IMG/VR virus record: IMGVR_UViG_3300032212_000003
Span: 11,633-75,632 of that record
DNA length: 64,000 nucleotides
Reading direction: 5' to 3' (one strand)
From: a virus
Taxonomy: Duplodnaviria; Caudoviricetes
The stretch's first letter is position 1, and each line of letters begins with the position of its first letter. Shown here piece after piece: positions 1 through 64,000 of the stretch. A model generated the notes under the pieces. That model was not told where the DNA came from. It was given only the letters and a program-made list of their open reading frames with translations, and did no database searches. The position numbers and the translations under genes were made by a program.

Positions 1-1
1 C

Positions 2-556
2 TTCAGTGTTATGGGAACCAATTACACCGGTTCCAGCGCTTCAGTCAGTGTTGGCGGAACAGCGGCATACAATCCATCTCTGGTAAACGATGTACTAAAT
101 GGTGCGTCCGGAATTGACAGTATTTCCATGCAGGCGCTTAATTCTAACGGAGTTCACGCCACTGCAGAAGCGGCTATTTTCGAGTCCATGGACATAACCA
201 TAGACAATGCACTCAGAGAACAGCCAGGTTTGGGATCTCTGTACCCGGTAGGAATAGGCAGAGGTAGATTCTCAGCGGACATTTCATCTAATGTATATTT
301 CGAAAGCAGAGAATTGTACAACCGATTTATTGCCAACGATGTGGTAACTATAAGATTTGCCCTTACCGACGATGAAACAGACATTGCCCAAGGCAATGCC
401 TATATTTTCAGTTTCCCGGGGTGTCGTATACAATCCTATACTTCAAATCCGGAATCTGCCGATTCTGATGTAATGGCAAAGATAGCTTTTAAGGCTGTAA
501 TAGATCCGTACTTGACGCAAAAAACTTGCATCATTACACGGATACCAGCACCTTAA
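2..556 (+). CDS. Major tail tube protein, 5'-partial
   Basis: Frame is open from the window edge before the ATG at 11; lies before the chaperone and tape measure genes; beta-rich C-terminus resembling tail tube proteins. Confidence 0.75.
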   Translation, partial: FSVMGTNYTGSSASVSVGGTAAYNPSLVNDVLNGASGIDSISMQALNSNGVHATAEAAIFESMDITIDNALREQPGLGSLYPVGIGRGRFSADISSNVYFESRELYNRFIANDVVTIRFALTDDETDIAQGNAYIFSFPGCRIQSYTSNPESADSDVMAKIAFKAVIDPYLTQKTCIITRIPAP

Positions 557-566
557 AATAACGAGT

Positions 567-632
567 AAGAGAGCTGGATCGGGGGCACCTTAAATCCTCT
601 CCAGTGCGGGAAATTCCAGCTCTCTTTTATTT
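567..632 (+). terminator. Intrinsic terminator/attenuator after the tail tube gene
   Basis: 12-bp inverted repeat AAGAGAGCTGGA (567-578) / TCCAGCTCTCTT (615-626) followed by a T-rich tract; 36-nt loop. Confidence 0.65.
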
Positions 633-709
633 TTAGCACTGTACTACGACTGGGGTAGAAAGAGTTACAAGTTCTTTTTACTTCGTGTTATCCAACATGG
701 AGAAAACCA

Positions 710-1174
710 ATGTCCGAAAATAAAAGCTTTGATCTTATGTCAATGGCACCAGATAAAGAAATGTCCCAAGAAGGTGTGTGGGTAGACTTTTTCGATAACG
801 CTCGACTTAAAATAGCCCAAAGAAACAATCCAAAGCATCAACGACACCTTACTCAACAGTATAAAATACATCGTAGAAAAATTGACTTGGAAGATGAAAA
901 TGCCGACAAGTTGGCAGACAAGATAAGCCTTGAAGGATTGGCAAAGTATGTATTACTGGATTGGGAAAATATGACTTGGAATGGCCAGGAAAATATACCC
1001 TATACGCCTGAGTTAGGGTTTAGTGCCATGACAAATGTTCCGGTCCTTAGAAAAGAAGTAGAAGATCAGTCAGATCGGCTACAGAATTTCCAGGCACATA
1101 ATAATGAAGAGGACCTCATTAATGTAAAGCCTTCATCGCCTGGGACCTCCAGTGGGGATCCCCAGAACGATTAG
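710..1174 (+). CDS. Tail assembly chaperone (gpG-like)
   Basis: Position between tube and tape measure genes; RBS GGAG; sequence typical of tail chaperones. Confidence 0.8.
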   Translation: MSENKSFDLMSMAPDKEMSQEGVWVDFFDNARLKIAQRNNPKHQRHLTQQYKIHRRKIDLEDENADKLADKISLEGLAKYVLLDWENMTWNGQENIPYTPELGFSAMTNVPVLRKEVEDQSDRLQNFQAHNNEEDLINVKPSSPGTSSGDPQND

Positions 1175-1476
1175 ACACACTTAAGAATGTAGCTAAGAAA
1201 ACTAACAGGCTTCCCAAAGCGTTAGAGGGGAAGCCTGATCTTAGTAGATGGAATGCCATATACATAGAAGCATTTTATGATTTGTCTCCATCAAGGTCAC
1301 ATTCTGACACCCCACACCCTCTAAAATTTGCAGACATAATAACCTATGGAAGACTTATTGGTATTATAAATGGATACGATCTGCTATTCTTTTACAAAAT
1401 GTTAAGAATATGCGATGAAGCATACCTTAATCACCATAAGCCGGTAACTGTAACTAAGGTTAATGAGGACATCTAG
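1123..1476 (+). CDS. Tail assembly chaperone -1 frameshift extension (gpGT-like)
   Basis: -1 frame open from 1123 (after TAA at 1120-1122) to 1476: KAFIAWDLQWG...KPDLSRWNAIYIEAFYDLSPSR...PLKFADIITY, typical of the T segment; no good start of its own. Confidence 0.75.
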   Translation, partial: CKAFIAWDLQWGSPERLDTLKNVAKKTNRLPKALEGKPDLSRWNAIYIEAFYDLSPSRSHSDTPHPLKFADIITYGRLIGIINGYDLLFFYKMLRICDEAYLNHHKPVTVTKVNEDI

Positions 1477-4400
1477 ATGGCATTCGATATCAATGTAGCT
1501 ACCGACAAGGCGCTAAATAAGATAAAGATATTGAATGCCAGTCTGGATGGAATCTCTGCCAGAATAACCAAGATAAACTCTAAAGGAGTTTCACTTGGTA
1601 GAGTAGGAACTCAGGCTGCAAACCTTAAGGCTCAGGCAGGAGTAGGTGCCTTAGGCCTTCAGAATCTAACCACTGCAGTATCCCAGCTAAAATCTCAAAC
1701 TGATACTGTCAATGCCGGCATAACCCATTTAAATGGTAGATTTGATTCTTTAGGAAAAAGATCAAAAAGCGCCAGTGCCAGCCTTAAAAATTTCAGACAG
1801 GGCATGAACAGGACCTCTCAAGAAGCCGCAGCCTTGAGGGCCGGCATGTACGCCACAGGCACCCATTTTGGTGCATTTACAGCGCAAACCTTACTGGCCG
1901 CCACTGCAGCCTACATATTAGTAAAATCGATAGTAGAGCTAATTAAGACCGGAGCAAGTTTTGAGAAAAGCATGGCCCGGGCAAATGCGGTCATGGATAA
2001 TTTCTCAAAGACTAGTAATGAGGTTACGTCAGCTGGTCGGGCCATAGAAAAAGAAGTCAGAAGATTAGGAAAGGAGACAGTATTTACGGTGTCAGAAGTT
2101 GCCGAAGGGCTGGTATTTTTAGGTATGGCTGGACTCAGTTCTGCCGAGGCATCTAAAGCACTGGAGCCAGTACTTAACCTGGCATCCATAGGAATGTTGG
2201 ATATGGCAAGAGCCGCGGATATTGCTACCAATATAATGCTAGGGTTTGGTAAAGAAGCCAGCGACCTTGAACAGATAGTCGATGTTATGTCGGTAGCTAT
2301 AACTAACTCAAATGCCAATATGGAACAGATGGGAAATGCGTTGTCTTATGTGGCTCCAATTGCCCGGGCAACCAACAATACCTTAGAAGAGACCACAGCC
2401 ATATTGGAAGTTTTTCACAATGTTGGTATAAAATCCAGCAGAGCTGGTACTTCTCTTAGAAGGGCGTTAGTGAATTTATCAAAACCAACTGACAGAGTTC
2501 AGGCAATACTTACAAAATTAAATGTCTCTCTTCACGACCAGGAAAACCGGATGAGGCCCCTACTGCATATAATGAGACAGTTCAGGGATGCGAATGCGGA
2601 CACCTCCGATATACTGACTATATTTGGAGCTCGTGCAGGTCCGGCTATGATTGAACTTTACAGAATGATAAGTGCTGAAGTGGACGGCTCTACTACATCA
2701 TTGCAGAAATTCATTAAACAAAATGAAAATGCCAAGGGATCGGCATTGCTTAAGCGTGGACAAATAGAAGAAAATTTGGCGGATGATGCTAAGAAATTGA
2801 TTTCGGCATTTAGTGAGCTGTCGGTTGTAATATTCCAAGAGCTGAGTCCCAGCCTTAGGGAGGCTACTCAATCCTTCACCGCATTTATAAACTCATTAAA
2901 TGGCAAGGAAATAGCCAGATTTTTAGTGGCACTAAAAGATGGAATTGCAGGTACTTTTGGAGCAGTGGCCAGCTTGGCAGGAGCTGTATCAGACCTTGCC
3001 AGTGAGTCTATAAAATCAGTCACAGCGATGTCAGCAGGAAAAGAACAATTTGACTTTATGCAGGTTGCTGTAGCAGCCTTAATAGGTCCTCTAGGACTTC
3101 CTAAGCTGGTTACAGAACTTGTTTCTCAGGAAGATGTTCAGAGTAAAGTGAATAAAGAATTGAAAGTATATACTACATTCTTAACCACTGAAGCAGAAGC
3201 AACCGCCAGGATATCTAAATTAAAAAGAGACCTTAATGCCATCTCTTTGGAAGAACTAAGTATACGAAAACGCATAAGCCAGGAGCAAAAGAAAACAGCT
3301 GAGTTGGCTTTGGCCCAATCCACAAGAACAGAAATAGCAGCAACCAACCACTTAAATAAGCTATTGGAAAAGAGAAAACAATTAGTTGAAAGTGCAGCCA
3401 GTGGATCTATACCAGGAGGACTGGCTGATAAAGAACTAGCACAAAACAAATTGAGAATTCAACTTGCAGTTAAATTAGTAGCCGCGGCCAAGGACAATAA
3501 CCGGGTAACCAAAGAAGGGTTTGGGTTACTTAGAGATACTGACAATGTGACAAAGTCAGTGCTGAAGACCAGAAAAGAAAATATAGCTGCCATCCAAAGA
3601 GAAAAGAGGGAACTGGTAAACGCTGCATTAGTAAAAACTGAAGTCAATCCCGAGGATGCTATAGCAGGCCATAAGAGAACAACTCAGGAATTAGTAAATC
3701 AAACAAATCAGCAAGAAGCTTTAGGTCAGATATCTGCAGCCAATGCTGTAATAGTAAGGCAATCCATAAGAGATGCTGAATCAGCAAATATTACAGAAGA
3801 CCTTGAAAATAGGCTAAGAATAGCTAAACAATTACTGTCGGTATCAAGATCCAATCTAATTTCTCACAGGGACAGCTCTGAGGGATTAGGGGACACTTCG
3901 GCAAGAATAAAGTCATTCGAAGATCAGAAAAAAGCAGCTGAAGGCCTTCAAAAAACTTTGGATGTAAATGCTGCCAGGTTAGGTAAATTAAACTCTAAGG
4001 AATTAGAAGCACTGCAAAAGAGAGGATTTCAAGTTACTACTTCCATGGATAATATATGGAATGCAGAAAATGAAAGCTATAAGCGTAGACTGGAGGCATT
4101 ACGTGCATACCATACTGCAGCAGGTACTATGAATACCCAGTTTGAAAGCGACAGAGTAGAGCTTACATTTAGAACAGGAGCCGCTCAGGTAGCCCAAGCT
4201 GCAGGATACATAGGACAGTTGGTAGGAATGGCAGCTCAGGCGTCTCAGAGAAGATATAACATATCCAGACAGGAAGCCGAGGATAGTTACGATTTGTGGC
4301 AAACTGCCAATGATCGCCAGGAAGAGTTTAGGATAGCAGCCAATAATGCCCAAACTGCTGGGGATGCTAATTATTACAGAAACATCCAGAACCAATATAA

Positions 4401-4911
4401 AGCGTATGCTGCCACCTACAAAAAACAATTTGAGGAAAGGGATGCTATTGCTCGTAAAAATTTCGAGAGTAATAAGAGCATGCAGATAGCTCAGACCAGA
4501 ATAAACACCATAGCCGGTGCTGCCATGGTACTTTCTCAGTTAGGTTATTGGGGTATACCGATAGCTGCAGGGATGGTAAAACTTGGACAGGATATGGTAT
4601 CCGATATAAAATCTCAGCAATACCAGAGCCCGGGAGCTGACTCTTCATCTGGTGCGTTTGGAGGACTACCCTCTGCAGCGGATAATACCAGCGGAATTGG
4701 AAACAATATAACAGGAAGCCCCAGAAGTGACGGACAAACTAATTCTGTAAATGTTTACATTCAGGGAGCCATAACTGAAGAGATGATAAACGATACTGTA
4801 TTACCAATACTTCAGGACGGTATAAACGAGAGAGACTTTGTCCTTATAAGTGGAACAGGAGAAGATTCTGCGCAATTATCAGAAGTCCAAGGATTAACTA
4901 ATGCCAGCTAA
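1477..4911 (+). CDS. Tape measure protein (TP901-like core)
   Basis: 1144 aa, helical and Ala-rich, with the core FEKSMARANAV...TVFTVSEVAEGLVFLGMAG; follows the chaperones. Confidence 0.95.
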   Translation: MAFDINVATDKALNKIKILNASLDGISARITKINSKGVSLGRVGTQAANLKAQAGVGALGLQNLTTAVSQLKSQTDTVNAGITHLNGRFDSLGKRSKSASASLKNFRQGMNRTSQEAAALRAGMYATGTHFGAFTAQTLLAATAAYILVKSIVELIKTGASFEKSMARANAVMDNFSKTSNEVTSAGRAIEKEVRRLGKETVFTVSEVAEGLVFLGMAGLSSAEASKALEPVLNLASIGMLDMARAADIATNIMLGFGKEASDLEQIVDVMSVAITNSNANMEQMGNALSYVAPIARATNNTLEETTAILEVFHNVGIKSSRAGTSLRRALVNLSKPTDRVQAILTKLNVSLHDQENRMRPLLHIMRQFRDANADTSDILTIFGARAGPAMIELYRMISAEVDGSTTSLQKFIKQNENAKGSALLKRGQIEENLADDAKKLISAFSELSVVIFQELSPSLREATQSFTAFINSLNGKEIARFLVALKDGIAGTFGAVASLAGAVSDLASESIKSVTAMSAGKEQFDFMQVAVAALIGPLGLPKLVTELVSQEDVQSKVNKELKVYTTFLTTEAEATARISKLKRDLNAISLEELSIRKRISQEQKKTAELALAQSTRTEIAATNHLNKLLEKRKQLVESAASGSIPGGLADKELAQNKLRIQLAVKLVAAAKDNNRVTKEGFGLLRDTDNVTKSVLKTRKENIAAIQREKRELVNAALVKTEVNPEDAIAGHKRTTQELVNQTNQQEALGQISAANAVIVRQSIRDAESANITEDLENRLRIAKQLLSVSRSNLISHRDSSEGLGDTSARIKSFEDQKKAAEGLQKTLDVNAARLGKLNSKELEALQKRGFQVTTSMDNIWNAENESYKRRLEALRAYHTAAGTMNTQFESDRVELTFRTGAAQVAQAAGYIGQLVGMAAQASQRRYNISRQEAEDSYDLWQTANDRQEEFRIAANNAQTAGDANYYRNIQNQYKAYAATYKKQFEERDAIARKNFESNKSMQIAQTRINTIAGAAMVLSQLGYWGIPIAAGMVKLGQDMVSDIKSQQYQSPGADSSSGAFGGLPSAADNTSGIGNNITGSPRSDGQTNSVNVYIQGAITEEMINDTVLPILQDGINERDFVLISGTGEDSAQLSEVQGLTNAS

Positions 4912-5296
4912 TATACGATATATAGTTCAAGATTCTAACAGAATGAGAGTTGGCCAAGTTCCTGGAACTGAGTTGATTCTTTCTGCCATATTGAGAACTT
5001 CAGACTTGTCGTTTATGACGGATGGAAAGACAAAATTTTCCTATGACGGAACACCTGAAACTATAACATTGGCAGAGGACGACAACCAAAAAATAACCAT
5101 AAGCTACCTAACTGAAACTGCAATACTTCAGGTAAGAGAGTGGTACAAGTCAGTAAGTGACGGATCTCAATTTGAAATAGATTTGGATGGAAGTGGAAAT
5201 TATCAATTTTGTGTATTAAAAACTAAACAATATGCAGAGCAAAGAATAGGAGATACTCTTGAGTACTCCGTGGCATTTGAAGTTAGGTGGACATAA
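4901..5296 (+). CDS. Putative distal tail (Dit-like) protein
   Basis: 131 aa directly after the tape measure gene, overlapping it. Confidence 0.55.
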   Translation: MPANIRYIVQDSNRMRVGQVPGTELILSAILRTSDLSFMTDGKTKFSYDGTPETITLAEDDNQKITISYLTETAILQVREWYKSVSDGSQFEIDLDGSGNYQFCVLKTKQYAEQRIGDTLEYSVAFEVRWT

Positions 5297-8200
5297 GTGA
5301 AGACTGTAAATACTAATCACCTGGTAAACTTAAAAGCCATATCAAAAAGTCCCAGATCCACCATAGTTATATCCTTTGATGACGACGATACTGATCTGGT
5401 TTACATATCAAGCCATTCTGATGGGTCGGCTCCAGATGGAGAGCTGCACTTAGCTGGGTATCTAGAAAAGGATAAAATAAGCAATCAAACTCAAAGTGTA
5501 GATGTAGGAAAATCAACCAGCACTTTAGGAAAGTTCAAGTTCTCGGTTATCGATAAAGGGGGAGCATTCTCAACCTTAATTGGAGCCAAAGAAAATGCCG
5601 GTTTTGGACTTAGAAAAAAGAGGGTAGTTCTTTATACAGGATTTAAGGGAGACTTGTGGCAAGACTATGAGATAGATTCTACCTACATAATAGACAGCTC
5701 CGATCAAGACGAGTTGTCGTTTATGTACGATTGTACAGATGTAAACCGTCTGACCAGAACCAAAATATTTACGCCTAAAATTCAATATTTAAGATCGAGT
5801 ATTTCAGCGTCTGAAAAAACGTTTTCAATACCGGTTACCGGATTTGACTCAGCTACCAATACCATATCAGTAACTAAAACTGGAAAGTTGTCTGGCCTTG
5901 ATTTTGAAATAGGAAGAATAATAGATATAGCTGGAACTGCTTCAAACAATGGAGCATTCACAGTAGATTCCACCACTGAAGACACTGTGGTAGTAATAGA
6001 AGCCTTAGTTGATGAAACTGTAGCAGCCACAGCCTCTCACACCTTAAGAATACAACTAACAGGCAGTGACCTTGCCAGCTATCAGGCAATAGAGCATGAC
6101 AGTCAGTATGAGGTATGGCCAGGAGATACCATAGGACTGGTTAAAATAGGAGAAGAAATATTTCTGCACGATGGACCTGTACAAGATGTCACTTATGGGT
6201 ATTGCATACCTGTAAGACTGGACGGAAGAGGAGTCCTTGATACCAAAATAGAGCCCCATGAATTTGATACCGGTGCTGAGGTAGATACTCAACCAGAAGT
6301 AAAAGAAGTATTTTATATTGAAGGTGCTGGACCTAAAATAGCACTGTCATTGTTGACCGGTACTCTTTACGGGCAGACAGGGACACTTCCAGATAACATG
6401 CACTGTGCAGTACCTGCTAAATTTATTAGAACGGCAGACTTTGTAAATATTGGATTAGATCTTTGGAACCCAACCACCGGTACAGGCCGTAATCTTCAAT
6501 TTATTATAGAAGAGGAAGTATCAGCAAAAGATTTTATAGAAAAGCAAATAATGCTGTGGCTGGGATGTTTTACAGTAATACATGCTGATGGATCTCTAGG
6601 CATTAAAAAAATACCATCGATGAAGAACCTGACAGGATATGTGGCAACCATCGACAATTCTCTGCATTTTAAAAGAAGCAGCCTTAAACGAAAGTTAAAT
6701 AAGGTACTGAATCAAATAATAGTTAAGTGGGGAAAAATAGTACTCAAGGATAAATACACTAAAACCACACCATTGGTCGATGCTACCAGTATAGGTACGC
6801 ATAAAGTAAATACGCCAAAAGTATACCACTTTGACGGAGTTAGGTTAGGAGCCAGCACTGACGAGAATATACGGGACTATTTGAGAACGTGGAGAGATTT
6901 ATACGCCGCTCCTCCTTATGAATTAACTATCAATGTGATGTACAAATTACGTCAAGTTGAAGTAGGGGATGCTTTAAGAGTAAATCTTCCAGAGTACAAA
7001 GATGTAATAAAGGACCAACCATTTGACAGGGTTATGATGGTAACTTCTGCCAACTATAATCCTATGTCGGGAGATATGAGGCTTACTTTAATTGGTCCCA
7101 GTACATCTCCTTCACCACTGCTTCCAGTTAGCGCATCTGTAAAATTAGATCCGGCCTACTACACCCCACCGTCTCCGGCCACAGAACTTGGCCAGGCAGT
7201 TATAGCTGGTGGGGGTGCCATGACCGGTAATGTTATTACTTCTAGTCCTACGTTGATAGGAAGTCCTGACATGAATTCTTTGGACTCCGTATTTTACTAT
7301 GCTGGAGATATTCAACTTGCAGACGGCGTTGATATATTTATTTACGACAATGTAAATTTCAGAATTAATGGATACTCTAATTTTACTGGAAATATAATAT
7401 CAATAGGTTCTTCAAACACGGGAGGATCTGGAGAAGATGCAGCTTATCAGGTAATAGATATAACTGGAGATGTAGTTACATTTTCTGAAAATGCTGACAA
7501 CCTGGCTATAGGGGACGATATACAAACATACCCTCACAGCTCAGGAAGGTGGCTTTCTGTAGCATCAAAGCCCACAGCCGACTCAATAACCGTTGGATAT
7601 CCTGATGGGGGAACTATAAACTCCAGCGCTACAGTTGTAGGACTAACTAATTTATCTCACCTATTTTATGGTGACGTGGACTCAAAAAATAACGTATTAG
7701 CGGTTCAAGGTTTTGGAATAAATAGAGGAGAGGGTGGATTAAGGGCCAAGTATTACAGCAGTGGAACTCAGTACTCTAACACGGACCAAGGAGTGACAGA
7801 TTACGCACCTGACAGCGTGGGAGAATTTTCAAGGCACATAAATATTGTAAATAATGGAGACTCATTAGGGGGACTTCCTACCAAATTTACAGGAACCGGT
7901 GGTACCGGCGGAAAGATAGCTGCAACCTCTGCACCTTCCAGACCTTTCGAAGCTATATCAAGTGCTGGAACCTACATGGCAATGGCAAACGGCGGTGCCG
8001 GAGGAGACGGCGGTGCTGGATTCTTATTGGTATGCAAAGGTGCAGGCTTCGGAATAAATGGAGGAATAGATTTAACCGGGGAATCTGGAACACTGGGAGA
8101 TTTATACCCTCTTCCAGTGGGCCTTCTTCCCGGGGACCTAACAGGTTCTTCAGGAACTGGAGGAAATCCAGGCTTTGCCTTAATTTTGTATGATGGCGAT

Positions 8201-11200
8201 TATACTGTACCAAATATAGAAGGGAAAATAACTTCACAAATGGGAGCTACTCCAACTCAAGGAGTTCCTATAATAGATGGAGAAACTATAAGTGTATCCA
8301 GCCAGGCAGGATTAGCTTATCGAAGCTCTTTACATGGATCCAGTGAATTTATTTATGGAGATGAAGATGCCGGGTTTCAGTACCTACCTGCAAATTTAGT
8401 TCCGTCTGGAACTATTCCAGACTATTCGGAAACTGCTCAAACTTTACAGCTGGTAGAGGTATTAAATTCTCCTCAGTCAGCTGAAGGTAATTTGTCCACC
8501 ATAGAGATAACTGTAACAGCTCCCTCAGATACCTCTTATGCGTACTCCAACATATATTATAGATTGCAAGGTGACACCCAGTGGACCTTTTTGCTGCCAG
8601 CTGCAGGTGCGTCCGTAGAGGTTACTCAGATAGTATCCAGTGATGGAGCCACTTGGGAATATTTAGCAAGACCGGTTTCTCTATCAGGAAACGAAAATAA
8701 CGAAGGTTTGTCAGCCGTAATAACTACCACCAATGTAGAAGCTGCACCTCCCACAGAGCCACAACTTCCAACCTGGTTACCACTGGCTACTCCAGCTAAT
8801 TTGGCCTTACTGGGAGGCGGCACTGAATTTACCGGAAAGGCATGCCACATTGTTTGGGATTACGATGCAACGGCGTCTGCCACTCCTCAACATTTTCTAC
8901 ATTATAAAGTGGAAGTTTACAACGCTTCCGGAACAGACACACTTCAAAGAACGTTTGTAACCTCAGATCCATGGTTTGAGTATACAGAACAGATGGCCAC
9001 CGAAGACGGAGGCCCGTACCGGGAACTTAGATTTGATATAGTGGCCGTTGGAAGAAAGGGTCACGAAAGTTCAATAGCGACAGCCAACTATACCAATCCC
9101 CAGGCCGGCACCCCTTTGTCAGTTACACTGTCAAATATATTCCAAGCCATAACTATGAATTATACACTGCCAAATGAGAATGATCTGGCAGGTATTTTAG
9201 TTTATATAAATGACGTATCAGGGTTTACCGCGGATGCTGATACCTTAGTGTACGATGGACAGGAAACATCCCTGTATTTGTCTCAGTTTGCCTCGTTGGG
9301 CGTACTGTCTAACATGGTATCAGGTTCTACTTATTATGTAAGATACGGCCTGTATGATTCTTTTGGAGTAACTGGAGTAACTCTGTCAGCGGAACAATCT
9401 ATAACGGTTCAAGGTGGGATAGCAGCAGCGGATGTGTCAGGACTAAGCGCCTGGGCAACCAGAACCACCGCAGCTGACGCTGCATTTATAGCGGCCAATA
9501 TTGGAAACGATGCTATAACCTCCACCCAGATAGCATCCATTGTGGCAGGGAAGATAACCACCGGAACATTGTCAGCAACACTGACAGTCAGTGGACTTTT
9601 GCAAACTGCAGCCTCCGGTTGGAGAGTAGACGTAGGTCCGGTAATAGATGGCCCGGACACTTTTGTTTTGCGTTACCACAATGGTCTGGGAAATTCGAAA
9701 TTCCAAATGGACTCACTTGGAAATATTTCCATAGATGGGACCGTTACCATAGGAGCTACTTTAGCTTCCACCATTGAATCCAATGCAGCCTCTGGAGCCA
9801 CTTTTACTTCAGGGGATGCTGGAGCTTTGGCTACGGCAAACACCGCAGATTTTGCTACTCAAGTTTCTGGAGCAGCAAAACCTGCCAATAATGCAACGGT
9901 AGGCGCAGATTGGAATTCAAATCTTACCAGCTACCCAGGAGACCTTGCAGTACTCAATATCAATACCACGAAAACTGATGTGGGGTTGAGCAATGTAGAT
10001 AATCAGTCAGCAGCCACTATCCAAGCAGGTACTACTAAAGCCAATGTTGGACTTGGAAGCGTATCTGACCTTACCCCTTCAGCAATGGCTCAGACCGGAT
10101 TGAATACCGGTACGACTATAACTGGAGGAGGGATACAATTAAATGGCGGAGGATCCTTAAGAACTTTAGGAAAATCTTATGGAATAGGTAATGGTGTATT
10201 TTTTGGGTGGGATGCTACAGCGTATAAGTTGGATTTGACCAGTACTACAAATTCCTTAAGGTTTAACGGAACAGACTTAGACATAACTGGCACCATAACT
10301 GGATCATCTATTATAGGTGGAAGTATTGTCACAGCGACCTCTGGGAAGAGAGTTGATATAAATGTAGGAGGTAGTAATGAAGCCAGGTTTTATGACTCTT
10401 TAGGTGTAATAAAAGCTACTATAGGTATAAACACATCTGGTTTAGACACTTATGTTATAGAATTAACTCCTGGTACAAGTGAGATAGGATTGTTTAGCTC
10501 TTCTACTAGTAGTCGTGGAATAGTAGAGTGCGAAAATGCTGGGCTAGGTCCTGGACTTAAAGGTGAAAGCTTATCCACAACTAGTAGTACTGCAGGTGTA
10601 GAAGGAGTAGGTAACAATGGCTGTGGAGTTAGAGGTACTGTAGCTCAAGGGCTAGCAGGTGTTCTTGGAGAGTCTACTAATGGCTCAGTAGGAGTGAGCG
10701 GTGTATCTGACAGTGTTGGAGCAGGTAGTTCTTCTAGCATAGGAGTAAAAGGGGACTCTGTAAATGGAACTTCTGTCTGGTGCGGTGCTACAGGTTCTAC
10801 AGGAGCACCTCTTAGGATAGAACCATATGCAGCATCTGCTGCAGCACCTACACATAGCTCTAGTGATGGAGACTTCTGGGTAACTTCTGCTGGAGTACTA
10901 TACTACTACGATGCAGGTTGGACTAAAGTTGTTACAGGCCCAGCTCATCAGGCAGATATAAGTACAACAACTGGAGAAGTTTCTAGTACAACAACTTCAT
11001 TAACTAATATAATTTTACCAGGTGGATCTTACGGATTTTACCCAAGAGTTAGACAAAGTAACAGCAATACCAGTAGTGCTGCGATAGTTACTAGCAATTC
11101 TAGTATATCTTCAACCTATGCAGCTAGAATAGCTTTATCTGACCCGGACACTGGAACTACCTACGCAGATCAAACTTATGTCAATGCTTCCCCACCTTAT

Positions 11201-11707
11201 GATTTAGGTGATGGGGAAATACCATTATTTATATTTGCTTTAGTAGAAAATTCCACTGGAAATGTAGTTTCTATGTATACTGCACAAGAGGCACCTTGGC
11301 ATTACAATGGACCCACTTGTATAATACCAGATGGAGTTGATACAGCTGGAAATCAGTACCGAATGATAAAAACTATACCTGCTGAAATACTGGCAATGCC
11401 AGAAAGATTAAGATACTCAGCAATGTCTGAAGTAATTCCCGATAAAGTAGAACTTACTCAAGCCATTAAGAACCAGGACATGGACATTTTGCCTCACCCG
11501 TTTGATAATTTACCTGGCCATACTGCGGTATTATTAGATCCAATGGGCGCTGTATGCGAAGACCTTATAGAAGCTGGAAAACAAGGAGAAGATATTCATG
11601 ACATATTCTACAATAAATTCATAACAGTAGGGAATACTATGCTGAAAAGGAGTGGACCAGCTGGTTTACTTATACCTTCATTAAAGTGGAAAAATTCTAA
11701 TCCTTAG
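5297..11707 (+). CDS. Tail tip/hub-central fibre protein (host specificity)
   Basis: 2136 aa, GTG start; N-terminal hub-like region, Gly-rich segments, FN3-like repeats, C-terminal G-V-x-G repeats. Confidence 0.8.
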   Translation: MKTVNTNHLVNLKAISKSPRSTIVISFDDDDTDLVYISSHSDGSAPDGELHLAGYLEKDKISNQTQSVDVGKSTSTLGKFKFSVIDKGGAFSTLIGAKENAGFGLRKKRVVLYTGFKGDLWQDYEIDSTYIIDSSDQDELSFMYDCTDVNRLTRTKIFTPKIQYLRSSISASEKTFSIPVTGFDSATNTISVTKTGKLSGLDFEIGRIIDIAGTASNNGAFTVDSTTEDTVVVIEALVDETVAATASHTLRIQLTGSDLASYQAIEHDSQYEVWPGDTIGLVKIGEEIFLHDGPVQDVTYGYCIPVRLDGRGVLDTKIEPHEFDTGAEVDTQPEVKEVFYIEGAGPKIALSLLTGTLYGQTGTLPDNMHCAVPAKFIRTADFVNIGLDLWNPTTGTGRNLQFIIEEEVSAKDFIEKQIMLWLGCFTVIHADGSLGIKKIPSMKNLTGYVATIDNSLHFKRSSLKRKLNKVLNQIIVKWGKIVLKDKYTKTTPLVDATSIGTHKVNTPKVYHFDGVRLGASTDENIRDYLRTWRDLYAAPPYELTINVMYKLRQVEVGDALRVNLPEYKDVIKDQPFDRVMMVTSANYNPMSGDMRLTLIGPSTSPSPLLPVSASVKLDPAYYTPPSPATELGQAVIAGGGAMTGNVITSSPTLIGSPDMNSLDSVFYYAGDIQLADGVDIFIYDNVNFRINGYSNFTGNIISIGSSNTGGSGEDAAYQVIDITGDVVTFSENADNLAIGDDIQTYPHSSGRWLSVASKPTADSITVGYPDGGTINSSATVVGLTNLSHLFYGDVDSKNNVLAVQGFGINRGEGGLRAKYYSSGTQYSNTDQGVTDYAPDSVGEFSRHINIVNNGDSLGGLPTKFTGTGGTGGKIAATSAPSRPFEAISSAGTYMAMANGGAGGDGGAGFLLVCKGAGFGINGGIDLTGESGTLGDLYPLPVGLLPGDLTGSSGTGGNPGFALILYDGDYTVPNIEGKITSQMGATPTQGVPIIDGETISVSSQAGLAYRSSLHGSSEFIYGDEDAGFQYLPANLVPSGTIPDYSETAQTLQLVEVLNSPQSAEGNLSTIEITVTAPSDTSYAYSNIYYRLQGDTQWTFLLPAAGASVEVTQIVSSDGATWEYLARPVSLSGNENNEGLSAVITTTNVEAAPPTEPQLPTWLPLATPANLALLGGGTEFTGKACHIVWDYDATASATPQHFLHYKVEVYNASGTDTLQRTFVTSDPWFEYTEQMATEDGGPYRELRFDIVAVGRKGHESSIATANYTNPQAGTPLSVTLSNIFQAITMNYTLPNENDLAGILVYINDVSGFTADADTLVYDGQETSLYLSQFASLGVLSNMVSGSTYYVRYGLYDSFGVTGVTLSAEQSITVQGGIAAADVSGLSAWATRTTAADAAFIAANIGNDAITSTQIASIVAGKITTGTLSATLTVSGLLQTAASGWRVDVGPVIDGPDTFVLRYHNGLGNSKFQMDSLGNISIDGTVTIGATLASTIESNAASGATFTSGDAGALATANTADFATQVSGAAKPANNATVGADWNSNLTSYPGDLAVLNINTTKTDVGLSNVDNQSAATIQAGTTKANVGLGSVSDLTPSAMAQTGLNTGTTITGGGIQLNGGGSLRTLGKSYGIGNGVFFGWDATAYKLDLTSTTNSLRFNGTDLDITGTITGSSIIGGSIVTATSGKRVDINVGGSNEARFYDSLGVIKATIGINTSGLDTYVIELTPGTSEIGLFSSSTSSRGIVECENAGLGPGLKGESLSTTSSTAGVEGVGNNGCGVRGTVAQGLAGVLGESTNGSVGVSGVSDSVGAGSSSSIGVKGDSVNGTSVWCGATGSTGAPLRIEPYAASAAAPTHSSSDGDFWVTSAGVLYYYDAGWTKVVTGPAHQADISTTTGEVSSTTTSLTNIILPGGSYGFYPRVRQSNSNTSSAAIVTSNSSISSTYAARIALSDPDTGTTYADQTYVNASPPYDLGDGEIPLFIFALVENSTGNVVSMYTAQEAPWHYNGPTCIIPDGVDTAGNQYRMIKTIPAEILAMPERLRYSAMSEVIPDKVELTQAIKNQDMDILPHPFDNLPGHTAVLLDPMGAVCEDLIEAGKQGEDIHDIFYNKFITVGNTMLKRSGPAGLLIPSLKWKNSNP

Positions 11708-11734
11708 ATTAGCAAACAACTGGAGAGATTTACT

Positions 11735-11932
11735 ATGATAAACAAAGCAGTGGACGGTGCAATATCTCAGCACCAACAAGAATTACAATCTTTGGCAAAA
11801 GATATAGCTATGATGACCATCGAATTAGATAAAAAGAAAGAAAGGTTCGTGGTAGTAAATAATATACTAAGTACCTTTGAATTTGTCCAAGAGCAGACTA
11901 ATATACAGGAAGCTGGAAAAAATAAAGATTAG
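11735..11932 (+). CDS. Small coiled-coil protein, possibly a fibre chaperone
   Basis: RBS GGAGA; 65 aa with heptad pattern. Confidence 0.6.
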   Translation: MINKAVDGAISQHQQELQSLAKDIAMMTIELDKKKERFVVVNNILSTFEFVQEQTNIQEAGKNKD

Positions 11933-11984
11933 ACGTAAAGACTAATAAATGTAAGAATACTGAAAACGCACTGAGGTACACACC

Positions 11985-12158
11985 ATGCAAAGCTTATCAA
12001 AAGGTAAAGTACAACTTTTCGGACTTGTCAGAGACAAAGATGGAAAGCCTAAAATAGACGACATACATAACATACCAGAACCTATCTGGAATATGTTGTC
12101 TAAATCCGAGCAACAGGAGATAGAAAATGGCCGCAACTCACGCACCAGCAACCCGTAA
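11985..12158 (+). CDS. Small hypothetical protein (57 aa, not in the ORF track)
   Basis: RBS GAGG then ATG: MQSLSKGKVQLFGLVRDKDGKPKIDDIHNIPEPIWNMLSKSEQQEIENGRNSRTSNP; fills the gap. Confidence 0.65.
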   Translation: MQSLSKGKVQLFGLVRDKDGKPKIDDIHNIPEPIWNMLSKSEQQEIENGRNSRTSNP

Positions 12159-12498
12159 CGGCATAGCAGCCCTTGTATTAGCTAACATCGATGCAGATGT
12201 CGGCGCAGGCAATTTAGTTTTTCAGACCACAGGCGGAGCTGCGGATGTAGCCACTCTACCCTTGACAGATCCGGCAGGTGTAGTGGCAGCTGAGGTACTT
12301 ACTTTTAACGCTATAAGCTCCGACACTAACGCAGCTGGAGGCACTATAGCAGAAGCTTCTATCCAAGCTAATTTGGGCGCTGAAGTTTTACATTGTGACG
12401 TAGGCGTATCTGGATCTGATATTAACCTATCCAGTCTGGTTATTTCAGCAGGCGATACCGTAACAGTATCCGCTCTTACTTACACTGCACCTGTATAA
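12127..12498 (+). CDS. Putative virion structural/filament subunit
   Basis: 123 aa, Ala/Gly/Val-rich beta pattern (RNGIAALV...GTIAEASI...DINLSSLVISAGDTVTVSALTYTAP) seen in phage structural modules. Confidence 0.6.
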   Translation: MAATHAPATRNGIAALVLANIDADVGAGNLVFQTTGGAADVATLPLTDPAGVVAAEVLTFNAISSDTNAAGGTIAEASIQANLGAEVLHCDVGVSGSDINLSSLVISAGDTVTVSALTYTAPV

Positions 12499-12541
12499 GT
12501 CGCTATAAAAATTTGAATAAACAGTAACTGGGAGAGGCTAT

Positions 12542-12931
12542 ATGCCAGGCGTAACACCTAACGAAGGTAAAGATGTAATACTTGAGCTAATTTATGCCGG
12601 CAATGATTTTACCATCGGACTATTTACTAATAGTTCAGGTTTGTCTGAAACCTCTGTCTTTTCTGATTTGGTAGAACCCTCTTCCGCTGGTGGGTATGTT
12701 ACCCAAACATTAACTGGAGCCTCGTGGACAGTAGCACTTCAAAATGCCACCTATCCACTTGTCCAGTTCAATGCTTCTGGAGCAAATTTCTCAGCTCCTG
12801 TTTATGGGTACTTCATAGCTACAATTGAAGCCACTCCAAAAATTTTACATTTCGAAGTAGATCCCTCAGCTCCTAGAACCATTGTAGATGGCGGACCAGC
12901 CTACAATGTAGACTTATCGAGCATAGTATAG
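12542..12931 (+). CDS. Putative virion structural protein (small beta-sandwich)
   Basis: 129 aa; RBS GGAGAGG; same module and similar composition to the previous gene. Confidence 0.55.
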   Translation: MPGVTPNEGKDVILELIYAGNDFTIGLFTNSSGLSETSVFSDLVEPSSAGGYVTQTLTGASWTVALQNATYPLVQFNASGANFSAPVYGYFIATIEATPKILHFEVDPSAPRTIVDGGPAYNVDLSSIV

Positions 12932-14241
12932 TGGGAGTCAAACTACTCAGCGGCGGAACTCCTACACCATTTCCTAATCCGTTTAGCTGGGTCGAGGGCC
13001 TTGGTTTAGATACCGATCCAAGTTTTACAGCTATTCCAGCCAAAGATGTCAGGGCAACAAATGGCGTTGGGATTGACTACCAGCGGGTATTTGAGCCATC
13101 AGACGATTTAACTTATAGTGCCGTGTGGATGGTACTGGAATATTCACGTCATGAGGCATGTAACGCTCCGGACGCTAATGGCAATAGCTCGCGTATTCTC
13201 GTACTTGGAAGTGATAACTTCTGGCACATTTACAATATAAATTTAGATGGAAACAACGAAGTAACAACTGTTACATATGACCACGCAATTGTTAATCCAT
13301 CGGGAATAACTTTAGCAGAAGGAACTTGGGACCCGGTTGACCGTGACGTATTTACATATGTCGGAAAAGAAGCAACCAGTCTTGTAATGTATGAGTGGAA
13401 TTGTGCTAATCAAACCGAATCAGTAAGATTTGATTGGACGGCTCAAATCCAAGCGAGGCATCCATCATGGTCAGATGCTGTGGGTATAGCAAATATTGAT
13501 GAAGGAATGTATTCTGATGATGGTCGCTATGCTGCATTTTTAGTTCGTGCAGCAGCATTTGCCTACCGGGGCATAGTTTGTGTTGACATGCAAACGAATA
13601 CCATCCTTGGTTCCATAGAAGGGGGAGTTGAGCCCAATTATATAACAATGTCCCCCAGTGGAGACTATGTATCTCCAAGCTGGTATAACACTGGCGGTCC
13701 ATCTGGGACTGGTGGTGCTTGGGTATACAATAAAGACTTCACCAATCCACGTAGGATTTCAGTAGCCAACGGTGAACACGCTGATATGGTCAAAGGGGCA
13801 GATGGGGATGACTATTATGTGACAATTGGATTTGGTGATGTTTCTCAAATACCAGGACATGTGGGTGCAACTGATTGGATTTACGCAGTTAATTGTAGAA
13901 CGCAAGTTGTAACAAATTTATACTATACATACGATGCTAATGTGACAGACGCAATTCATTTTTCTGGACGGTGTATTGGATTACCTGGTTATATTGTAAC
14001 TTCTCATTACTCATTGAATGACCGTGATGGAATATACTTAACAAACATCCATGATGGTACAATTCGTCGCATAGGTTATTCGCATGTAATTGGTGCTCCC
14101 AGCTATTACCACCAACCGCATGCTATGATAAGTCCAAGTGGTAAACATGTTTTTTCTTCGACTAATGCTGAAGGAACCAGTACAAACCCGTACTCTATAA
14201 TGTTTCACTTACCAATTGATTCTATACCACCTGCAATTTAG
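12931..14241 (+). CDS. Beta-propeller protein (TolB/oligogalacturonate-lyase-like), putative receptor-binding protein
   Basis: Repeated blade motifs (YSDDGRY, MSPSGDY, ISPSGKHVFSS); 436 aa. Confidence 0.6.
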   Translation: MGVKLLSGGTPTPFPNPFSWVEGLGLDTDPSFTAIPAKDVRATNGVGIDYQRVFEPSDDLTYSAVWMVLEYSRHEACNAPDANGNSSRILVLGSDNFWHIYNINLDGNNEVTTVTYDHAIVNPSGITLAEGTWDPVDRDVFTYVGKEATSLVMYEWNCANQTESVRFDWTAQIQARHPSWSDAVGIANIDEGMYSDDGRYAAFLVRAAAFAYRGIVCVDMQTNTILGSIEGGVEPNYITMSPSGDYVSPSWYNTGGPSGTGGAWVYNKDFTNPRRISVANGEHADMVKGADGDDYYVTIGFGDVSQIPGHVGATDWIYAVNCRTQVVTNLYYTYDANVTDAIHFSGRCIGLPGYIVTSHYSLNDRDGIYLTNIHDGTIRRIGYSHVIGAPSYYHQPHAMISPSGKHVFSSTNAEGTSTNPYSIMFHLPIDSIPPAI

Positions 14242-14251
14242 GAAGTAAGCA

Positions 14252-15379
14252 ATGGCAATTACAGAAAAGACTATACTAAACTTCGGTACGGCAGTTCTCG
14301 TAACGAATGAAACTGCCAATAACTTAGATTCTCCAGCAGTTGGAACGGATTTAGTTGGTATTTCCTTGGGCGTTACTGGTGTGACCTTTGATCTGATCAC
14401 AGGTTTCAGTGCTAATTCAGCTACCTCACCGGGGCCGGGTGCTGATCTAACGGACCAGCAAATAAATTCCGCCAATATGTATAATGCAGCGGGTAGCATA
14501 AGCTGTACTCTTACTTTTCCTGTCGCTCACGGCCCTGTAGATATTCGTGTTTATAACTGTGTTGATGGGTTCTTTACCGGTCAGGACAACATGACCGCCA
14601 GTGCAATTGGCCTGACCACTGTGTCTGAAAGTAGGGGCTTACTCCTAGCTACAGATATTGGCTCCAATAATCCAAACGGTGAGTTCTTCACATTATTAAA
14701 TGTCACACCTGATGCTTCAAATCAGATTGTAATCCAGTTGGATAATGATGAAGCAGCCCCAGCCGGTTTACAGGGCATTGTTCTGTTCCCCGCAGCCGCA
14801 GCAAATCCTGTTTTAAGTGCTCCAACTAACACTAAAACCTCAACATCTATAACACCAAGTGTTTCAACTGACACTGTTGCCGGAACAGTTTATGCTGTTG
14901 CTGTAGATACTGGTGCTGGCGTTCCTTCAGCCGCACAGATAATAGCCGGAACTGACTCACTGGACGCAGCAACACCGAATAGTAATTCAGCAGTTTCTGC
15001 CAGCCCTCAGGCTCTACCGGCATTAGCTGGATTGTCTGCATCAACTGGATATGACATTTATTTAGTTCAGGTTGATGGAACTAATTCTAATGTAGTGTCG
15101 ATGATCAATGTCATTACAGATGCTGAGACCACTCAAACATCTTTTAGCCTGACTGATAATGAAGCTGTAACTTCACCAGTAGCAAGCACGGCATTTAGTT
15201 TTGCGATATACACCGGGATAGGTGGTACGCTCTTAGAAACAGGAACATTCTCTACAGATGTTAATGGGGACGTAACTATATCAGGACTAACTTCAACTCC
15301 AGCCGGGTCAGCGTATATCTTATGTTGGATAACCGCCACTCCTACTTTCGTATCTCCATTCGCTATAACGGTGACATAA
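14252..15379 (+). CDS. Virion adhesin-like protein with an FN3-like domain
   Basis: Segment GTVYAVAV..GAGVPSAAQIIAG...LAGLSASTGYDIYLVQVD resembles FN3-like domains of surface proteins. Confidence 0.55.
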   Translation: MAITEKTILNFGTAVLVTNETANNLDSPAVGTDLVGISLGVTGVTFDLITGFSANSATSPGPGADLTDQQINSANMYNAAGSISCTLTFPVAHGPVDIRVYNCVDGFFTGQDNMTASAIGLTTVSESRGLLLATDIGSNNPNGEFFTLLNVTPDASNQIVIQLDNDEAAPAGLQGIVLFPAAAANPVLSAPTNTKTSTSITPSVSTDTVAGTVYAVAVDTGAGVPSAAQIIAGTDSLDAATPNSNSAVSASPQALPALAGLSASTGYDIYLVQVDGTNSNVVSMINVITDAETTQTSFSLTDNEAVTSPVASTAFSFAIYTGIGGTLLETGTFSTDVNGDVTISGLTSTPAGSAYILCWITATPTFVSPFAITVT

Positions 15380-17521
15380 ATGCCATTTCTAGTATTTAAT
15401 ACAGAAAATGGACAGGCTCCTGTTGGAGATTTCGTTGTTGCAGATGTCAATCAATATGTTCCTCCTATTACAGGATCTGGTTCATTAGTATCACAATCAG
15501 CCACGATATCAGGGACTGGATCACAGAGTGGGTTTGTTTCCGATACATTTGATGGGAACGGTGCTCTTGGAGCACACTGGCTTGCCCATCAACCTGAGCG
15601 TAGAGTAAGCGGAACTTCCAGAGTTAATGGATACTTTGAAGGAGATATATTAGTAGGAGAAAATGACGGAAATATCACCGAGTGGTATGCTGGATTATCC
15701 GGGGCATATCACTATCAGGAAGTTGATTTTCCAGCATCTGGGTTTACAGAATTTATAATAAAAGGAGTTGGTGTTGGACCCGTTTCTACACCGCAAGATA
15801 ATCTACCATCAAACGGGGGTTATGCATTTGCCGGCGTAATGGCGCATGTTGCAAACTCATTTGCAGCAAACAGTTATGAATTTGCTGTAGTAGGTCACAG
15901 AGGAAGCACAGCAGCTACTATAGAAACAAAATCAACTCTAAATAGCAGTAGTTCAGTATTGGATGAAGGTCCAAATGTATTCACTGGTACTGGTGTAACT
16001 CACGGCGATATAAGAATAAGATTGTATTCAGATAGTACGGTTGAGTTTGCCTACTCTGACCTGGACGCTGACTCGTGGACATTAATAAACGGTACTGGTT
16101 CAACACCAGCAACCAATAAGCCAACATTTGGGTCATCAGTATATATAGGGTTGATCATATATGCTGAAGGAGGGCTAGAACTTCCGTTCACAGGTACAGT
16201 AAGCTCCTTCCAGAAAGCTCCTTTATTCTCTGTTCATACAGGTACGGGAGCGTTATCATCACAACCCTGTCAGGTGTCAGGTGCAGGTGTTCGTGAAGTG
16301 TCCGGAGTTGGTACCTTAACTTCTCAAAATTCTGCCATCTCAGGTACCGGAGCCAGAGAAGTGTCCGGAGTTGGTACCTTAACTTCTCAAAATTCTGCCA
16401 TCTCAGGTACCGGAGCCAGGGAAGTGTCAGGATCAGGTTCTCTGACTTCTCAAGAATCCAGTGTATCCGGAGCAGGGACTTCTTCAGCGCCAGGTTCAGG
16501 TGACCTAATATCTCAAGTCGCTCAAATTTCTGGAGTAGGGTCCAGAGAGGTATCAGGTACAGGTACCTTGACCGCTCAAAATTCTCAAGTTTCAGGTACC
16601 GGCATAAAAGAAGTAACCGGATCAGGTACCTTAAGCTCCCAAGATTCTGTAGTTTCAGGGTCAGGCACTGCTATAGCTAATTACAATATAGTGGCGGACA
16701 TATCAGTAACACTGACAATAGATTCCACTTTCAGTATGTCATCAATACATACTGGGTCGGGGGCCTTGGCTTCACAGGAGGCCACTGTAGCAGGTTCTGG
16801 AGCTTCCTCATCTGAGCATACAGGAACAGGTACCTTGGCCTCTCAGGCGGCTTCTTTAAACGGCACAGGAGTGGCTACATCTCCCGGTACCGGTGATTTA
16901 GTATCTCAGCCAGGTTCCATATCAGGCGTTGGCTCCAGAGAAGTCTCAGGAGTAGGATCACTAATTTCTCAAGAAAGTAACATTGCAGGGATTGGAGGTA
17001 CGTTAGTTTCAGGTACAGGGGCTTTGATATCACAATCAGGTTCGGTTAACGGAACAGGTAGTCGGTCTTCAGTAGGTTCTGGAACATTAAATTCACAGAC
17101 CGCTGACGTATCCGGTACCGGAACCTCAAGTGCCACAATTACGGGGTCTGGATCGTTAGTATCTCAGCCAGCTACCTTGTTAGGGGCCGGGGAATCTATC
17201 ACGGTAGGGGCCGGAAGCTTAGTATCCCAGCCTTCTGAAATCAGTGGTACAGGTTCTCGGGAAGTGGTTGGAGCTGGAAGCTTAATATCCCAACCATCCA
17301 CCATATCAGGTATAGGAAATATTGTAGGAGCCATAGTGGGATCAGGGGCCATGGTGGCATCCTCTTCTCAAATATCAGGGTCTGGAGTAAGGAACGTAGC
17401 CGGAGTAGGCAGTTTAATAGCAGCTTCTGGAAACATTGTAGGATATACTGTAGTTACACTGCCAGGCGGTGTACTGACCTTAGAGGTCGAAGACAAGACT
17501 TTAGAAGTTACAGCAAATTAG
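15380..17521 (+). CDS. Repeat-rich fibre protein with an N-terminal lectin-like domain
   Basis: ~280-aa beta-sandwich N-terminus, then 18 copies of a ~21-aa unit G-x-G-x-L-x-S-Q-x-x-x-I/V-S-G-x-G. Confidence 0.65.
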   Translation: MPFLVFNTENGQAPVGDFVVADVNQYVPPITGSGSLVSQSATISGTGSQSGFVSDTFDGNGALGAHWLAHQPERRVSGTSRVNGYFEGDILVGENDGNITEWYAGLSGAYHYQEVDFPASGFTEFIIKGVGVGPVSTPQDNLPSNGGYAFAGVMAHVANSFAANSYEFAVVGHRGSTAATIETKSTLNSSSSVLDEGPNVFTGTGVTHGDIRIRLYSDSTVEFAYSDLDADSWTLINGTGSTPATNKPTFGSSVYIGLIIYAEGGLELPFTGTVSSFQKAPLFSVHTGTGALSSQPCQVSGAGVREVSGVGTLTSQNSAISGTGAREVSGVGTLTSQNSAISGTGAREVSGSGSLTSQESSVSGAGTSSAPGSGDLISQVAQISGVGSREVSGTGTLTAQNSQVSGTGIKEVTGSGTLSSQDSVVSGSGTAIANYNIVADISVTLTIDSTFSMSSIHTGSGALASQEATVAGSGASSSEHTGTGTLASQAASLNGTGVATSPGTGDLVSQPGSISGVGSREVSGVGSLISQESNIAGIGGTLVSGTGALISQSGSVNGTGSRSSVGSGTLNSQTADVSGTGTSSATITGSGSLVSQPATLLGAGESITVGAGSLVSQPSEISGTGSREVVGAGSLISQPSTISGIGNIVGAIVGSGAMVASSSQISGSGVRNVAGVGSLIAASGNIVGYTVVTLPGGVLTLEVEDKTLEVTAN
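16295..16428 (+). repeat. Near-perfect 63-bp tandem duplication in the fibre gene
   Basis: Units start at 16295, 16358 and (partial) 16421; the first two differ only at the last base. Confidence 0.95.
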
Positions 17522-17530
17522 AGGACAGTT

Positions 17531-17878
17531 ATGGCTACTCAAAAATTAACGGTAGGGGATTCAGTGGGGCTTAGGTGTACACTTTACAGAGCCAAAACAA
17601 TAGTTCCCATAAACTCATCTTCTACCATAAGAGTAGCCGTAACTAATATGCGCAGCACCGTGTCTTTTACCGGTTCTGTAACACTCGACATAAATGACTC
17701 ATCCCATGCACTGGGGTCAGGAGTTGTCTGGGCGTACATACCGGCAGCCCTTACTCAAGATATGATACCGGGGGACGCTATTTTGGAGATAGAGGTAAAT
17801 GATCCAACTGAAGTACCTGGGAATCAACAATCGACCTGGAAGCTAAAAGTTAAAGTACAGGCCAGCACTATAAACTAA
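17531..17878 (+). CDS. BppU-N-like small structural/adaptor protein
   Basis: 115 aa, pattern VGDSVGL.CTL...DMIPGDAILEIEV typical of BppU N-terminal-like domains. Confidence 0.5.
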   Translation: MATQKLTVGDSVGLRCTLYRAKTIVPINSSSTIRVAVTNMRSTVSFTGSVTLDINDSSHALGSGVVWAYIPAALTQDMIPGDAILEIEVNDPTEVPGNQQSTWKLKVKVQASTIN

Positions 17879-17890
17879 GGAATTGATATT

Positions 17891-18406
17891 ATGCCAAGTT
17901 ATGATAAAGACTCACAAGATAAGTTAGATACATGCATGTCACCTTTGCGTAATTTATTTAACTCAGTTATAAAAGGTCGCGACAATACGATACTTTATAG
18001 CCTGAAAAGTAAAGAAGATCAAACTAAAGGGGTTAGAAATAACGCATCAAAATTTAAATTTCCTGATAGCCCCCACAATGGAATTTCTCCAAAGTTTGAT
18101 AAGTCATCAGCTGTAGATGTGGCTCCCTATCCTATTCCAAATGGGTGGAGTGAGATAAATAGTATAGCTAAATCTAAAAATTGCATGGAATTTGAAGAAC
18201 TTTTAAAGTTTTATGAATTTTCAGCTATAGTAAAATATGAGTGGGCCAAAATGCAGGCCAGTGACAAAAGCTGTAATAACTACGAATTAATTTGGGGCGG
18301 AGATTTTGAGACGGTAAATCTTAATGACCTAATTCATTATGAGTTAGTAAAAAAGAAAAAACCTAAGAAGGAACAAACTTCTAAAACTACCCAAACGGAT
18401 GATTAA
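17891..18406 (+). CDS. Endolysin, peptidase M15 (L-Ala-D-Glu peptidase, T5-lysin-like)
   Basis: Zn-ligand motifs SPH, AVD and DLIHYEL; WGGDF; located in the lysis position. Confidence 0.8.
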   Translation: MPSYDKDSQDKLDTCMSPLRNLFNSVIKGRDNTILYSLKSKEDQTKGVRNNASKFKFPDSPHNGISPKFDKSSAVDVAPYPIPNGWSEINSIAKSKNCMEFEELLKFYEFSAIVKYEWAKMQASDKSCNNYELIWGGDFETVNLNDLIHYELVKKKKPKKEQTSKTTQTDD

Positions 18407-18464
18407 TTAAAACAACTAAGCAGGTAAACTGTAAAAGGTCCTGCGGTTAGTTGAGGATATAAAC

Positions 18465-18896
18465 ATGGCCGAAAACACCACTTACACAGAAGACGAAGTT
18501 ACAACAGCCCTAAATATGCAGGAACTTAGGCTAGGGCTAAAGACTGTCACAACTACATTGACAGCGCTTCAATCACTCGTACAAAGCTCAGCAAAGAATG
18601 GAGAAGATGAATTCCGTAAAGTCTTAGACGAGATACGAAGTGAGGAACTTAAGAGAGTGGTGGATAAAAACGATATCCGTGAAGAAGTGTTTGAAAAGTT
18701 CTTGCAGAAAAAAGATCTTAAGACTTACCTCGCCATAATTATGGTGGTAGTAAGTTTAACCACCGGAGGAATTCAGTGGATTATGGGGACCATAACTGCA
18801 AAGGCCACTGACATTAAGATGGAAGCCAATAAGGATAAAGTCATAAAAGAATTAGTTAAAACTTTGGAAAACCATAAAGTAACATCAGAAAACTAA
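18465..18896 (+). CDS. Single-TM membrane protein (holin/antiholin-like)
   Basis: Coiled coil plus one hydrophobic helix (YLAIIMVVVSLTTGGIQWIM); next to the endolysin. Confidence 0.55.
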   Translation: MAENTTYTEDEVTTALNMQELRLGLKTVTTTLTALQSLVQSSAKNGEDEFRKVLDEIRSEELKRVVDKNDIREEVFEKFLQKKDLKTYLAIIMVVVSLTTGGIQWIMGTITAKATDIKMEANKDKVIKELVKTLENHKVTSEN

Positions 18897-18908
18897 GAGG
18901 TAATAATT

Positions 18909-19283
18909 GTGAGCGATGTCCATGATAAAGCAAGTTTAATAGATAAATTGATAGAATCTTACTCTCCACTTCTTTTTGATGCTAACTTAGTTTTTGCAAT
19001 ATTACTTGCCTGGGCATTGACTGGATTCATAAAACAAGCCCCTTTCATATTGAGTACAAAGCCGGCAGCAAATCGTCGGTGGAGAGTTAGACTTATATCC
19101 GCCATCATAGGATTTCTTTGTGTAGTATTTATGAAGAGGGAGATGATATACAGCAACCCTGATCATGTTATAACCTTCGGAATATTAGTAGCCTTCACTC
19201 ACGGGTTTATTTACAACTTAGTATACGCAGCAGTTAACCGGATATCTCCCACTACCGCTGAGATAATGAAAGGTAAAAAATAA
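18909..19283 (+). CDS. Putative holin (3 TM helices)
   Basis: Three hydrophobic segments, basic C-terminus; last late gene. Confidence 0.55.
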   Translation: MSDVHDKASLIDKLIESYSPLLFDANLVFAILLAWALTGFIKQAPFILSTKPAANRRWRVRLISAIIGFLCVVFMKREMIYSNPDHVITFGILVAFTHGFIYNLVYAAVNRISPTTAEIMKGKK

Positions 19284-19610
19284 CTACTCATCAAAGACGG
19301 ACATAAAGTAAGAGCACCTGGTGCACCACTTCTCTCCCAGTTTGTTAACACTTAAGTGACCTTGACCACAACCCTTGCATACCTCCTGAGTCTCATACCC
19401 TTGAGTATCTTCAAAGGGAATTTCTTTTAAATGAAATACTCCTCCAAATTGAATACCTAACCAAGCCAATCTTATAAACAAACCCTTGTGAGTGAATGGC
19501 TTTTTACCGCTGTACACTGAAGGCCTAAAGTCTGAGTCCAACATCTCCTCAGAATTTTGTATTGTAGGTATTAGGTACCCTAACCATAAATATCTTAATA
19601 ACGACGACAT
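19284..19610 (-). CDS. Hypothetical protein with a C-terminal zinc ribbon
   Basis: CKGC...CTRC. Confidence 0.6.
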   Translation of the reverse strand: MSSLLRYLWLGYLIPTIQNSEEMLDSDFRPSVYSGKKPFTHKGLFIRLAWLGIQFGGVFHLKEIPFEDTQGYETQEVCKGCGQGHLSVNKLGEKWCTRCSYFMSVFDE

Positions 19611-19612
19611 AA

Positions 19613-19951
19613 TTACTCCAAGTTTAATTCATATTGCTCTACTTCAAGTACACCAAACATATCTAAATTTTCGTTTGGCATATCAGGCCAATAGTGGTTA
19701 GACTTGGCCTCATTTATTCTATAGGAAATTATTTCTAGATTACTCTCACAGTGTAGACCACATACGTAATTATGGTTTATTGGTACTATATGGTCCACCA
19801 CTACATTAAAACCTGCCTGATTCATGGAATCCCTTTTAAGGTACAGCTCACAAATTTTATCTATATTGGCCCACTTTGGAGTAGCCATCCTTATATTCCT
19901 ATGCCTCCTAAGCTCCTTGCTTATAAATCCATCCTTGGCCCCGGCCTTCAT
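19613..19951 (-). CDS. HNH endonuclease family protein
   Basis: ATPKWA...VDHIVPI...VCGLH..SNLEII...NEAKSN. Confidence 0.85.
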   Translation of the reverse strand: MKAGAKDGFISKELRRHRNIRMATPKWANIDKICELYLKRDSMNQAGFNVVVDHIVPINHNYVCGLHCESNLEIISYRINEAKSNHYWPDMPNENLDMFGVLEVEQYELNLE

Positions 19952-20109
19952 TACTCTGGCACCTCTATGGTTACCTTTATTTCATGGGGAGGAGTAGACG
20001 GCATATCTTCTTTATGAATATACAAAGAATCAACAGAACGTTGTGAGGACTTGTACATATGTTTGTTCTTTGTAGATTTTTCCAATTGCATGGTTACATT
20101 TAATTGCAT
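19951..20109 (-). CDS. Small hypothetical protein (52 aa, not in the ORF track)
   Basis: RBS GGAG; MQLNVTMQLEKSTKNKHMYK...SLYIHKEDMPSTPPHEIKVTIEVPE; stop overlaps the next ATG. Confidence 0.7.
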   Translation of the reverse strand: MQLNVTMQLEKSTKNKHMYKSSQRSVDSLYIHKEDMPSTPPHEIKVTIEVPE

Positions 20110-20122
20110 AATTTTCTCCAGT

Positions 20123-20473
20123 TTATTTGTCGGCTCTGTCGTTTGCCTGGTCGTTAGAGTAGCTACCTTTATGATAGCGCTTTGATAGTTTATTTATATT
20201 GTGCTGAATAACTTCCTGCCTGGATATTTCAAGACCCTGCCTGAGCCCTTCCATGTAAAACTCCAAATCTCCCAGCTCCTCCACCACATTTACCCTATCA
20301 AGTGGCTTCTTGTATATCACATACTTTTTAATGGCGTCAAGAAGCTCTCCTGATTCACCAGATATACCCACCGCCATATGAAGAGCATGCGCTTCCTCGG
20401 CTGACATAGTATCTGCTATTTCCTGCCCGGGCTTAGCAAGTGCAGCTACCATCGATTTAAATTTACTTCTCAT
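20123..20473 (-). CDS. MazG-like nucleotide pyrophosphohydrolase
   Basis: GISGESGELLDAIKK...EELGDLEFY...NINKLSKRY. Confidence 0.9.
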   Translation of the reverse strand: MRSKFKSMVAALAKPGQEIADTMSAEEAHALHMAVGISGESGELLDAIKKYVIYKKPLDRVNVVEELGDLEFYMEGLRQGLEISRQEVIQHNINKLSKRYHKGSYSNDQANDRADK

Positions 20474-20712
20474 TGTTTTCTCCAGTTGGTTACATATTTG
20501 TGAACTACTTTGTGCAGTCCGTTGTTAAAAAATCTCCTCCAGAGATATCCTCTAACAAGAGATATTGCAGTGAACATGGCCGTTACCCAAAACCCCGATA
20601 TTGCCGGAACACTTGGAAAAACGTACATCTCATACACTGTCCAAGAAATTAAAAATCCGGTAGTCATGTCTGCAAGTCTTTCTATTATAGATTCAACTCT
20701 GGATTGATTCAT
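20470..20712 (-). CDS. Small two-TM membrane protein
   Basis: QSRVESIIE...FTAISLVRGYLWRRFFN; translationally coupled to neighbours. Confidence 0.7.
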   Translation of the reverse strand: MNQSRVESIIERLADMTTGFLISWTVYEMYVFPSVPAISGFWVTAMFTAISLVRGYLWRRFFNNGLHKVVHKYVTNWRKQ

Positions 20713-20714
20713 TT

Positions 20715-21578
20715 TTATACTGCCATTTCTAATTTAATGGCGGGATGAGACTCATATCCGTACACTGCAAAGTCATCCACCGTTACCCAAGTTTCTAAAT
20801 CCTCTAATGTTTTTATGTCAGGATTTATATTCATGGTAGGAAGTTTCATAGGCTCTCTTTTAAGCATCTCATGAACACCCATTAAATGATTTTCATATAT
20901 ATGAACATCTGTAAGGAAATGATTAAAAACACCTGCCTTAAGTCCTGTGATTTGTGCCATTACCATCAGTAGCCATGAATAGCCTACAATATTGAATGGT
21001 ACACCCAATGCCATATCACAACTTCTTTGATACATGGTTAAATGTAAATAACCACCTTGAATACTAAATTGATAAAGTAGATGACATGGAGGCAACGACA
21101 TCTTATCTATATCTCCAGGATTCCAATGAGTTACAATTTCACGGCGATTATCCTTACCTGCTTTGAGATCTTCATATACATTTTTTAATTGATCGATGGA
21201 GTTAGTTATATCATCCATAGAATTAAACCAAGGTTGCTCCCAATCTCTTGCCTGAACCCCGTAAATTCTACCCAGGTCATCTAGACCTTCACGATTAGGG
21301 TTACTCAACCATTGCTTATTTTCATTTGCATTCTGGTCCCATACATCGCAACCCAACTTACGAAAATCTTCAGCATTGTCATAACCACGTAAGAACCCAA
21401 GCATTTCAGCTACGGCCTTTTTCCAGTAAGTCTTTTTGAGTGTGACCATAGGGAAGCCCTTAGCCATATCAAACTGCATGTGTGCACCTATGATACCGAT
21501 GGTGTCAACACCTGTTCGGTTATTTTTTCTGACGCCATTATCTAGTGTCTTTTTAAGCAAGTTTTTGTATTGTTTCAT
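20715..21578 (-). CDS. thyA: Thymidylate synthase
   Basis: RTGVDT, catalytic LPPCH, YQRSCD, GVPFN, HIYENH. Confidence 0.97.
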   Translation of the reverse strand: MKQYKNLLKKTLDNGVRKNNRTGVDTIGIIGAHMQFDMAKGFPMVTLKKTYWKKAVAEMLGFLRGYDNAEDFRKLGCDVWDQNANENKQWLSNPNREGLDDLGRIYGVQARDWEQPWFNSMDDITNSIDQLKNVYEDLKAGKDNRREIVTHWNPGDIDKMSLPPCHLLYQFSIQGGYLHLTMYQRSCDMALGVPFNIVGYSWLLMVMAQITGLKAGVFNHFLTDVHIYENHLMGVHEMLKREPMKLPTMNINPDIKTLEDLETWVTVDDFAVYGYESHPAIKLEMAV

Positions 21579-21610
21579 ATTACCTTTCCTATTTTATATT
21601 TTATTTAAGT

Positions 21611-21823
21611 TTAAAGTTCTACAGTAACACTGGCACCTACTACTACCTTTTCTTTAGTTCCTATAAGGCTAGTTTTATCAGCTAGATGTATAGTAATGTC
21701 ACTAGGATATATTCCAGTTTCAGAGTTAAATTTATCAAATTCTATAGATAATAACTTTGCTATGTTAATCTCTAAAATAAATTTTCGTTCTCTTATTTCT
21801 TGAATATTCATATCAATATCCAA
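21611..21823 (-). CDS. Hypothetical protein
   Basis: ORF packed within the operon. Confidence 0.6.
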   Translation of the reverse strand: MDIDMNIQEIRERKFILEINIAKLLSIEFDKFNSETGIYPSDITIHLADKTSLIGTKEKVVVGASVTVEL

Positions 21824-22172
21824 GTCTATGTCTTAAATCTGTAAGAACTTCAGTCATAACAGGAGATAACATTCCAGATATAATAACTCCAGAAGAAGCC
21901 CCTATAAATTTCTGCAATTCTTCACTTACATAAGCCTGAGATTCTTCTTTCCATTGACGACTAGAAGTTATATCATCAATAAAAGACTTTGCAACATTCT
22001 TATACTCTTCAGTAATAAGTTCCATTACAATTTTAGGCGCTACCTCATTTTTAAATTTATGTAGCTGGGCGTCTACAATTTTATGCCACTCCCCTTCCGG
22101 CATTAAGTCTACCAACTCCGAGCCAACACGCTCAGCTATTCTTTCGTTTAGTGTTTGTAATTCTGAACTCAT
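21813..22172 (-). CDS. Hypothetical protein
   Basis: ORF with RBS, overlapping its neighbours. Confidence 0.7.
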   Translation of the reverse strand: MSSELQTLNERIAERVGSELVDLMPEGEWHKIVDAQLHKFKNEVAPKIVMELITEEYKNVAKSFIDDITSSRQWKEESQAYVSEELQKFIGASSGVIISGMLSPVMTEVLTDLRHRLGY

Positions 22173-22483
22173 AAAAATTCTCCCATGTTTACTATACCGT
22201 ATGTAACTTGTTTTTTGTCTATGTCCTGAACTCCTACCATTACAACTCCTTTAGGTAATTTCATATTTATTAAATTATCCATTACCTGTGACACCGCCTG
22301 ATCTGAATTAAATGTACCAAACTCTTGTTGAAGTTCTTCCAGCTTCTCGATGTAACTATCATCTAAATAATCCACAGTTATAGACCTCATAAATACATAA
22401 TATGATTTGGAATCATCAAGATTAAGCTGTTTTACAATTGAGTTTGTTTCTTCTGGTGTTGCAAGTTCCACTATACTTCTCAT
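22169..22483 (-). CDS. Hypothetical protein
   Basis: RBS GGAGA; coupled stop/start. Confidence 0.7.
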   Translation of the reverse strand: MRSIVELATPEETNSIVKQLNLDDSKSYYVFMRSITVDYLDDSYIEKLEELQQEFGTFNSDQAVSQVMDNLINMKLPKGVVMVGVQDIDKKQVTYGIVNMGEFL

Positions 22484-22499
22484 AGTATATCTCCAGTTT

Positions 22500-23414
22500 T
22501 TATTGTGCTTTTATATCATCCAACAAAGATCTTACAGATTCCCAGTTATCATATACGCTGGTTAGAACTTCTCTGGTCTCATTTTGAAGTTTCATTACAT
22601 CTTCCCACATATCGTAATCAATATATTGCTCTATTTCTTGAGTAATTAATTTTTCTAATACTGACGGTTCTAGCGCGTCAAGTTCCCATGAACTACGGCC
22701 ATATTTTTTAATGTATTCTTTTGCTCTACTGTCCTTTAGCTTTGCAGGATTAGTTGGTGGACGGTATTGTTCTACTTGATCCATATTAAGAGCAATTCGT
22801 GAAATTTCAACTCCGCTTCCATCAGTAAACAAATCGATACGGTCTATATTGTCACGGGTCATATCTATGCCACTAGGATCATGGTCACCTAAATGAATTA
22901 AACGACAGTGCTTACCTTCATCTAATTTTTCTTGAAAACGTTGACCTGCCCTCCATGCTTCTGACGCGGATAAGTAACCCTTACATGCCAGGTGAGGAAC
23001 TAATAACGGACCACAAGCACGTTCTACTACATTTCCTAATGCTTCTTTTTCTACCCACACTTCTACATAAGTGTCTTGTCGTGCCCATTGATCGTAGCGA
23101 ATGAACCGCGGTAAGTCTTTAACTGGACTGGTCTCATCTTCGTCATACCAAAAACTATTATGCTGGCGGTTGCGGTCCTCTATTGCCTGCCATGATATCA
23201 AACCGGCTAAACGTGCTTTGGTAATTACACTACCTAGATTTTTATAGGATCGTTCAGTGTTCTCTATTAAGTCCCTAGCAACAAATTGATAATATAGTTG
23301 TCGTAACGTTAACGTATAACCTGCAGAATAATATTCGTCGATAATATCATTAGCTTTGTCAACTAACTGCAATGAGGCTTGTTTTGGATTCCAGTTTATA
23401 TATTGTATTTTCAT
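22500..23414 (-). CDS. Spo11/Topo VI-A-like Toprim protein (Mini-A-like)
   Basis: Winged-helix motif TLRQLYY, Toprim motifs VEKEA and GDHDPSG. Confidence 0.75.
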   Translation of the reverse strand: MKIQYINWNPKQASLQLVDKANDIIDEYYSAGYTLTLRQLYYQFVARDLIENTERSYKNLGSVITKARLAGLISWQAIEDRNRQHNSFWYDEDETSPVKDLPRFIRYDQWARQDTYVEVWVEKEALGNVVERACGPLLVPHLACKGYLSASEAWRAGQRFQEKLDEGKHCRLIHLGDHDPSGIDMTRDNIDRIDLFTDGSGVEISRIALNMDQVEQYRPPTNPAKLKDSRAKEYIKKYGRSSWELDALEPSVLEKLITQEIEQYIDYDMWEDVMKLQNETREVLTSVYDNWESVRSLLDDIKAQ

Positions 23415-23683
23415 TTCTTTACTTCCACTATTATTTTAACTTCTCCGTATTTTAATTCAGTAACTAATTTTTTGTCTTTAACTAAGATTTTCCCATCCTT
23501 GTCTTTAACATAAACTAAAATAGTACCTTCGTCAGAGTCAGCGGTTATAACTCCAGTTATAGGCTCCCCATTAAATTCTATACGACAAAGATTACTATAA
23601 TGACAATAGTCTTTATCGTTAGGGTCTCCTGAAACTCTGGTAACTATATTAGGCGGCATCATTTTGGTATCTTTGCTATTCAC
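23411..23683 (-). CDS. Hypothetical protein
   Basis: Coupled to both neighbours. Confidence 0.65.
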   Translation of the reverse strand: MNSKDTKMMPPNIVTRVSGDPNDKDYCHYSNLCRIEFNGEPITGVITADSDEGTILVYVKDKDGKILVKDKKLVTELKYGEVKIIVEVKK

Positions 23684-25854
23684 TACATTTCTCCTAAATC
23701 AATTACATTTCCAGCAGATAATTCTTCCAAGTCAGAATGGGTGCTGTATATTATTTGCATACCTGTACCCATCAAAGTACTTACCAATCGAGTAGAGTTT
23801 TCCACCGACATATCAGAGCTGGGCTCGTCAAGTACCATGAAAGAACTGCTTCCATATAGAGCTTTTGCTAGTCCTATCCTTACACCTACTCCCATGAAAG
23901 ATTTCTGAGCACCAGAGGCGCAGGTCACGGCCCGGTCAACACCGTTCTCAATAAACCTGAACTTACCCTTCTGGTCACGAATCACTCCCTCTATCTCATC
24001 GTTGGTGCAAGTCCTACAGAAGGTTGAAGCGTAGCCAAGAATTCGGTCCCAGATAGATTTAAGAAACCTGCTTCGTGAATCTCTAAGGTACTTAACCAGC
24101 TCAGTGGTAGTCGCTAAAGTTTTCTGATTATTTAAAAGGGATTCATTTTCTTTTGAAAACCTTTCAATCTTTTCAACGATGGAATTATATTCTGCCAGGT
24201 CAGACGACATACTAATCTCAGCATTTGAAAGTTTGTTTCTTATGTCGGTTACAGTGTCCTGAACTGCATAGGCGTCCTTGTCTACTTTATCAAGTTCTAT
24301 CTTAAGTTCCGACTCGTCAATTACCTTTTCAGATATGGCCGATATCTTAGTAGTAAGGTTGGACTTGTCCTCAACCGCCTTATCTAATTTTCTTTTTGCG
24401 TCCAAGTACTCAGTCATTAATGTGGCGGCATTTTGTTTTTTAGCCCTAAGGTCATCAACCTCTGACTGGGATTCTGCTATGTCCTTTTCAAGTTCCTTAA
24501 TGATCTCCTGCGTAGGAAGCTCTTTTTCTACCCTTTCCATTATAAGCAGCATAGTTTCCTTGGTATCCTCTACTCCTAAACTTTCAGGTGGGCATTTTTC
24601 AGCAGACTGTAACTGAGAAAATAATTTCTGAACTTCTTTTTTAAGTCCAGAATGACGATCTTCTACAACTTGAAGTTCCACTTTTAGGTTTTTTATATTA
24701 CCTTCTACCTTAGCTAAAATTTCTGAGTACTCTTCTTCACTTCCAAAGGGACGGTTGCAAGCGGTGCAAGTACTTTCTGGCAATACTATTTCTTTTATTT
24801 GTGTATCTAAAACTAAAAACTCTTCTCTGCATTTTTCAGTTTCTGCTATCTTTTCGTCGTAGGACTTTTGTAACTTTGCGGTGAGTTCTTTCCATTTCAA
24901 CTCTTCCTTAAGTTGTACTTCGTAGTCTTCAGTTAGCCATCCCTCTGCCTTATTATAGTCTTCCAGATCTTGAATCATTGTAGACAGGTCGGATTTAGCT
25001 TCTAAAATAAGTTCTGATATCTCGTTTATTTCAGAGGTATATTCTGTAGGATCTTTAGGCTTAACCTTAGCCTTATCTTCTACTAGAGTTATGGTATTTA
25101 CAGCAGTAGCTAACTCGACCTTGCATTGATTAACGACTGTAGTTGCCTGCTTACTTTTTCTTATTTTTTCTTTAAGTGATTCTTTAGTATTTACCAGCTC
25201 TATAAGATTTGCTGTGGATACAGAATTCTTTTCTTTAAGGTCTTTAATAACTAACTTAAGATTCTCTACTTTTGCATTTAGAATTATTGATTCACTCTTT
25301 AATTCGGTAGTAGGTAAAAGCTCTTTACCTTCAACCTTACCTCTAAGCATAGTAGCATCGGTGCCGGCCAGTTTTACAACCTTATCAATGACAGTTACAT
25401 CCGCTATAAGCTCTACCATCTTTTGAAGTTCCGCAGCCCCTATGGTTAGAAGCCCTGCAGTTTCGCCCTGATCTGAAAAGTGCAGCATGTTGTAATTGGC
25501 TACCGATATTCCAAACTCTTGATCAAGGTAGGCATTGCAAGCGGTATGGCCTGTAGCCAATACTTTGTCTTTAGAGTATATATTGCAATCGTTTACAGAT
25601 CTTACGATCTTTAGGTCTCCTAATTTTACACATACCTCAGGTTTTCCTTTTACGTCCCAAGTTGCTATGTCATCTTTACCGCCTGGTATTCCCTGAATAC
25701 CTTGAAGAGCAAATTTAATAGCATTAAGGGTGGTAGATTTTCCAGACCAGTTAGGGCCGCGAAGGACATTTAGACCAGATCCAAATTTAACTTCTTTGTC
25801 TTGTATCTTTTTAAAGTTATGAGTAACTAATTCACTTAACATCTTAGTCTCCAA
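23683..25854 (-). CDS. Rad50/SbcC-like SMC ATPase (gp46-like)
   Basis: Walker A GPNWSGKST, coiled coil with zinc hook CTAC, signature ASGAQ, Walker B VLDEP. Confidence 0.95.
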   Translation of the reverse strand: METKMLSELVTHNFKKIQDKEVKFGSGLNVLRGPNWSGKSTTLNAIKFALQGIQGIPGGKDDIATWDVKGKPEVCVKLGDLKIVRSVNDCNIYSKDKVLATGHTACNAYLDQEFGISVANYNMLHFSDQGETAGLLTIGAAELQKMVELIADVTVIDKVVKLAGTDATMLRGKVEGKELLPTTELKSESIILNAKVENLKLVIKDLKEKNSVSTANLIELVNTKESLKEKIRKSKQATTVVNQCKVELATAVNTITLVEDKAKVKPKDPTEYTSEINEISELILEAKSDLSTMIQDLEDYNKAEGWLTEDYEVQLKEELKWKELTAKLQKSYDEKIAETEKCREEFLVLDTQIKEIVLPESTCTACNRPFGSEEEYSEILAKVEGNIKNLKVELQVVEDRHSGLKKEVQKLFSQLQSAEKCPPESLGVEDTKETMLLIMERVEKELPTQEIIKELEKDIAESQSEVDDLRAKKQNAATLMTEYLDAKRKLDKAVEDKSNLTTKISAISEKVIDESELKIELDKVDKDAYAVQDTVTDIRNKLSNAEISMSSDLAEYNSIVEKIERFSKENESLLNNQKTLATTTELVKYLRDSRSRFLKSIWDRILGYASTFCRTCTNDEIEGVIRDQKGKFRFIENGVDRAVTCASGAQKSFMGVGVRIGLAKALYGSSSFMVLDEPSSDMSVENSTRLVSTLMGTGMQIIYSTHSDLEELSAGNVIDLGEM

Positions 25855-26056
25855 TTTTTAACACGTAAGTTATATAAGGCCCATCTCTGGTAACTGAAAC
25901 TAAAGTCTTATCTGAGCAATCTTCTACACCTACATCAGGAACTATCTTATAGGCGTTAACTAAAGTAATAATAGATGACAGCAGTACTAAGCCAATTGCC
26001 ACTCCGGTTAGAAAGGTACTACTAGAATCTATCATTTTATTGTGTTCGTATTTCAT
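25844..26056 (-). CDS. Small membrane protein
   Basis: One TM helix; lies between the Rad50 and Mre11 genes. Confidence 0.55.
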   Translation of the reverse strand: MKYEHNKMIDSSSTFLTGVAIGLVLLSSIITLVNAYKIVPDVGVEDCSDKTLVSVTRDGPYITYVLKIGD

Positions 26057-26065
26057 TTTAATTCC

Positions 26066-27130
26066 TTATAATTTACCTAAGTAACTTTCCCATAATTTTT
26101 TCATATCTTCATCGTCTTTCAACTCTTCAGTTATATGGGCTGGTAAATCATCTATTTCAGTTAAGCCAATCTCTTCAATATCATCTTGTTCAATTGGCTT
26201 TAAATTATTTCTAATCATATAAGCTTGAGGATTGGCTTCCCAAACCTTTACCATAAAGTCAGCGACACCTGCATATTCTTCAACGCTAAGGGTACCTTGT
26301 ACTTCAATAAACTGAGCCTCAGTCTTAAAGTCATTTACTTCTTCAGGTAGTGAGTTAAAAGAAAGTAATTTAAATCCTGTCTCTTCTTCCCAGATAAGTT
26401 CCTTTTGTATTTCATCGTGCTCATCTATATACCATACAAACTTATCGCTGATATCAGAGAATGAAGTAGGGTGGGTATTGCCTACTATTATCAATCTTCC
26501 ATCTTTAAGTACTCGTGACTCGTGCTCATGACCAATAAATACATAATCGAAACGTTCCAGTAATTGGTCTGCAGCTTCTGAAGTAAGGTTAAGTGAAATT
26601 TCATTGTCAGCAAATCCGCACTCGTAATTGCAATGTAAAATAACTATCTCAAGTGTATCCTCTTCAGCTGGCTCATCTAGCAAAATTCCAATGGTTTCAT
26701 CGAATAAAGATTGGCTAGATTGGTGAGGGACTGAAAATACCCGGCCAGCGTTGTTTTTATTAAATTTATTATTAAAGTACAAAGACTGCCCCACACAAGG
26801 TGTCAGTATATTGCCTTTTGAACGTAACGCTTCGTTAACTACTTCAAGTGATGACACAGTACCTTCTCTATTGGGGACATCGTGATTACCTCCCAATACT
26901 AAATCACACTGACTGGCTACCTTATAACCTTGCATTATAGTAACTTCATCATTGTGAGACTTGTCAAACAGATCTCCAAGGCAAAGAGTTTGTCCAGCAG
27001 TTATACTACATGCTACCTGATCAGCCGCAGAGTACAGAGCCATCTTCAAAGCAGCCCTACTCTTAGTTGTTGTATGTGCTCTTCTGTCTAATCCAATATG
27101 GGGATCAGAGAACAATCCAAATTTATGCAT
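26066..27130 (-). CDS. Mre11/SbcD-like nuclease (gp47-like)
   Basis: Metallophosphoesterase motifs SDPHIG, GDLFD, GNHD, GHEH. Confidence 0.93.
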   Translation of the reverse strand: MHKFGLFSDPHIGLDRRAHTTTKSRAALKMALYSAADQVACSITAGQTLCLGDLFDKSHNDEVTIMQGYKVASQCDLVLGGNHDVPNREGTVSSLEVVNEALRSKGNILTPCVGQSLYFNNKFNKNNAGRVFSVPHQSSQSLFDETIGILLDEPAEEDTLEIVILHCNYECGFADNEISLNLTSEAADQLLERFDYVFIGHEHESRVLKDGRLIIVGNTHPTSFSDISDKFVWYIDEHDEIQKELIWEEETGFKLLSFNSLPEEVNDFKTEAQFIEVQGTLSVEEYAGVADFMVKVWEANPQAYMIRNNLKPIEQDDIEEIGLTEIDDLPAHITEELKDDEDMKKLWESYLGKL

Positions 27131-27199
27131 TTAATTTCTCCTGAAATATGGCTGAGTCTTTATTAACTCAATAGTAATTTCTTTCTTTTCTTTCTTTTC

Positions 27200-27216
27200 T
27201 TAGGACCGCGTCCGAA
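27200..27216. promoter_or_regulatory. Isolated copy of the GGAC-N3-GTCC palindrome upstream of the Mre11/Rad50 genes
   Basis: TTAGGAC-CGC-GTCCGAA in the ligase-Mre11 intergenic region. Confidence 0.7.
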
Positions 27217-27259
27217 TATTTTTCTGAAACTCCAGTCCCACCATAACCCTGCTTGGTAA

Positions 27260-28411
27260 TTATACACCAACGTATTCTTTAAATCTTAAAGCCACCGGAT
27301 GGAATGGGACACCGTCAGGCGTTAAGTTTGGAAACTTTATAGTCAACTGCTGACCAATATATTTTTCTTTGTTGAGTAGAATTTCCTGCTTGTTTAAGAA
27401 AGTACCTGGCGCAGTAACTGAGAAGGGTAGTCCTTTTTCAGTTCCTAAATGACAAATAGCAACTCGTATTTTATTTTCTACCCCGGTGACTCCATCCACT
27501 TGAATATACGGCTCTGCTTCTGAAATATCCAGAACCTCGTACTCAGCATCCTTCTCTGCTTTAAGCTTAAGCAAATTATTGGATCTCTCACCGACCTCAT
27601 AGCCGCCGTCTCCTAGGCGAAGCATAGCTCCCTCATAACCTTGAGCAACAAATTTATCAAACCATTTCCACGCCTCTTCAACTGAGCTTACAGGGTGGCG
27701 CTCAATTGGAACCAATACGCCGGAGGTATCATCAGTATGAAAGCGATCAATAAAGCGCTCCTGGTAGGATTTATTTAAATCAAATGAATCATAAACATAA
27801 TATTTTATTAGCTTACTATCAGGTTGCTTCTTTTTAACTAGAGAGCTTATATCTTGCAACGGTAGTCCGTGACGGTATAGTTCACCATCCAGATACTCTC
27901 CAACTTCCAGAGTGTCCATCAACTCCTCTTCCATGTGATCCATAGTTTTTATAACCTTACCTTCTTTGGAATACTGTAAGATGCCTTCTTTGATACGTAC
28001 AGTCTTGCATCGATGCCCGTCCAGTTTTGGCGATACTTCTGAGAAACCTGAACAGTCAATGTTTTTAATTTTCTCAATGCGCTTGGCGAGCATTGGAAGC
28101 GGCTGTCTAAGTTGGTTTGTATGGAACGGACCAACATCTTCAACACTATACTTGTACCCACCATCTAACTGACTGGAAATCTCGCTAGTAACTTCTGAGA
28201 TAGCTTGCCCATAGGGAGTGGTTTCATTAGCTTTTCCAATGTTCTTCCCCTTCTTAATTAGTTTCTTTTTTATGATGGGTTTTCCATCTAACTTTTTAGA
28301 GAAAGTTCTAGTAATAATTCCAAATCCTTCCACAGATTCAGAAGCCTGTATCTGCCAATAACCCATTCCTGATTTACTTCTCTTATATAACTTAACTGGC
28401 TTTGTGTTCAT
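27260..28411 (-). CDS. ATP-dependent DNA ligase
   Basis: Motif I PKLDGHRC, LDGELY, EGAMLR, LLKLK, C-terminal OB fold. Confidence 0.95.
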   Translation of the reverse strand: MNTKPVKLYKRSKSGMGYWQIQASESVEGFGIITRTFSKKLDGKPIIKKKLIKKGKNIGKANETTPYGQAISEVTSEISSQLDGGYKYSVEDVGPFHTNQLRQPLPMLAKRIEKIKNIDCSGFSEVSPKLDGHRCKTVRIKEGILQYSKEGKVIKTMDHMEEELMDTLEVGEYLDGELYRHGLPLQDISSLVKKKQPDSKLIKYYVYDSFDLNKSYQERFIDRFHTDDTSGVLVPIERHPVSSVEEAWKWFDKFVAQGYEGAMLRLGDGGYEVGERSNNLLKLKAEKDAEYEVLDISEAEPYIQVDGVTGVENKIRVAICHLGTEKGLPFSVTAPGTFLNKQEILLNKEKYIGQQLTIKFPNLTPDGVPFHPVALRFKEYVGV

Positions 28412-28429
28412 TTAAATTCTCCTTAAATT

Positions 28430-28774
28430 TTATGCTACTGTATTTAACATCATGTAACTAGGTGATTTGGATATAGACAATTGCGCTGAAGTCACCCACT
28501 TAAGTTTGCTTCTTTTTATTGTCTCATCTCTAATGGTCTTAGATATAGAAGGGGGGCATACAAGTTTATCATCTCCGACCATATAGCATGCGGGTTGTTT
28601 GGGTAGTGAATGCTCAGCCCATTTATCAAACTGCTTTACCCACTCTACTCCCATTATGTCTTTGGTAAGATTGGTAAGCTGATAGTTCTCAATGCAAGTT
28701 GGGCTTTCTATAACTTTTATAGATCCGAACTCGAATTGAGGATTTATAAAATAATCATTAAATAAGTTTCTCAT
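28430..28774 (-). CDS. Hypothetical protein
   Basis: ORF within the operon. Confidence 0.6.
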   Translation of the reverse strand: MRNLFNDYFINPQFEFGSIKVIESPTCIENYQLTNLTKDIMGVEWVKQFDKWAEHSLPKQPACYMVGDDKLVCPPSISKTIRDETIKRSKLKWVTSAQLSISKSPSYMMLNTVA

Positions 28775-29304
28775 AACATACCTACTTCATCATCTTGATA
28801 GTCTTCTACTTTTGTGTAAGTAGAGTTATGTAAAAATTGTATTATACTTTCTATGCAATTCTCTAACTCAACTTTAGATAAGTCAAAAACTTTAATTACA
28901 TTATCTTTTACCAGTGGCTTACCTATACTTCTGGCATGTACAATATCTCTTCCGTCCCACAGTTCTATTATATTTTCTTTTTCAGAGTAGAAAACGAATA
29001 CGCTGGGATTGTTTGATAGATGCCATCTCTTATGCCACCCATATTGAGAATCTCTAACCATGCTGGACATACAAGACCTGAAGCTCTTATGCTTAAGGCT
29101 GGCTTTAAGCTCTATAAGTCCAGCCCCAAATCCAATCAATAACATATACTCTCCCGGTTGTGCAGGTATTAAACCTCTTGAACTTCTGCTGTCGGGAAAA
29201 CTGTAAAACATTCGTCCTCTTTTTGAGCACATCTTTTTAAATATATAAGAACACTGATCTTCAAACCACTTACCTATATCTTTTTCTTTTTTACTTTTTG
29301 CCAT
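28771..29304 (-). CDS. RecU-like Holliday junction resolvase (PD-D/ExK)
   Basis: GKWFE...QPGEY...IELKAS...Q; catalytic Asp position reads E, so activity is uncertain. Confidence 0.65.
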   Translation of the reverse strand: MAKSKKEKDIGKWFEDQCSYIFKKMCSKRGRMFYSFPDSRSSRGLIPAQPGEYMLLIGFGAGLIELKASLKHKSFRSCMSSMVRDSQYGWHKRWHLSNNPSVFVFYSEKENIIELWDGRDIVHARSIGKPLVKDNVIKVFDLSKVELENCIESIIQFLHNSTYTKVEDYQDDEVGML

Positions 29305-29320
29305 AATAAGTCTCCCAATA

Positions 29321-29578
29321 TTAAGGTTTGTTTATCCATTCCATAGTAGAATGATAGGACTCCCAAAAGGTAGTTAAATCGGTTACTTTTCTGTCAACAT
29401 ACAGTCCAATGGCTCCATCCCTAACCGGCATTTTCTTTCCACAAAAGAATCTATTAACAGGATCTCCAAACCATATGTCTATGTTTAAATTTCTAGAAAC
29501 TACTTCAAGTATGTCCATGTCCATATCATCTTTGTTGAAGTTAGTTACAAATGATTTCCTATCTATAGTATTTTTCAT
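29321..29578 (-). CDS. Hypothetical protein
   Basis: ORF within the operon. Confidence 0.6.
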   Translation of the reverse strand: MKNTIDRKSFVTNFNKDDMDMDILEVVSRNLNIDIWFGDPVNRFFCGKKMPVRDGAIGLYVDRKVTDLTTFWESYHSTMEWINKP

Positions 29579-29605
29579 TTTTAAATTTCTCAGTTGATTT
29601 ATTTT

Positions 29606-30217
29606 CTACATCCCAAAATCTTCTTTGGCTTCCTTGTAGGCAGCCACCACCGCATTAAATTTACTGTTACTTCCTCCATTATCAGGATGAGCTTTTGACC
29701 TTGCAATTTTATATTTCTCTGTTAGTTGCTGTGGATCATCTCCAAAATAATCTAAAACCTGCATCCAGTTTGGTATCTCATCTTCATCTTCAAGATTTGG
29801 AAGTGCTACAAATCCATCGAATACTCTCTCAAGTATTTCTCCTGAACCCCACCGGTCTATACCTCTCATGGCTTCTATAGTTTTACCTATAGCGTATAAG
29901 TTATCGGCTACTTTATTGTACTTATCCAATGCTATTACTTTTCTAGACTCTCCCTCTTTCCACCACACCGATACTCCTTTATCCTGTGGCTCTTTTTGAT
30001 TTGAGTAAGGATATCCGTCCAGCCTTAGTTTTAAATTAGTGGATATTATTATGTTACAGCTACCTATTCCTTTTCTTTTTAATTCTGCCAATACAAAATC
30101 AATTGCCTTTGCTATCGTTAAAGGACGTTTACCTTGTCCAAACCTGCTAGGAATTGTTGATTCAGTTCTTCTCCAACCTGCAGGCCATGTTAATGGGGAG
30201 TTTGATATAGGTTCCAT
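29606..30217 (-). CDS. Phage J-domain protein
   Basis: N-terminal PLTWPAGWRRT family domain, C-terminal J-domain with AHPDNGG. Confidence 0.85.
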   Translation of the reverse strand: MEPISNSPLTWPAGWRRTESTIPSRFGQGKRPLTIAKAIDFVLAELKRKGIGSCNIIISTNLKLRLDGYPYSNQKEPQDKGVSVWWKEGESRKVIALDKYNKVADNLYAIGKTIEAMRGIDRWGSGEILERVFDGFVALPNLEDEDEIPNWMQVLDYFGDDPQQLTEKYKIARSKAHPDNGGSNSKFNAVVAAYKEAKEDFGM

Positions 30218-30816
30218 TATCTTACTCCTTTGGAATCTTGCACCGACATATCACCGTTGTACTGGCCTTTAGTTCTGTAGCTAAATCTTTTAGGGACATA
30301 CTTGTGACGGTAAAATTTTATTTGCCCTATAGGCATACCTTTTTGTAATACTAAGGTGTGATACCTAAGTAAATTAGTTAACTCCAGAGTTAATCTTGAG
30401 CCGTTAAATCCGGGATCAATAAACCCAGCATTACAATGATCTAATCCACATCTGGCCAGAGAAGACTTCATATAAAATACCGCAGTTATGTTGTCTGGTA
30501 AATTAAATATTTCACAAGTGGCTCCCAATATGAAATTTCTAGGTTCTATACGTATCCAACCATAATCATCTGCTATTTTTCTAGTAAAGTTAGGAGTTTC
30601 TTTTTCGTTAAGGTATACGTTATTTACCTTCTCCAATTGTGTTTCTGTCATATGGTACTGATGCAAAGTTACATCTACAGAAGTGGCATTAACTTTTTCT
30701 CTGTCAGCTGTTATATAGCCTTTAGTTATTAACTTCTGTATTTCTTCATGAGTTAAAACACTGTAAGGATTAAATATCTCAACTACCTTATCTATAATTT
30801 TATTGAGTAGGTTCAT
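30217..30816 (-). CDS. dcd: dCTP deaminase
   Basis: VNATSVDVTL, KSSLARCGL, AGFIDPGFNG.LTLE, PIGQI. Confidence 0.93.
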   Translation of the reverse strand: MNLLNKIIDKVVEIFNPYSVLTHEEIQKLITKGYITADREKVNATSVDVTLHQYHMTETQLEKVNNVYLNEKETPNFTRKIADDYGWIRIEPRNFILGATCEIFNLPDNITAVFYMKSSLARCGLDHCNAGFIDPGFNGSRLTLELTNLLRYHTLVLQKGMPIGQIKFYRHKYVPKRFSYRTKGQYNGDMSVQDSKGVR

Positions 30817-31534
30817 CTTTAGATTTCCTTCCTAAGTAGATATCAACAGTCTCTTGAAAGTCGATGTCTATATCATCAAAGTTTTTTGCGCACCATGACA
30901 GATAACCTGTAGGAACTTTTCCCATAGGTTTACCTTTGTGTTTTCCAAAAGGCATTATTTCAAAAGCAGTTGGAATTAAAGAATACTTCCAGAATTCCTC
31001 AGCTGTATAGTTTAGTTTCTGAAGCATCTTTTGAAATACAAAATGATTTAATACGCAATCGTATACAGCATTGTGAGCCCCTTCTGGGTCCATGTCCCCT
31101 CCTAATGATACATACACATCAGAGAGCTTATGGCTGTCCATTTCAGGGTATAAACGTCTGGCCATCATGTAGGTATCTATGTAAGGAAATGCCAATATCT
31201 CATCGTTTACATTAGCCACTACCGGTATGTCGTAGTAATTTATATTGTGTCCTACCAATAAAGGGAACGGCGTAGACTTTAAGTAATTTAAAAACTGCCC
31301 TATTACTATATGTACTTCTGGTGCCCACTCAACATCACCATCACTGACTCCATGCACTTCTGTAGCGTCAGGAGGTATAGGAATACCTGGATCACATAAA
31401 GCATTAAATATAATATCTGGCACTTCTTCAGAACCGTTACATTTAAGTGCACCAAATTGCACAATCTTTGACAGCTCAGGTTCTTTAGCAGTGGTTTCAG
31501 TGTCAAAAATTATTGGTATCATTTCATCGGTCAT
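30800..31534 (-). CDS. DnaQ-like 3'-5' exonuclease with a C-terminal MPFGKHKG domain
   Basis: FDTETT, VGHNINYYD, AHNAVYD; start placed at the ATG at 31534 (RBS AAGGA). Confidence 0.9.
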   Translation of the reverse strand: MTDEMIPIIFDTETTAKEPELSKIVQFGALKCNGSEEVPDIIFNALCDPGIPIPPDATEVHGVSDGDVEWAPEVHIVIGQFLNYLKSTPFPLLVGHNINYYDIPVVANVNDEILAFPYIDTYMMARRLYPEMDSHKLSDVYVSLGGDMDPEGAHNAVYDCVLNHFVFQKMLQKLNYTAEEFWKYSLIPTAFEIMPFGKHKGKPMGKVPTGYLSWCAKNFDDIDIDFQETVDIYLGRKSKDEPTQ

Positions 31535-31550
31535 AACTTTTCCTTTGAGT

Positions 31551-31736
31551 TTAAGGGTGTATTTCTGGAGGTGGATTAGTGTCAAGGAAATTTAGTTTAA
31601 ATTTTTCCAGCGCATAATCTGCAAACTTTTCCGCATCCTCTGGGTGGTATGTATTTTTATTTGCTGCCCCTGCATTAAACGCACTACTCCAAACTTTCCG
31701 GCATAGTTTTTCATGTTCTGTAAGTTCTCTTTGCAT
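31551..31736 (-). CDS. Hypothetical protein
   Basis: RBS AAGGAG. Confidence 0.65.
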   Translation of the reverse strand: MQRELTEHEKLCRKVWSSAFNAGAANKNTYHPEDAEKFADYALEKFKLNFLDTNPPPEIHP

Positions 31737-31779
31737 GTTAATTACTCCTTAGATTTGCTCCCCGAAGGGAGCGTTAAAA

Positions 31780-34700
31780 TTAAGCAGCGCGTAAACGGGC
31801 CAACTCTTCCTGATACTTAACAGCTTCTTCACAAGCCAACATAATCGACTCTTCCGTGGGACGTACTCCCAGCTCTTTAAGTTTCTGCCAATCAGGCCCA
31901 ATAGATACATCAGCTTCCATCGGTATTGCATGCCCGGGAGGCGTCAGCTCCATAATATCAATCAACCTGGTCGTATACTCAACCGCTTTCGATATCGGTA
32001 CTGTAGAAGCTATCTCATCGTAAATCGGTGCCAGCAAGATGCTGTTTGTTTGTTGAAACAATTGCGTCTTTTCAATTTGGGACAGAACTATTGTTAAGAT
32101 ATCCGCCGCGGTTCCCTGAATAACTGCGTTTGCACCTTGGCGCTCCATTCTTCTTCGAACCGAGTTATCGCTGGAGAATATACTATTTCCCAAATGTTTA
32201 CGGTTACCGTATGCGGTCTGAGTGTAGCCATGCTTTCTTCCGAACTCTCCCATGGAATCCTGCCATGGCTTTATGTCTGGATATAAAGCAAACGTACGGT
32301 CCATCATTTCCTCGGCCTCCTCCTGAGGTATTATCAAACGCATGGCTAAAGTAAATGCTGTACCAAGATACGCTATCAAGAAGTTGGTTTGCTTAGCCGG
32401 GCGCTTTCTAACATCATTCATTTCCTTATGAAGTTCGTGATCCTTGTCCTTCAATATGGCATTATAAGCCTCGTAATCCATTCCTGCTATGCCAGAGCCC
32501 GTAAGACTGTGAATATCCTTGCGGTTGGCTCCTATGTAAGCCGATTGCATGGTTTTGTCTCCACACTCAGAAGCCAGTATACGCAACTCCTGCTGACTGA
32601 AGTCAGGTGCGATGATAACTCGAGGTTCCTCATAAGGGATCCAGATATTTGTACAGGGGTTGAACTTCTCTTTGTTCGGCAAGAATACACTACGCATATC
32701 GCCGTCAATTTGATGTTTACTAACCTGCAGTATATTTGGACTGGTTCCAGAAGGTCGTCGTGTCACAGTGCCACAGTTTCGTATCTGAGGATGCATTCGA
32801 CCATCGTCAGGATGTTTCCACAAGGGATACTTAGTATGGTATAGGCCACATCTGGTAATCGCTTCCTTGGCTTCCTTGATTGCAATCATTGCGTCATATT
32901 TCCAAGACCCTTTCTCTACGTCATTAGCAAGTGCGGTATCTATGGCTAAATTGTCAGTGCCAGGAGATCCCTCTAATCCCAGCTTTTGTCTACCACTTCC
33001 AAACTGTGTTTTAGATCTGAGCCTTACCGGAAGACCTAGCATAGAATACAATACCAATTGCATCTGACTGGGGCTTCCCATGTTCAACTCGGTCCCGGTA
33101 AATTCTATTTTTCCTTCTCCCATGTAAGGAGCGCAAAAATCTGACAACTTCTGATACAGATCGCCTTCTCGTGCCTTAAGCTCTGGAATGGCCTCCATTA
33201 ATAAAGTTACAAACTTATCTTGAGTCTCATTCAATACAACCGCTTCTGCTTCTTTATCATCAAAATCGTAAGATTTGACCTCAGCAACCCATCCGGAAAT
33301 TCTAGATTTTGCCACTGACTCTATAGGGACATCTATCCCTAATTCCAGTACTACCTTGTTAAGATTTTTAACAGTAGGTATGAAGTTAGGCATAACTGTA
33401 AATTCCTCATAAGGAATGTACTGAGACCCGGCCCTTGCTTTGTCTCTGAATTTTTCCATTTCAGCTACTACCGACTCATCAACCGCCTTATTAAACTCTA
33501 CTTCGTCTGTTATAGATTCCCATTTCTTCTTAAATTTAACTCTGGCAAGTGCTTGAAGATTTTGACCATCAGCTGCTATGTATCCCAGTGCCCCCGCCTC
33601 ATTAAACTCACTACAATTTTCTTGCAGAGTTTCTCGTACAAATGCAGTTTTTTCTTTAATGGTGGCTTTGTCTCTTTCGTGTATCTCAGTTAACCTTTCC
33701 CAGTCAGCTTCAGTTCCGTTTATGAATGCATCGGTTAATGGGTTTTGAACGTAAGGACCATTCTCTTTGTAAAATTCCCATGAGCCTTCCAGCATCATGC
33801 GAAGTTTAAAGAATGAGTAAAGGTGGGCAGTGATTACACTGTCATCACATCCGTAGTTTACTGTCTCATCAGCTGTGCACTCGAACATACCTTTGCGGTC
33901 CCCGACCACTTCAGCATAGGTTTGCTGAGTATAATTAAACTCATTTTTGGACAATGACTTCAATCCAGAGGACTCATTCTCATCCACATACGATGACATT
34001 ATACTTGTGTCATAAACAGGATAATCAAGTTCCATATTTAACTGAAGCTTTGTAACCGCACCTTCGAACGCATTGTTGTGAACTACAAATTTTGTATGCT
34101 CGTGAGGAAACTCTTCCAGTAAAGTTTTTAAGGTTATCTTTGGAAGGTTATTACTGTCTTTATGATTAACAGGAATGTAGAAACAATACTGATTGTTTTC
34201 TCCAAAACAAAAAGAAGCTCCGGCTATTTCAGAGGTCATTATGTCTACATAATTTCCTTTGGTTGCTGCTTTGTTTAAATTTTCGTAGTGCGCATCCTGA
34301 GTCTCGTAGTCAAATCCTACGCAGGGACTTTTAGAAAATGCTTCAAGTGCCTCCTCTAGATCTCCATCTTCGATGTTTAAGCTGTCCAGTAACCAAGTCT
34401 GAACACACAGGTCTTCAAAGGTTTCTAAGCTATGTTCAAGGCAATGCATATCTGATAGTACTGCTTTTAATCTGTTTATGTCCGGCACCCTTCTGAACCA
34501 GTCTATCTTTACAATTTTATTGTTGTTTGTACCGATGCATAACTTAGGTTGAAGTTTTGCCAACTCGTATTGCAGTATCCAGTTTTCTTTATCCTTGGCA
34601 ATAAGTTGAAGCGCTTTATTTTCAGGACATACTTCCAGAGCTTCTTCAAGGGCGTCGAAGTTTTTGGTGGCAACGCATTGTTCCAACTCTGCTATGCCAT

Positions 34701-35379
34701 CATAATCAAAGGCTTTCACTAACTCTTCCCATTTCTTTGGACCGAATCCTTTGACGCCTCCATACTGGTCACTGGTATCTCCCAGTAATGACTTACATAC
34801 GGTTATAAGATTGTATCGTTGAACGGGTACCCCTGCCTCTGGGCCGCCTGAGAATTTATACATTTCAGACATCATGGGATCTAATTTTAGTTGCACAATA
34901 ACATCATCGCTTATTAGTGCAGTTAAATCCCCATCGGTGGTATATACCATCTTCTTACCTGGCAGACGTTCACACCAGTAAGCAATTAGATCATCGGCCT
35001 CTACGCCTTTTACTCTTCCCGCTGTGCATCCAATGGCTGCCCAAAAATTTTGCATGGCTTTGTAGAATTTAGCAGATTGATCTCTCTTTACCGGATCAGT
35101 GGTACCCTTCGCATCTTCACGTTTTTTCTTATAGTCAGGGTGAAGATTTCGTCTGTACTCAATACCTGAGTCCATGGCAATAAGTAAATTTGTTGGTGAC
35201 ACTATCTCAAGTGCTGGTGCCATATATCTATTGAGGAAGTTTCTGAAAGCAAACTCCGCTGTGTTGTACATCTCTCCGTCTTCACCCAGAATTCTCTCTG
35301 GATCTTTTCCCATGTTGAAGCAATGATGCATGACCGCTCTTGCATCTAAAATTACCCAAGGTCCTTCATCTTGTGACAT
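31780..35379 (-). CDS. polA: Family A DNA polymerase with 5'-3' and 3'-5' exonuclease domains
   Basis: EADDLIA (5' exonuclease), FDYET (ExoI), motif A PDFSQQELR, motif B RPAKQTNF (Phe at the 762-equivalent), motif C YDEI. Confidence 0.96.
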   Translation of the reverse strand: MSQDEGPWVILDARAVMHHCFNMGKDPERILGEDGEMYNTAEFAFRNFLNRYMAPALEIVSPTNLLIAMDSGIEYRRNLHPDYKKKREDAKGTTDPVKRDQSAKFYKAMQNFWAAIGCTAGRVKGVEADDLIAYWCERLPGKKMVYTTDGDLTALISDDVIVQLKLDPMMSEMYKFSGGPEAGVPVQRYNLITVCKSLLGDTSDQYGGVKGFGPKKWEELVKAFDYDGIAELEQCVATKNFDALEEALEVCPENKALQLIAKDKENWILQYELAKLQPKLCIGTNNNKIVKIDWFRRVPDINRLKAVLSDMHCLEHSLETFEDLCVQTWLLDSLNIEDGDLEEALEAFSKSPCVGFDYETQDAHYENLNKAATKGNYVDIMTSEIAGASFCFGENNQYCFYIPVNHKDSNNLPKITLKTLLEEFPHEHTKFVVHNNAFEGAVTKLQLNMELDYPVYDTSIMSSYVDENESSGLKSLSKNEFNYTQQTYAEVVGDRKGMFECTADETVNYGCDDSVITAHLYSFFKLRMMLEGSWEFYKENGPYVQNPLTDAFINGTEADWERLTEIHERDKATIKEKTAFVRETLQENCSEFNEAGALGYIAADGQNLQALARVKFKKKWESITDEVEFNKAVDESVVAEMEKFRDKARAGSQYIPYEEFTVMPNFIPTVKNLNKVVLELGIDVPIESVAKSRISGWVAEVKSYDFDDKEAEAVVLNETQDKFVTLLMEAIPELKAREGDLYQKLSDFCAPYMGEGKIEFTGTELNMGSPSQMQLVLYSMLGLPVRLRSKTQFGSGRQKLGLEGSPGTDNLAIDTALANDVEKGSWKYDAMIAIKEAKEAITRCGLYHTKYPLWKHPDDGRMHPQIRNCGTVTRRPSGTSPNILQVSKHQIDGDMRSVFLPNKEKFNPCTNIWIPYEEPRVIIAPDFSQQELRILASECGDKTMQSAYIGANRKDIHSLTGSGIAGMDYEAYNAILKDKDHELHKEMNDVRKRPAKQTNFLIAYLGTAFTLAMRLIIPQEEAEEMMDRTFALYPDIKPWQDSMGEFGRKHGYTQTAYGNRKHLGNSIFSSDNSVRRRMERQGANAVIQGTAADILTIVLSQIEKTQLFQQTNSILLAPIYDEIASTVPISKAVEYTTRLIDIMELTPPGHAIPMEADVSIGPDWQKLKELGVRPTEESIMLACEEAVKYQEELARLRAA

Positions 35380-35411
35380 AGCTAACTCCTAAACTGTTAA
35401 TAAATTCTAAT

Positions 35412-35443
35412 AAAAATAGTAGAGGACGTTTCCGCCCCCTACT
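35412..35443 (-). terminator. Intrinsic terminator
   Basis: 11-bp stem AGTAGGGGGCG-GAAA-CGTCCTCTACT followed by ATTTTT on the minus strand. Confidence 0.85.
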
Positions 35444-35455
35444 TAAGTGCTGACT

Positions 35456-36259
35456 TTATGCTGCTCTTAGGTATTTAAACTCCCAAGGGTAGAAATCATC
35501 TCCATTGTTAGAGACTTTAGCACCTACTGCACAGCGTGTAACCACTTCCTTTGGACTTCCCTTTCCAGTGAACTTAAGCATAGCCAGATGCCCACTAAAT
35601 CTCTGAACACCTGAAGGAGGAACTGATAGCATAACCATTTCTCCGTTAAGTTCTTCAGTATGATCAGCGCCCACCAACATGGCAGGAATTTCTAGATACT
35701 TTTTAATTTCCAGACTATCTACTCCCCACTCTTTTTTTAGTTGAGGAACTGTATTACCTTCCAGAGAAACTCCAGAGTCTTCCTTCATTACATCGTAGCT
35801 GAAGTTTACTCGCTTATCCTTTTGGATAGCACCGGCAGGCTTTATGAGGTATTTTGCTTTGCTTTGAGTAACAATAACATCTACAAACTTACCCAGAACT
35901 ACTTTTCCATTGGTCTCAAATACGCCATCACTGGGTAGTTTGATACTTGGAAATGAGAAATATCCCAGCTCAACGCCTTCGAACCCTTCTTCAGCTGCCT
36001 GGTCAGAAAAGTTTCCGCCGCCCGGGGTTGTTGCTACAGAAGTAGATTGTGCAGAAGTTGATACTTCAGTGCTATCCGAAGCCTGTTCTACAGCTGCTTC
36101 AACTTCAGTTTCTGTGTTAGCTACTTCAACTTGAGCTGCTTCAGCTGCTTCACTTTCTTGAGTAGGGGCTGCTTCATTAGCCGGCGCTGAATTAACTTCA
36201 GGTGATTTTTCTTCGTCAGTTTTAACATCGACAGGTTTTGTCTTCTTTTTTAATGCCAT
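35456..36259 (-). CDS. Putative ssDNA-binding protein
   Basis: Next to PolA; acidic disordered N-terminus and beta-rich core ending FYPWEFK. Confidence 0.5.
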   Translation of the reverse strand: MALKKKTKPVDVKTDEEKSPEVNSAPANEAAPTQESEAAEAAQVEVANTETEVEAAVEQASDSTEVSTSAQSTSVATTPGGGNFSDQAAEEGFEGVELGYFSFPSIKLPSDGVFETNGKVVLGKFVDVIVTQSKAKYLIKPAGAIQKDKRVNFSYDVMKEDSGVSLEGNTVPQLKKEWGVDSLEIKKYLEIPAMLVGADHTEELNGEMVMLSVPPSGVQRFSGHLAMLKFTGKGSPKEVVTRCAVGAKVSNNGDDFYPWEFKYLRAA

Positions 36260-36358
36260 TTTAATTCTCCAAAAATAGAATAAATTCTAATTTACAGTTT
36301 CAGTTTAATGTAGAGTTTTACATCCACATAAATAGTTTACTCTCAAGTCTATTTCATA

Positions 36359-36559
36359 TCAACCTCCTATTGTTAATTTAGGATCGCATTCAATATTGCG
36401 TGCCAATATACGAAGCTTCGCAGCTACAGCTGACCGTTCTTCTTCATAATTTAAGACTATACTGTGAGTTATACCGTCTTCAAATTCTAAATGGGCGGCA
36501 TACTCTCCTCCTTCGGAGCTGCAGGTATCTAACCTCACTGTATCAAGTTTCTTCGCCAT
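36359..36559 (-). CDS. Hypothetical protein
   Basis: ORF within the operon. Confidence 0.6.
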   Translation of the reverse strand: MAKKLDTVRLDTCSSEGGEYAAHLEFEDGITHSIVLNYEEERSAVAAKLRILARNIECDPKLTIGG

Positions 36560-36896
36560 TATCTTTCTCCAGTTTGTTTACATGTTTATCAAGTACCATC
36601 CCCAAATGATGAACAATGCTATTGGCCACACGTCCGGTTCCGTCAGGTATTACATACTTACCATTAGGATCAAAAGTTTCGGACATGTCCGAAATTATAT
36701 CTTTTATGTTGGCCCCTAAACTTACCTGCCTTGAATAAGAAGTCATTAAAGAAGTCACCCATTGAAACGAGTTCATCTCTTTACTATTTACGAAGAAAGC
36801 AGTGGGAATAGTTTCTCCCAAAATTGTAAAGTAAATAGTTTGCTCAGATTCTCCAGGAACTTTTAATTTGTAAGTGGCGCTGGGTATTGGACTCAT
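36543..36896 (-). CDS. Stand-alone NrdJb/TSCPD-like domain protein
   Basis: TYKLK...IYFTI...FFVNSK...SRQVSLG...SIVHHLG pattern of the class II RNR C-terminal domain. Confidence 0.6.
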   Translation of the reverse strand: MSPIPSATYKLKVPGESEQTIYFTILGETIPTAFFVNSKEMNSFQWVTSLMTSYSRQVSLGANIKDIISDMSETFDPNGKYVIPDGTGRVANSIVHHLGMVLDKHVNKLEKDNGEET

Positions 36897-37078
36897 ATTA
36901 ACTCCTTATTATTGGCCCACCATTCACTTATGAATATACTGCTTATGTTTCCATTAGTTTCGCAATAATCGTTGACTGCACTCTTTGGAATCCAAAACTC
37001 CTTGCTACCATCAGAAAATCTGTAGGCGTCTTTGGTTTGGTGTATAAACTCAACTGCTATTTCTATATCTGCTGCCAT
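36893..37078 (-). CDS. Small hypothetical phage protein
   Basis: QTKDAYRFSDG..EFWIPKS...IFISEWWA. Confidence 0.7.
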   Translation of the reverse strand: MAADIEIAVEFIHQTKDAYRFSDGSKEFWIPKSAVNDYCETNGNISSIFISEWWANNKELI

Positions 37079-37087
37079 AAGTTTCTC

Positions 37088-37393
37088 CTAAAGGTTATTA
37101 AAGTCTTCTAAACATTGTGGTAGATTACTAACAAACTCTACATTAAGAGCTTCAAGTGTATCAGTAAGTATGTCTCCAGATACTTTAGATACTCCTAACA
37201 AAGTGATATTTATAGCTATGGAATATTTTGCATTATAAGCATCTTGATAGTTTTTAAGTCTATTCAGTGTTTCACCTATAGGAAGGTTAGATGCAAACGA
37301 ACTTGACTTAATAGTGGCCGGAAATTTTAGCACTTGCTCATCCGTCATATTTCTGCCAGGTCCAAGCCACACACTACAGTTTAGTAATATCAT
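37088..37393 (-). CDS. Hypothetical protein
   Basis: ORF within the operon. Confidence 0.6.
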   Translation of the reverse strand: MILLNCSVWLGPGRNMTDEQVLKFPATIKSSSFASNLPIGETLNRLKNYQDAYNAKYSIAINITLLGVSKVSGDILTDTLEALNVEFVSNLPQCLEDFNNL

Positions 37394-37407
37394 AATATTA
37401 TCCTAAG

Positions 37408-38904
37408 TTAGGCTGCTTTCTTTCCTATTAAATCACGCAGCAATTCTTTATTGTCACGGTAAACTATATTAGCTTCACCTTCTTTGTGTAACATCTGTTC
37501 CAGTATTCTAGTATAGCTGGTATCTATAGCATCCAAGAAATAAATATTAACCGGCTCATCCTGCCCTGCCCTGTAAACTCTGTCAGAACATTGTGTAACA
37601 TCTCCCGGAACTCCTGTAGGTTCTACAAAAAATACATTACTGCATACTCTTTGAAAATCGAGGCCAGCCCCAGCAGATTTAGGGTGAGCTACAAGAACTC
37701 TACAACTATCATCGGTCTGGAACTTTAATTTCTCTTTGCTGGGATCTTTACAATATTTGCCTCCGTAAATTATAGCTGGATTAAATCCTTTATAGTATTC
37801 AAATAGTTTCTCAATGGTGTCATTGAAATGTGCGAATATTATTAGTTTGTTTGTTACAGGATTTACTGTATCTACAACTTCATCAACCGCTGACATCCAT
37901 AAGTTTACTATTTTCTTATCTTCAGTAAAATTCTCAGGGGTACTGACTATTTTCATTAACTTCATGCGAAGTGATGATTGATTTATCGCATCTATTATCT
38001 CATCTCCCATCTCAAGTACACGCTCCCTAACTAAAGTATCATATAACTTTTTATGTTTGGGATGTAACCAAACTGGAATCCTTGACACCAGTTTTTCAGG
38101 CAAGTCTAGAACTTCAGATTTTAGAACTCTACGCGCTTGCAAATATAGTCCATGATATAAGTGCTCGTGGTTTTTATACGCTAGTATCTGCTCATACTTA
38201 ACATTTTCATTAAATATGCAATGCAACATAGCGAAGTTATCCCAACTGGAGTATCTTCCCGGAGTTATTAATCTTATTAACCCGTAAGCATCTCTCAAAC
38301 CATTGTGAATAGGAGTACCTGTCATGGCTAAAAAATTTGACTCCTCCGTATCTCTTCCACCTATGAAAGAATTAACAGAGGCGTGTATTTTAGAGTCAGG
38401 ATTTTTTAAAGCTTGAGCTTCATCTGCTATCAAAACTCTGTAATCAAATTTAAGATCTCTCCAGTGCTTTAAAAACATCTGATATGACATTAACAAAAGG
38501 TTTGGAAAACTATCAGTGGCTCTCCATTTAGCTAATAAATTAAATCTTTCTTTGGGAGTTTGATTGAATCTAAGTATGTCTAAATGGTTTTCAGCTCCCT
38601 GAAGATTTGTCCCAAAACTTTCATAGTATTGGTTAACTAATATAGGAGGCATTATCCCTATTACTTTATTTCCTAACCCATTTTGGTACGCTACATACGC
38701 CTGAGATATTAAAGTCTTACCGGTTCCTGTGTCATCATAAAGTCCAAACCTTTCCCAATAAACTGCCTGAGACAATCCTGTAACTTGATGATTGAATGGT
38801 ACTAACGATGGGTCATCATTAATGTTTATTAATACATCGTCAGCCCACTCAGGAATGTCTCCTATGCCAGCTTCTTGTAGATATTTTTCAAGGGTCCAGC
38901 TCAT
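37408..38904 (-). CDS. SF2 (SNF2-like) helicase
   Basis: GTGKT, IADEAQ, MTGTP, GAGLD, QCSDRVYRAGQ. Confidence 0.92.
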   Translation of the reverse strand: MSWTLEKYLQEAGIGDIPEWADDVLININDDPSLVPFNHQVTGLSQAVYWERFGLYDDTGTGKTLISQAYVAYQNGLGNKVIGIMPPILVNQYYESFGTNLQGAENHLDILRFNQTPKERFNLLAKWRATDSFPNLLLMSYQMFLKHWRDLKFDYRVLIADEAQALKNPDSKIHASVNSFIGGRDTEESNFLAMTGTPIHNGLRDAYGLIRLITPGRYSSWDNFAMLHCIFNENVKYEQILAYKNHEHLYHGLYLQARRVLKSEVLDLPEKLVSRIPVWLHPKHKKLYDTLVRERVLEMGDEIIDAINQSSLRMKLMKIVSTPENFTEDKKIVNLWMSAVDEVVDTVNPVTNKLIIFAHFNDTIEKLFEYYKGFNPAIIYGGKYCKDPSKEKLKFQTDDSCRVLVAHPKSAGAGLDFQRVCSNVFFVEPTGVPGDVTQCSDRVYRAGQDEPVNIYFLDAIDTSYTRILEQMLHKEGEANIVYRDNKELLRDLIGKKAA

Positions 38905-41714
38905 ACAATTTCAGCTTCGGAATGGAAATGACCTGTTTCCAATCCCTTCTCTGCCATGGCTTCCATATCTAGAACCTCCATGTTTCTAATACTTGATACT
39001 ACAGTTAGTTTTTTAGATTCTATAAAGTAGCCTTCTTGTTTTAGTAGTGTAGCAAATTGTGCATGATTGGATATAACCACCCTTTCTGAAAATGATCTTG
39101 CGTATCTTCTATACATGGCATGTGCCATTAAGGTGTCAACGTACAACTTACCTTCAGAAAGTATGTATTGTTTTCCACTTACTAAATAGTTTCTTCCACT
39201 GCTTCCATCTTCCATTCCTGCCATAATATTAAACGCTTCCATAACCGCATCAACTTCAGTCTTTCCTTTGTCTCTACTAATATGTTGCTCATGTCCGGAT
39301 AGGTGAGTCAATACAGCTTTTTTCAAATCTTCTATCTCGGTAGTTAAATCCAGTTTAAGTCCTTCCATAACTTCCTGAAAAAAGTCCAGACCAGTTAAAA
39401 CAACTCGGTAAGAGTAATTAGATCTGGCTTCTATCTTTTTAGGGATAACTTCCCTGTAGTCCTTCATTTTCTTACTGGACCAACTTGGTAATTTGTCCAA
39501 ACTAGCCCAAACCATTGCACGAGAAGCCCTCCATAACTGCTTCCTATTTTCCAGAGTTATATAGAAATAATCATCGCATCCTTCTCTAGATTTAGTTGAC
39601 ATACTTACCTGCACCATCCTTTGTTTAAGTGCCGGCATCTCTGGAGATTGCTCAGACATAACTGCCAGAGGGCCAGAGATTTTATAATCAATTACAGCGG
39701 CTCCTGACCTTCCTTTACCATCAGCCTTGGCTGCACTGGTAACCGACCCTCTGGAAAATGTTTGATTGTTCCAGGCGGCCTTCATTACTTCAGCAAAGTA
39801 GTTATAACTGGCCTCTTTTATTTTAGATTTATTAAACTCATCCAATAGTCTTGGAATGGTAGTAGAGGACGCTGCAAAGTTTGCCACCGCCCAAGGTGTT
39901 GCACCTCCCAAAGATAGTGGAGAATCCTCCATTATATAATCACAACCTGAAAGGCATGCAAACAAACAAGCTGTTGTAGTCTTTCCAGATTCTGCATTTC
40001 CCCAAAGATTTAATATAGGGAATTGATTCTCTACACTTTGAAGGTGGACCTTTAGATGACATGCTGCATACCAACCCAGTATCTGCCCAACTATGTGTGG
40101 CTGATTTACTTTAAGCAGCGCTTTTATAGTTTCTCTAAATTCTGGATTATCGGTGTCCGGAAATTCCTGAGACGAAATTCTAGGAGGTGCAGGTATTCTT
40201 CCATCCACATAATGAGTATCTCTTTCTTTTTGAGCTGTAACTGAAAAGCCTGGCTCAACATAAACCAAGGTTGATAACTTTCCTACTGGATGTCTATGAA
40301 TACCGGCAGAGAAGACTTGTTGGATTTCTCCCATGTCAAACTCCTTTGTAAATAAATAATGTTTAAGTCTCTGAACTTCCTGATCTCCACCAAGAAACGC
40401 TAAATTGTGTATACCTCTAAGTTCTTTAATGAGTCCGCTTTTAGAGTCCCAAGCCCCTTCGTCTATCCTCACAGATACTATATCAATTCCGTTTACCACA
40501 ACGCAGGCTTCTATTCCTACCCTGCGTGTAAGTTCTGTATCTTGTGCCTTGGTCGTGAAATAGTTTTCAGGTTTTAAAGTGTAGGTAGTTATCCTACGTG
40601 CTCCATCAGCTGTCTTAATATAATACCCATCAGATCTTTCAGTAATCCCGGCCAAGTTATCTTCGGCAACATCTTGTATAAGAGATCCATCTTCACTTTG
40701 GCATATGGGGCAGCTTCCACAAGGTTCTATTACAGAAAACAAAGCCCCTCTTGAAAACTTCATACTTTTGGAGGATGCGGCGTATCGTATCATTCCTACT
40801 AAATGGTCTGAACGACTCTTCTCAGACTTGTAAGTACCCGAGGTTACATTTTTGGCCATAGAGTCAACAAACGGCTGCCAAAAATTCCTGTGCATCTTTG
40901 ACCTGGCTACAAATATACCAAACTGCATAGCCGCTTGATTGAAATTTGAGGTGCCTTCACTATCTCCTTCTTCTACTAATTTTTGAATGCATCCGGGCAG
41001 AGTCTCTGAGAACTGAGCCAATACTTCATCAGCTATTTCTGATTCTATGTTTTGTTTTTTCTGTTTCTGTTTGAATATAGTTCTTTTCTTACACAGCTCA
41101 AAAAGAACAGAAAGTTTAGGAGCTTGTTTACAAGGTGTTAGCTGTTCTATATTTCTTGAGTTTAATATAATGTCTGCATAACTTTGTACAGTTAGGTTTT
41201 CTACTTCTTCAGGAAGAAGTCCAACTTTGTACATACCATTGTCAGACCTTCTTACGTTCTCTTGTCTCCAAAGTCTTCCTTTCTTTCCAGAGTAAACAAC
41301 CATATCTATTCCATCTACAAACAATTCAAGTGCCATTTCTTTGTAGATGTAAGGAAGGTACCTTGTTGGTCTTCCCGAACTGAAAACTTTCTCAGGTATA
41401 ATTATATGGAATCCTTTTTTACCTGAGGCCCAAACTAAAATATCCTGCCTATCAACTCCCTGATATTTAAGCTTTCCTAATAATTCGTAAAGGGCTTCTA
41501 TGCTTTTATTTATTTCACCGTCAAAGTCTATATCGAAATACAGGCCTCCTTTGTAGGTTATTTTGTCCTGATCACTTTCTTCTGTAAATTCATCAGATAT
41601 CCCCAATATGCTAACCATTGCACATTCTTTTTCTATCAGAGTTTTTAAAGCCTCTGGGGAATCTATTGTCATCTCCCAAGGAGATTTTTCTGTAATGCTG
41701 TAATACCTAAACAT
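38901..41714 (-). CDS. Primase-polymerase/helicase fusion
   Basis: AEP motifs YFDIDF and SGKKGFH; CGSCPIC; P-loop GNAESGKTT; LLDEFN. Confidence 0.85.
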   Translation of the reverse strand: MFRYYSITEKSPWEMTIDSPEALKTLIEKECAMVSILGISDEFTEESDQDKITYKGGLYFDIDFDGEINKSIEALYELLGKLKYQGVDRQDILVWASGKKGFHIIIPEKVFSSGRPTRYLPYIYKEMALELFVDGIDMVVYSGKKGRLWRQENVRRSDNGMYKVGLLPEEVENLTVQSYADIILNSRNIEQLTPCKQAPKLSVLFELCKKRTIFKQKQKKQNIESEIADEVLAQFSETLPGCIQKLVEEGDSEGTSNFNQAAMQFGIFVARSKMHRNFWQPFVDSMAKNVTSGTYKSEKSRSDHLVGMIRYAASSKSMKFSRGALFSVIEPCGSCPICQSEDGSLIQDVAEDNLAGITERSDGYYIKTADGARRITTYTLKPENYFTTKAQDTELTRRVGIEACVVVNGIDIVSVRIDEGAWDSKSGLIKELRGIHNLAFLGGDQEVQRLKHYLFTKEFDMGEIQQVFSAGIHRHPVGKLSTLVYVEPGFSVTAQKERDTHYVDGRIPAPPRISSQEFPDTDNPEFRETIKALLKVNQPHIVGQILGWYAACHLKVHLQSVENQFPILNLWGNAESGKTTTACLFACLSGCDYIMEDSPLSLGGATPWAVANFAASSTTIPRLLDEFNKSKIKEASYNYFAEVMKAAWNNQTFSRGSVTSAAKADGKGRSGAAVIDYKISGPLAVMSEQSPEMPALKQRMVQVSMSTKSREGCDDYFYITLENRKQLWRASRAMVWASLDKLPSWSSKKMKDYREVIPKKIEARSNYSYRVVLTGLDFFQEVMEGLKLDLTTEIEDLKKAVLTHLSGHEQHISRDKGKTEVDAVMEAFNIMAGMEDGSSGRNYLVSGKQYILSEGKLYVDTLMAHAMYRRYARSFSERVVISNHAQFATLLKQEGYFIESKKLTVVSSIRNMEVLDMEAMAEKGLETGHFHSEAEIV

Positions 41715-41725
41715 TTACATGTCTC

Positions 41726-42112
41726 CTAACGAAACAAATTTTGGGCACCTGTCCCATACTTTTTCTTTAGCATACTTAAAGGATAAACTCTAAGATGCTC
41801 TGGAATTATTATTATAAACTCTGGAGATAAAGTAGGATTTTGTTTGTGTAGAGTTACCGGTATAGATAGTACTACCGAAATTTTACCTTCAGAATTACAT
41901 AAATTCTCAAGTTCAACTTCTCCTATACTTCCCTCCACCATTCGACCTTCTGGAGTATTTATAGTCCACCTTACGTTTCCATTCTTAAATTCAAATTCAC
42001 TCAATGAAAATATAAATAACGGCTCGACTAATCCTTTGTTCTTATTGGGGTCCTTTATAACTACCATAGGAGCCTCATAAGGCAAAGTCATCTTGACTTT
42101 ACGATCAATCAT
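41726..42112 (-). CDS. Hypothetical protein
   Basis: RBS GGAG. Confidence 0.65.
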   Translation of the reverse strand: MIDRKVKMTLPYEAPMVVIKDPNKNKGLVEPLFIFSLSEFEFKNGNVRWTINTPEGRMVEGSIGEVELENLCNSEGKISVVLSIPVTLHKQNPTLSPEFIIIIPEHLRVYPLSMLKKKYGTGAQNLFR

Positions 42113-42123
42113 AAACGCTCCAA

Positions 42124-42432
42124 TTATTGGCTGTTACAGGGGGTGTCAGTAAGTTTCTTTAGTACTACTTTATAAATACCTTTGGCGGGAGATTTTGCTT
42201 GAGTAGATTTGCAATTATAGTCTTGCTCTTTTTCAAGTCCTCTCCTTTTCATCATCTTTGTAAAATTACTTATTACAGACCCTCTGTATTCAAATACTAA
42301 AATGTCGCCTATAGGTGCTTCATTGTAATGTTCAGCAAATTCCTCATAGTCAAACCCTTTTTCAGGGGCGTCCATAAAATCTTGAAGTGTTTCGTAATCT
42401 TTGTTATCTGGACTTATTGTTTCTATTGCCAT
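42124..42432 (-). CDS. Hypothetical protein
   Basis: RBS AGGAG. Confidence 0.7.
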   Translation of the reverse strand: MAIETISPDNKDYETLQDFMDAPEKGFDYEEFAEHYNEAPIGDILVFEYRGSVISNFTKMMKRRGLEKEQDYNCKSTQAKSPAKGIYKVVLKKLTDTPCNSQ

Positions 42433-42457
42433 CAGTAATTCTCCTAAAATTGTTTAA

Positions 42458-43144
42458 TTATATAAAGCTTTCATAGATATCTTCATCAGCTATCATGGCT
42501 TCTTGCAGTGTTAAAATTTCCTGTGGCTCGCATCCCATAATTTCTGATGCTTCCTCAATGGATATCAAGTTGTCTTCGTATATAAACAACTTCTCTCCTC
42601 GCTTGCCTTTCATTTTATCTTTAATTCCTATGTCCACATTTCCAGGTTCGAACGGGTATTTAGCCATAAGTCTATAAGGCATCCAGTATCCGTTATCTTT
42701 TGTAGCTCCTAATTCCATGACATAAAAATAAAAGTTCTCATAAGCAGAGCCAAGGTCAAGGTCCGATCCAGATCCTCCCCATTCCTCACATACTCTATTT
42801 GAGTGGTAGACTATCATTCTTCTGAACTGGTCTTTTAAACATTCATCCATGTCAGTAAATACTAAATCTTCTTCTTTAGCTATTTCACACATGGGGCCGA
42901 GGCATCCTTTTCCTTTTTCGGCCCTATCTTTAACTTCCGCATATGTAAGTTCTACAGTTCCTCCGCATTCACATTCACAATCATAGGTCACAAAACTGTC
43001 TACGTCAGAAAATTTAAGATCTTTTACAGTTAATTTTCCTATCAGAGTACCGATACTAAGAGATACATTAGACTGCCTACCTTCCTTTCTGGCCTTCCTT
43101 GATTTATGTAGATTAACTATAAATTCTGTTAGTTCACAGTTCAC
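42458..43144 (-). CDS. Degenerate HNH-endonuclease-derived protein with a C-terminal HTH-like segment
   Basis: GKLTV...CECECG...CLG..C; VCEEW...YENF...EPGNV; the usual DRID/N catalytic residues are absent. Confidence 0.55.
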   Translation of the reverse strand: MNCELTEFIVNLHKSRKARKEGRQSNVSLSIGTLIGKLTVKDLKFSDVDSFVTYDCECECGGTVELTYAEVKDRAEKGKGCLGPMCEIAKEEDLVFTDMDECLKDQFRRMIVYHSNRVCEEWGGSGSDLDLGSAYENFYFYVMELGATKDNGYWMPYRLMAKYPFEPGNVDIGIKDKMKGKRGEKLFIYEDNLISIEEASEIMGCEPQEILTLQEAMIADEDIYESFI

Positions 43145-43383
43145 TTTATACCTCTTACTTTTTTTATGTCAGCTGCACGAATTTCTGTAAGCAGTTGATT
43201 ATCTATGACCTCTCTGGTATATCCTTTGCCGCAGCTTATAAGTTCATTTATAGCGCAAACTATATTAAAGTCCACTACTACAAACCTGTAGTACTCTTTG
43301 GCTACAGCCAATTCTTGGATGGTTACCAAGTTGTTGGTCTGGTGTTGAGTATTGCTATTTGTCGTAACTACGGTCAATGCCAT
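43141..43383 (-). CDS. Hypothetical protein
   Basis: Strong RBS AGGAGGT. Confidence 0.7.
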   Translation of the reverse strand: MALTVVTTNSNTQHQTNNLVTIQELAVAKEYYRFVVVDFNIVCAINELISCGKGYTREVIDNQLLTEIRAADIKKVRGIK

Positions 43384-43398
43384 TCACTACCTCCTATT

Positions 43399-43427
43399 AA
43401 AATATAGCTATTATTTAGATCTGTCAA
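43399..43427 (-). promoter_or_regulatory. Putative sigma70 promoter for the replication operon
   Basis: TTGACA-17 nt-TATTTT directly upstream of the RBS of 43383. Confidence 0.5.
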
Positions 43428-43432
43428 TAAAA

Positions 43433-43801
43433 TTACCCTAATCCCTTTGGTATTATACTTCCCTCAGCCCTACGTTTTATGGATTCCTTGTCTCTTACAA
43501 ATTTAGATAGGGCTAAAGTATTTTCACTAAGATACTCCAGAAGCTTTCCTATAGCCTCAGCCATTTCTGGCTCCGTGTCCTCTAATGCTACCTGATAAGT
43601 CAACATTATATTCCAATTCTTATCGTAGTCATGAGCCAATGACAGCCTAGATATGGCATCCAAAAGTGTCATATCTACGCCCATCGACTCACTATAAAAT
43701 TTTGAAATAAGTTCAGTCTTCTTAAGCAGGTTCTTATATTTCTCTTTTACGTGGCTGGGACTCTCTATCATTTTCGGCCTCCAAATCTTTAGCGTACTCA
43801 C
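43433..43801 (-). CDS. Hypothetical protein
   Basis: 122-aa ORF. Confidence 0.6.
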   Translation of the reverse strand: MSTLKIWRPKMIESPSHVKEKYKNLLKKTELISKFYSESMGVDMTLLDAISRLSLAHDYDKNWNIMLTYQVALEDTEPEMAEAIGKLLEYLSENTLALSKFVRDKESIKRRAEGSIIPKGLG

Positions 43802-43946
43802 AGTGGAAATTTTCAGCTACATCAGCAGGTAATTTTAAGATCTTCACCAGATCATTATGGGACATTCCTTTGTCCCGGTTGTGTGCATATGATACGTAGG
43901 TCAGCGTGTTTATTAAATTGCTGCCATCGGTACTGCCTTTTAACAT
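43734..43946 (-). CDS. Hypothetical protein
   Basis: RBS GAGGAGG; overlaps both neighbours. Confidence 0.5.
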   Translation of the reverse strand: MLKGSTDGSNLINTLTYVSYAHNRDKGMSHNDLVKILKLPADVAENFHCEYAKDLEAENDRESQPRKREI

Positions 43947-45352
43947 ACTACCTCCTCACCATTGACAACCTGGCTGATAATTTCAGCTATTAAATTTCCC
44001 ATTCCCCGGGCACTATTCCATAATCCCGACTGGCCCAGTATCTGATGAGCTGTAGTGGCGCTGACGCCTTTAACGAAGCACTCAGGTACATCCTTGGCTC
44101 GGCAATGTTCTATCGGTGTCAGCAGGCGCTCCTTATCGTCCTGATGGCGTGTTACGAACGGCTCAGTGCTCCTGCGCTTATTGTAATGTCTGCCAATGGT
44201 ACCGCAACGTTGCGAGTCTTCGGTCAGTAATTGACGATTGGCAAACCCCTTCCCCGCGGCTTTATCGGTTATGGCCTTGTCTTTCAGGTACTGGTTGTCA
44301 GCCCACATTTTATCATCATCACTGATGGGCTCAAGTAACTGCCCCAGTGTGTGATAGGTTTTATCATAGTCCTTTATGGAAAAATTTGAAGCCTGAGCAA
44401 TATTGTCTATGCCTTTAGACACGGCCAAAAACCAGTATCGTTTTCGGCTTTCGAAGGACCCCGCCTGAACACTATCCAGAATGTACTCATAAATGACATA
44501 TCCGATACGTTGAAGCTCGGCCTTGATCAACGCATAGGTAGCACTGCTTTGGGCCTCTGGTACGTTCTCACTGCTGATTATGGAAGGATTTGAGGCCTTG
44601 ATGGATGCCATCACTCCAAACACAGAGGTGGCGTCCGTGGGGTGATCCTCGGCTCGACTTATTTTATTTTTGGATTTACCGGCAACGCCCTGTCCGGTGC
44701 ACGGTAAACTGAATTGAAACACATCCACCGGGGACAGAAGTTCAGGTTCCAACTCTTCCAGACTGGCTTCAAAGATGACGGTATCACCGGTGATGGCGGG
44801 ATTGTTGTCCAAAGCAACCTGGAGGTAATTTCCTTCCCGGTCAATGATCCACTCAACGGAGGACTCAACGCCGCCCTCATGCATGCCCTGTTTCATGGCT
44901 GCGGCAAATACAGCAGCACCTGAGCAGGCCGAACCCTCGGTTACTGACCCAGTTTTAGCATTCTTTTTTAGCCGGTCTTCCCGGTCGTTTAGTTTTACAT
45001 CTTCGTGATGTACTTCAATCAGGATGGTAGATGGCTGATGGCCAATTGATTTACTGAAAGTAGCCTTGACCCGAGTAGCTCCTTTAAATAATTTAGTAAC
45101 TGTATCATTGCTAAAATCCAAAATAGGAATTTCTTTTTCTCCTCGTTTTCTACCGGCTACCTTACGATCTCCTTTTTCATCTAAGGTGAGTACTATCATT
45201 TTGGTTTGGTAATTTACCAAAGTTCTGTACGATGCATAACGGACAAATCCAATGTCAGCTAATTTTTTACCCTCTAGCCAAATTCTTTTATGTCCACGGT
45301 GGTCTCCCAGTTTTGAATAGGTAACCTGTGCTACTTCTTTTTCTTCTTTCAT
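43940..45352 (-). CDS. DNA (cytosine-5)-methyltransferase with an N-terminal AbrB/SymE-like domain
   Basis: Motif I-like SACSGAAV, catalytic SLPCTG, motif VI SENV, RKRYW, ERLLTPIEH. Confidence 0.88.
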   Translation of the reverse strand: MKEEKEVAQVTYSKLGDHRGHKRIWLEGKKLADIGFVRYASYRTLVNYQTKMIVLTLDEKGDRKVAGRKRGEKEIPILDFSNDTVTKLFKGATRVKATFSKSIGHQPSTILIEVHHEDVKLNDREDRLKKNAKTGSVTEGSACSGAAVFAAAMKQGMHEGGVESSVEWIIDREGNYLQVALDNNPAITGDTVIFEASLEELEPELLSPVDVFQFSLPCTGQGVAGKSKNKISRAEDHPTDATSVFGVMASIKASNPSIISSENVPEAQSSATYALIKAELQRIGYVIYEYILDSVQAGSFESRKRYWFLAVSKGIDNIAQASNFSIKDYDKTYHTLGQLLEPISDDDKMWADNQYLKDKAITDKAAGKGFANRQLLTEDSQRCGTIGRHYNKRRSTEPFVTRHQDDKERLLTPIEHCRAKDVPECFVKGVSATTAHQILGQSGLWNSARGMGNLIAEIISQVVNGEEVVC

Positions 45353-45393
45353 GAAATTCTCCTAAAGTGTTTCGGACAAGTCCGAAAGTATTT

Positions 45394-45675
45394 TTAAGTT
45401 CTGTCTAAATAGTTTTCTCTTTTGTACTCGTACTCTTGCTGACTAAGTATCTCAGCTTTTTCTTTTTCAGAGTGGAATCCAAATAACTTGTAGTGAGTCG
45501 GCCCTATGGATCTAACAGGTTTTAAAGCTTTCAGTAATTCAAAGTAGTCCTCTCTTTTAACTCTTAAAACTGACAATGCTGTAAGCTCGTCCCCCGATCT
45601 GAAATAGGTATGCATGACAACTTCCTTGTTGTCACTGTCTGCTATTACAGAGTCAACTTGGAGTCCTGATAACAT
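45394..45675 (-). CDS. Hypothetical protein
   Basis: ORF overlapping the end of the dNMP kinase gene. Confidence 0.6.
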   Translation of the reverse strand: MLSGLQVDSVIADSDNKEVVMHTYFRSGDELTALSVLRVKREDYFELLKALKPVRSIGPTHYKLFGFHSEKEKAEILSQQEYEYKRENYLDRT

Positions 45676-46226
45676 AAGTCACCTGCCTTTCTTAAAGTTA
45701 TGTCTTCTACCTTATCGTACAAGTCTGTAAGGCTGCCGTCATTTATTATGGTGTCAGATATAAATTCTTTACTTACACCGGACTCACTTACATGATATGA
45801 CTTGCTTATTTTTTCATGTCCTGGCCTAATTATTTTTATAATTGTACCACCTGCCATAAGTATCATCTTAGCTTCGTTATCGAATCTAACATCAGTAAAC
45901 ACTACGCTCTTATTGGCAAGTCTTATACAGTTTCTAGCTCTTTTCTTAGCCAGCTTGGTCCAAATTTCACTATCTACTACATCTCGGCCCCATTCAGTTC
46001 CTAGAGTTTGAAGAAGTTCTCTGTAGGTTAGCTCCAAATCAGGTGGACAGGTGCCTTTTCTTTTGCCTTCCTCTATCACCGATACAGGGACGTTCAACAT
46101 TGCAGATAGTCCTTCGTATATAGGCTTAGCAAACTTTTCTATTTTGAATCTATATTTATGAAATAGTATAGTTGCCGCTTCGTCTTTACCACAGCCGGCA
46201 TCGCCGGTGAATCCAATTAGTTTCAT
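45645..46226 (-). CDS. Deoxynucleoside monophosphate kinase (T4 gp1-like)
   Basis: GFTGDAGCGKD, RELLQTLGTEWGR, TDVRFDNE, HVSE. Confidence 0.93.
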   Translation of the reverse strand: MKLIGFTGDAGCGKDEAATILFHKYRFKIEKFAKPIYEGLSAMLNVPVSVIEEGKRKGTCPPDLELTYRELLQTLGTEWGRDVVDSEIWTKLAKKRARNCIRLANKSVVFTDVRFDNEAKMILMAGGTIIKIIRPGHEKISKSYHVSESGVSKEFISDTIINDGSLTDLYDKVEDITLRKAGDLCYQDSKLTL

Positions 46227-46294
46227 CTTAGCTTTCCTGTTAATTTAAATTATAAGTTGTCTTTAAGTCTTTTGTACTAGTTTACTGTATCTTC

Positions 46295-46558
46295 TTATTT
46301 CTCCAGTAGGTTTGGAAACTGGTCTAACAAATTTGGAAACTTGTTAATTAAGGTTTCAGTATGTACAGAACGGTAAGTCCAGCTGTCATGATCTGGATGC
46401 ATACTTTTAGTCCTTAGTTGTATAAAGTGATGATTAAACTTTCCGGTCTTTGTTGCGCTACATCCGTAGTATATGTAATCGTCTTTGCTTCTATCGGTTA
46501 CTATTGTGCCGATAGGGCATAGGTCTTCAGTACTTGTATAGTCGGCTACTTCAGTCAT
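46295..46558 (-). CDS. Hypothetical protein
   Basis: Coupled to the upstream gene. Confidence 0.65.
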   Translation of the reverse strand: MTEVADYTSTEDLCPIGTIVTDRSKDDYIYYGCSATKTGKFNHHFIQLRTKSMHPDHDSWTYRSVHTETLINKFPNLLDQFPNLLEK

Positions 46559-47262
46559 AATAATGCCTCCTGAGTTGACTTATTAAATTCTTCAATTTTC
46601 CACTTAGTTCCGTGTACAGTTGTTGCCACATCTCTTTTTGTCCCATCGCACATCTTACATAACTTGCATGTTATATCTTCGTTCTTCTCTGCGGCGCAAA
46701 CCATTTCCCCGGCTTCAAGTCCTGATCCAGATTGGCGGATTCTAAATGTTTTCCACCCTCTTGCTTTGGCAACTTTAGCATGCGCTACTGACTCAACTGA
46801 GGCCATGCAATAGTTCTTAAGTTCTTCATTGCAATAATTCCAAGCGTGAGTATATCCGGTATGGTTACGGGCACCTTTAGATAGATCCTTCCAAACTTGA
46901 ACCGGTACAGCTGCCGGGTCACCGTAACTTCCAAAGCGTACAGCTTTACCTTTGCAAAGTTCTGTTAAATCGTCAGGCACCTTCATATCCTTTCGCTTAT
47001 AGGCATGCCACACCGCCGTAGGTGCCTGATGTACCAAAACATAACAAGCGTTGCCACGCAGCTCGCAGTCTCCGCAAATGGATGTATCCTGGCCGCTCTT
47101 TAAAGCCTCGGTTGGGCTTATATCTTTTCGTAATATGTAGGTCTGAATGATGGGACCAGTTTTTCTGTTGGTGCTTGGTTTTTTAAATCCGGTAGCTAAA
47201 ACAATAATAGGCTCCCCATCTAGTATAGAGGGGCCGTCGTAAACTAAACACATGCTAGTCAT
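46555..47262 (-). CDS. Cys-rich conserved phage protein, possibly Fe-S binding
   Basis: NRKTGPIIQTYIL, ICGDC..R..CY, VRFGSYGDP, GYTHAW, C-terminal C..TCKLCKMC. Confidence 0.7.
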   Translation of the reverse strand: MTSMCLVYDGPSILDGEPIIVLATGFKKPSTNRKTGPIIQTYILRKDISPTEALKSGQDTSICGDCELRGNACYVLVHQAPTAVWHAYKRKDMKVPDDLTELCKGKAVRFGSYGDPAAVPVQVWKDLSKGARNHTGYTHAWNYCNEELKNYCMASVESVAHAKVAKARGWKTFRIRQSGSGLEAGEMVCAAEKNEDITCKLCKMCDGTKRDVATTVHGTKWKIEEFNKSTQEALL

Positions 47263-47300
47263 TGGTAAATTCTCCTGAAATATTCGGACAAGTCCGAAAG

Positions 47301-47561
47301 TTATTTTGCCTTTAATTTAAACTGGTGATGACGAGTGTTGTAAGTATATTCTATTTTTGATTTGTCAGAAAATACTCCGGTAAATTTTACACACTTACCT
47401 GCCTTATTGTAATTACTCTTCACTTCTTCTGGATTTTCTCCTAAGAGTTCTTTGAATCTTATAGTATTTCCTGAGGCCTCTGTACCATACCCATCTTTCA
47501 TTGATAGGTGTACAAATTTTCTTTCCAGTATTGCTTTTCTTAATTGTTGGGCTTTAGTCAT
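47301..47561 (-). CDS. Hypothetical protein
   Basis: RBS GGAGA. Confidence 0.7.
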   Translation of the reverse strand: MTKAQQLRKAILERKFVHLSMKDGYGTEASGNTIRFKELLGENPEEVKSNYNKAGKCVKFTGVFSDKSKIEYTYNTRHHQFKLKAK

Positions 47562-47579
47562 GATATTTTCTCCAGTTGT

Positions 47580-47846
47580 TTAAATACAATTACGTTCACG
47601 AAGTTCTTCTTCTTCATACTCTCCGGTGTAATAGTTACACCACTTACATCCTTTCCTGTGCGGGTGGTGTATTCCATCACAGTTGCAGGTTGTTCTTTTT
47701 ATATAATCTTTGCGTTCCTTATCTACACAATGAATTCCACTTCCACAGGCTTTGCATTTTGGCTCCTTTACATACTCCTCCTTTCTTTTACGTAAGGTTA
47801 CTCTCATTCTGCAATTATCGCTATTGCACCTGTATCTGTTGGGCAT
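47580..47846 (-). CDS. Small Cys/His-rich zinc-binding protein
   Basis: RC....CR, CKACG, CNCDG.HHPHRKGCKWC. Confidence 0.75.
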   Translation of the reverse strand: MPNRYRCNSDNCRMRVTLRKRKEEYVKEPKCKACGSGIHCVDKERKDYIKRTTCNCDGIHHPHRKGCKWCNYYTGEYEEEELRERNCI

Positions 47847-47856
47847 TCTGTATCCT

Positions 47857-48222
47857 TTACTTGCCTTGTTTTTTAAGGATGTGTTTTATTCTGTCACTTT
47901 TAAAATTTATTAGATCAAGTTTAGAAAAAGAATAGTACCATTCGTTATTATTGGCTACTTCATTATACAATAACTTATGATCTATCTTAATAACCCGAAG
48001 GTATCGTTTATCCATAATTTGCCTATCTAAATTGTAGTTATGGCATTCTAGTCCTTGTTTTTTAGTTTTCGTTACTTCTATCAAACAAAGATCCACAGAC
48101 ACCCTGGTTTTCTTAGCAGACTCTGTAAAGCTTTCTATAGAATATACTTGATCTACACTGAGAGAATCTGAAAAAACTTCAGACGTAATAAAATAAATAA
48201 CAATAAGTAATAAGTATTTCAT
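47857..48222 (-). CDS. Hypothetical protein with a signal peptide
   Basis: MKYLLLIVIYFITSEVFS N-terminus. Confidence 0.65.
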   Translation of the reverse strand: MKYLLLIVIYFITSEVFSDSLSVDQVYSIESFTESAKKTRVSVDLCLIEVTKTKKQGLECHNYNLDRQIMDKRYLRVIKIDHKLLYNEVANNNEWYYSFSKLDLINFKSDRIKHILKKQGK

Positions 48223-48263
48223 TTCATTTTCCTGTTGTTATAAATGTGTATTTCTACTTGTTT

Positions 48264-48713
48264 TCAGTCTATCAACTTACCTTCAAGATGGTCTATTTCA
48301 TGCTGTATAACTCTGGCCATAAAATTACGGTACGTTTTTGTTACTACAGACTTTCCATCCTCGGCTGTGTACTTTATTTTTATCTTATACCACCGTTTAA
48401 CCATAACATTATTATTTATAGTAGAGGGTACAGATAGACAGCCTTCTTTTCCTAATTTTTCCTTTCCTTTATGGTCTATTATTTCAGGATTTACCATAAT
48501 AGTAAAATGCTCATTATCCTCCAGCTTAACAGCTATTATCCTTACCGGGTATCCTATCTGATTAGCTGCCAGTCCTACACATCTGTCCTTTATCCAATGA
48601 GTTGTCTCTTTCAAGTCCTTTATAACCACTCTGTGATCTAGGTCCATAGGAAGGGGAACTGGTTCACATTTTTTGGACATTAGTTTTTTGTCTACTATTA
48701 TTTGTCTAATCAT
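48264..48713 (-). CDS. def: Peptide deformylase (short phage type)
   Basis: GLAANQIG, EGCLS, QHEIDHLEG; ends right after motif 3. Confidence 0.96.
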   Translation of the reverse strand: MIRQIIVDKKLMSKKCEPVPLPMDLDHRVVIKDLKETTHWIKDRCVGLAANQIGYPVRIIAVKLEDNEHFTIMVNPEIIDHKGKEKLGKEGCLSVPSTINNNVMVKRWYKIKIKYTAEDGKSVVTKTYRNFMARVIQHEIDHLEGKLID

Positions 48714-49203
48714 AAGACTGCTCCACTATTAAACTTACATTCAGAAGTCCCATCAAAACTTCTAGCTGATCAATGCTGTCCTGACAAGACCTTGCATCTC
48801 CATCCCACTCCTCATCTCTTAACATTTCAAAATCCTTTCTAAGGTTGTAAAGTCGGCTGGTTACTTCATCGTTAATAATAGCTGAATTTTTACCCGAGAC
48901 TTCTGAAATTAATTTAGAGTTAGCTTTCAAATATTGAGACTCATTGCTTTTATATTCTTCACCAAAATAACAGTACAAAGAACTTAGGTTTGATAATTCT
49001 TCAGTCTTATATTCTAATTCAATACCTCCTGTTCTGTAGTTTTCTTGTATTTTTATTGAAGTGTGTTTGTCATCTTCTATCTTTCCCCAAATAACTATAT
49101 CTGCATGGTCTTCCATTAAGTCATGCTTGTAATAGTAAGGAAGATCTACTTCAATAAATTCATCTAAATATACTGTTTTTGTTATCTTAACTTCAGTTTT
49201 CAT
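48706..49203 (-). CDS. Hypothetical protein
   Basis: RBS GGAG. Confidence 0.65.
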   Translation of the reverse strand: MKTEVKITKTVYLDEFIEVDLPYYYKHDLMEDHADIVIWGKIEDDKHTSIKIQENYRTGGIELEYKTEELSNLSSLYCYFGEEYKSNESQYLKANSKLISEVSGKNSAIINDEVTSRLYNLRKDFEMLRDEEWDGDARSCQDSIDQLEVLMGLLNVSLIVEQSYD

Positions 49204-49215
49204 TTATTGTCTCCT

Positions 49216-49614
49216 TTAGATTTCAGGTTTTATTTTCAAATCTGCAAATTCTATACGGTCTCCTGTAGATATATAGTCAATGTTCATTTGTATTTGGCAA
49301 GTTTTATTTTTTAGTAAGTCTTGCAGTACTATGACTCCTTTCCTGTGAAACTCTAAACTATGTATAGTGCCATTCTTAATGCAGAATCCAAAACCTGCAT
49401 AATAGTTCCTGTGAGATCTTACTAGATCTATCTCAGCAAGTAACTGGTCATCTGAGTTTAATAACTTTAACGACAACGGGTATATAGATTCAGTACCTTT
49501 CAAATGTTCAATTACAGAAGTTTTTTCTTCTACTTTTTCTTTTGCTTTTAATCTTCCTACTGCTAAAAACAACGTACCAAAAATACTTAGTTTAATAAAC
49601 GATCTTCTTTTCAT
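49216..49614 (-). CDS. Protein with a twin-arginine signal-like N-terminus
   Basis: MKRRSFIK + hydrophobic stretch + basic c-region RLKA. Confidence 0.7.
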   Translation of the reverse strand: MKRRSFIKLSIFGTLFLAVGRLKAKEKVEEKTSVIEHLKGTESIYPLSLKLLNSDDQLLAEIDLVRSHRNYYAGFGFCIKNGTIHSLEFHRKGVIVLQDLLKNKTCQIQMNIDYISTGDRIEFADLKIKPEI

Positions 49615-49650
49615 CTTATCCTCCTAAAATTTTAGGACCGTGTCCGAAAG

Positions 49651-49971
49651 TTAATTCCAATATAAGGCTATTAAATCATCATTGTCCATAGCGTTAACGT
49701 AAGCTGCTTCTGGCCCTGAAAGGTTGGCTCCTCTTACCTGCTTGGCAGTTAGTTGCACTACAGGATCTCCGTAAGGGTCTTCAGTTGTATCCCCGTAGCA
49801 AGACTCTCCCTCAGAATCTCTACCATGGTGAGAATTTATGGTTTCTATTCTAGTGGGTTCACATCGTTTTAAATAATAGTGCTGATCTTGACTTACATTA
49901 GAACATCTAATTGTAGTCAAAGACACATTACTGTTTAAGTACATAGGCATTAGATTTAGTACTACTGACAT
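49651..49971 (-). CDS. Hypothetical protein
   Basis: RBS GGAG. Confidence 0.7.
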   Translation of the reverse strand: MSVVLNLMPMYLNSNVSLTTIRCSNVSQDQHYYLKRCEPTRIETINSHHGRDSEGESCYGDTTEDPYGDPVVQLTAKQVRGANLSGPEAAYVNAMDNDDLIALYWN

Positions 49972-49980
49972 TACGTTCTC

Positions 49981-50208
49981 CTATAAATTATTTAAATCTA
50001 CATTAAGCTCTTCCGCAATGTAATCCATTGCAGATTTAGCATCGTCATAATATTCCTGTTGAAGTTCTGCGTCCTTCTTATGCAAATCATCCAAATCTAG
50101 GTATCTATTTTCAGACTCATTAAGTACGTCATAAACTTTACTTAGCCAGCTTTCCTTATCCATTGCATGGAGTTTTTTATTTTCCGACATAGTGGCCCAC
50201 CTGCTCAA
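49981..50208 (-). CDS. Small acidic hypothetical protein
   Basis: ORF; true start may be at 50190. Confidence 0.6.
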   Translation of the reverse strand: MSRWATMSENKKLHAMDKESWLSKVYDVLNESENRYLDLDDLHKKDAELQQEYYDDAKSAMDYIAEELNVDLNNL

Positions 50209-50602
50209 AAGTGTCGGTTATATACACTAACTCATCAAGTATATACCTACCTGTGGATCTGTGAAAAGTTCCAAACGAAGTACTTATATAATTTTCCGTT
50301 TGTTCTAGTACCTTAGATTTAAAAGAGCTTCCATCGGGCTTGTTTACTATTACATGAGATCTTTCGTCCGTGGCACATAGTGTGTGATAGTTATAGCCGA
50401 TTGATTTATCCACATCTCCCAGATATATTGCAGATATAAGTATCCTGGCCTGTTCTTGTTTTATTGGCTTTCCGCATTTATCGCACAATATTCCCTCGTA
50501 CTTCTTTCCTTCACATATAAGTTTAAGGAGTATACCTACTAAAATACCGGCAGTCATTACACACAGTCCGGTGATGAACATTACATATTGTATGCTTGTC
50601 AT
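50177..50602 (-). CDS. Hypothetical membrane protein with CxxC
   Basis: N-terminal TM helix; CDKCG. Confidence 0.6.
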   Translation of the reverse strand: MTSIQYVMFITGLCVMTAGILVGILLKLICEGKKYEGILCDKCGKPIKQEQARILISAIYLGDVDKSIGYNYHTLCATDERSHVIVNKPDGSSFKSKVLEQTENYISTSFGTFHRSTGRYILDELVYITDTFEQVGHYVGK

Positions 50603-50910
50603 ATTATTATATCCCGTTCAAATATATATTCAATTGCTGAGTGCACGAATCCGTACACTATCTCTTCGTGGTGCTTGGATTTAAAATAGGTTACATGCCA
50701 GTCGTTTTCCATCTTAAAGTCTTTTGTGTATCCCAATTCTTTTTCTAGCATAGCTAGATCATGGTAAGATACATGCCTTAAGAATATATTTCTGTCTACT
50801 GTATTTGAATTTTCAATTAGATCTGCAAGGCCGCCCTCTACTTCTACATCTCTTGGGTCCCAATTTACACAGTTATTAAAGTATTTAAATTTACTATTGT
50901 CGGCCATCAC
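50599..50910 (-). CDS. Hypothetical phage protein
   Basis: YFNNCV...DWHVTYFKSK...YGFVHSAIEYIF. Confidence 0.75.
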   Translation of the reverse strand: MMADNSKFKYFNNCVNWDPRDVEVEGGLADLIENSNTVDRNIFLRHVSYHDLAMLEKELGYTKDFKMENDWHVTYFKSKHHEEIVYGFVHSAIEYIFERDIII

Positions 50911-51152
50911 TATTCCTCTATGTTTTTAGGTATATCTTCTTTAAGTCTATACAATTGCCAGTTGTTAATTCCTACCAAAAGTCCTTTATAGTTATCTTTG
51001 GCTTCTTTCTTGATTATTTCTCTTACTTCTTCTGCTATTGCAATTGAAGTATCCATTTCGTTTAGTCTTACTTTATTACATACGCAAGTATTTTTAGGCG
51101 CTGCTTTTCTTGCCGCTATTCTTTTTTCTCTGTAACCTTTTGGAAATGGCAT
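50910..51152 (-). CDS. Small basic hypothetical protein
   Basis: RBS AAGGAG. Confidence 0.7.
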   Translation of the reverse strand: MPFPKGYREKRIAARKAAPKNTCVCNKVRLNEMDTSIAIAEEVREIIKKEAKDNYKGLLVGINNWQLYRLKEDIPKNIEE

Positions 51153-51195
51153 TAAATTCTCCTTAAATATTCGGACAAGTCCGAAAGATAATTAG

Positions 51196-51311
51196 TACCG
51201 GGTGCTGGATTTGAACCAGCGACCTTCTCCTTAATAGGGAGACGCTCTTATGACAGTGCATTGTCATCTTCCACAATATGCACATTGCTTCGACCCCTGA
51301 GCTAACCCGGT
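51196..51311 (-). ncRNA. tRNA-like RNA, anticodon AUU, with a ~43-nt D-loop insertion
   Basis: Acceptor ACCGGGT/ACCCGGT, D-stem GCTC/GAGC, anticodon arm TCTCC-CTATTAA-GGAGA, T-arm GCTGG-TTCAAAT-CCAGC; no encoded CCA. Confidence 0.85.
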
Positions 51312-51529
51312 ACTAATTACCCTTATAAAATAGATGAGAAGGAAATAAGGCAGAGTGAAAATTTTCCCTTCTCATCTTTAGCTATGACGATGCGTCTGTG
51401 CATCAAACATTACAATTAGTCCATAGTTTATATTCTCCTGCTTATTACGTACTTTAATTTGTGTATGAAGGTGACGTAAATTAACCCGCTTCTATTCCCG
51501 CTATTTAGCGGGAGGGCCTTGCTAAAAAA

Positions 51530-51605
51530 TGGTGGACCCGGAGTGACTCGAACACTCACCTTCCGATTATGAGTCGGATGCTCTAACCAACTGAGCTACA
51601 GGTCC
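51530..51605 (-). tRNA. tRNA with CAU anticodon, most likely tRNA-Ile2 (lysidine type)
   Basis: 76-nt cloverleaf with CCA; loop CT-CAT-AA; acceptor GGACCTG has C4-G69 and C5-G68 as in Ile2; no initiator features. Confidence 0.88.
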
Positions 51606-51610
51606 TTATA

Positions 51611-51687
51611 TGGTGCCCTCGGCAGGAGTCGAACCTGCAACCACCGGAGTAGAAATCCGGTGCTCTATCCAGTTGAGCTACGAAGGC
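51611..51687 (-). tRNA. tRNA-Arg(UCU)
   Basis: 77-nt cloverleaf with CCA; anticodon loop TT-TCT-AC; A20 in the D-loop. Confidence 0.93.
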
Positions 51688-51694
51688 TTATTTT

Positions 51695-51997
51695 CTACCA
51701 GTTAAACACTTCAAATAGTTTGTGAGGTTCTGAGTCTCTATCGAAGTTTATCCAAGCACACTGACACCTTGCCGCATGATAATATATTTCTACAAAACTT
51801 TCACTTAACCCAAAATCTCCAATCTCGCAGCATTTTTCCAGAATTTCTCCTAAAGAAGCACAGTAACCTACACTTACCATCCACCCATAGTCATGATTTA
51901 TTATTCTTATAGGTATTTCAGAATTACTTTCAAGTAATTTGTAGTCGGTTTCTGTTACATGTCCAGTTGACATGTCTAGCATATATAATAAGGTCAT
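51695..51997 (-). CDS. Hypothetical phage protein
   Basis: LDMSTGHVTETD...DYGWMV...WINFDRD. Confidence 0.75.
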   Translation of the reverse strand: MTLLYMLDMSTGHVTETDYKLLESNSEIPIRIINHDYGWMVSVGYCASLGEILEKCCEIGDFGLSESFVEIYYHAARCQCAWINFDRDSEPHKLFEVFNW

Positions 51998-52021
51998 TTT
52001 ATTTCCTCCTTTCCACTGTCT

Positions 52022-52228
52022 TTAAGTTAAACAGAATTCATAAGTTTTAGGAACTATACTGCTATCTTGATAGCTGCATTTTTCTATATCTTTTGAACAC
52101 TCAATTATTCTATTGGCAAACTTAATGGCATCACCTCTGTTCAAATATATAGTTTCTCCAGAGCCTATATAAAATTCTACTTTGTTTCTAAATCTACCAA
52201 CCTGTACGTTAGCTTCATCTTTTTTCAT
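52022..52228 (-). CDS. Hypothetical protein
   Basis: RBS GGAG. Confidence 0.7.
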   Translation of the reverse strand: MKKDEANVQVGRFRNKVEFYIGSGETIYLNRGDAIKFANRIIECSKDIEKCSYQDSSIVPKTYEFCLT

Positions 52229-52249
52229 GACGTTCTCCAGACTTAGTTA

Positions 52250-52483
52250 TCAGTGATCAAAAATTACTTGTTTAGGGTCTCCTCCTACATGGCACTCTAC
52301 AGGCCTAACCTCAGAAAATGCGATATTTCCAAAAGTTTGTTTTATTGCTTCGTTTTAGTTGTTAGTTATTATGTCTATTAGATGATCTCTGGCTTCCCTT
52401 TCTGTTTCATAGGTCCCATAACTATTATGAGGATATGCCATCATCCGCATTCCAGATTTAATTACTGTTATACAATATCTCAT
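52250..52483 (-). pseudogene. 77-codon ORF interrupted by an in-frame TAA at 52355-52357
   Basis: RBS AGGAG; MRYCITV...IITNN*NEAIKQTFG...EVRPVECHVGGDPKQVIFDH; the second half has no start codon. Confidence 0.7.
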
Positions 52484-52517
52484 AAAATTCTCCTAAAATA
52501 TTCGGACATTGTCCGAA

Positions 52518-52549
52518 AAATAAAGCCCCTAAATTTAGGGGCTTTATTT
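52518..52549. terminator. Bidirectional terminator (perfect 32-bp palindrome)
   Basis: AAATAAAGCCCCTAAATTTAGGGGCTTTATTT. Confidence 0.85.
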
Positions 52550-52564
52550 GGTACCGGGTAGTTT

Positions 52565-52900
52565 TTAACTTGCTGCGTTAGCAGCTGTCACACCAGCATA
52601 TGGAGTACAACTCAATCGTTCTTTGGCATGTAAATTTCTAGTGTAAGCTAATTGTCGAATAATTTTACCGACCGGCGTAATATGTTTCAAATTTTTAATA
52701 TATCTATACCTGTTGCCGGTGTCGGCGACCTGGGCTTTGTACGTTAGATCCGGAATGGCGATTGTTTTTACTTTATCATATTGAGCAGCTACAGTGTAGG
52801 CTCCAGTGCTGTCATAGCCAACGTCTAAGACGCTGGACATTACTGGCATAGAGAACAACATAGCTGAAACAATACAAATGATTGCATATAGTTTCTTCAT
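52565..52900 (-). CDS. Secreted hypothetical protein
   Basis: Sec-type signal MKKLYAIICIVSAMLFSMPVMS. Confidence 0.7.
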   Translation of the reverse strand: MKKLYAIICIVSAMLFSMPVMSSVLDVGYDSTGAYTVAAQYDKVKTIAIPDLTYKAQVADTGNRYRYIKNLKHITPVGKIIRQLAYTRNLHAKERLSCTPYAGVTAANAAS

Positions 52901-53016
52901 AGTTTCTTCCTTTCGGTTTTATTATGTCTCACAGTGAGACTCGGCTATAACACAGAACTTTATATAGTTCCACATTATTAGTTTTGGCTAATGTTACGCC
53001 TAATTTTGTATTTTAT

Positions 53017-53676
53017 TTAAAGGTGAAGCTCGTCCTCCTCCTGACCTTTTAAATCTTCAGGCAAATTTATAAGTGCTGGATAATTGTTAGGATGGTTTGG
53101 AACTTCTACTAATACAACAAAGTCACTATAACCTTCAATTAAATCTGGCAACTTTCCTGATTTTGTTTTTTGCTGTACCTCTTCAAATATTTCAAACATT
53201 TCTTTATGGTTTGTATAGTAGTTGCCGTAGCTGTAATATTTTCCTGACTTTTTAAAGTAAGATAGCTTTACTTCGAATGTAGCTTTTACCTCTTCTACGT
53301 ATTCGTCAATTTCTTCCAGCGTATAATCGTAATTGTGCTGCCCGTTTTCATATGTCCTTATAAACCTCTGTCTGATGTCCCTTTGTATTACTTCATTTGA
53401 ACAACCTTGTGTACTCTTTGGAGGCTCAGGACAAAATTCTTTAAGGTCTGGGTGCAACCAATTTTTAAACCAGTACAGAACAACATCTTCGTCCTTCATT
53501 TCCATGAGAACAGTTCTCTGAGGAACTTGACGCTCTCTGAGATCTTTAAGTTTTATCCTGATGCGTTCTTTTGATATATCAGAGAACTCAATTTTTTCAA
53601 ATATAGTGAAAGATGCCACCAGTTTTTCAAGTTCTTTCATATCGAAAGGAATTTGTAGTTTTTTAAGATTTCTCAT
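53017..53676 (-). CDS. Hypothetical protein
   Basis: 219 aa; C-terminal domain VKLSYFKKSGKYY...HPNNYPALI. Confidence 0.7.
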   Translation of the reverse strand: MRNLKKLQIPFDMKELEKLVASFTIFEKIEFSDISKERIRIKLKDLRERQVPQRTVLMEMKDEDVVLYWFKNWLHPDLKEFCPEPPKSTQGCSNEVIQRDIRQRFIRTYENGQHNYDYTLEEIDEYVEEVKATFEVKLSYFKKSGKYYSYGNYYTNHKEMFEIFEEVQQKTKSGKLPDLIEGYSDFVVLVEVPNHPNNYPALINLPEDLKGQEEDELHL

Positions 53677-53992
53677 TTTCTTTTCTCATAAATTTTTTAT
53701 CTGCATAAATTAAGGACGCTATAATAAATATCCAAGACACTGACACCAAAACCCACCCACAATATACTGCTATAGCTAAAGACAGTAATGATGAGATATA
53801 CAAATTTTTTGTTATCTCTAAGGACCCTTCTCTTTCAGAAAATGCTGAATAAGAAAATATAGCTAACAATATACTGAAGACTGTAACTAAATTTTCTAAC
53901 CCTGCATTTCCTACTATTGCAGCCATATATATAATTAAGGTAATACCATATGGAATAAGCTTATTTTCTTTAAGTTCGTTTTCAAATTTCAT
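53663..53992 (-). CDS. Multi-TM inner membrane protein
   Basis: Three to four hydrophobic segments. Confidence 0.7.
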   Translation of the reverse strand: MKFENELKENKLIPYGITLIIYMAAIVGNAGLENLVTVFSILLAIFSYSAFSEREGSLEITKNLYISSLLSLAIAVYCGWVLVSVSWIFIIASLIYADKKFMRKENEKS

Positions 53993-54003
53993 TTTACTTA
54001 TCC

Positions 54004-54318
54004 TTAGCCGTCTTCCGGCTCTAAGTATGGGCCTTTTATCTTTATGGCGATTTTTTCTATCTTATCGGCACAAGGTATTTCAGGTATTCCCATGGTTAAT
54101 GATTCCTCCTAGTTATAATCTATTCTAGAATCTATTATGTTATCTGAACAATCTGAAGAAATATGTGCGTAGTAAGATCCATCACTGCACCTTGATACCT
54201 CTACGAAACCGCCCGGAAACTTTATAACTCCCAGTGAAGGCTCGGGTATTTTCTCGTTTCCTTTAAATATTAAAGTACAAGCGTCCTTTGAATGTACTAT
54301 GTTTTTTAATTTTGCCAT
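54004..54318 (-). CDS. Hypothetical protein split by an in-frame TAG at 54109-54111 (69 aa + 34 codons)
   Basis: The frame continues after DYN* as EESLTMGIPEIPCADKIEKIAIKIKGPYLEPEDG. Confidence 0.6.
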
Positions 54319-54355
54319 TTAAGTTCTCCTAAAATTTTCGGACAATGTCCTAAAG

Positions 54356-54751
54356 TTATGGTATGTACTCTTTAAATACAAACCCATAATATTTCTCAAG
54401 TAATTCTATTTCGTCTTCTAAATAAAGTTTAGGTGTATTATACAATTCTTTACATACACTTCTACCTAAAAGATTAAGAAGTTCGTTTATAGTTATATAT
54501 TTAAAATCAAAAGTTTCCCTGTTTACTACAGGCCAAAAATATACAACTCGTTTATTATTATCAAAAATATAGTTGGCGTAATATTTAGCTTGAGATCTGC
54601 TGCTTATTAAATCCCCTTTTAAAATAGATATTGGCTTAGGTTTACGCTTCCGGCCTAATTTTAATTTAGATACTTTATCTAACAGCCAAGTTTGTCTTTC
54701 ATTTGTATCTACAAACTTATAGTTTACATTTTGTATTGTAAGTGTACGCAT
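54356..54751 (-). CDS. Hypothetical protein
   Basis: 131-aa basic ORF. Confidence 0.65.
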   Translation of the reverse strand: MRTLTIQNVNYKFVDTNERQTWLLDKVSKLKLGRKRKPKPISILKGDLISSRSQAKYYANYIFDNNKRVVYFWPVVNRETFDFKYITINELLNLLGRSVCKELYNTPKLYLEDEIELLEKYYGFVFKEYIP

Positions 54752-54774
54752 GGATCACCTGTTTAGATGCTAAT

Positions 54775-55134
54775 TTACTGGCCTTGGTATTCTCCTTTGG
54801 ACATATCGTTAAGAGTTCGGTATGCAGTATTGTCCTGCTCTACTGATGCCATATTAGGTTTGAACACCTGTCCCAATGCTGACAATGCTTCATAACCTTT
54901 GCTGTACTGTCCATCATGACATTCGGTATAGTGCCAGTAGGCTCCTACAATAAACTCATCTAGAGTGCATTCTCCTCCCTCCCCAATGGTCCAAATATCT
55001 TCCGTCTCTCCTTCATACTTATGTACTTCGTTTGCTAAAAGAATGACGGCCTCAGTTACTCTAAAATAATCCAGCTTACCGTTAATTGTAAAAACAGAAT
55101 TATTTATTACGTTAAATAACCTTTGTAAGTTCAT
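54775..55134 (-). CDS. Hypothetical phage protein
   Basis: WTIGEGGECTLDEFIVGAYWHYTECHDGQYS..Y.ALSALG.VF.P. Confidence 0.75.
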   Translation of the reverse strand: MNLQRLFNVINNSVFTINGKLDYFRVTEAVILLANEVHKYEGETEDIWTIGEGGECTLDEFIVGAYWHYTECHDGQYSKGYEALSALGQVFKPNMASVEQDNTAYRTLNDMSKGEYQGQ

Positions 55135-55178
55135 CTTAATTTCCTCAATCGTTCAATAAGTATACTTTCGGACTTGTC

Positions 55179-55856
55179 CTAAAGTATTCCACGTTCAGCG
55201 AAAGATACTACTTCCTCTCCCACTACAAAATGGTCAAGTACTCTAATATCTACCATGTTTAGTGCATCCTTTAATCTTGCAGTTATGCGCTCATCTGAGT
55301 AACTAGGTTCAGACGCTCCAGATGGGTGATTGTGGGCAAATATGACCGCCGCTGCGTTGTGCTTAAGTGCTTCTTTTACTACTTCCCTTGGATACACACT
55401 TGCGCCGTCTATAGTGCCTCTGAACATATCAGAAACTTTAATTAGTCTATGTCGTTGATCTAGAAATATTGTAGTGAAAACTTCATGCTCTAGATTTGAG
55501 AAATAAAGTTTTAAAAATTCTTTAGTATCACTTGGACTAGTCATATATTTTCCCTTACGAAATTTTTTCTTTATTATACCAAGGGCTTTTTTAACTATAA
55601 AATCATTGTCTACCATTCCCAATATTTGCGTGTTTACTTCTTTTTTATTATTACTTTCAGATGGAAGATATACTGGCGCATCTTCCGATTTTACTTTACC
55701 TTTACAGGTTGCTTGCAATGATACATGGGTAATTCCTTTTGCATTTACAGCTATGTTTACAGTATCTCCATTTGGAGTTACTACAGACACATCTTGTCCT
55801 TCATTGTAATACTCTACCAAAGAGAACTTATCTTCGTTTACTTCTATAATAGTCAT
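55179..55856 (-). CDS. radC: RadC-family JAB domain protein with an extra N-terminal domain
   Basis: [29 protein letters not shown]...[13 protein letters not shown]. Confidence 0.92.
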
Positions 55857-55895
55857 TTTAAAATTCTCCTGAAATATTTAGGACATGTCCTAAAT

Positions 55896-56258
55896 TTAAT
55901 TAATTATATTTAAAAACCTGCATGCGAATGAATTCACATGCTCTAAATCTTCTACCGGTGCAAAATTATTCTGCTCTCCACAGAAGTCTTTACGACCTTT
56001 GCATTTTCTATACATTACTTCATTTCCTGTCCCAAAACATGGCTGAGACACTTGCACATATACATTATCAGTGTGAAGTGTAATTTCTCCCGACACTGCA
56101 ATGCCGCCCATATTGCTGCGCACATCGTACTCACCGGTTGACAGGTTCATTGATTTGGCTACCTTACGTAAAACCTTTTTAGCTTCTCGGTGAAATGCTG
56201 CTTTGTTTGCAGGTTCGTAAGATAGCTGCTTTTGCATTGATTGTGTTAATGGCTTCAT
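55896..56258 (-). CDS. Hypothetical protein (family seen in mobile elements)
   Basis: KAAFH..A...LR......DVRSNMGGIAVSGEITLH; start moved to the ATG at 56258 (RBS AGGAG). Confidence 0.75.
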   Translation of the reverse strand: MKPLTQSMQKQLSYEPANKAAFHREAKKVLRKVAKSMNLSTGEYDVRSNMGGIAVSGEITLHTDNVYVQVSQPCFGTGNEVMYRKCKGRKDFCGEQNNFAPVEDLEHVNSFACRFLNIIN

Positions 56259-56427
56259 GTTAGTTCTCCTGAAATTGGGTGGCGGTTGCTGGCCTCGTCC
56301 TTTCTTATCCAGCATTAGTTTTGTCACATATTTTCGACTCGCATCATACAGCTCTGTAAAGCTTTCAGAATTGCGCGTACTTTAACTTCAAAACATCAAG
56401 GGAGGCTTACAGACCTCACCACCATAA

Positions 56428-56709
56428 TTACATTTTGTATAGAAAATAAGTTCCGCCGTTATAGGCTTCCCAATAGTATCCTCTATCTGTGCAAAATTTA
56501 TTTAACTCGTTTAATACTCCCATGGTATATAATTTCTCTGAAGCATCAAACTCATAAGATTGATAACTGAAAGCCATTTCTCCATTTACTGAACTTCCTT
56601 CTCCAGACCATACAATTCTATTTGGACTATTATCAAACTCTCTTCCATCTTTAAACCAACAATCTGGAAACTCTTTAATTAATTGTTCTAATATAGAACT
56701 AGATTTCAT
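56428..56709 (-). CDS. Hypothetical protein
   Basis: RBS GAGG. Confidence 0.7.
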   Translation of the reverse strand: MKSSSILEQLIKEFPDCWFKDGREFDNSPNRIVWSGEGSSVNGEMAFSYQSYEFDASEKLYTMGVLNELNKFCTDRGYYWEAYNGGTYFLYKM

Positions 56710-56716
56710 GGCCGCC

Positions 56717-57142
56717 TCATTTTATTGTGGTGCCTGGCACACAAAGGTCAAATAAATAAGAAGTGTGATTACTGGATTCTTCTGACATTCCATTTTTATT
56801 TAATAGGTGATGTAGCATTTCATGCTGTATAAGCTTTCCATATTTTAAACTATCTCTTTGTATAACTATAACTCCATCACTAAAATAAAGAGCATCTGCT
56901 GGACCTTCTATATCTTTAACCACCACTATAAATGGAGCATAGTAAGTTAGCCCAGAGCATTCCTGAATTCTAGTCCAAGCTGATGTAAACGTATACAGTG
57001 TTGGTATGTCTCCATATTCAACCCTTACTTTTATACCATTGTCATAATCAATAAGATCATAGTCGGTTTTATCTGTTTCGTAAGTGTCGGTTTGGCACCC
57101 ATACATTAAAGACACTGCTAAAATAATTATTAAGTATTTCAT
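56717..57142 (-). CDS. Lipoprotein with an HExxH zincin motif
   Basis: Lipobox LMYG-C16; QHEMLHH. Confidence 0.75.
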   Translation of the reverse strand: MKYLIIILAVSLMYGCQTDTYETDKTDYDLIDYDNGIKVRVEYGDIPTLYTFTSAWTRIQECSGLTYYAPFIVVVKDIEGPADALYFSDGVIVIQRDSLKYGKLIQHEMLHHLLNKNGMSEESSNHTSYLFDLCVPGTTIK

Positions 57143-57166
57143 GGTTTTCTCCTTTCGGACATTGTC

Positions 57167-64000: not shown

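What the first reader, a model, noticed from the sequence alone, without database searches (positions are those of the whole stretch)
51190..51318. tRNA-like RNA with an AUU anticodon, 14-bp acceptor helix and a kissing-loop domain in the D-loop
Seen: all four tRNA stems are perfect, but the D-loop is 51 nt. It contains two hairpins, GCAAT-[GTGCAT]-ATTGT (51273-51288) and ATGACA-[ATGCAC]-TGTCAT (51250-51267), whose 6-nt loops are exact reverse complements and are joined by a GGAAG linker. They can kiss within or between molecules, or refold into one long hairpin. The acceptor stem extends by 7 more perfect pairs (AATTAGT/ACTAATT), there is no CCA, the discriminator is A, and the loop CU-AUU-AA is one base from Lys (UUU/CUU) or Asn (GUU). 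Established: A34 tRNAs other than Arg(ACG) are very rare in bacteria, and anticodon nucleases such as PrrC and PARIS AriB target tRNA-Lys. Inference: a non-translating tRNA mimic (nuclease decoy, oligomerising scaffold or switch). I do not recognise it as a described class.
Basis: partly seen in the sequence, partly recalled or inferred. Interest (0 to 1): 0.85.

Follow-up and report, generated by a model that had tools for sequence, protein, structure and literature searches.

The report
Phage tRNA mimic with kissing loops
A phage from a microbial mat, and one related phage, carry a conserved tRNA-shaped RNA gene whose two ends are locked into a long helix and whose D-loop holds two hairpins with matching loops. 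It probably imitates a tRNA rather than carrying an amino acid, but its job is not known.

Summary
The window is a complete 75.6-kb phage genome with terminal repeats.

One homologue exists, at the same genomic position in a related 79-kb phage. Comparing the two copies supports every helix:
- 48 predicted pairs are 99% paired, and 17 changed on both sides.
- These include 3 of the 6 loop-loop pairs (GUGCAU/AUGCAC becomes GUGAGA/UCUCAC) and 7 pairs in the two D-loop hairpins.
- They also include position -1 opposite the "discriminator" 73 (U:A becomes A:U).

The terminal helix is 17 pairs (possibly 20), not 14. The tRNA core and the loop CUAUUAA are unchanged. No CCA is encoded, although the two neighbouring ordinary tRNAs encode it. 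The related phage has no ordinary tRNA at all, only this RNA.

Rfam and ARAGORN do not recognise it as a whole.

My best reading (about 0.5) is a non-aminoacylated tRNA mimic that binds a tRNA-recognising factor. The two loops most likely pair between molecules. A decoy for an anticodon nuclease is a guess (about 0.2).

There are no expression data and only two sequences. This scan has noted other non-decoding phage tRNA look-alikes on other DNA. I found none with this design.

The parts
51187..51321 (-). Whole tRNA-like RNA gene as supported by comparison (135 nt, position -10 to 82). May extend to 51184-51324 if three further invariant pairs form.
51312..51321 (-). 5' strand of the 10-bp helix that extends the acceptor stem (GGUAAUUAGU)
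   Evidence: Pairs with 51187-51196. Two of the 10 pairs change on both sides in the homologue (helix 1).
51305..51311 (-). Acceptor stem, 5' strand (ACCGGGU, positions 1-7)
   Evidence: Three pairs change on both sides and one on one side, against G001
51299..51302 (-). D stem, 5' strand (GCUC), preceded by U8 A9 at 51303-51304
   Evidence: Invariant in both copies
51289..51298 (-). 5' part of the D-loop (AGGGGUCGAA). It holds A14, G15 and the G18 G19 pair of a normal D-loop.
   Evidence: Read. G001 has AGAGGCGAG in this place.
51273..51288 (-). D-loop hairpin 1: GCAAU [GUGCAU] AUUGU
   Evidence: Three stem pairs change on both sides. The stem is 8 bp in G001 (helix 3).
51268..51272 (-). Linker GGAAG between the two hairpins (AAGA in G001)
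51250..51267 (-). D-loop hairpin 2: AUGACA [AUGCAC] UGUCAU. Its loop is the exact complement of the loop of hairpin 1.
   Evidence: Four stem pairs change on both sides. Three of the six loop-loop pairs change on both sides (helices 4 and 5).
51244..51247 (-). D stem, 3' strand (GAGC), preceded by AA at 51248-51249 and followed by G26 at 51243
51226..51242 (-). Anticodon arm: UCUCC CUAUUAA GGAGA, with A34 U35 U36 at 51235-51233
   Evidence: The loop is invariant. Two stem pairs change on both sides (helix 6).
51204..51225 (-). Variable loop AGGUC and T arm GCUGG UUCAAAU CCAGC
   Evidence: This is the only part Rfam's tRNA model recognises. One single-sided change, to G-U.
51187..51203 (-). Acceptor stem 3' strand (ACCCGGU), then base 73 and the trailer (ACUAAUUAUC) that pairs with the leader. 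No CCA.
51171..51184 (-). Small hairpin UCGGA-CUUG-UCCGA directly after the RNA, followed by the ribosome-binding site and start codon of the next gene. It is a copy of a junction motif repeated through both phages. It may mark the 3' end or a processing site.
   Evidence: Conserved after the homologue and matched at many other places in G001. Its function was not tested.

Best explanation
This is a working gene for a tRNA-shaped non-coding RNA of about 135 nt. It lies in the early, leftward-transcribed region of a lytic-type phage with terminal repeats.

It keeps the full tRNA core: U8, A14, G15-C48, G18 G19, A21, G26, a 7-nt anticodon loop with U33 and A37, a 5-nt variable loop and a canonical T arm. 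It should therefore fold into the tRNA L-shape.

Three features set it apart from an amino-acid carrier:
1. Its ends are sealed in a 17-20 bp helix with no CCA, and base 73 is paired.
2. The anticodon position reads AUU, which bacteria do not use for decoding.
3. The outer corner of the D-loop carries two hairpins whose 6-nt loops are complementary to each other.

Most likely it is not charged and does not decode. It would act as a tRNA mimic that occupies a factor reading the anticodon arm of Asn/Lys/Thr-type tRNAs (loop CU-NUU-AA). The leading candidate is a host tRNA-cutting defence nuclease. A modification enzyme or a synthetase is also possible.

The two loops most likely pair between molecules (loop 1 of one RNA with loop 2 of another). 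That would give head-to-tail dimers, because all helices can then form at once.

Shown: the structure and its conservation. Inferred: no aminoacylation, the dimer, the binding partner.
For: - Structure: all stems are perfect and the fold has z = -5.
- Homologue: one copy at the syntenic place in a related phage (primase 82% identical). DNA identity is about 75%, 99% of pair cells are kept, and 17 pairs change on both sides. That includes the loop-loop pairs, both D-loop hairpins, -1:73 and -9:81.
- Identity positions: base 73 is A in one copy and U in the other, and pair 1:72 is A-U in one and G-C in the other. Such positions are normally fixed within a tRNA identity (established knowledge).
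- CCA: none is encoded, whereas the two adjacent ordinary tRNAs encode it.
- The related phage has no ordinary tRNA and keeps only this RNA. It is therefore kept for its own sake.
- Energies: the two-hairpin form and the refolded long hairpin are close in energy (-7.1 against -8.9 kcal/mol in G000, -12.1 against -9.2 in G001). A 6-bp loop-loop duplex adds about -6 kcal/mol.
- The same loop CUAUUAA, followed by NGGUC and a T arm, occurs in many non-decoding Y RNA-like tRNA mimics of phages and bacteria.
- Literature: phage tRNAs counter tRNA-cutting defences (PMC10264068, PMC11555353). The PARIS nuclease AriB cuts tRNA-Lys, tRNA-Thr and tRNA-Asn at U36-A-A-U-C|A41, touches the D-loop with its second active site, and its authors raise the idea that viral tRNAs might also inhibit it (PMC12409363). 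This RNA has UAAGG at that site.
Against: - There are only two sequences, and a third related contig with the same gene neighbourhood lacks the RNA.
- There is no evidence of transcription, ends or abundance.
- Nothing shows that RNase P, RNase Z or BN and the CCA-adding enzyme cannot open the helix and mature it.
- Ordinary-looking tRNA-Asn genes with AUU and an encoded CCA exist in other phages and in a bacterial genome bin. Other phage tRNA genes with normal anticodons and CCA carry a D-loop hairpin. So neither A34 nor a D-loop insert excludes decoding.
- No defence nuclease, host or binding protein is identified.
- The steric argument against a kiss within one molecule is my own estimate, not a model.
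Confidence: 0.5

Rival explanations
1. It is the precursor of a decoding tRNA. RNase P and a 3' nuclease open the leader-trailer helix and the host enzyme adds CCA. The tRNA, with its enlarged D-loop kept, is charged (Asn-like or Lys-like) and reads AAU, the commoner Asn codon of this AT-rich phage.
For: - Every universal tRNA position is kept.
- AAU is used 33 per 1000 codons against 17 for AAC.
- tRNA-Asn-like genes with AUU, G73 and CCA occur in other phages (L063, L084) and in a bacterial genome bin (L185).
- D-loop hairpins occur in phage tRNA genes with CCA and normal anticodons (L114 GUU, L109 GAU).
- It is the only tRNA-like gene of the related phage.
Against: - Base 73 and pair 1:72 differ between the two copies, and 73 covaries with -1.
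- No CCA is encoded although its two neighbours encode it.
- G34 is a main recognition element for AsnRS and U34 contributes to LysRS recognition (established knowledge). If charged with Lys it would misread AAU.
- The covarying pair of loops has no role in this model.
Confidence: 0.2
2. It is a conformational switch or a processing and stability element acting in cis. The tRNA shape recruits RNase P or RNase Z (or RNase III on the 20-bp helix) to cut the early transcript just upstream of the next gene. The two D-loop hairpins toggle with one long hairpin.
For: - It sits about 35 nt upstream of a start codon in both phages, followed by the same small hairpin and ribosome-binding site.
- The two folds are within 2-3 kcal/mol of each other.
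- The terminal helix stacked on the T stem would give 22-25 bp, near the usual length of RNase III substrates (established knowledge).
Against: - The downstream genes differ between the phages, since G000 has an extra 80-aa ORF.
- A cutting signal would not need an invariant anticodon loop, a full tRNA core, and covariation in both hairpin stems as well as in the loops.
Confidence: 0.12
3. It is a Y RNA-like scaffold that binds the host's Ro60 (Rsr) protein. In this reading it is a co-linear counterpart of the permuted YrlA tRNA mimics.
For: - It has a closed end without CCA, an L-shape core and the same CUAUUAA loop as many YrlA-like RNAs.
- G000 has GUCGAAG in the D-loop, which fits the GNCGAAN0-1G motif linked to Ro60 binding (PMC4201824).
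- Deinococcus Yrn1 is likewise co-linear, with the long terminal stem at the acceptor position (PMC4201824).
Against: - There is no Rfam YrlA match, even at E up to 10.
- The motif is not kept in the homologue (GGCGAGG), and it lies in the D-loop rather than near the 5' end.
- Neither phage has a Ro60 (TROVE) gene, whereas YrlA RNAs are defined as lying within 4 kb of one.
Confidence: 0.06
4. The D-loop insert is an intron that is removed to give an ordinary 76-nt tRNA.
For: - Introns at D-loop positions are known in archaeal tRNAs (PMC4090602, seen).
- The insert lies between G19/Y20 and A21, so its removal would leave a normal D-loop.
Against: - The nearest cultured relatives infect Vibrio and Pseudomonas, and bacteria lack the tRNA splicing endonuclease.
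- I saw no bulge-helix-bulge arrangement at the junctions.
- No RNA ligase or endonuclease was seen among 59 ORFs.
- At 41-44 nt the insert is far too small for a self-splicing intron.
- Removal would still leave AUU and a sealed end.
Confidence: 0.04
5. It is a decaying tRNA pseudogene that was hit by an insertion.
For: ARAGORN does not call it, and Rfam matches only part of it.
Against: Seventeen compensatory double changes and no broken helix across two diverged phages are not compatible with decay.
Confidence: 0.02

Closest known systems
YrlA / bacterial Y RNA-like tRNA mimics (Rfam RF02553; Chen et al. 2014, PMC4201824; structure preprint 10.1101/312249)
   Same: - Non-decoding RNA with a full tRNA L-shape core.
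- No free CCA end.
- Found in phages next to tRNA genes.
- Many members carry the same CUAUUAA hairpin before NGGUC and the T arm.
   Different: - YrlA is circularly permuted (T arm before D arm, acceptor stem capped by a loop, ends leaving at the anticodon side). This RNA is co-linear with tRNA and is closed at the acceptor side.
- No Ro60 gene nearby, and no match to the Rfam model.
- YrlA has no paired hairpins in the D-loop.
Phage T4 species 1 RNA (rnaC), a stable RNA of unknown function
   Same: - About 139 nt.
- Encoded at the far end of the tRNA cluster, after tRNA-Arg.
- Canonical T arm, paired ends and a large structured expansion where the D arm would be.
- Function still unknown (PMC9697503).
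   Different: - No sequence or model similarity.
- T4 rnaC has one 60-nt irregular hairpin and a 10-bp anticodon-like stem with a 6-nt loop.
- It has no pair of complementary loops and no 17-bp terminal helix.
Nuclease-resistant phage tRNAs (T5 tRNA-Lys, tRNA-Thr and tRNA-Asn against PARIS AriB; T5 tRNA-Tyr against retron Eco7; mycobacteriophage tRNAs)
   Same: - Phage-encoded, in an early region.
- Anticodon arm of the Asn/Lys/Thr type, with changes at the positions such nucleases read (PMC12409363, PMC11555353, PMC10264068).
   Different: - Those are ordinary, charged, decoding tRNAs that replace the cut host tRNA.
- This RNA has a non-decoding anticodon, a sealed end and a D-loop domain. 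It could only act by binding, not by replacement.
   Same: Two loops of one RNA are complementary to each other, covary among related phages, and are thought unable to pair within one molecule, so they join molecules (my recollection of the pRNA literature, not checked here).
   Different: - pRNA is not tRNA-like.
- Its loops pair over 4 nt.
- It sits on the packaging motor of phi29-like podoviruses. Nothing links this RNA to packaging.
Phage and bacterial tRNA genes with an extra arm in the D-loop
   Same: A hairpin is inserted after G18 G19 of an otherwise normal tRNA.
   Different: - Those have a single hairpin (L108 two), and the ones listed here with an encoded CCA have ordinary free ends.
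- Most have normal anticodons.
- This RNA has two hairpins with mutually complementary loops, a sealed end and AUU.

Membership tests
Canonical elongator tRNA (Rfam RF00005) | Cloverleaf with the universal core positions (U8, A14, G18 G19, U33, T-loop UUCRANY, G53-C61) | tested here: met
   Read. All are present in both copies.
Canonical elongator tRNA (Rfam RF00005) | Recognised full length by tRNA finders | tested here: not met
   ARAGORN makes no call. Rfam matches only model positions 10-63 at 31.1 bits. The G001 copy scores 27.7 bits, below the cut-off.
Canonical elongator tRNA (Rfam RF00005) | Free 3' end with an unpaired discriminator and CCA (encoded or added) | tested here: inconclusive
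   No CCA is encoded. Base 73 pairs with -1 and covaries with it. Addition after processing cannot be excluded without RNA data.
Canonical elongator tRNA (Rfam RF00005) | Identity elements stable among orthologues (base 73, pair 1:72, anticodon) | tested here: not met
   73 is A against U, and 1:72 is A-U against G-C, between the two copies. The anticodon AUU is kept.
Canonical elongator tRNA (Rfam RF00005) | Aminoacylation and decoding | not testable with these tools
   Needs experiments.
YrlA / Y RNA-like (RF02553) | Match to the family model | tested here: not met
   No hit at E up to 10. The same search gives a full-length hit on a phage YrlA-like unit.
YrlA / Y RNA-like (RF02553) | Permuted order: T arm, capped acceptor stem, D arm, with the ends paired at the anticodon side | tested here: not met
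   The order is that of tRNA.
YrlA / Y RNA-like (RF02553) | Encoded within about 4 kb of a Ro60 (TROVE) gene | tested here: not met
   No TROVE match in G000 or G001. The positive controls were detected.
YrlA / Y RNA-like (RF02553) | GNCGAAN0-1G motif near the 5' end | tested here: inconclusive
   G000 has GUCGAAG, but in the D-loop. G001 has GGCGAGG.
T4 rnaC-type stable RNA | Sequence or structure homology to T4 rnaC | tested here: not met
   Model R1 finds only an ordinary tRNA in the T4 region. The folds differ.
T4 rnaC-type stable RNA | Position at the end of a phage tRNA cluster | tested here: met
   In G000 the order is tRNA-Arg, tRNA(CAU), a 210-nt spacer, then this RNA. G001 has no cluster.
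Archaeal-type tRNA intron | Bulge-helix-bulge motif at the exon-intron junctions, and a host with the splicing endonuclease | tested here: not met
   I found no such motif by reading. The relatives infect Vibrio and Pseudomonas.
   Six of six pairs are kept, three of them with double changes (helix 4).
   Needs native gels. No link to packaging genes was seen.

The most novel reading that the evidence does not exclude
The RNA is a dedicated, dimer-forming tRNA decoy. Two sealed, uncleavable tRNA bodies are joined at their elbows by a double loop-loop kiss. The pair plugs both sites of a dimeric host tRNA-cutting immune nuclease (PARIS AriB-like, PrrC/RloC-like or colicin E5-like) early in infection. 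This would be an RNA-only anti-defence factor that acts by mimicry rather than by replacing the cut tRNA. The A34 versions of the Asn and Asp loops in phage and bacterial Y RNA-like mimics would then reflect the same logic.
Probability: 0.15. Interest if true: 0.85.

Novelty: new variant of a known kind. Interest (0 to 1): 0.6.

Why it matters
Phage tRNAs have recently been recognised as weapons against tRNA-cutting bacterial immunity. All known cases are ordinary tRNAs that replace the damaged host tRNA.

A conserved tRNA look-alike that cannot easily be charged, and that carries a built-in pairing module, would point to a second strategy: mimicry, or titration of a tRNA-reading protein by RNA alone.

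It also adds a well-supported example to the small set of non-decoding tRNA mimics (tmRNA, Y RNA-like YrlA, T4 rnaC), most of whose partners are still unknown.

It gives a compact natural design in which a tRNA scaffold is fused to a self-complementary two-hairpin module. Standard tRNA finders and Rfam miss it, so similar genes are probably under-counted in phage genomes.

Tried and rejected
- **Expression.** The one search for public runs found only the microbial-mat DNA run that is the likely source, and no RNA holder was listed. I did not lay reads.
- **More homologues, none found beyond G001.**
  - Flanking-gene searches in IMG/VR.
  - Anticodon-arm patterns in IMG/VR and in JGI metagenomes (which returned only G001 again plus an unrelated tRNA with AUU, L101).
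  - A D-loop-insert pattern.
  - A T-arm-plus-trailer pattern.
  - Contigs encoding relatives of two neighbouring proteins.
  - One syntenic relative (L103) lacks the RNA.
- **Promoter and terminator scan** around the locus: nothing above shuffled expectation.
- **Which tRNA it descends from.** Comparison with 642 phage tRNAs, and with E. coli, gave no clear answer: Asn, Lys, Thr, Ile and Met bodies score alike.
- **Enzymes that might process it.** Pfam scans of 59 ORFs and PHROG scans of 20 ORFs showed no RNA ligase, Ro60 or tRNA enzyme.
- **Rejected ideas.**
  - attP or island repeat. That applies to some bacterial hits, but here both halves are present and covary.
  - MITE-like inverted repeat. 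Selection acts on pairing, with G-U pairs, not on the sequence.
  - Plus-strand promoter inside the insert (chance level, and not conserved).
  - A Shine-Dalgarno-like AAGGAG in the anticodon stem. No start codon follows it.
- **Literature.** I found no paper describing this architecture.
Full report
**What the window is.** The window is bases 11633-75632 of a 75,632-bp virus record with direct terminal repeats, rated complete. It encodes a tape-measure protein, a family-A-type DNA polymerase, a primase, a helicase, a ligase and SbcCD-like nucleases. It also encodes thymidylate synthase, dCTP deaminase, RadC and peptide deformylase. The nearest cultured relatives, at about 30% primase identity, are roughly 80-kb Vibrio and Pseudomonas phages such as SHOU24 and Lana. 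The only public run holding the DNA is a microbial-mat metagenome. The locus lies in a block of small, tightly packed minus-strand ORFs typical of an early region.

**Checking the observation.**
- The acceptor stem has 7 bp. It is followed by U8 A9 and a 4-bp D stem.
- The D-loop is 51 nt. It holds hairpin 1 (51273-51288) and hairpin 2 (51250-51267), joined by GGAAG.
- After G26 come a 5-bp anticodon stem, the loop CUAUUAA, the variable loop AGGUC and a canonical T arm.
- Base 73 is A, and no CCA follows.
- The two 6-nt loops, GUGCAU and AUGCAC, are exact complements.

The helix beyond the acceptor stem is longer than reported. It has ten further pairs, so 17 in all (51187-51321). Three more invariant pairs are possible. 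The 129-nt stretch folds with z = -5.0, and none of 200 shuffles folds as well. ARAGORN finds only the two neighbours, tRNA-Arg(UCU) and tRNA(CAU). Rfam's tRNA model matches only positions 10-63, at 31 bits.

**A homologue, and what it shows.** A primase search in IMG/VR found one related phage, G001 (78,952 bp, primase 82% identical). A DNA search of that record found a copy of the element. A translated comparison shows the two early regions are syntenic and that the element sits at the same place. The genes on either side of it partly differ.

I built a covariance model from the window copy with the proposed structure. I aligned both copies to it and counted pairs, with the loop-loop contact written as a pseudoknot. 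This alignment is fitted to the structure, so the counts lean towards it. The size of the effect and the slide controls still argue that it is real.
- Of 96 cells, 99% form standard pairs, and 17 of 48 pairs changed on both sides.
- None of 500 shuffles reached these values. Sliding the partner by 1-3 columns gives only 33-48% paired and 0-2 double changes.
- Double changes by helix: terminal helix 5 (pairs 1:72, 3:70, 7:66, -1:73 and -9:81), hairpin 1 three, hairpin 2 four, the loop-loop helix three (GUGCAU/AUGCAC against GUGAGA/UCUCAC), anticodon stem two.
- The anticodon loop, the D stem, the variable loop and the universal tRNA positions are unchanged.
- Several pairs in G001 are G-U, which fixes the transcribed strand.
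- G001 folds on its own into two hairpins with 6-nt loops.

With only two sequences, each change is a single event. Even so, the number of changes and the absence of any broken helix rule out a decaying pseudogene.

**How far the family reaches.** G001 has no ordinary tRNA. The homologue is its only tRNA-like gene. A third, more distant contig (L103) has the same neighbourhood (RadC, DUF5983, deformylase, DUF7227) but lacks the element. Pattern scans of IMG/VR and JGI metagenomes, and contigs reached through two neighbouring proteins, gave no further member. The family is small in the data I could reach.

**Is it a decoding tRNA?** Four points speak against it.
1. The ends are paired through base 73, and -1:73 changed from U:A to A:U between the copies while the seven pairs beyond it stayed identical. 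Selection therefore acts on the pairing of base 73 and not on its identity. Pair 1:72 also differs. In bacterial tRNAs of one identity these positions are normally fixed (established knowledge).
2. No CCA is encoded, while both adjacent tRNAs encode it.
3. A34-U35-U36 is not a bacterial decoding anticodon. If the body were Lys-like it would misread AAU (established knowledge).
4. A covarying pair of complementary loops has no role in decoding.

Four points speak for it.
- The core is perfectly tRNA-like.
- AAU is the commoner Asn codon here, at 33 against 17 per 1000.
- Ordinary-looking tRNA-Asn genes with AUU, G73 and CCA do exist (L063, L084, L185).
- Other phage tRNA genes with CCA and normal anticodons carry a hairpin in the D-loop (L109, L114, L116, L127 and others).

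I put the decoding reading at about 0.2.

**The two loops.** The two-hairpin fold and the refolded single hairpin (loop 1 paired with loop 2 as an ordinary stem) are close in energy: -7.1 against -8.9 kcal/mol in G000, and -12.1 against -9.2 in G001. The 6-bp loop-loop duplex is worth about -6 kcal/mol.

Both hairpin stems covary as well as the loops. A state in which all of them exist together is therefore the simplest reading.

In a standard kissing complex with fully paired 6-nt loops, the two stems and the loop-loop helix stack end to end over 16-19 bp, about 45-55 Å. Here the hairpins are joined by only 4-5 nt, and their outer ends must both return to the D-loop. A kiss within one molecule therefore looks sterically unlikely. 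A symmetric head-to-tail dimer (loop 1 of A with loop 2 of B, and the reverse) satisfies everything. This is my inference from general RNA geometry, not a computed model. The switch alternative stays open.

**What it might bind.** The insert leaves the D-loop after G18 G19, at the outer corner of the tRNA elbow. The anticodon arm stays exposed.

The loop CUAUUAA is the bacterial tRNA-Asn loop with G34 changed to A, and it is one base from the Lys loop. Scans for this loop followed by NGGUC and a T arm returned 38 phage loci and 81 bacterial loci. By my reading of the contexts, most of the phage loci and many of the bacterial ones are not tRNAs. They are circularly permuted tRNA look-alikes. 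One that I tested matches Rfam YrlA over the full length of the model, below the curated cut-off. These are the Y RNA-like tRNA mimics of Chen et al. 2014 (PMC4201824). Sister units in the same arrays show the Asp loop with the same G34-to-A change, or the true Asn loop. An Asn-type loop with A34 is thus a recurring feature of non-decoding tRNA mimics. This suggests a shared protein partner that reads this arm.

Several tRNA-cutting defence nucleases act on exactly this group of tRNAs.
- PARIS AriB cuts tRNA-Lys, tRNA-Thr and tRNA-Asn between 40 and 41, next to U36-A-A-U. It places its second active site on the D-loop. Its authors raise the idea that viral tRNAs might also inhibit it (PMC12409363).
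- PrrC and RloC cut at the wobble base (PMC1484252, PMC2610378).
- Colicin E5 cuts tRNAs whose anticodons begin with queuosine-34 followed by U35 (mentioned in PMC10264068).

The element has UAAGG where AriB substrates have UAAUC. A non-cleavable decoy is therefore plausible, but nothing here tests it. I give it about 0.2 within the 0.5 for a non-translating mimic.

**Comparison with known RNAs.**
- It is not a YrlA. The order of arms is that of tRNA, Rfam gives no match, and neither phage has a Ro60 gene. A Ro60-type motif is present in G000 only, and in the wrong place.
- By position and general build it resembles phage T4 rnaC (species 1 RNA). That is a 139-nt stable RNA after tRNA-Arg with a T arm, paired ends and a large expansion at the D-arm position, and its function is still unknown. 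There is no homology between the two.
- The mutual complementarity of two loops recalls phi29 pRNA (from memory).
- Earlier notes of this scan describe other uncatalogued phage tRNA look-alikes: an extra D-loop arm, sealed anticodon loops and a sealed acceptor end. I treated them as leads only. My own scans independently show D-loop hairpins in unrelated phage tRNA genes.
- I found no paper describing a tRNA-like RNA with this design.

**Verdict.** The interpretation as a non-translating mimic is the best-supported reading but is unproven, and the specific job is open. I class it as a new variant of a known kind (non-decoding tRNA mimics). Interest is moderate to high. The structure is unusually well supported for a two-member family and suggests clear experiments. 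Against that, there is no expression evidence, no partner and no wider family.

Noticed in passing
L062:1872-1994 (+), also L093, L077, L067, L078, L096, L098 and bacterial loci L162, L164, L170, L183, L194, L202 and others: In many phage tRNA arrays and in bacteria of many phyla there are circularly permuted tRNA look-alikes: T arm, capped acceptor stem, D arm, with complementary flanks. One matches Rfam YrlA full length below the cut-off. They carry an extra anticodon-like hairpin with the loop CUAUUAA. Sister units have CUAUCAC or UUGUUAA. These are Asn and Asp loops with G34 changed to A, a feature I did not find mentioned in the YrlA papers I read.
   Followed up: partly
L108, L109, L110, L114, L116, L124, L127, L140 (coordinates): Unrelated phage tRNA genes carry a structured hairpin inside the D-loop after G18 G19. 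Several have an encoded CCA and normal anticodons (GUU, GAU, UUC). Two have ACU on a short-variable-loop body. No paper describing this was found.
   Followed up: partly
L063:4392-4467, L084:6097-6172, L185: Ordinary-looking tRNA-Asn genes (G73 and CCA; U1-A72 in L084 and L185) with anticodon AUU instead of GUU, in phages and in a Caulobacterales genome bin.
   Followed up: no
L141:4082-4174 (+): A tRNA-Asn(GUU) in a 260-kb phage contig whose leader and trailer add 9 pairs to the acceptor stem, with no CCA. It sits inside what looks like the anticodon arm of another tRNA-like sequence.
   Followed up: no
window, all genes: AUA makes up 60% of Ile codons (40 per 1000), and AGA is the main Arg codon. 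This matches the phage's two ordinary tRNAs, Arg(UCU) and CAU (probably tRNA-Ile2). The related phage G001 has no ordinary tRNA.
   Followed up: partly
window 51171-51184 and many gene junctions; G001 at 14389, 22520, 25213, 27557, 75158 and others: The small hairpin motif (U)CGGAC-NN-GUCCG(A), followed by a ribosome-binding site, is repeated at gene junctions in both phages. It directly follows the tRNA-like RNA in both.
   Followed up: partly
window 51322-51529 (-): The 210-nt spacer between tRNA(CAU) and the tRNA-like RNA holds two strong hairpins: CCCGCUAAAUAGCGGG, and an 11-bp stem at about 51334-51377 followed by a U-rich run. Neither was called a terminator by the simple scan.
   Followed up: no
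L120:7631-7732 and L122:63-163: Phage tRNA genes with the anticodon loop CUCUAAA (CUA, amber-reading) and a very long variable arm. These are likely suppressor tRNAs.
   Followed up: no
L176, L201, L228, L231 and similar: Bacterial hits ending in ...UCGGGGAGCCA without a matching 5' half look like displaced 3' halves of tRNA-Asn. Such halves are left as repeats when genomic islands integrate.
   Followed up: no
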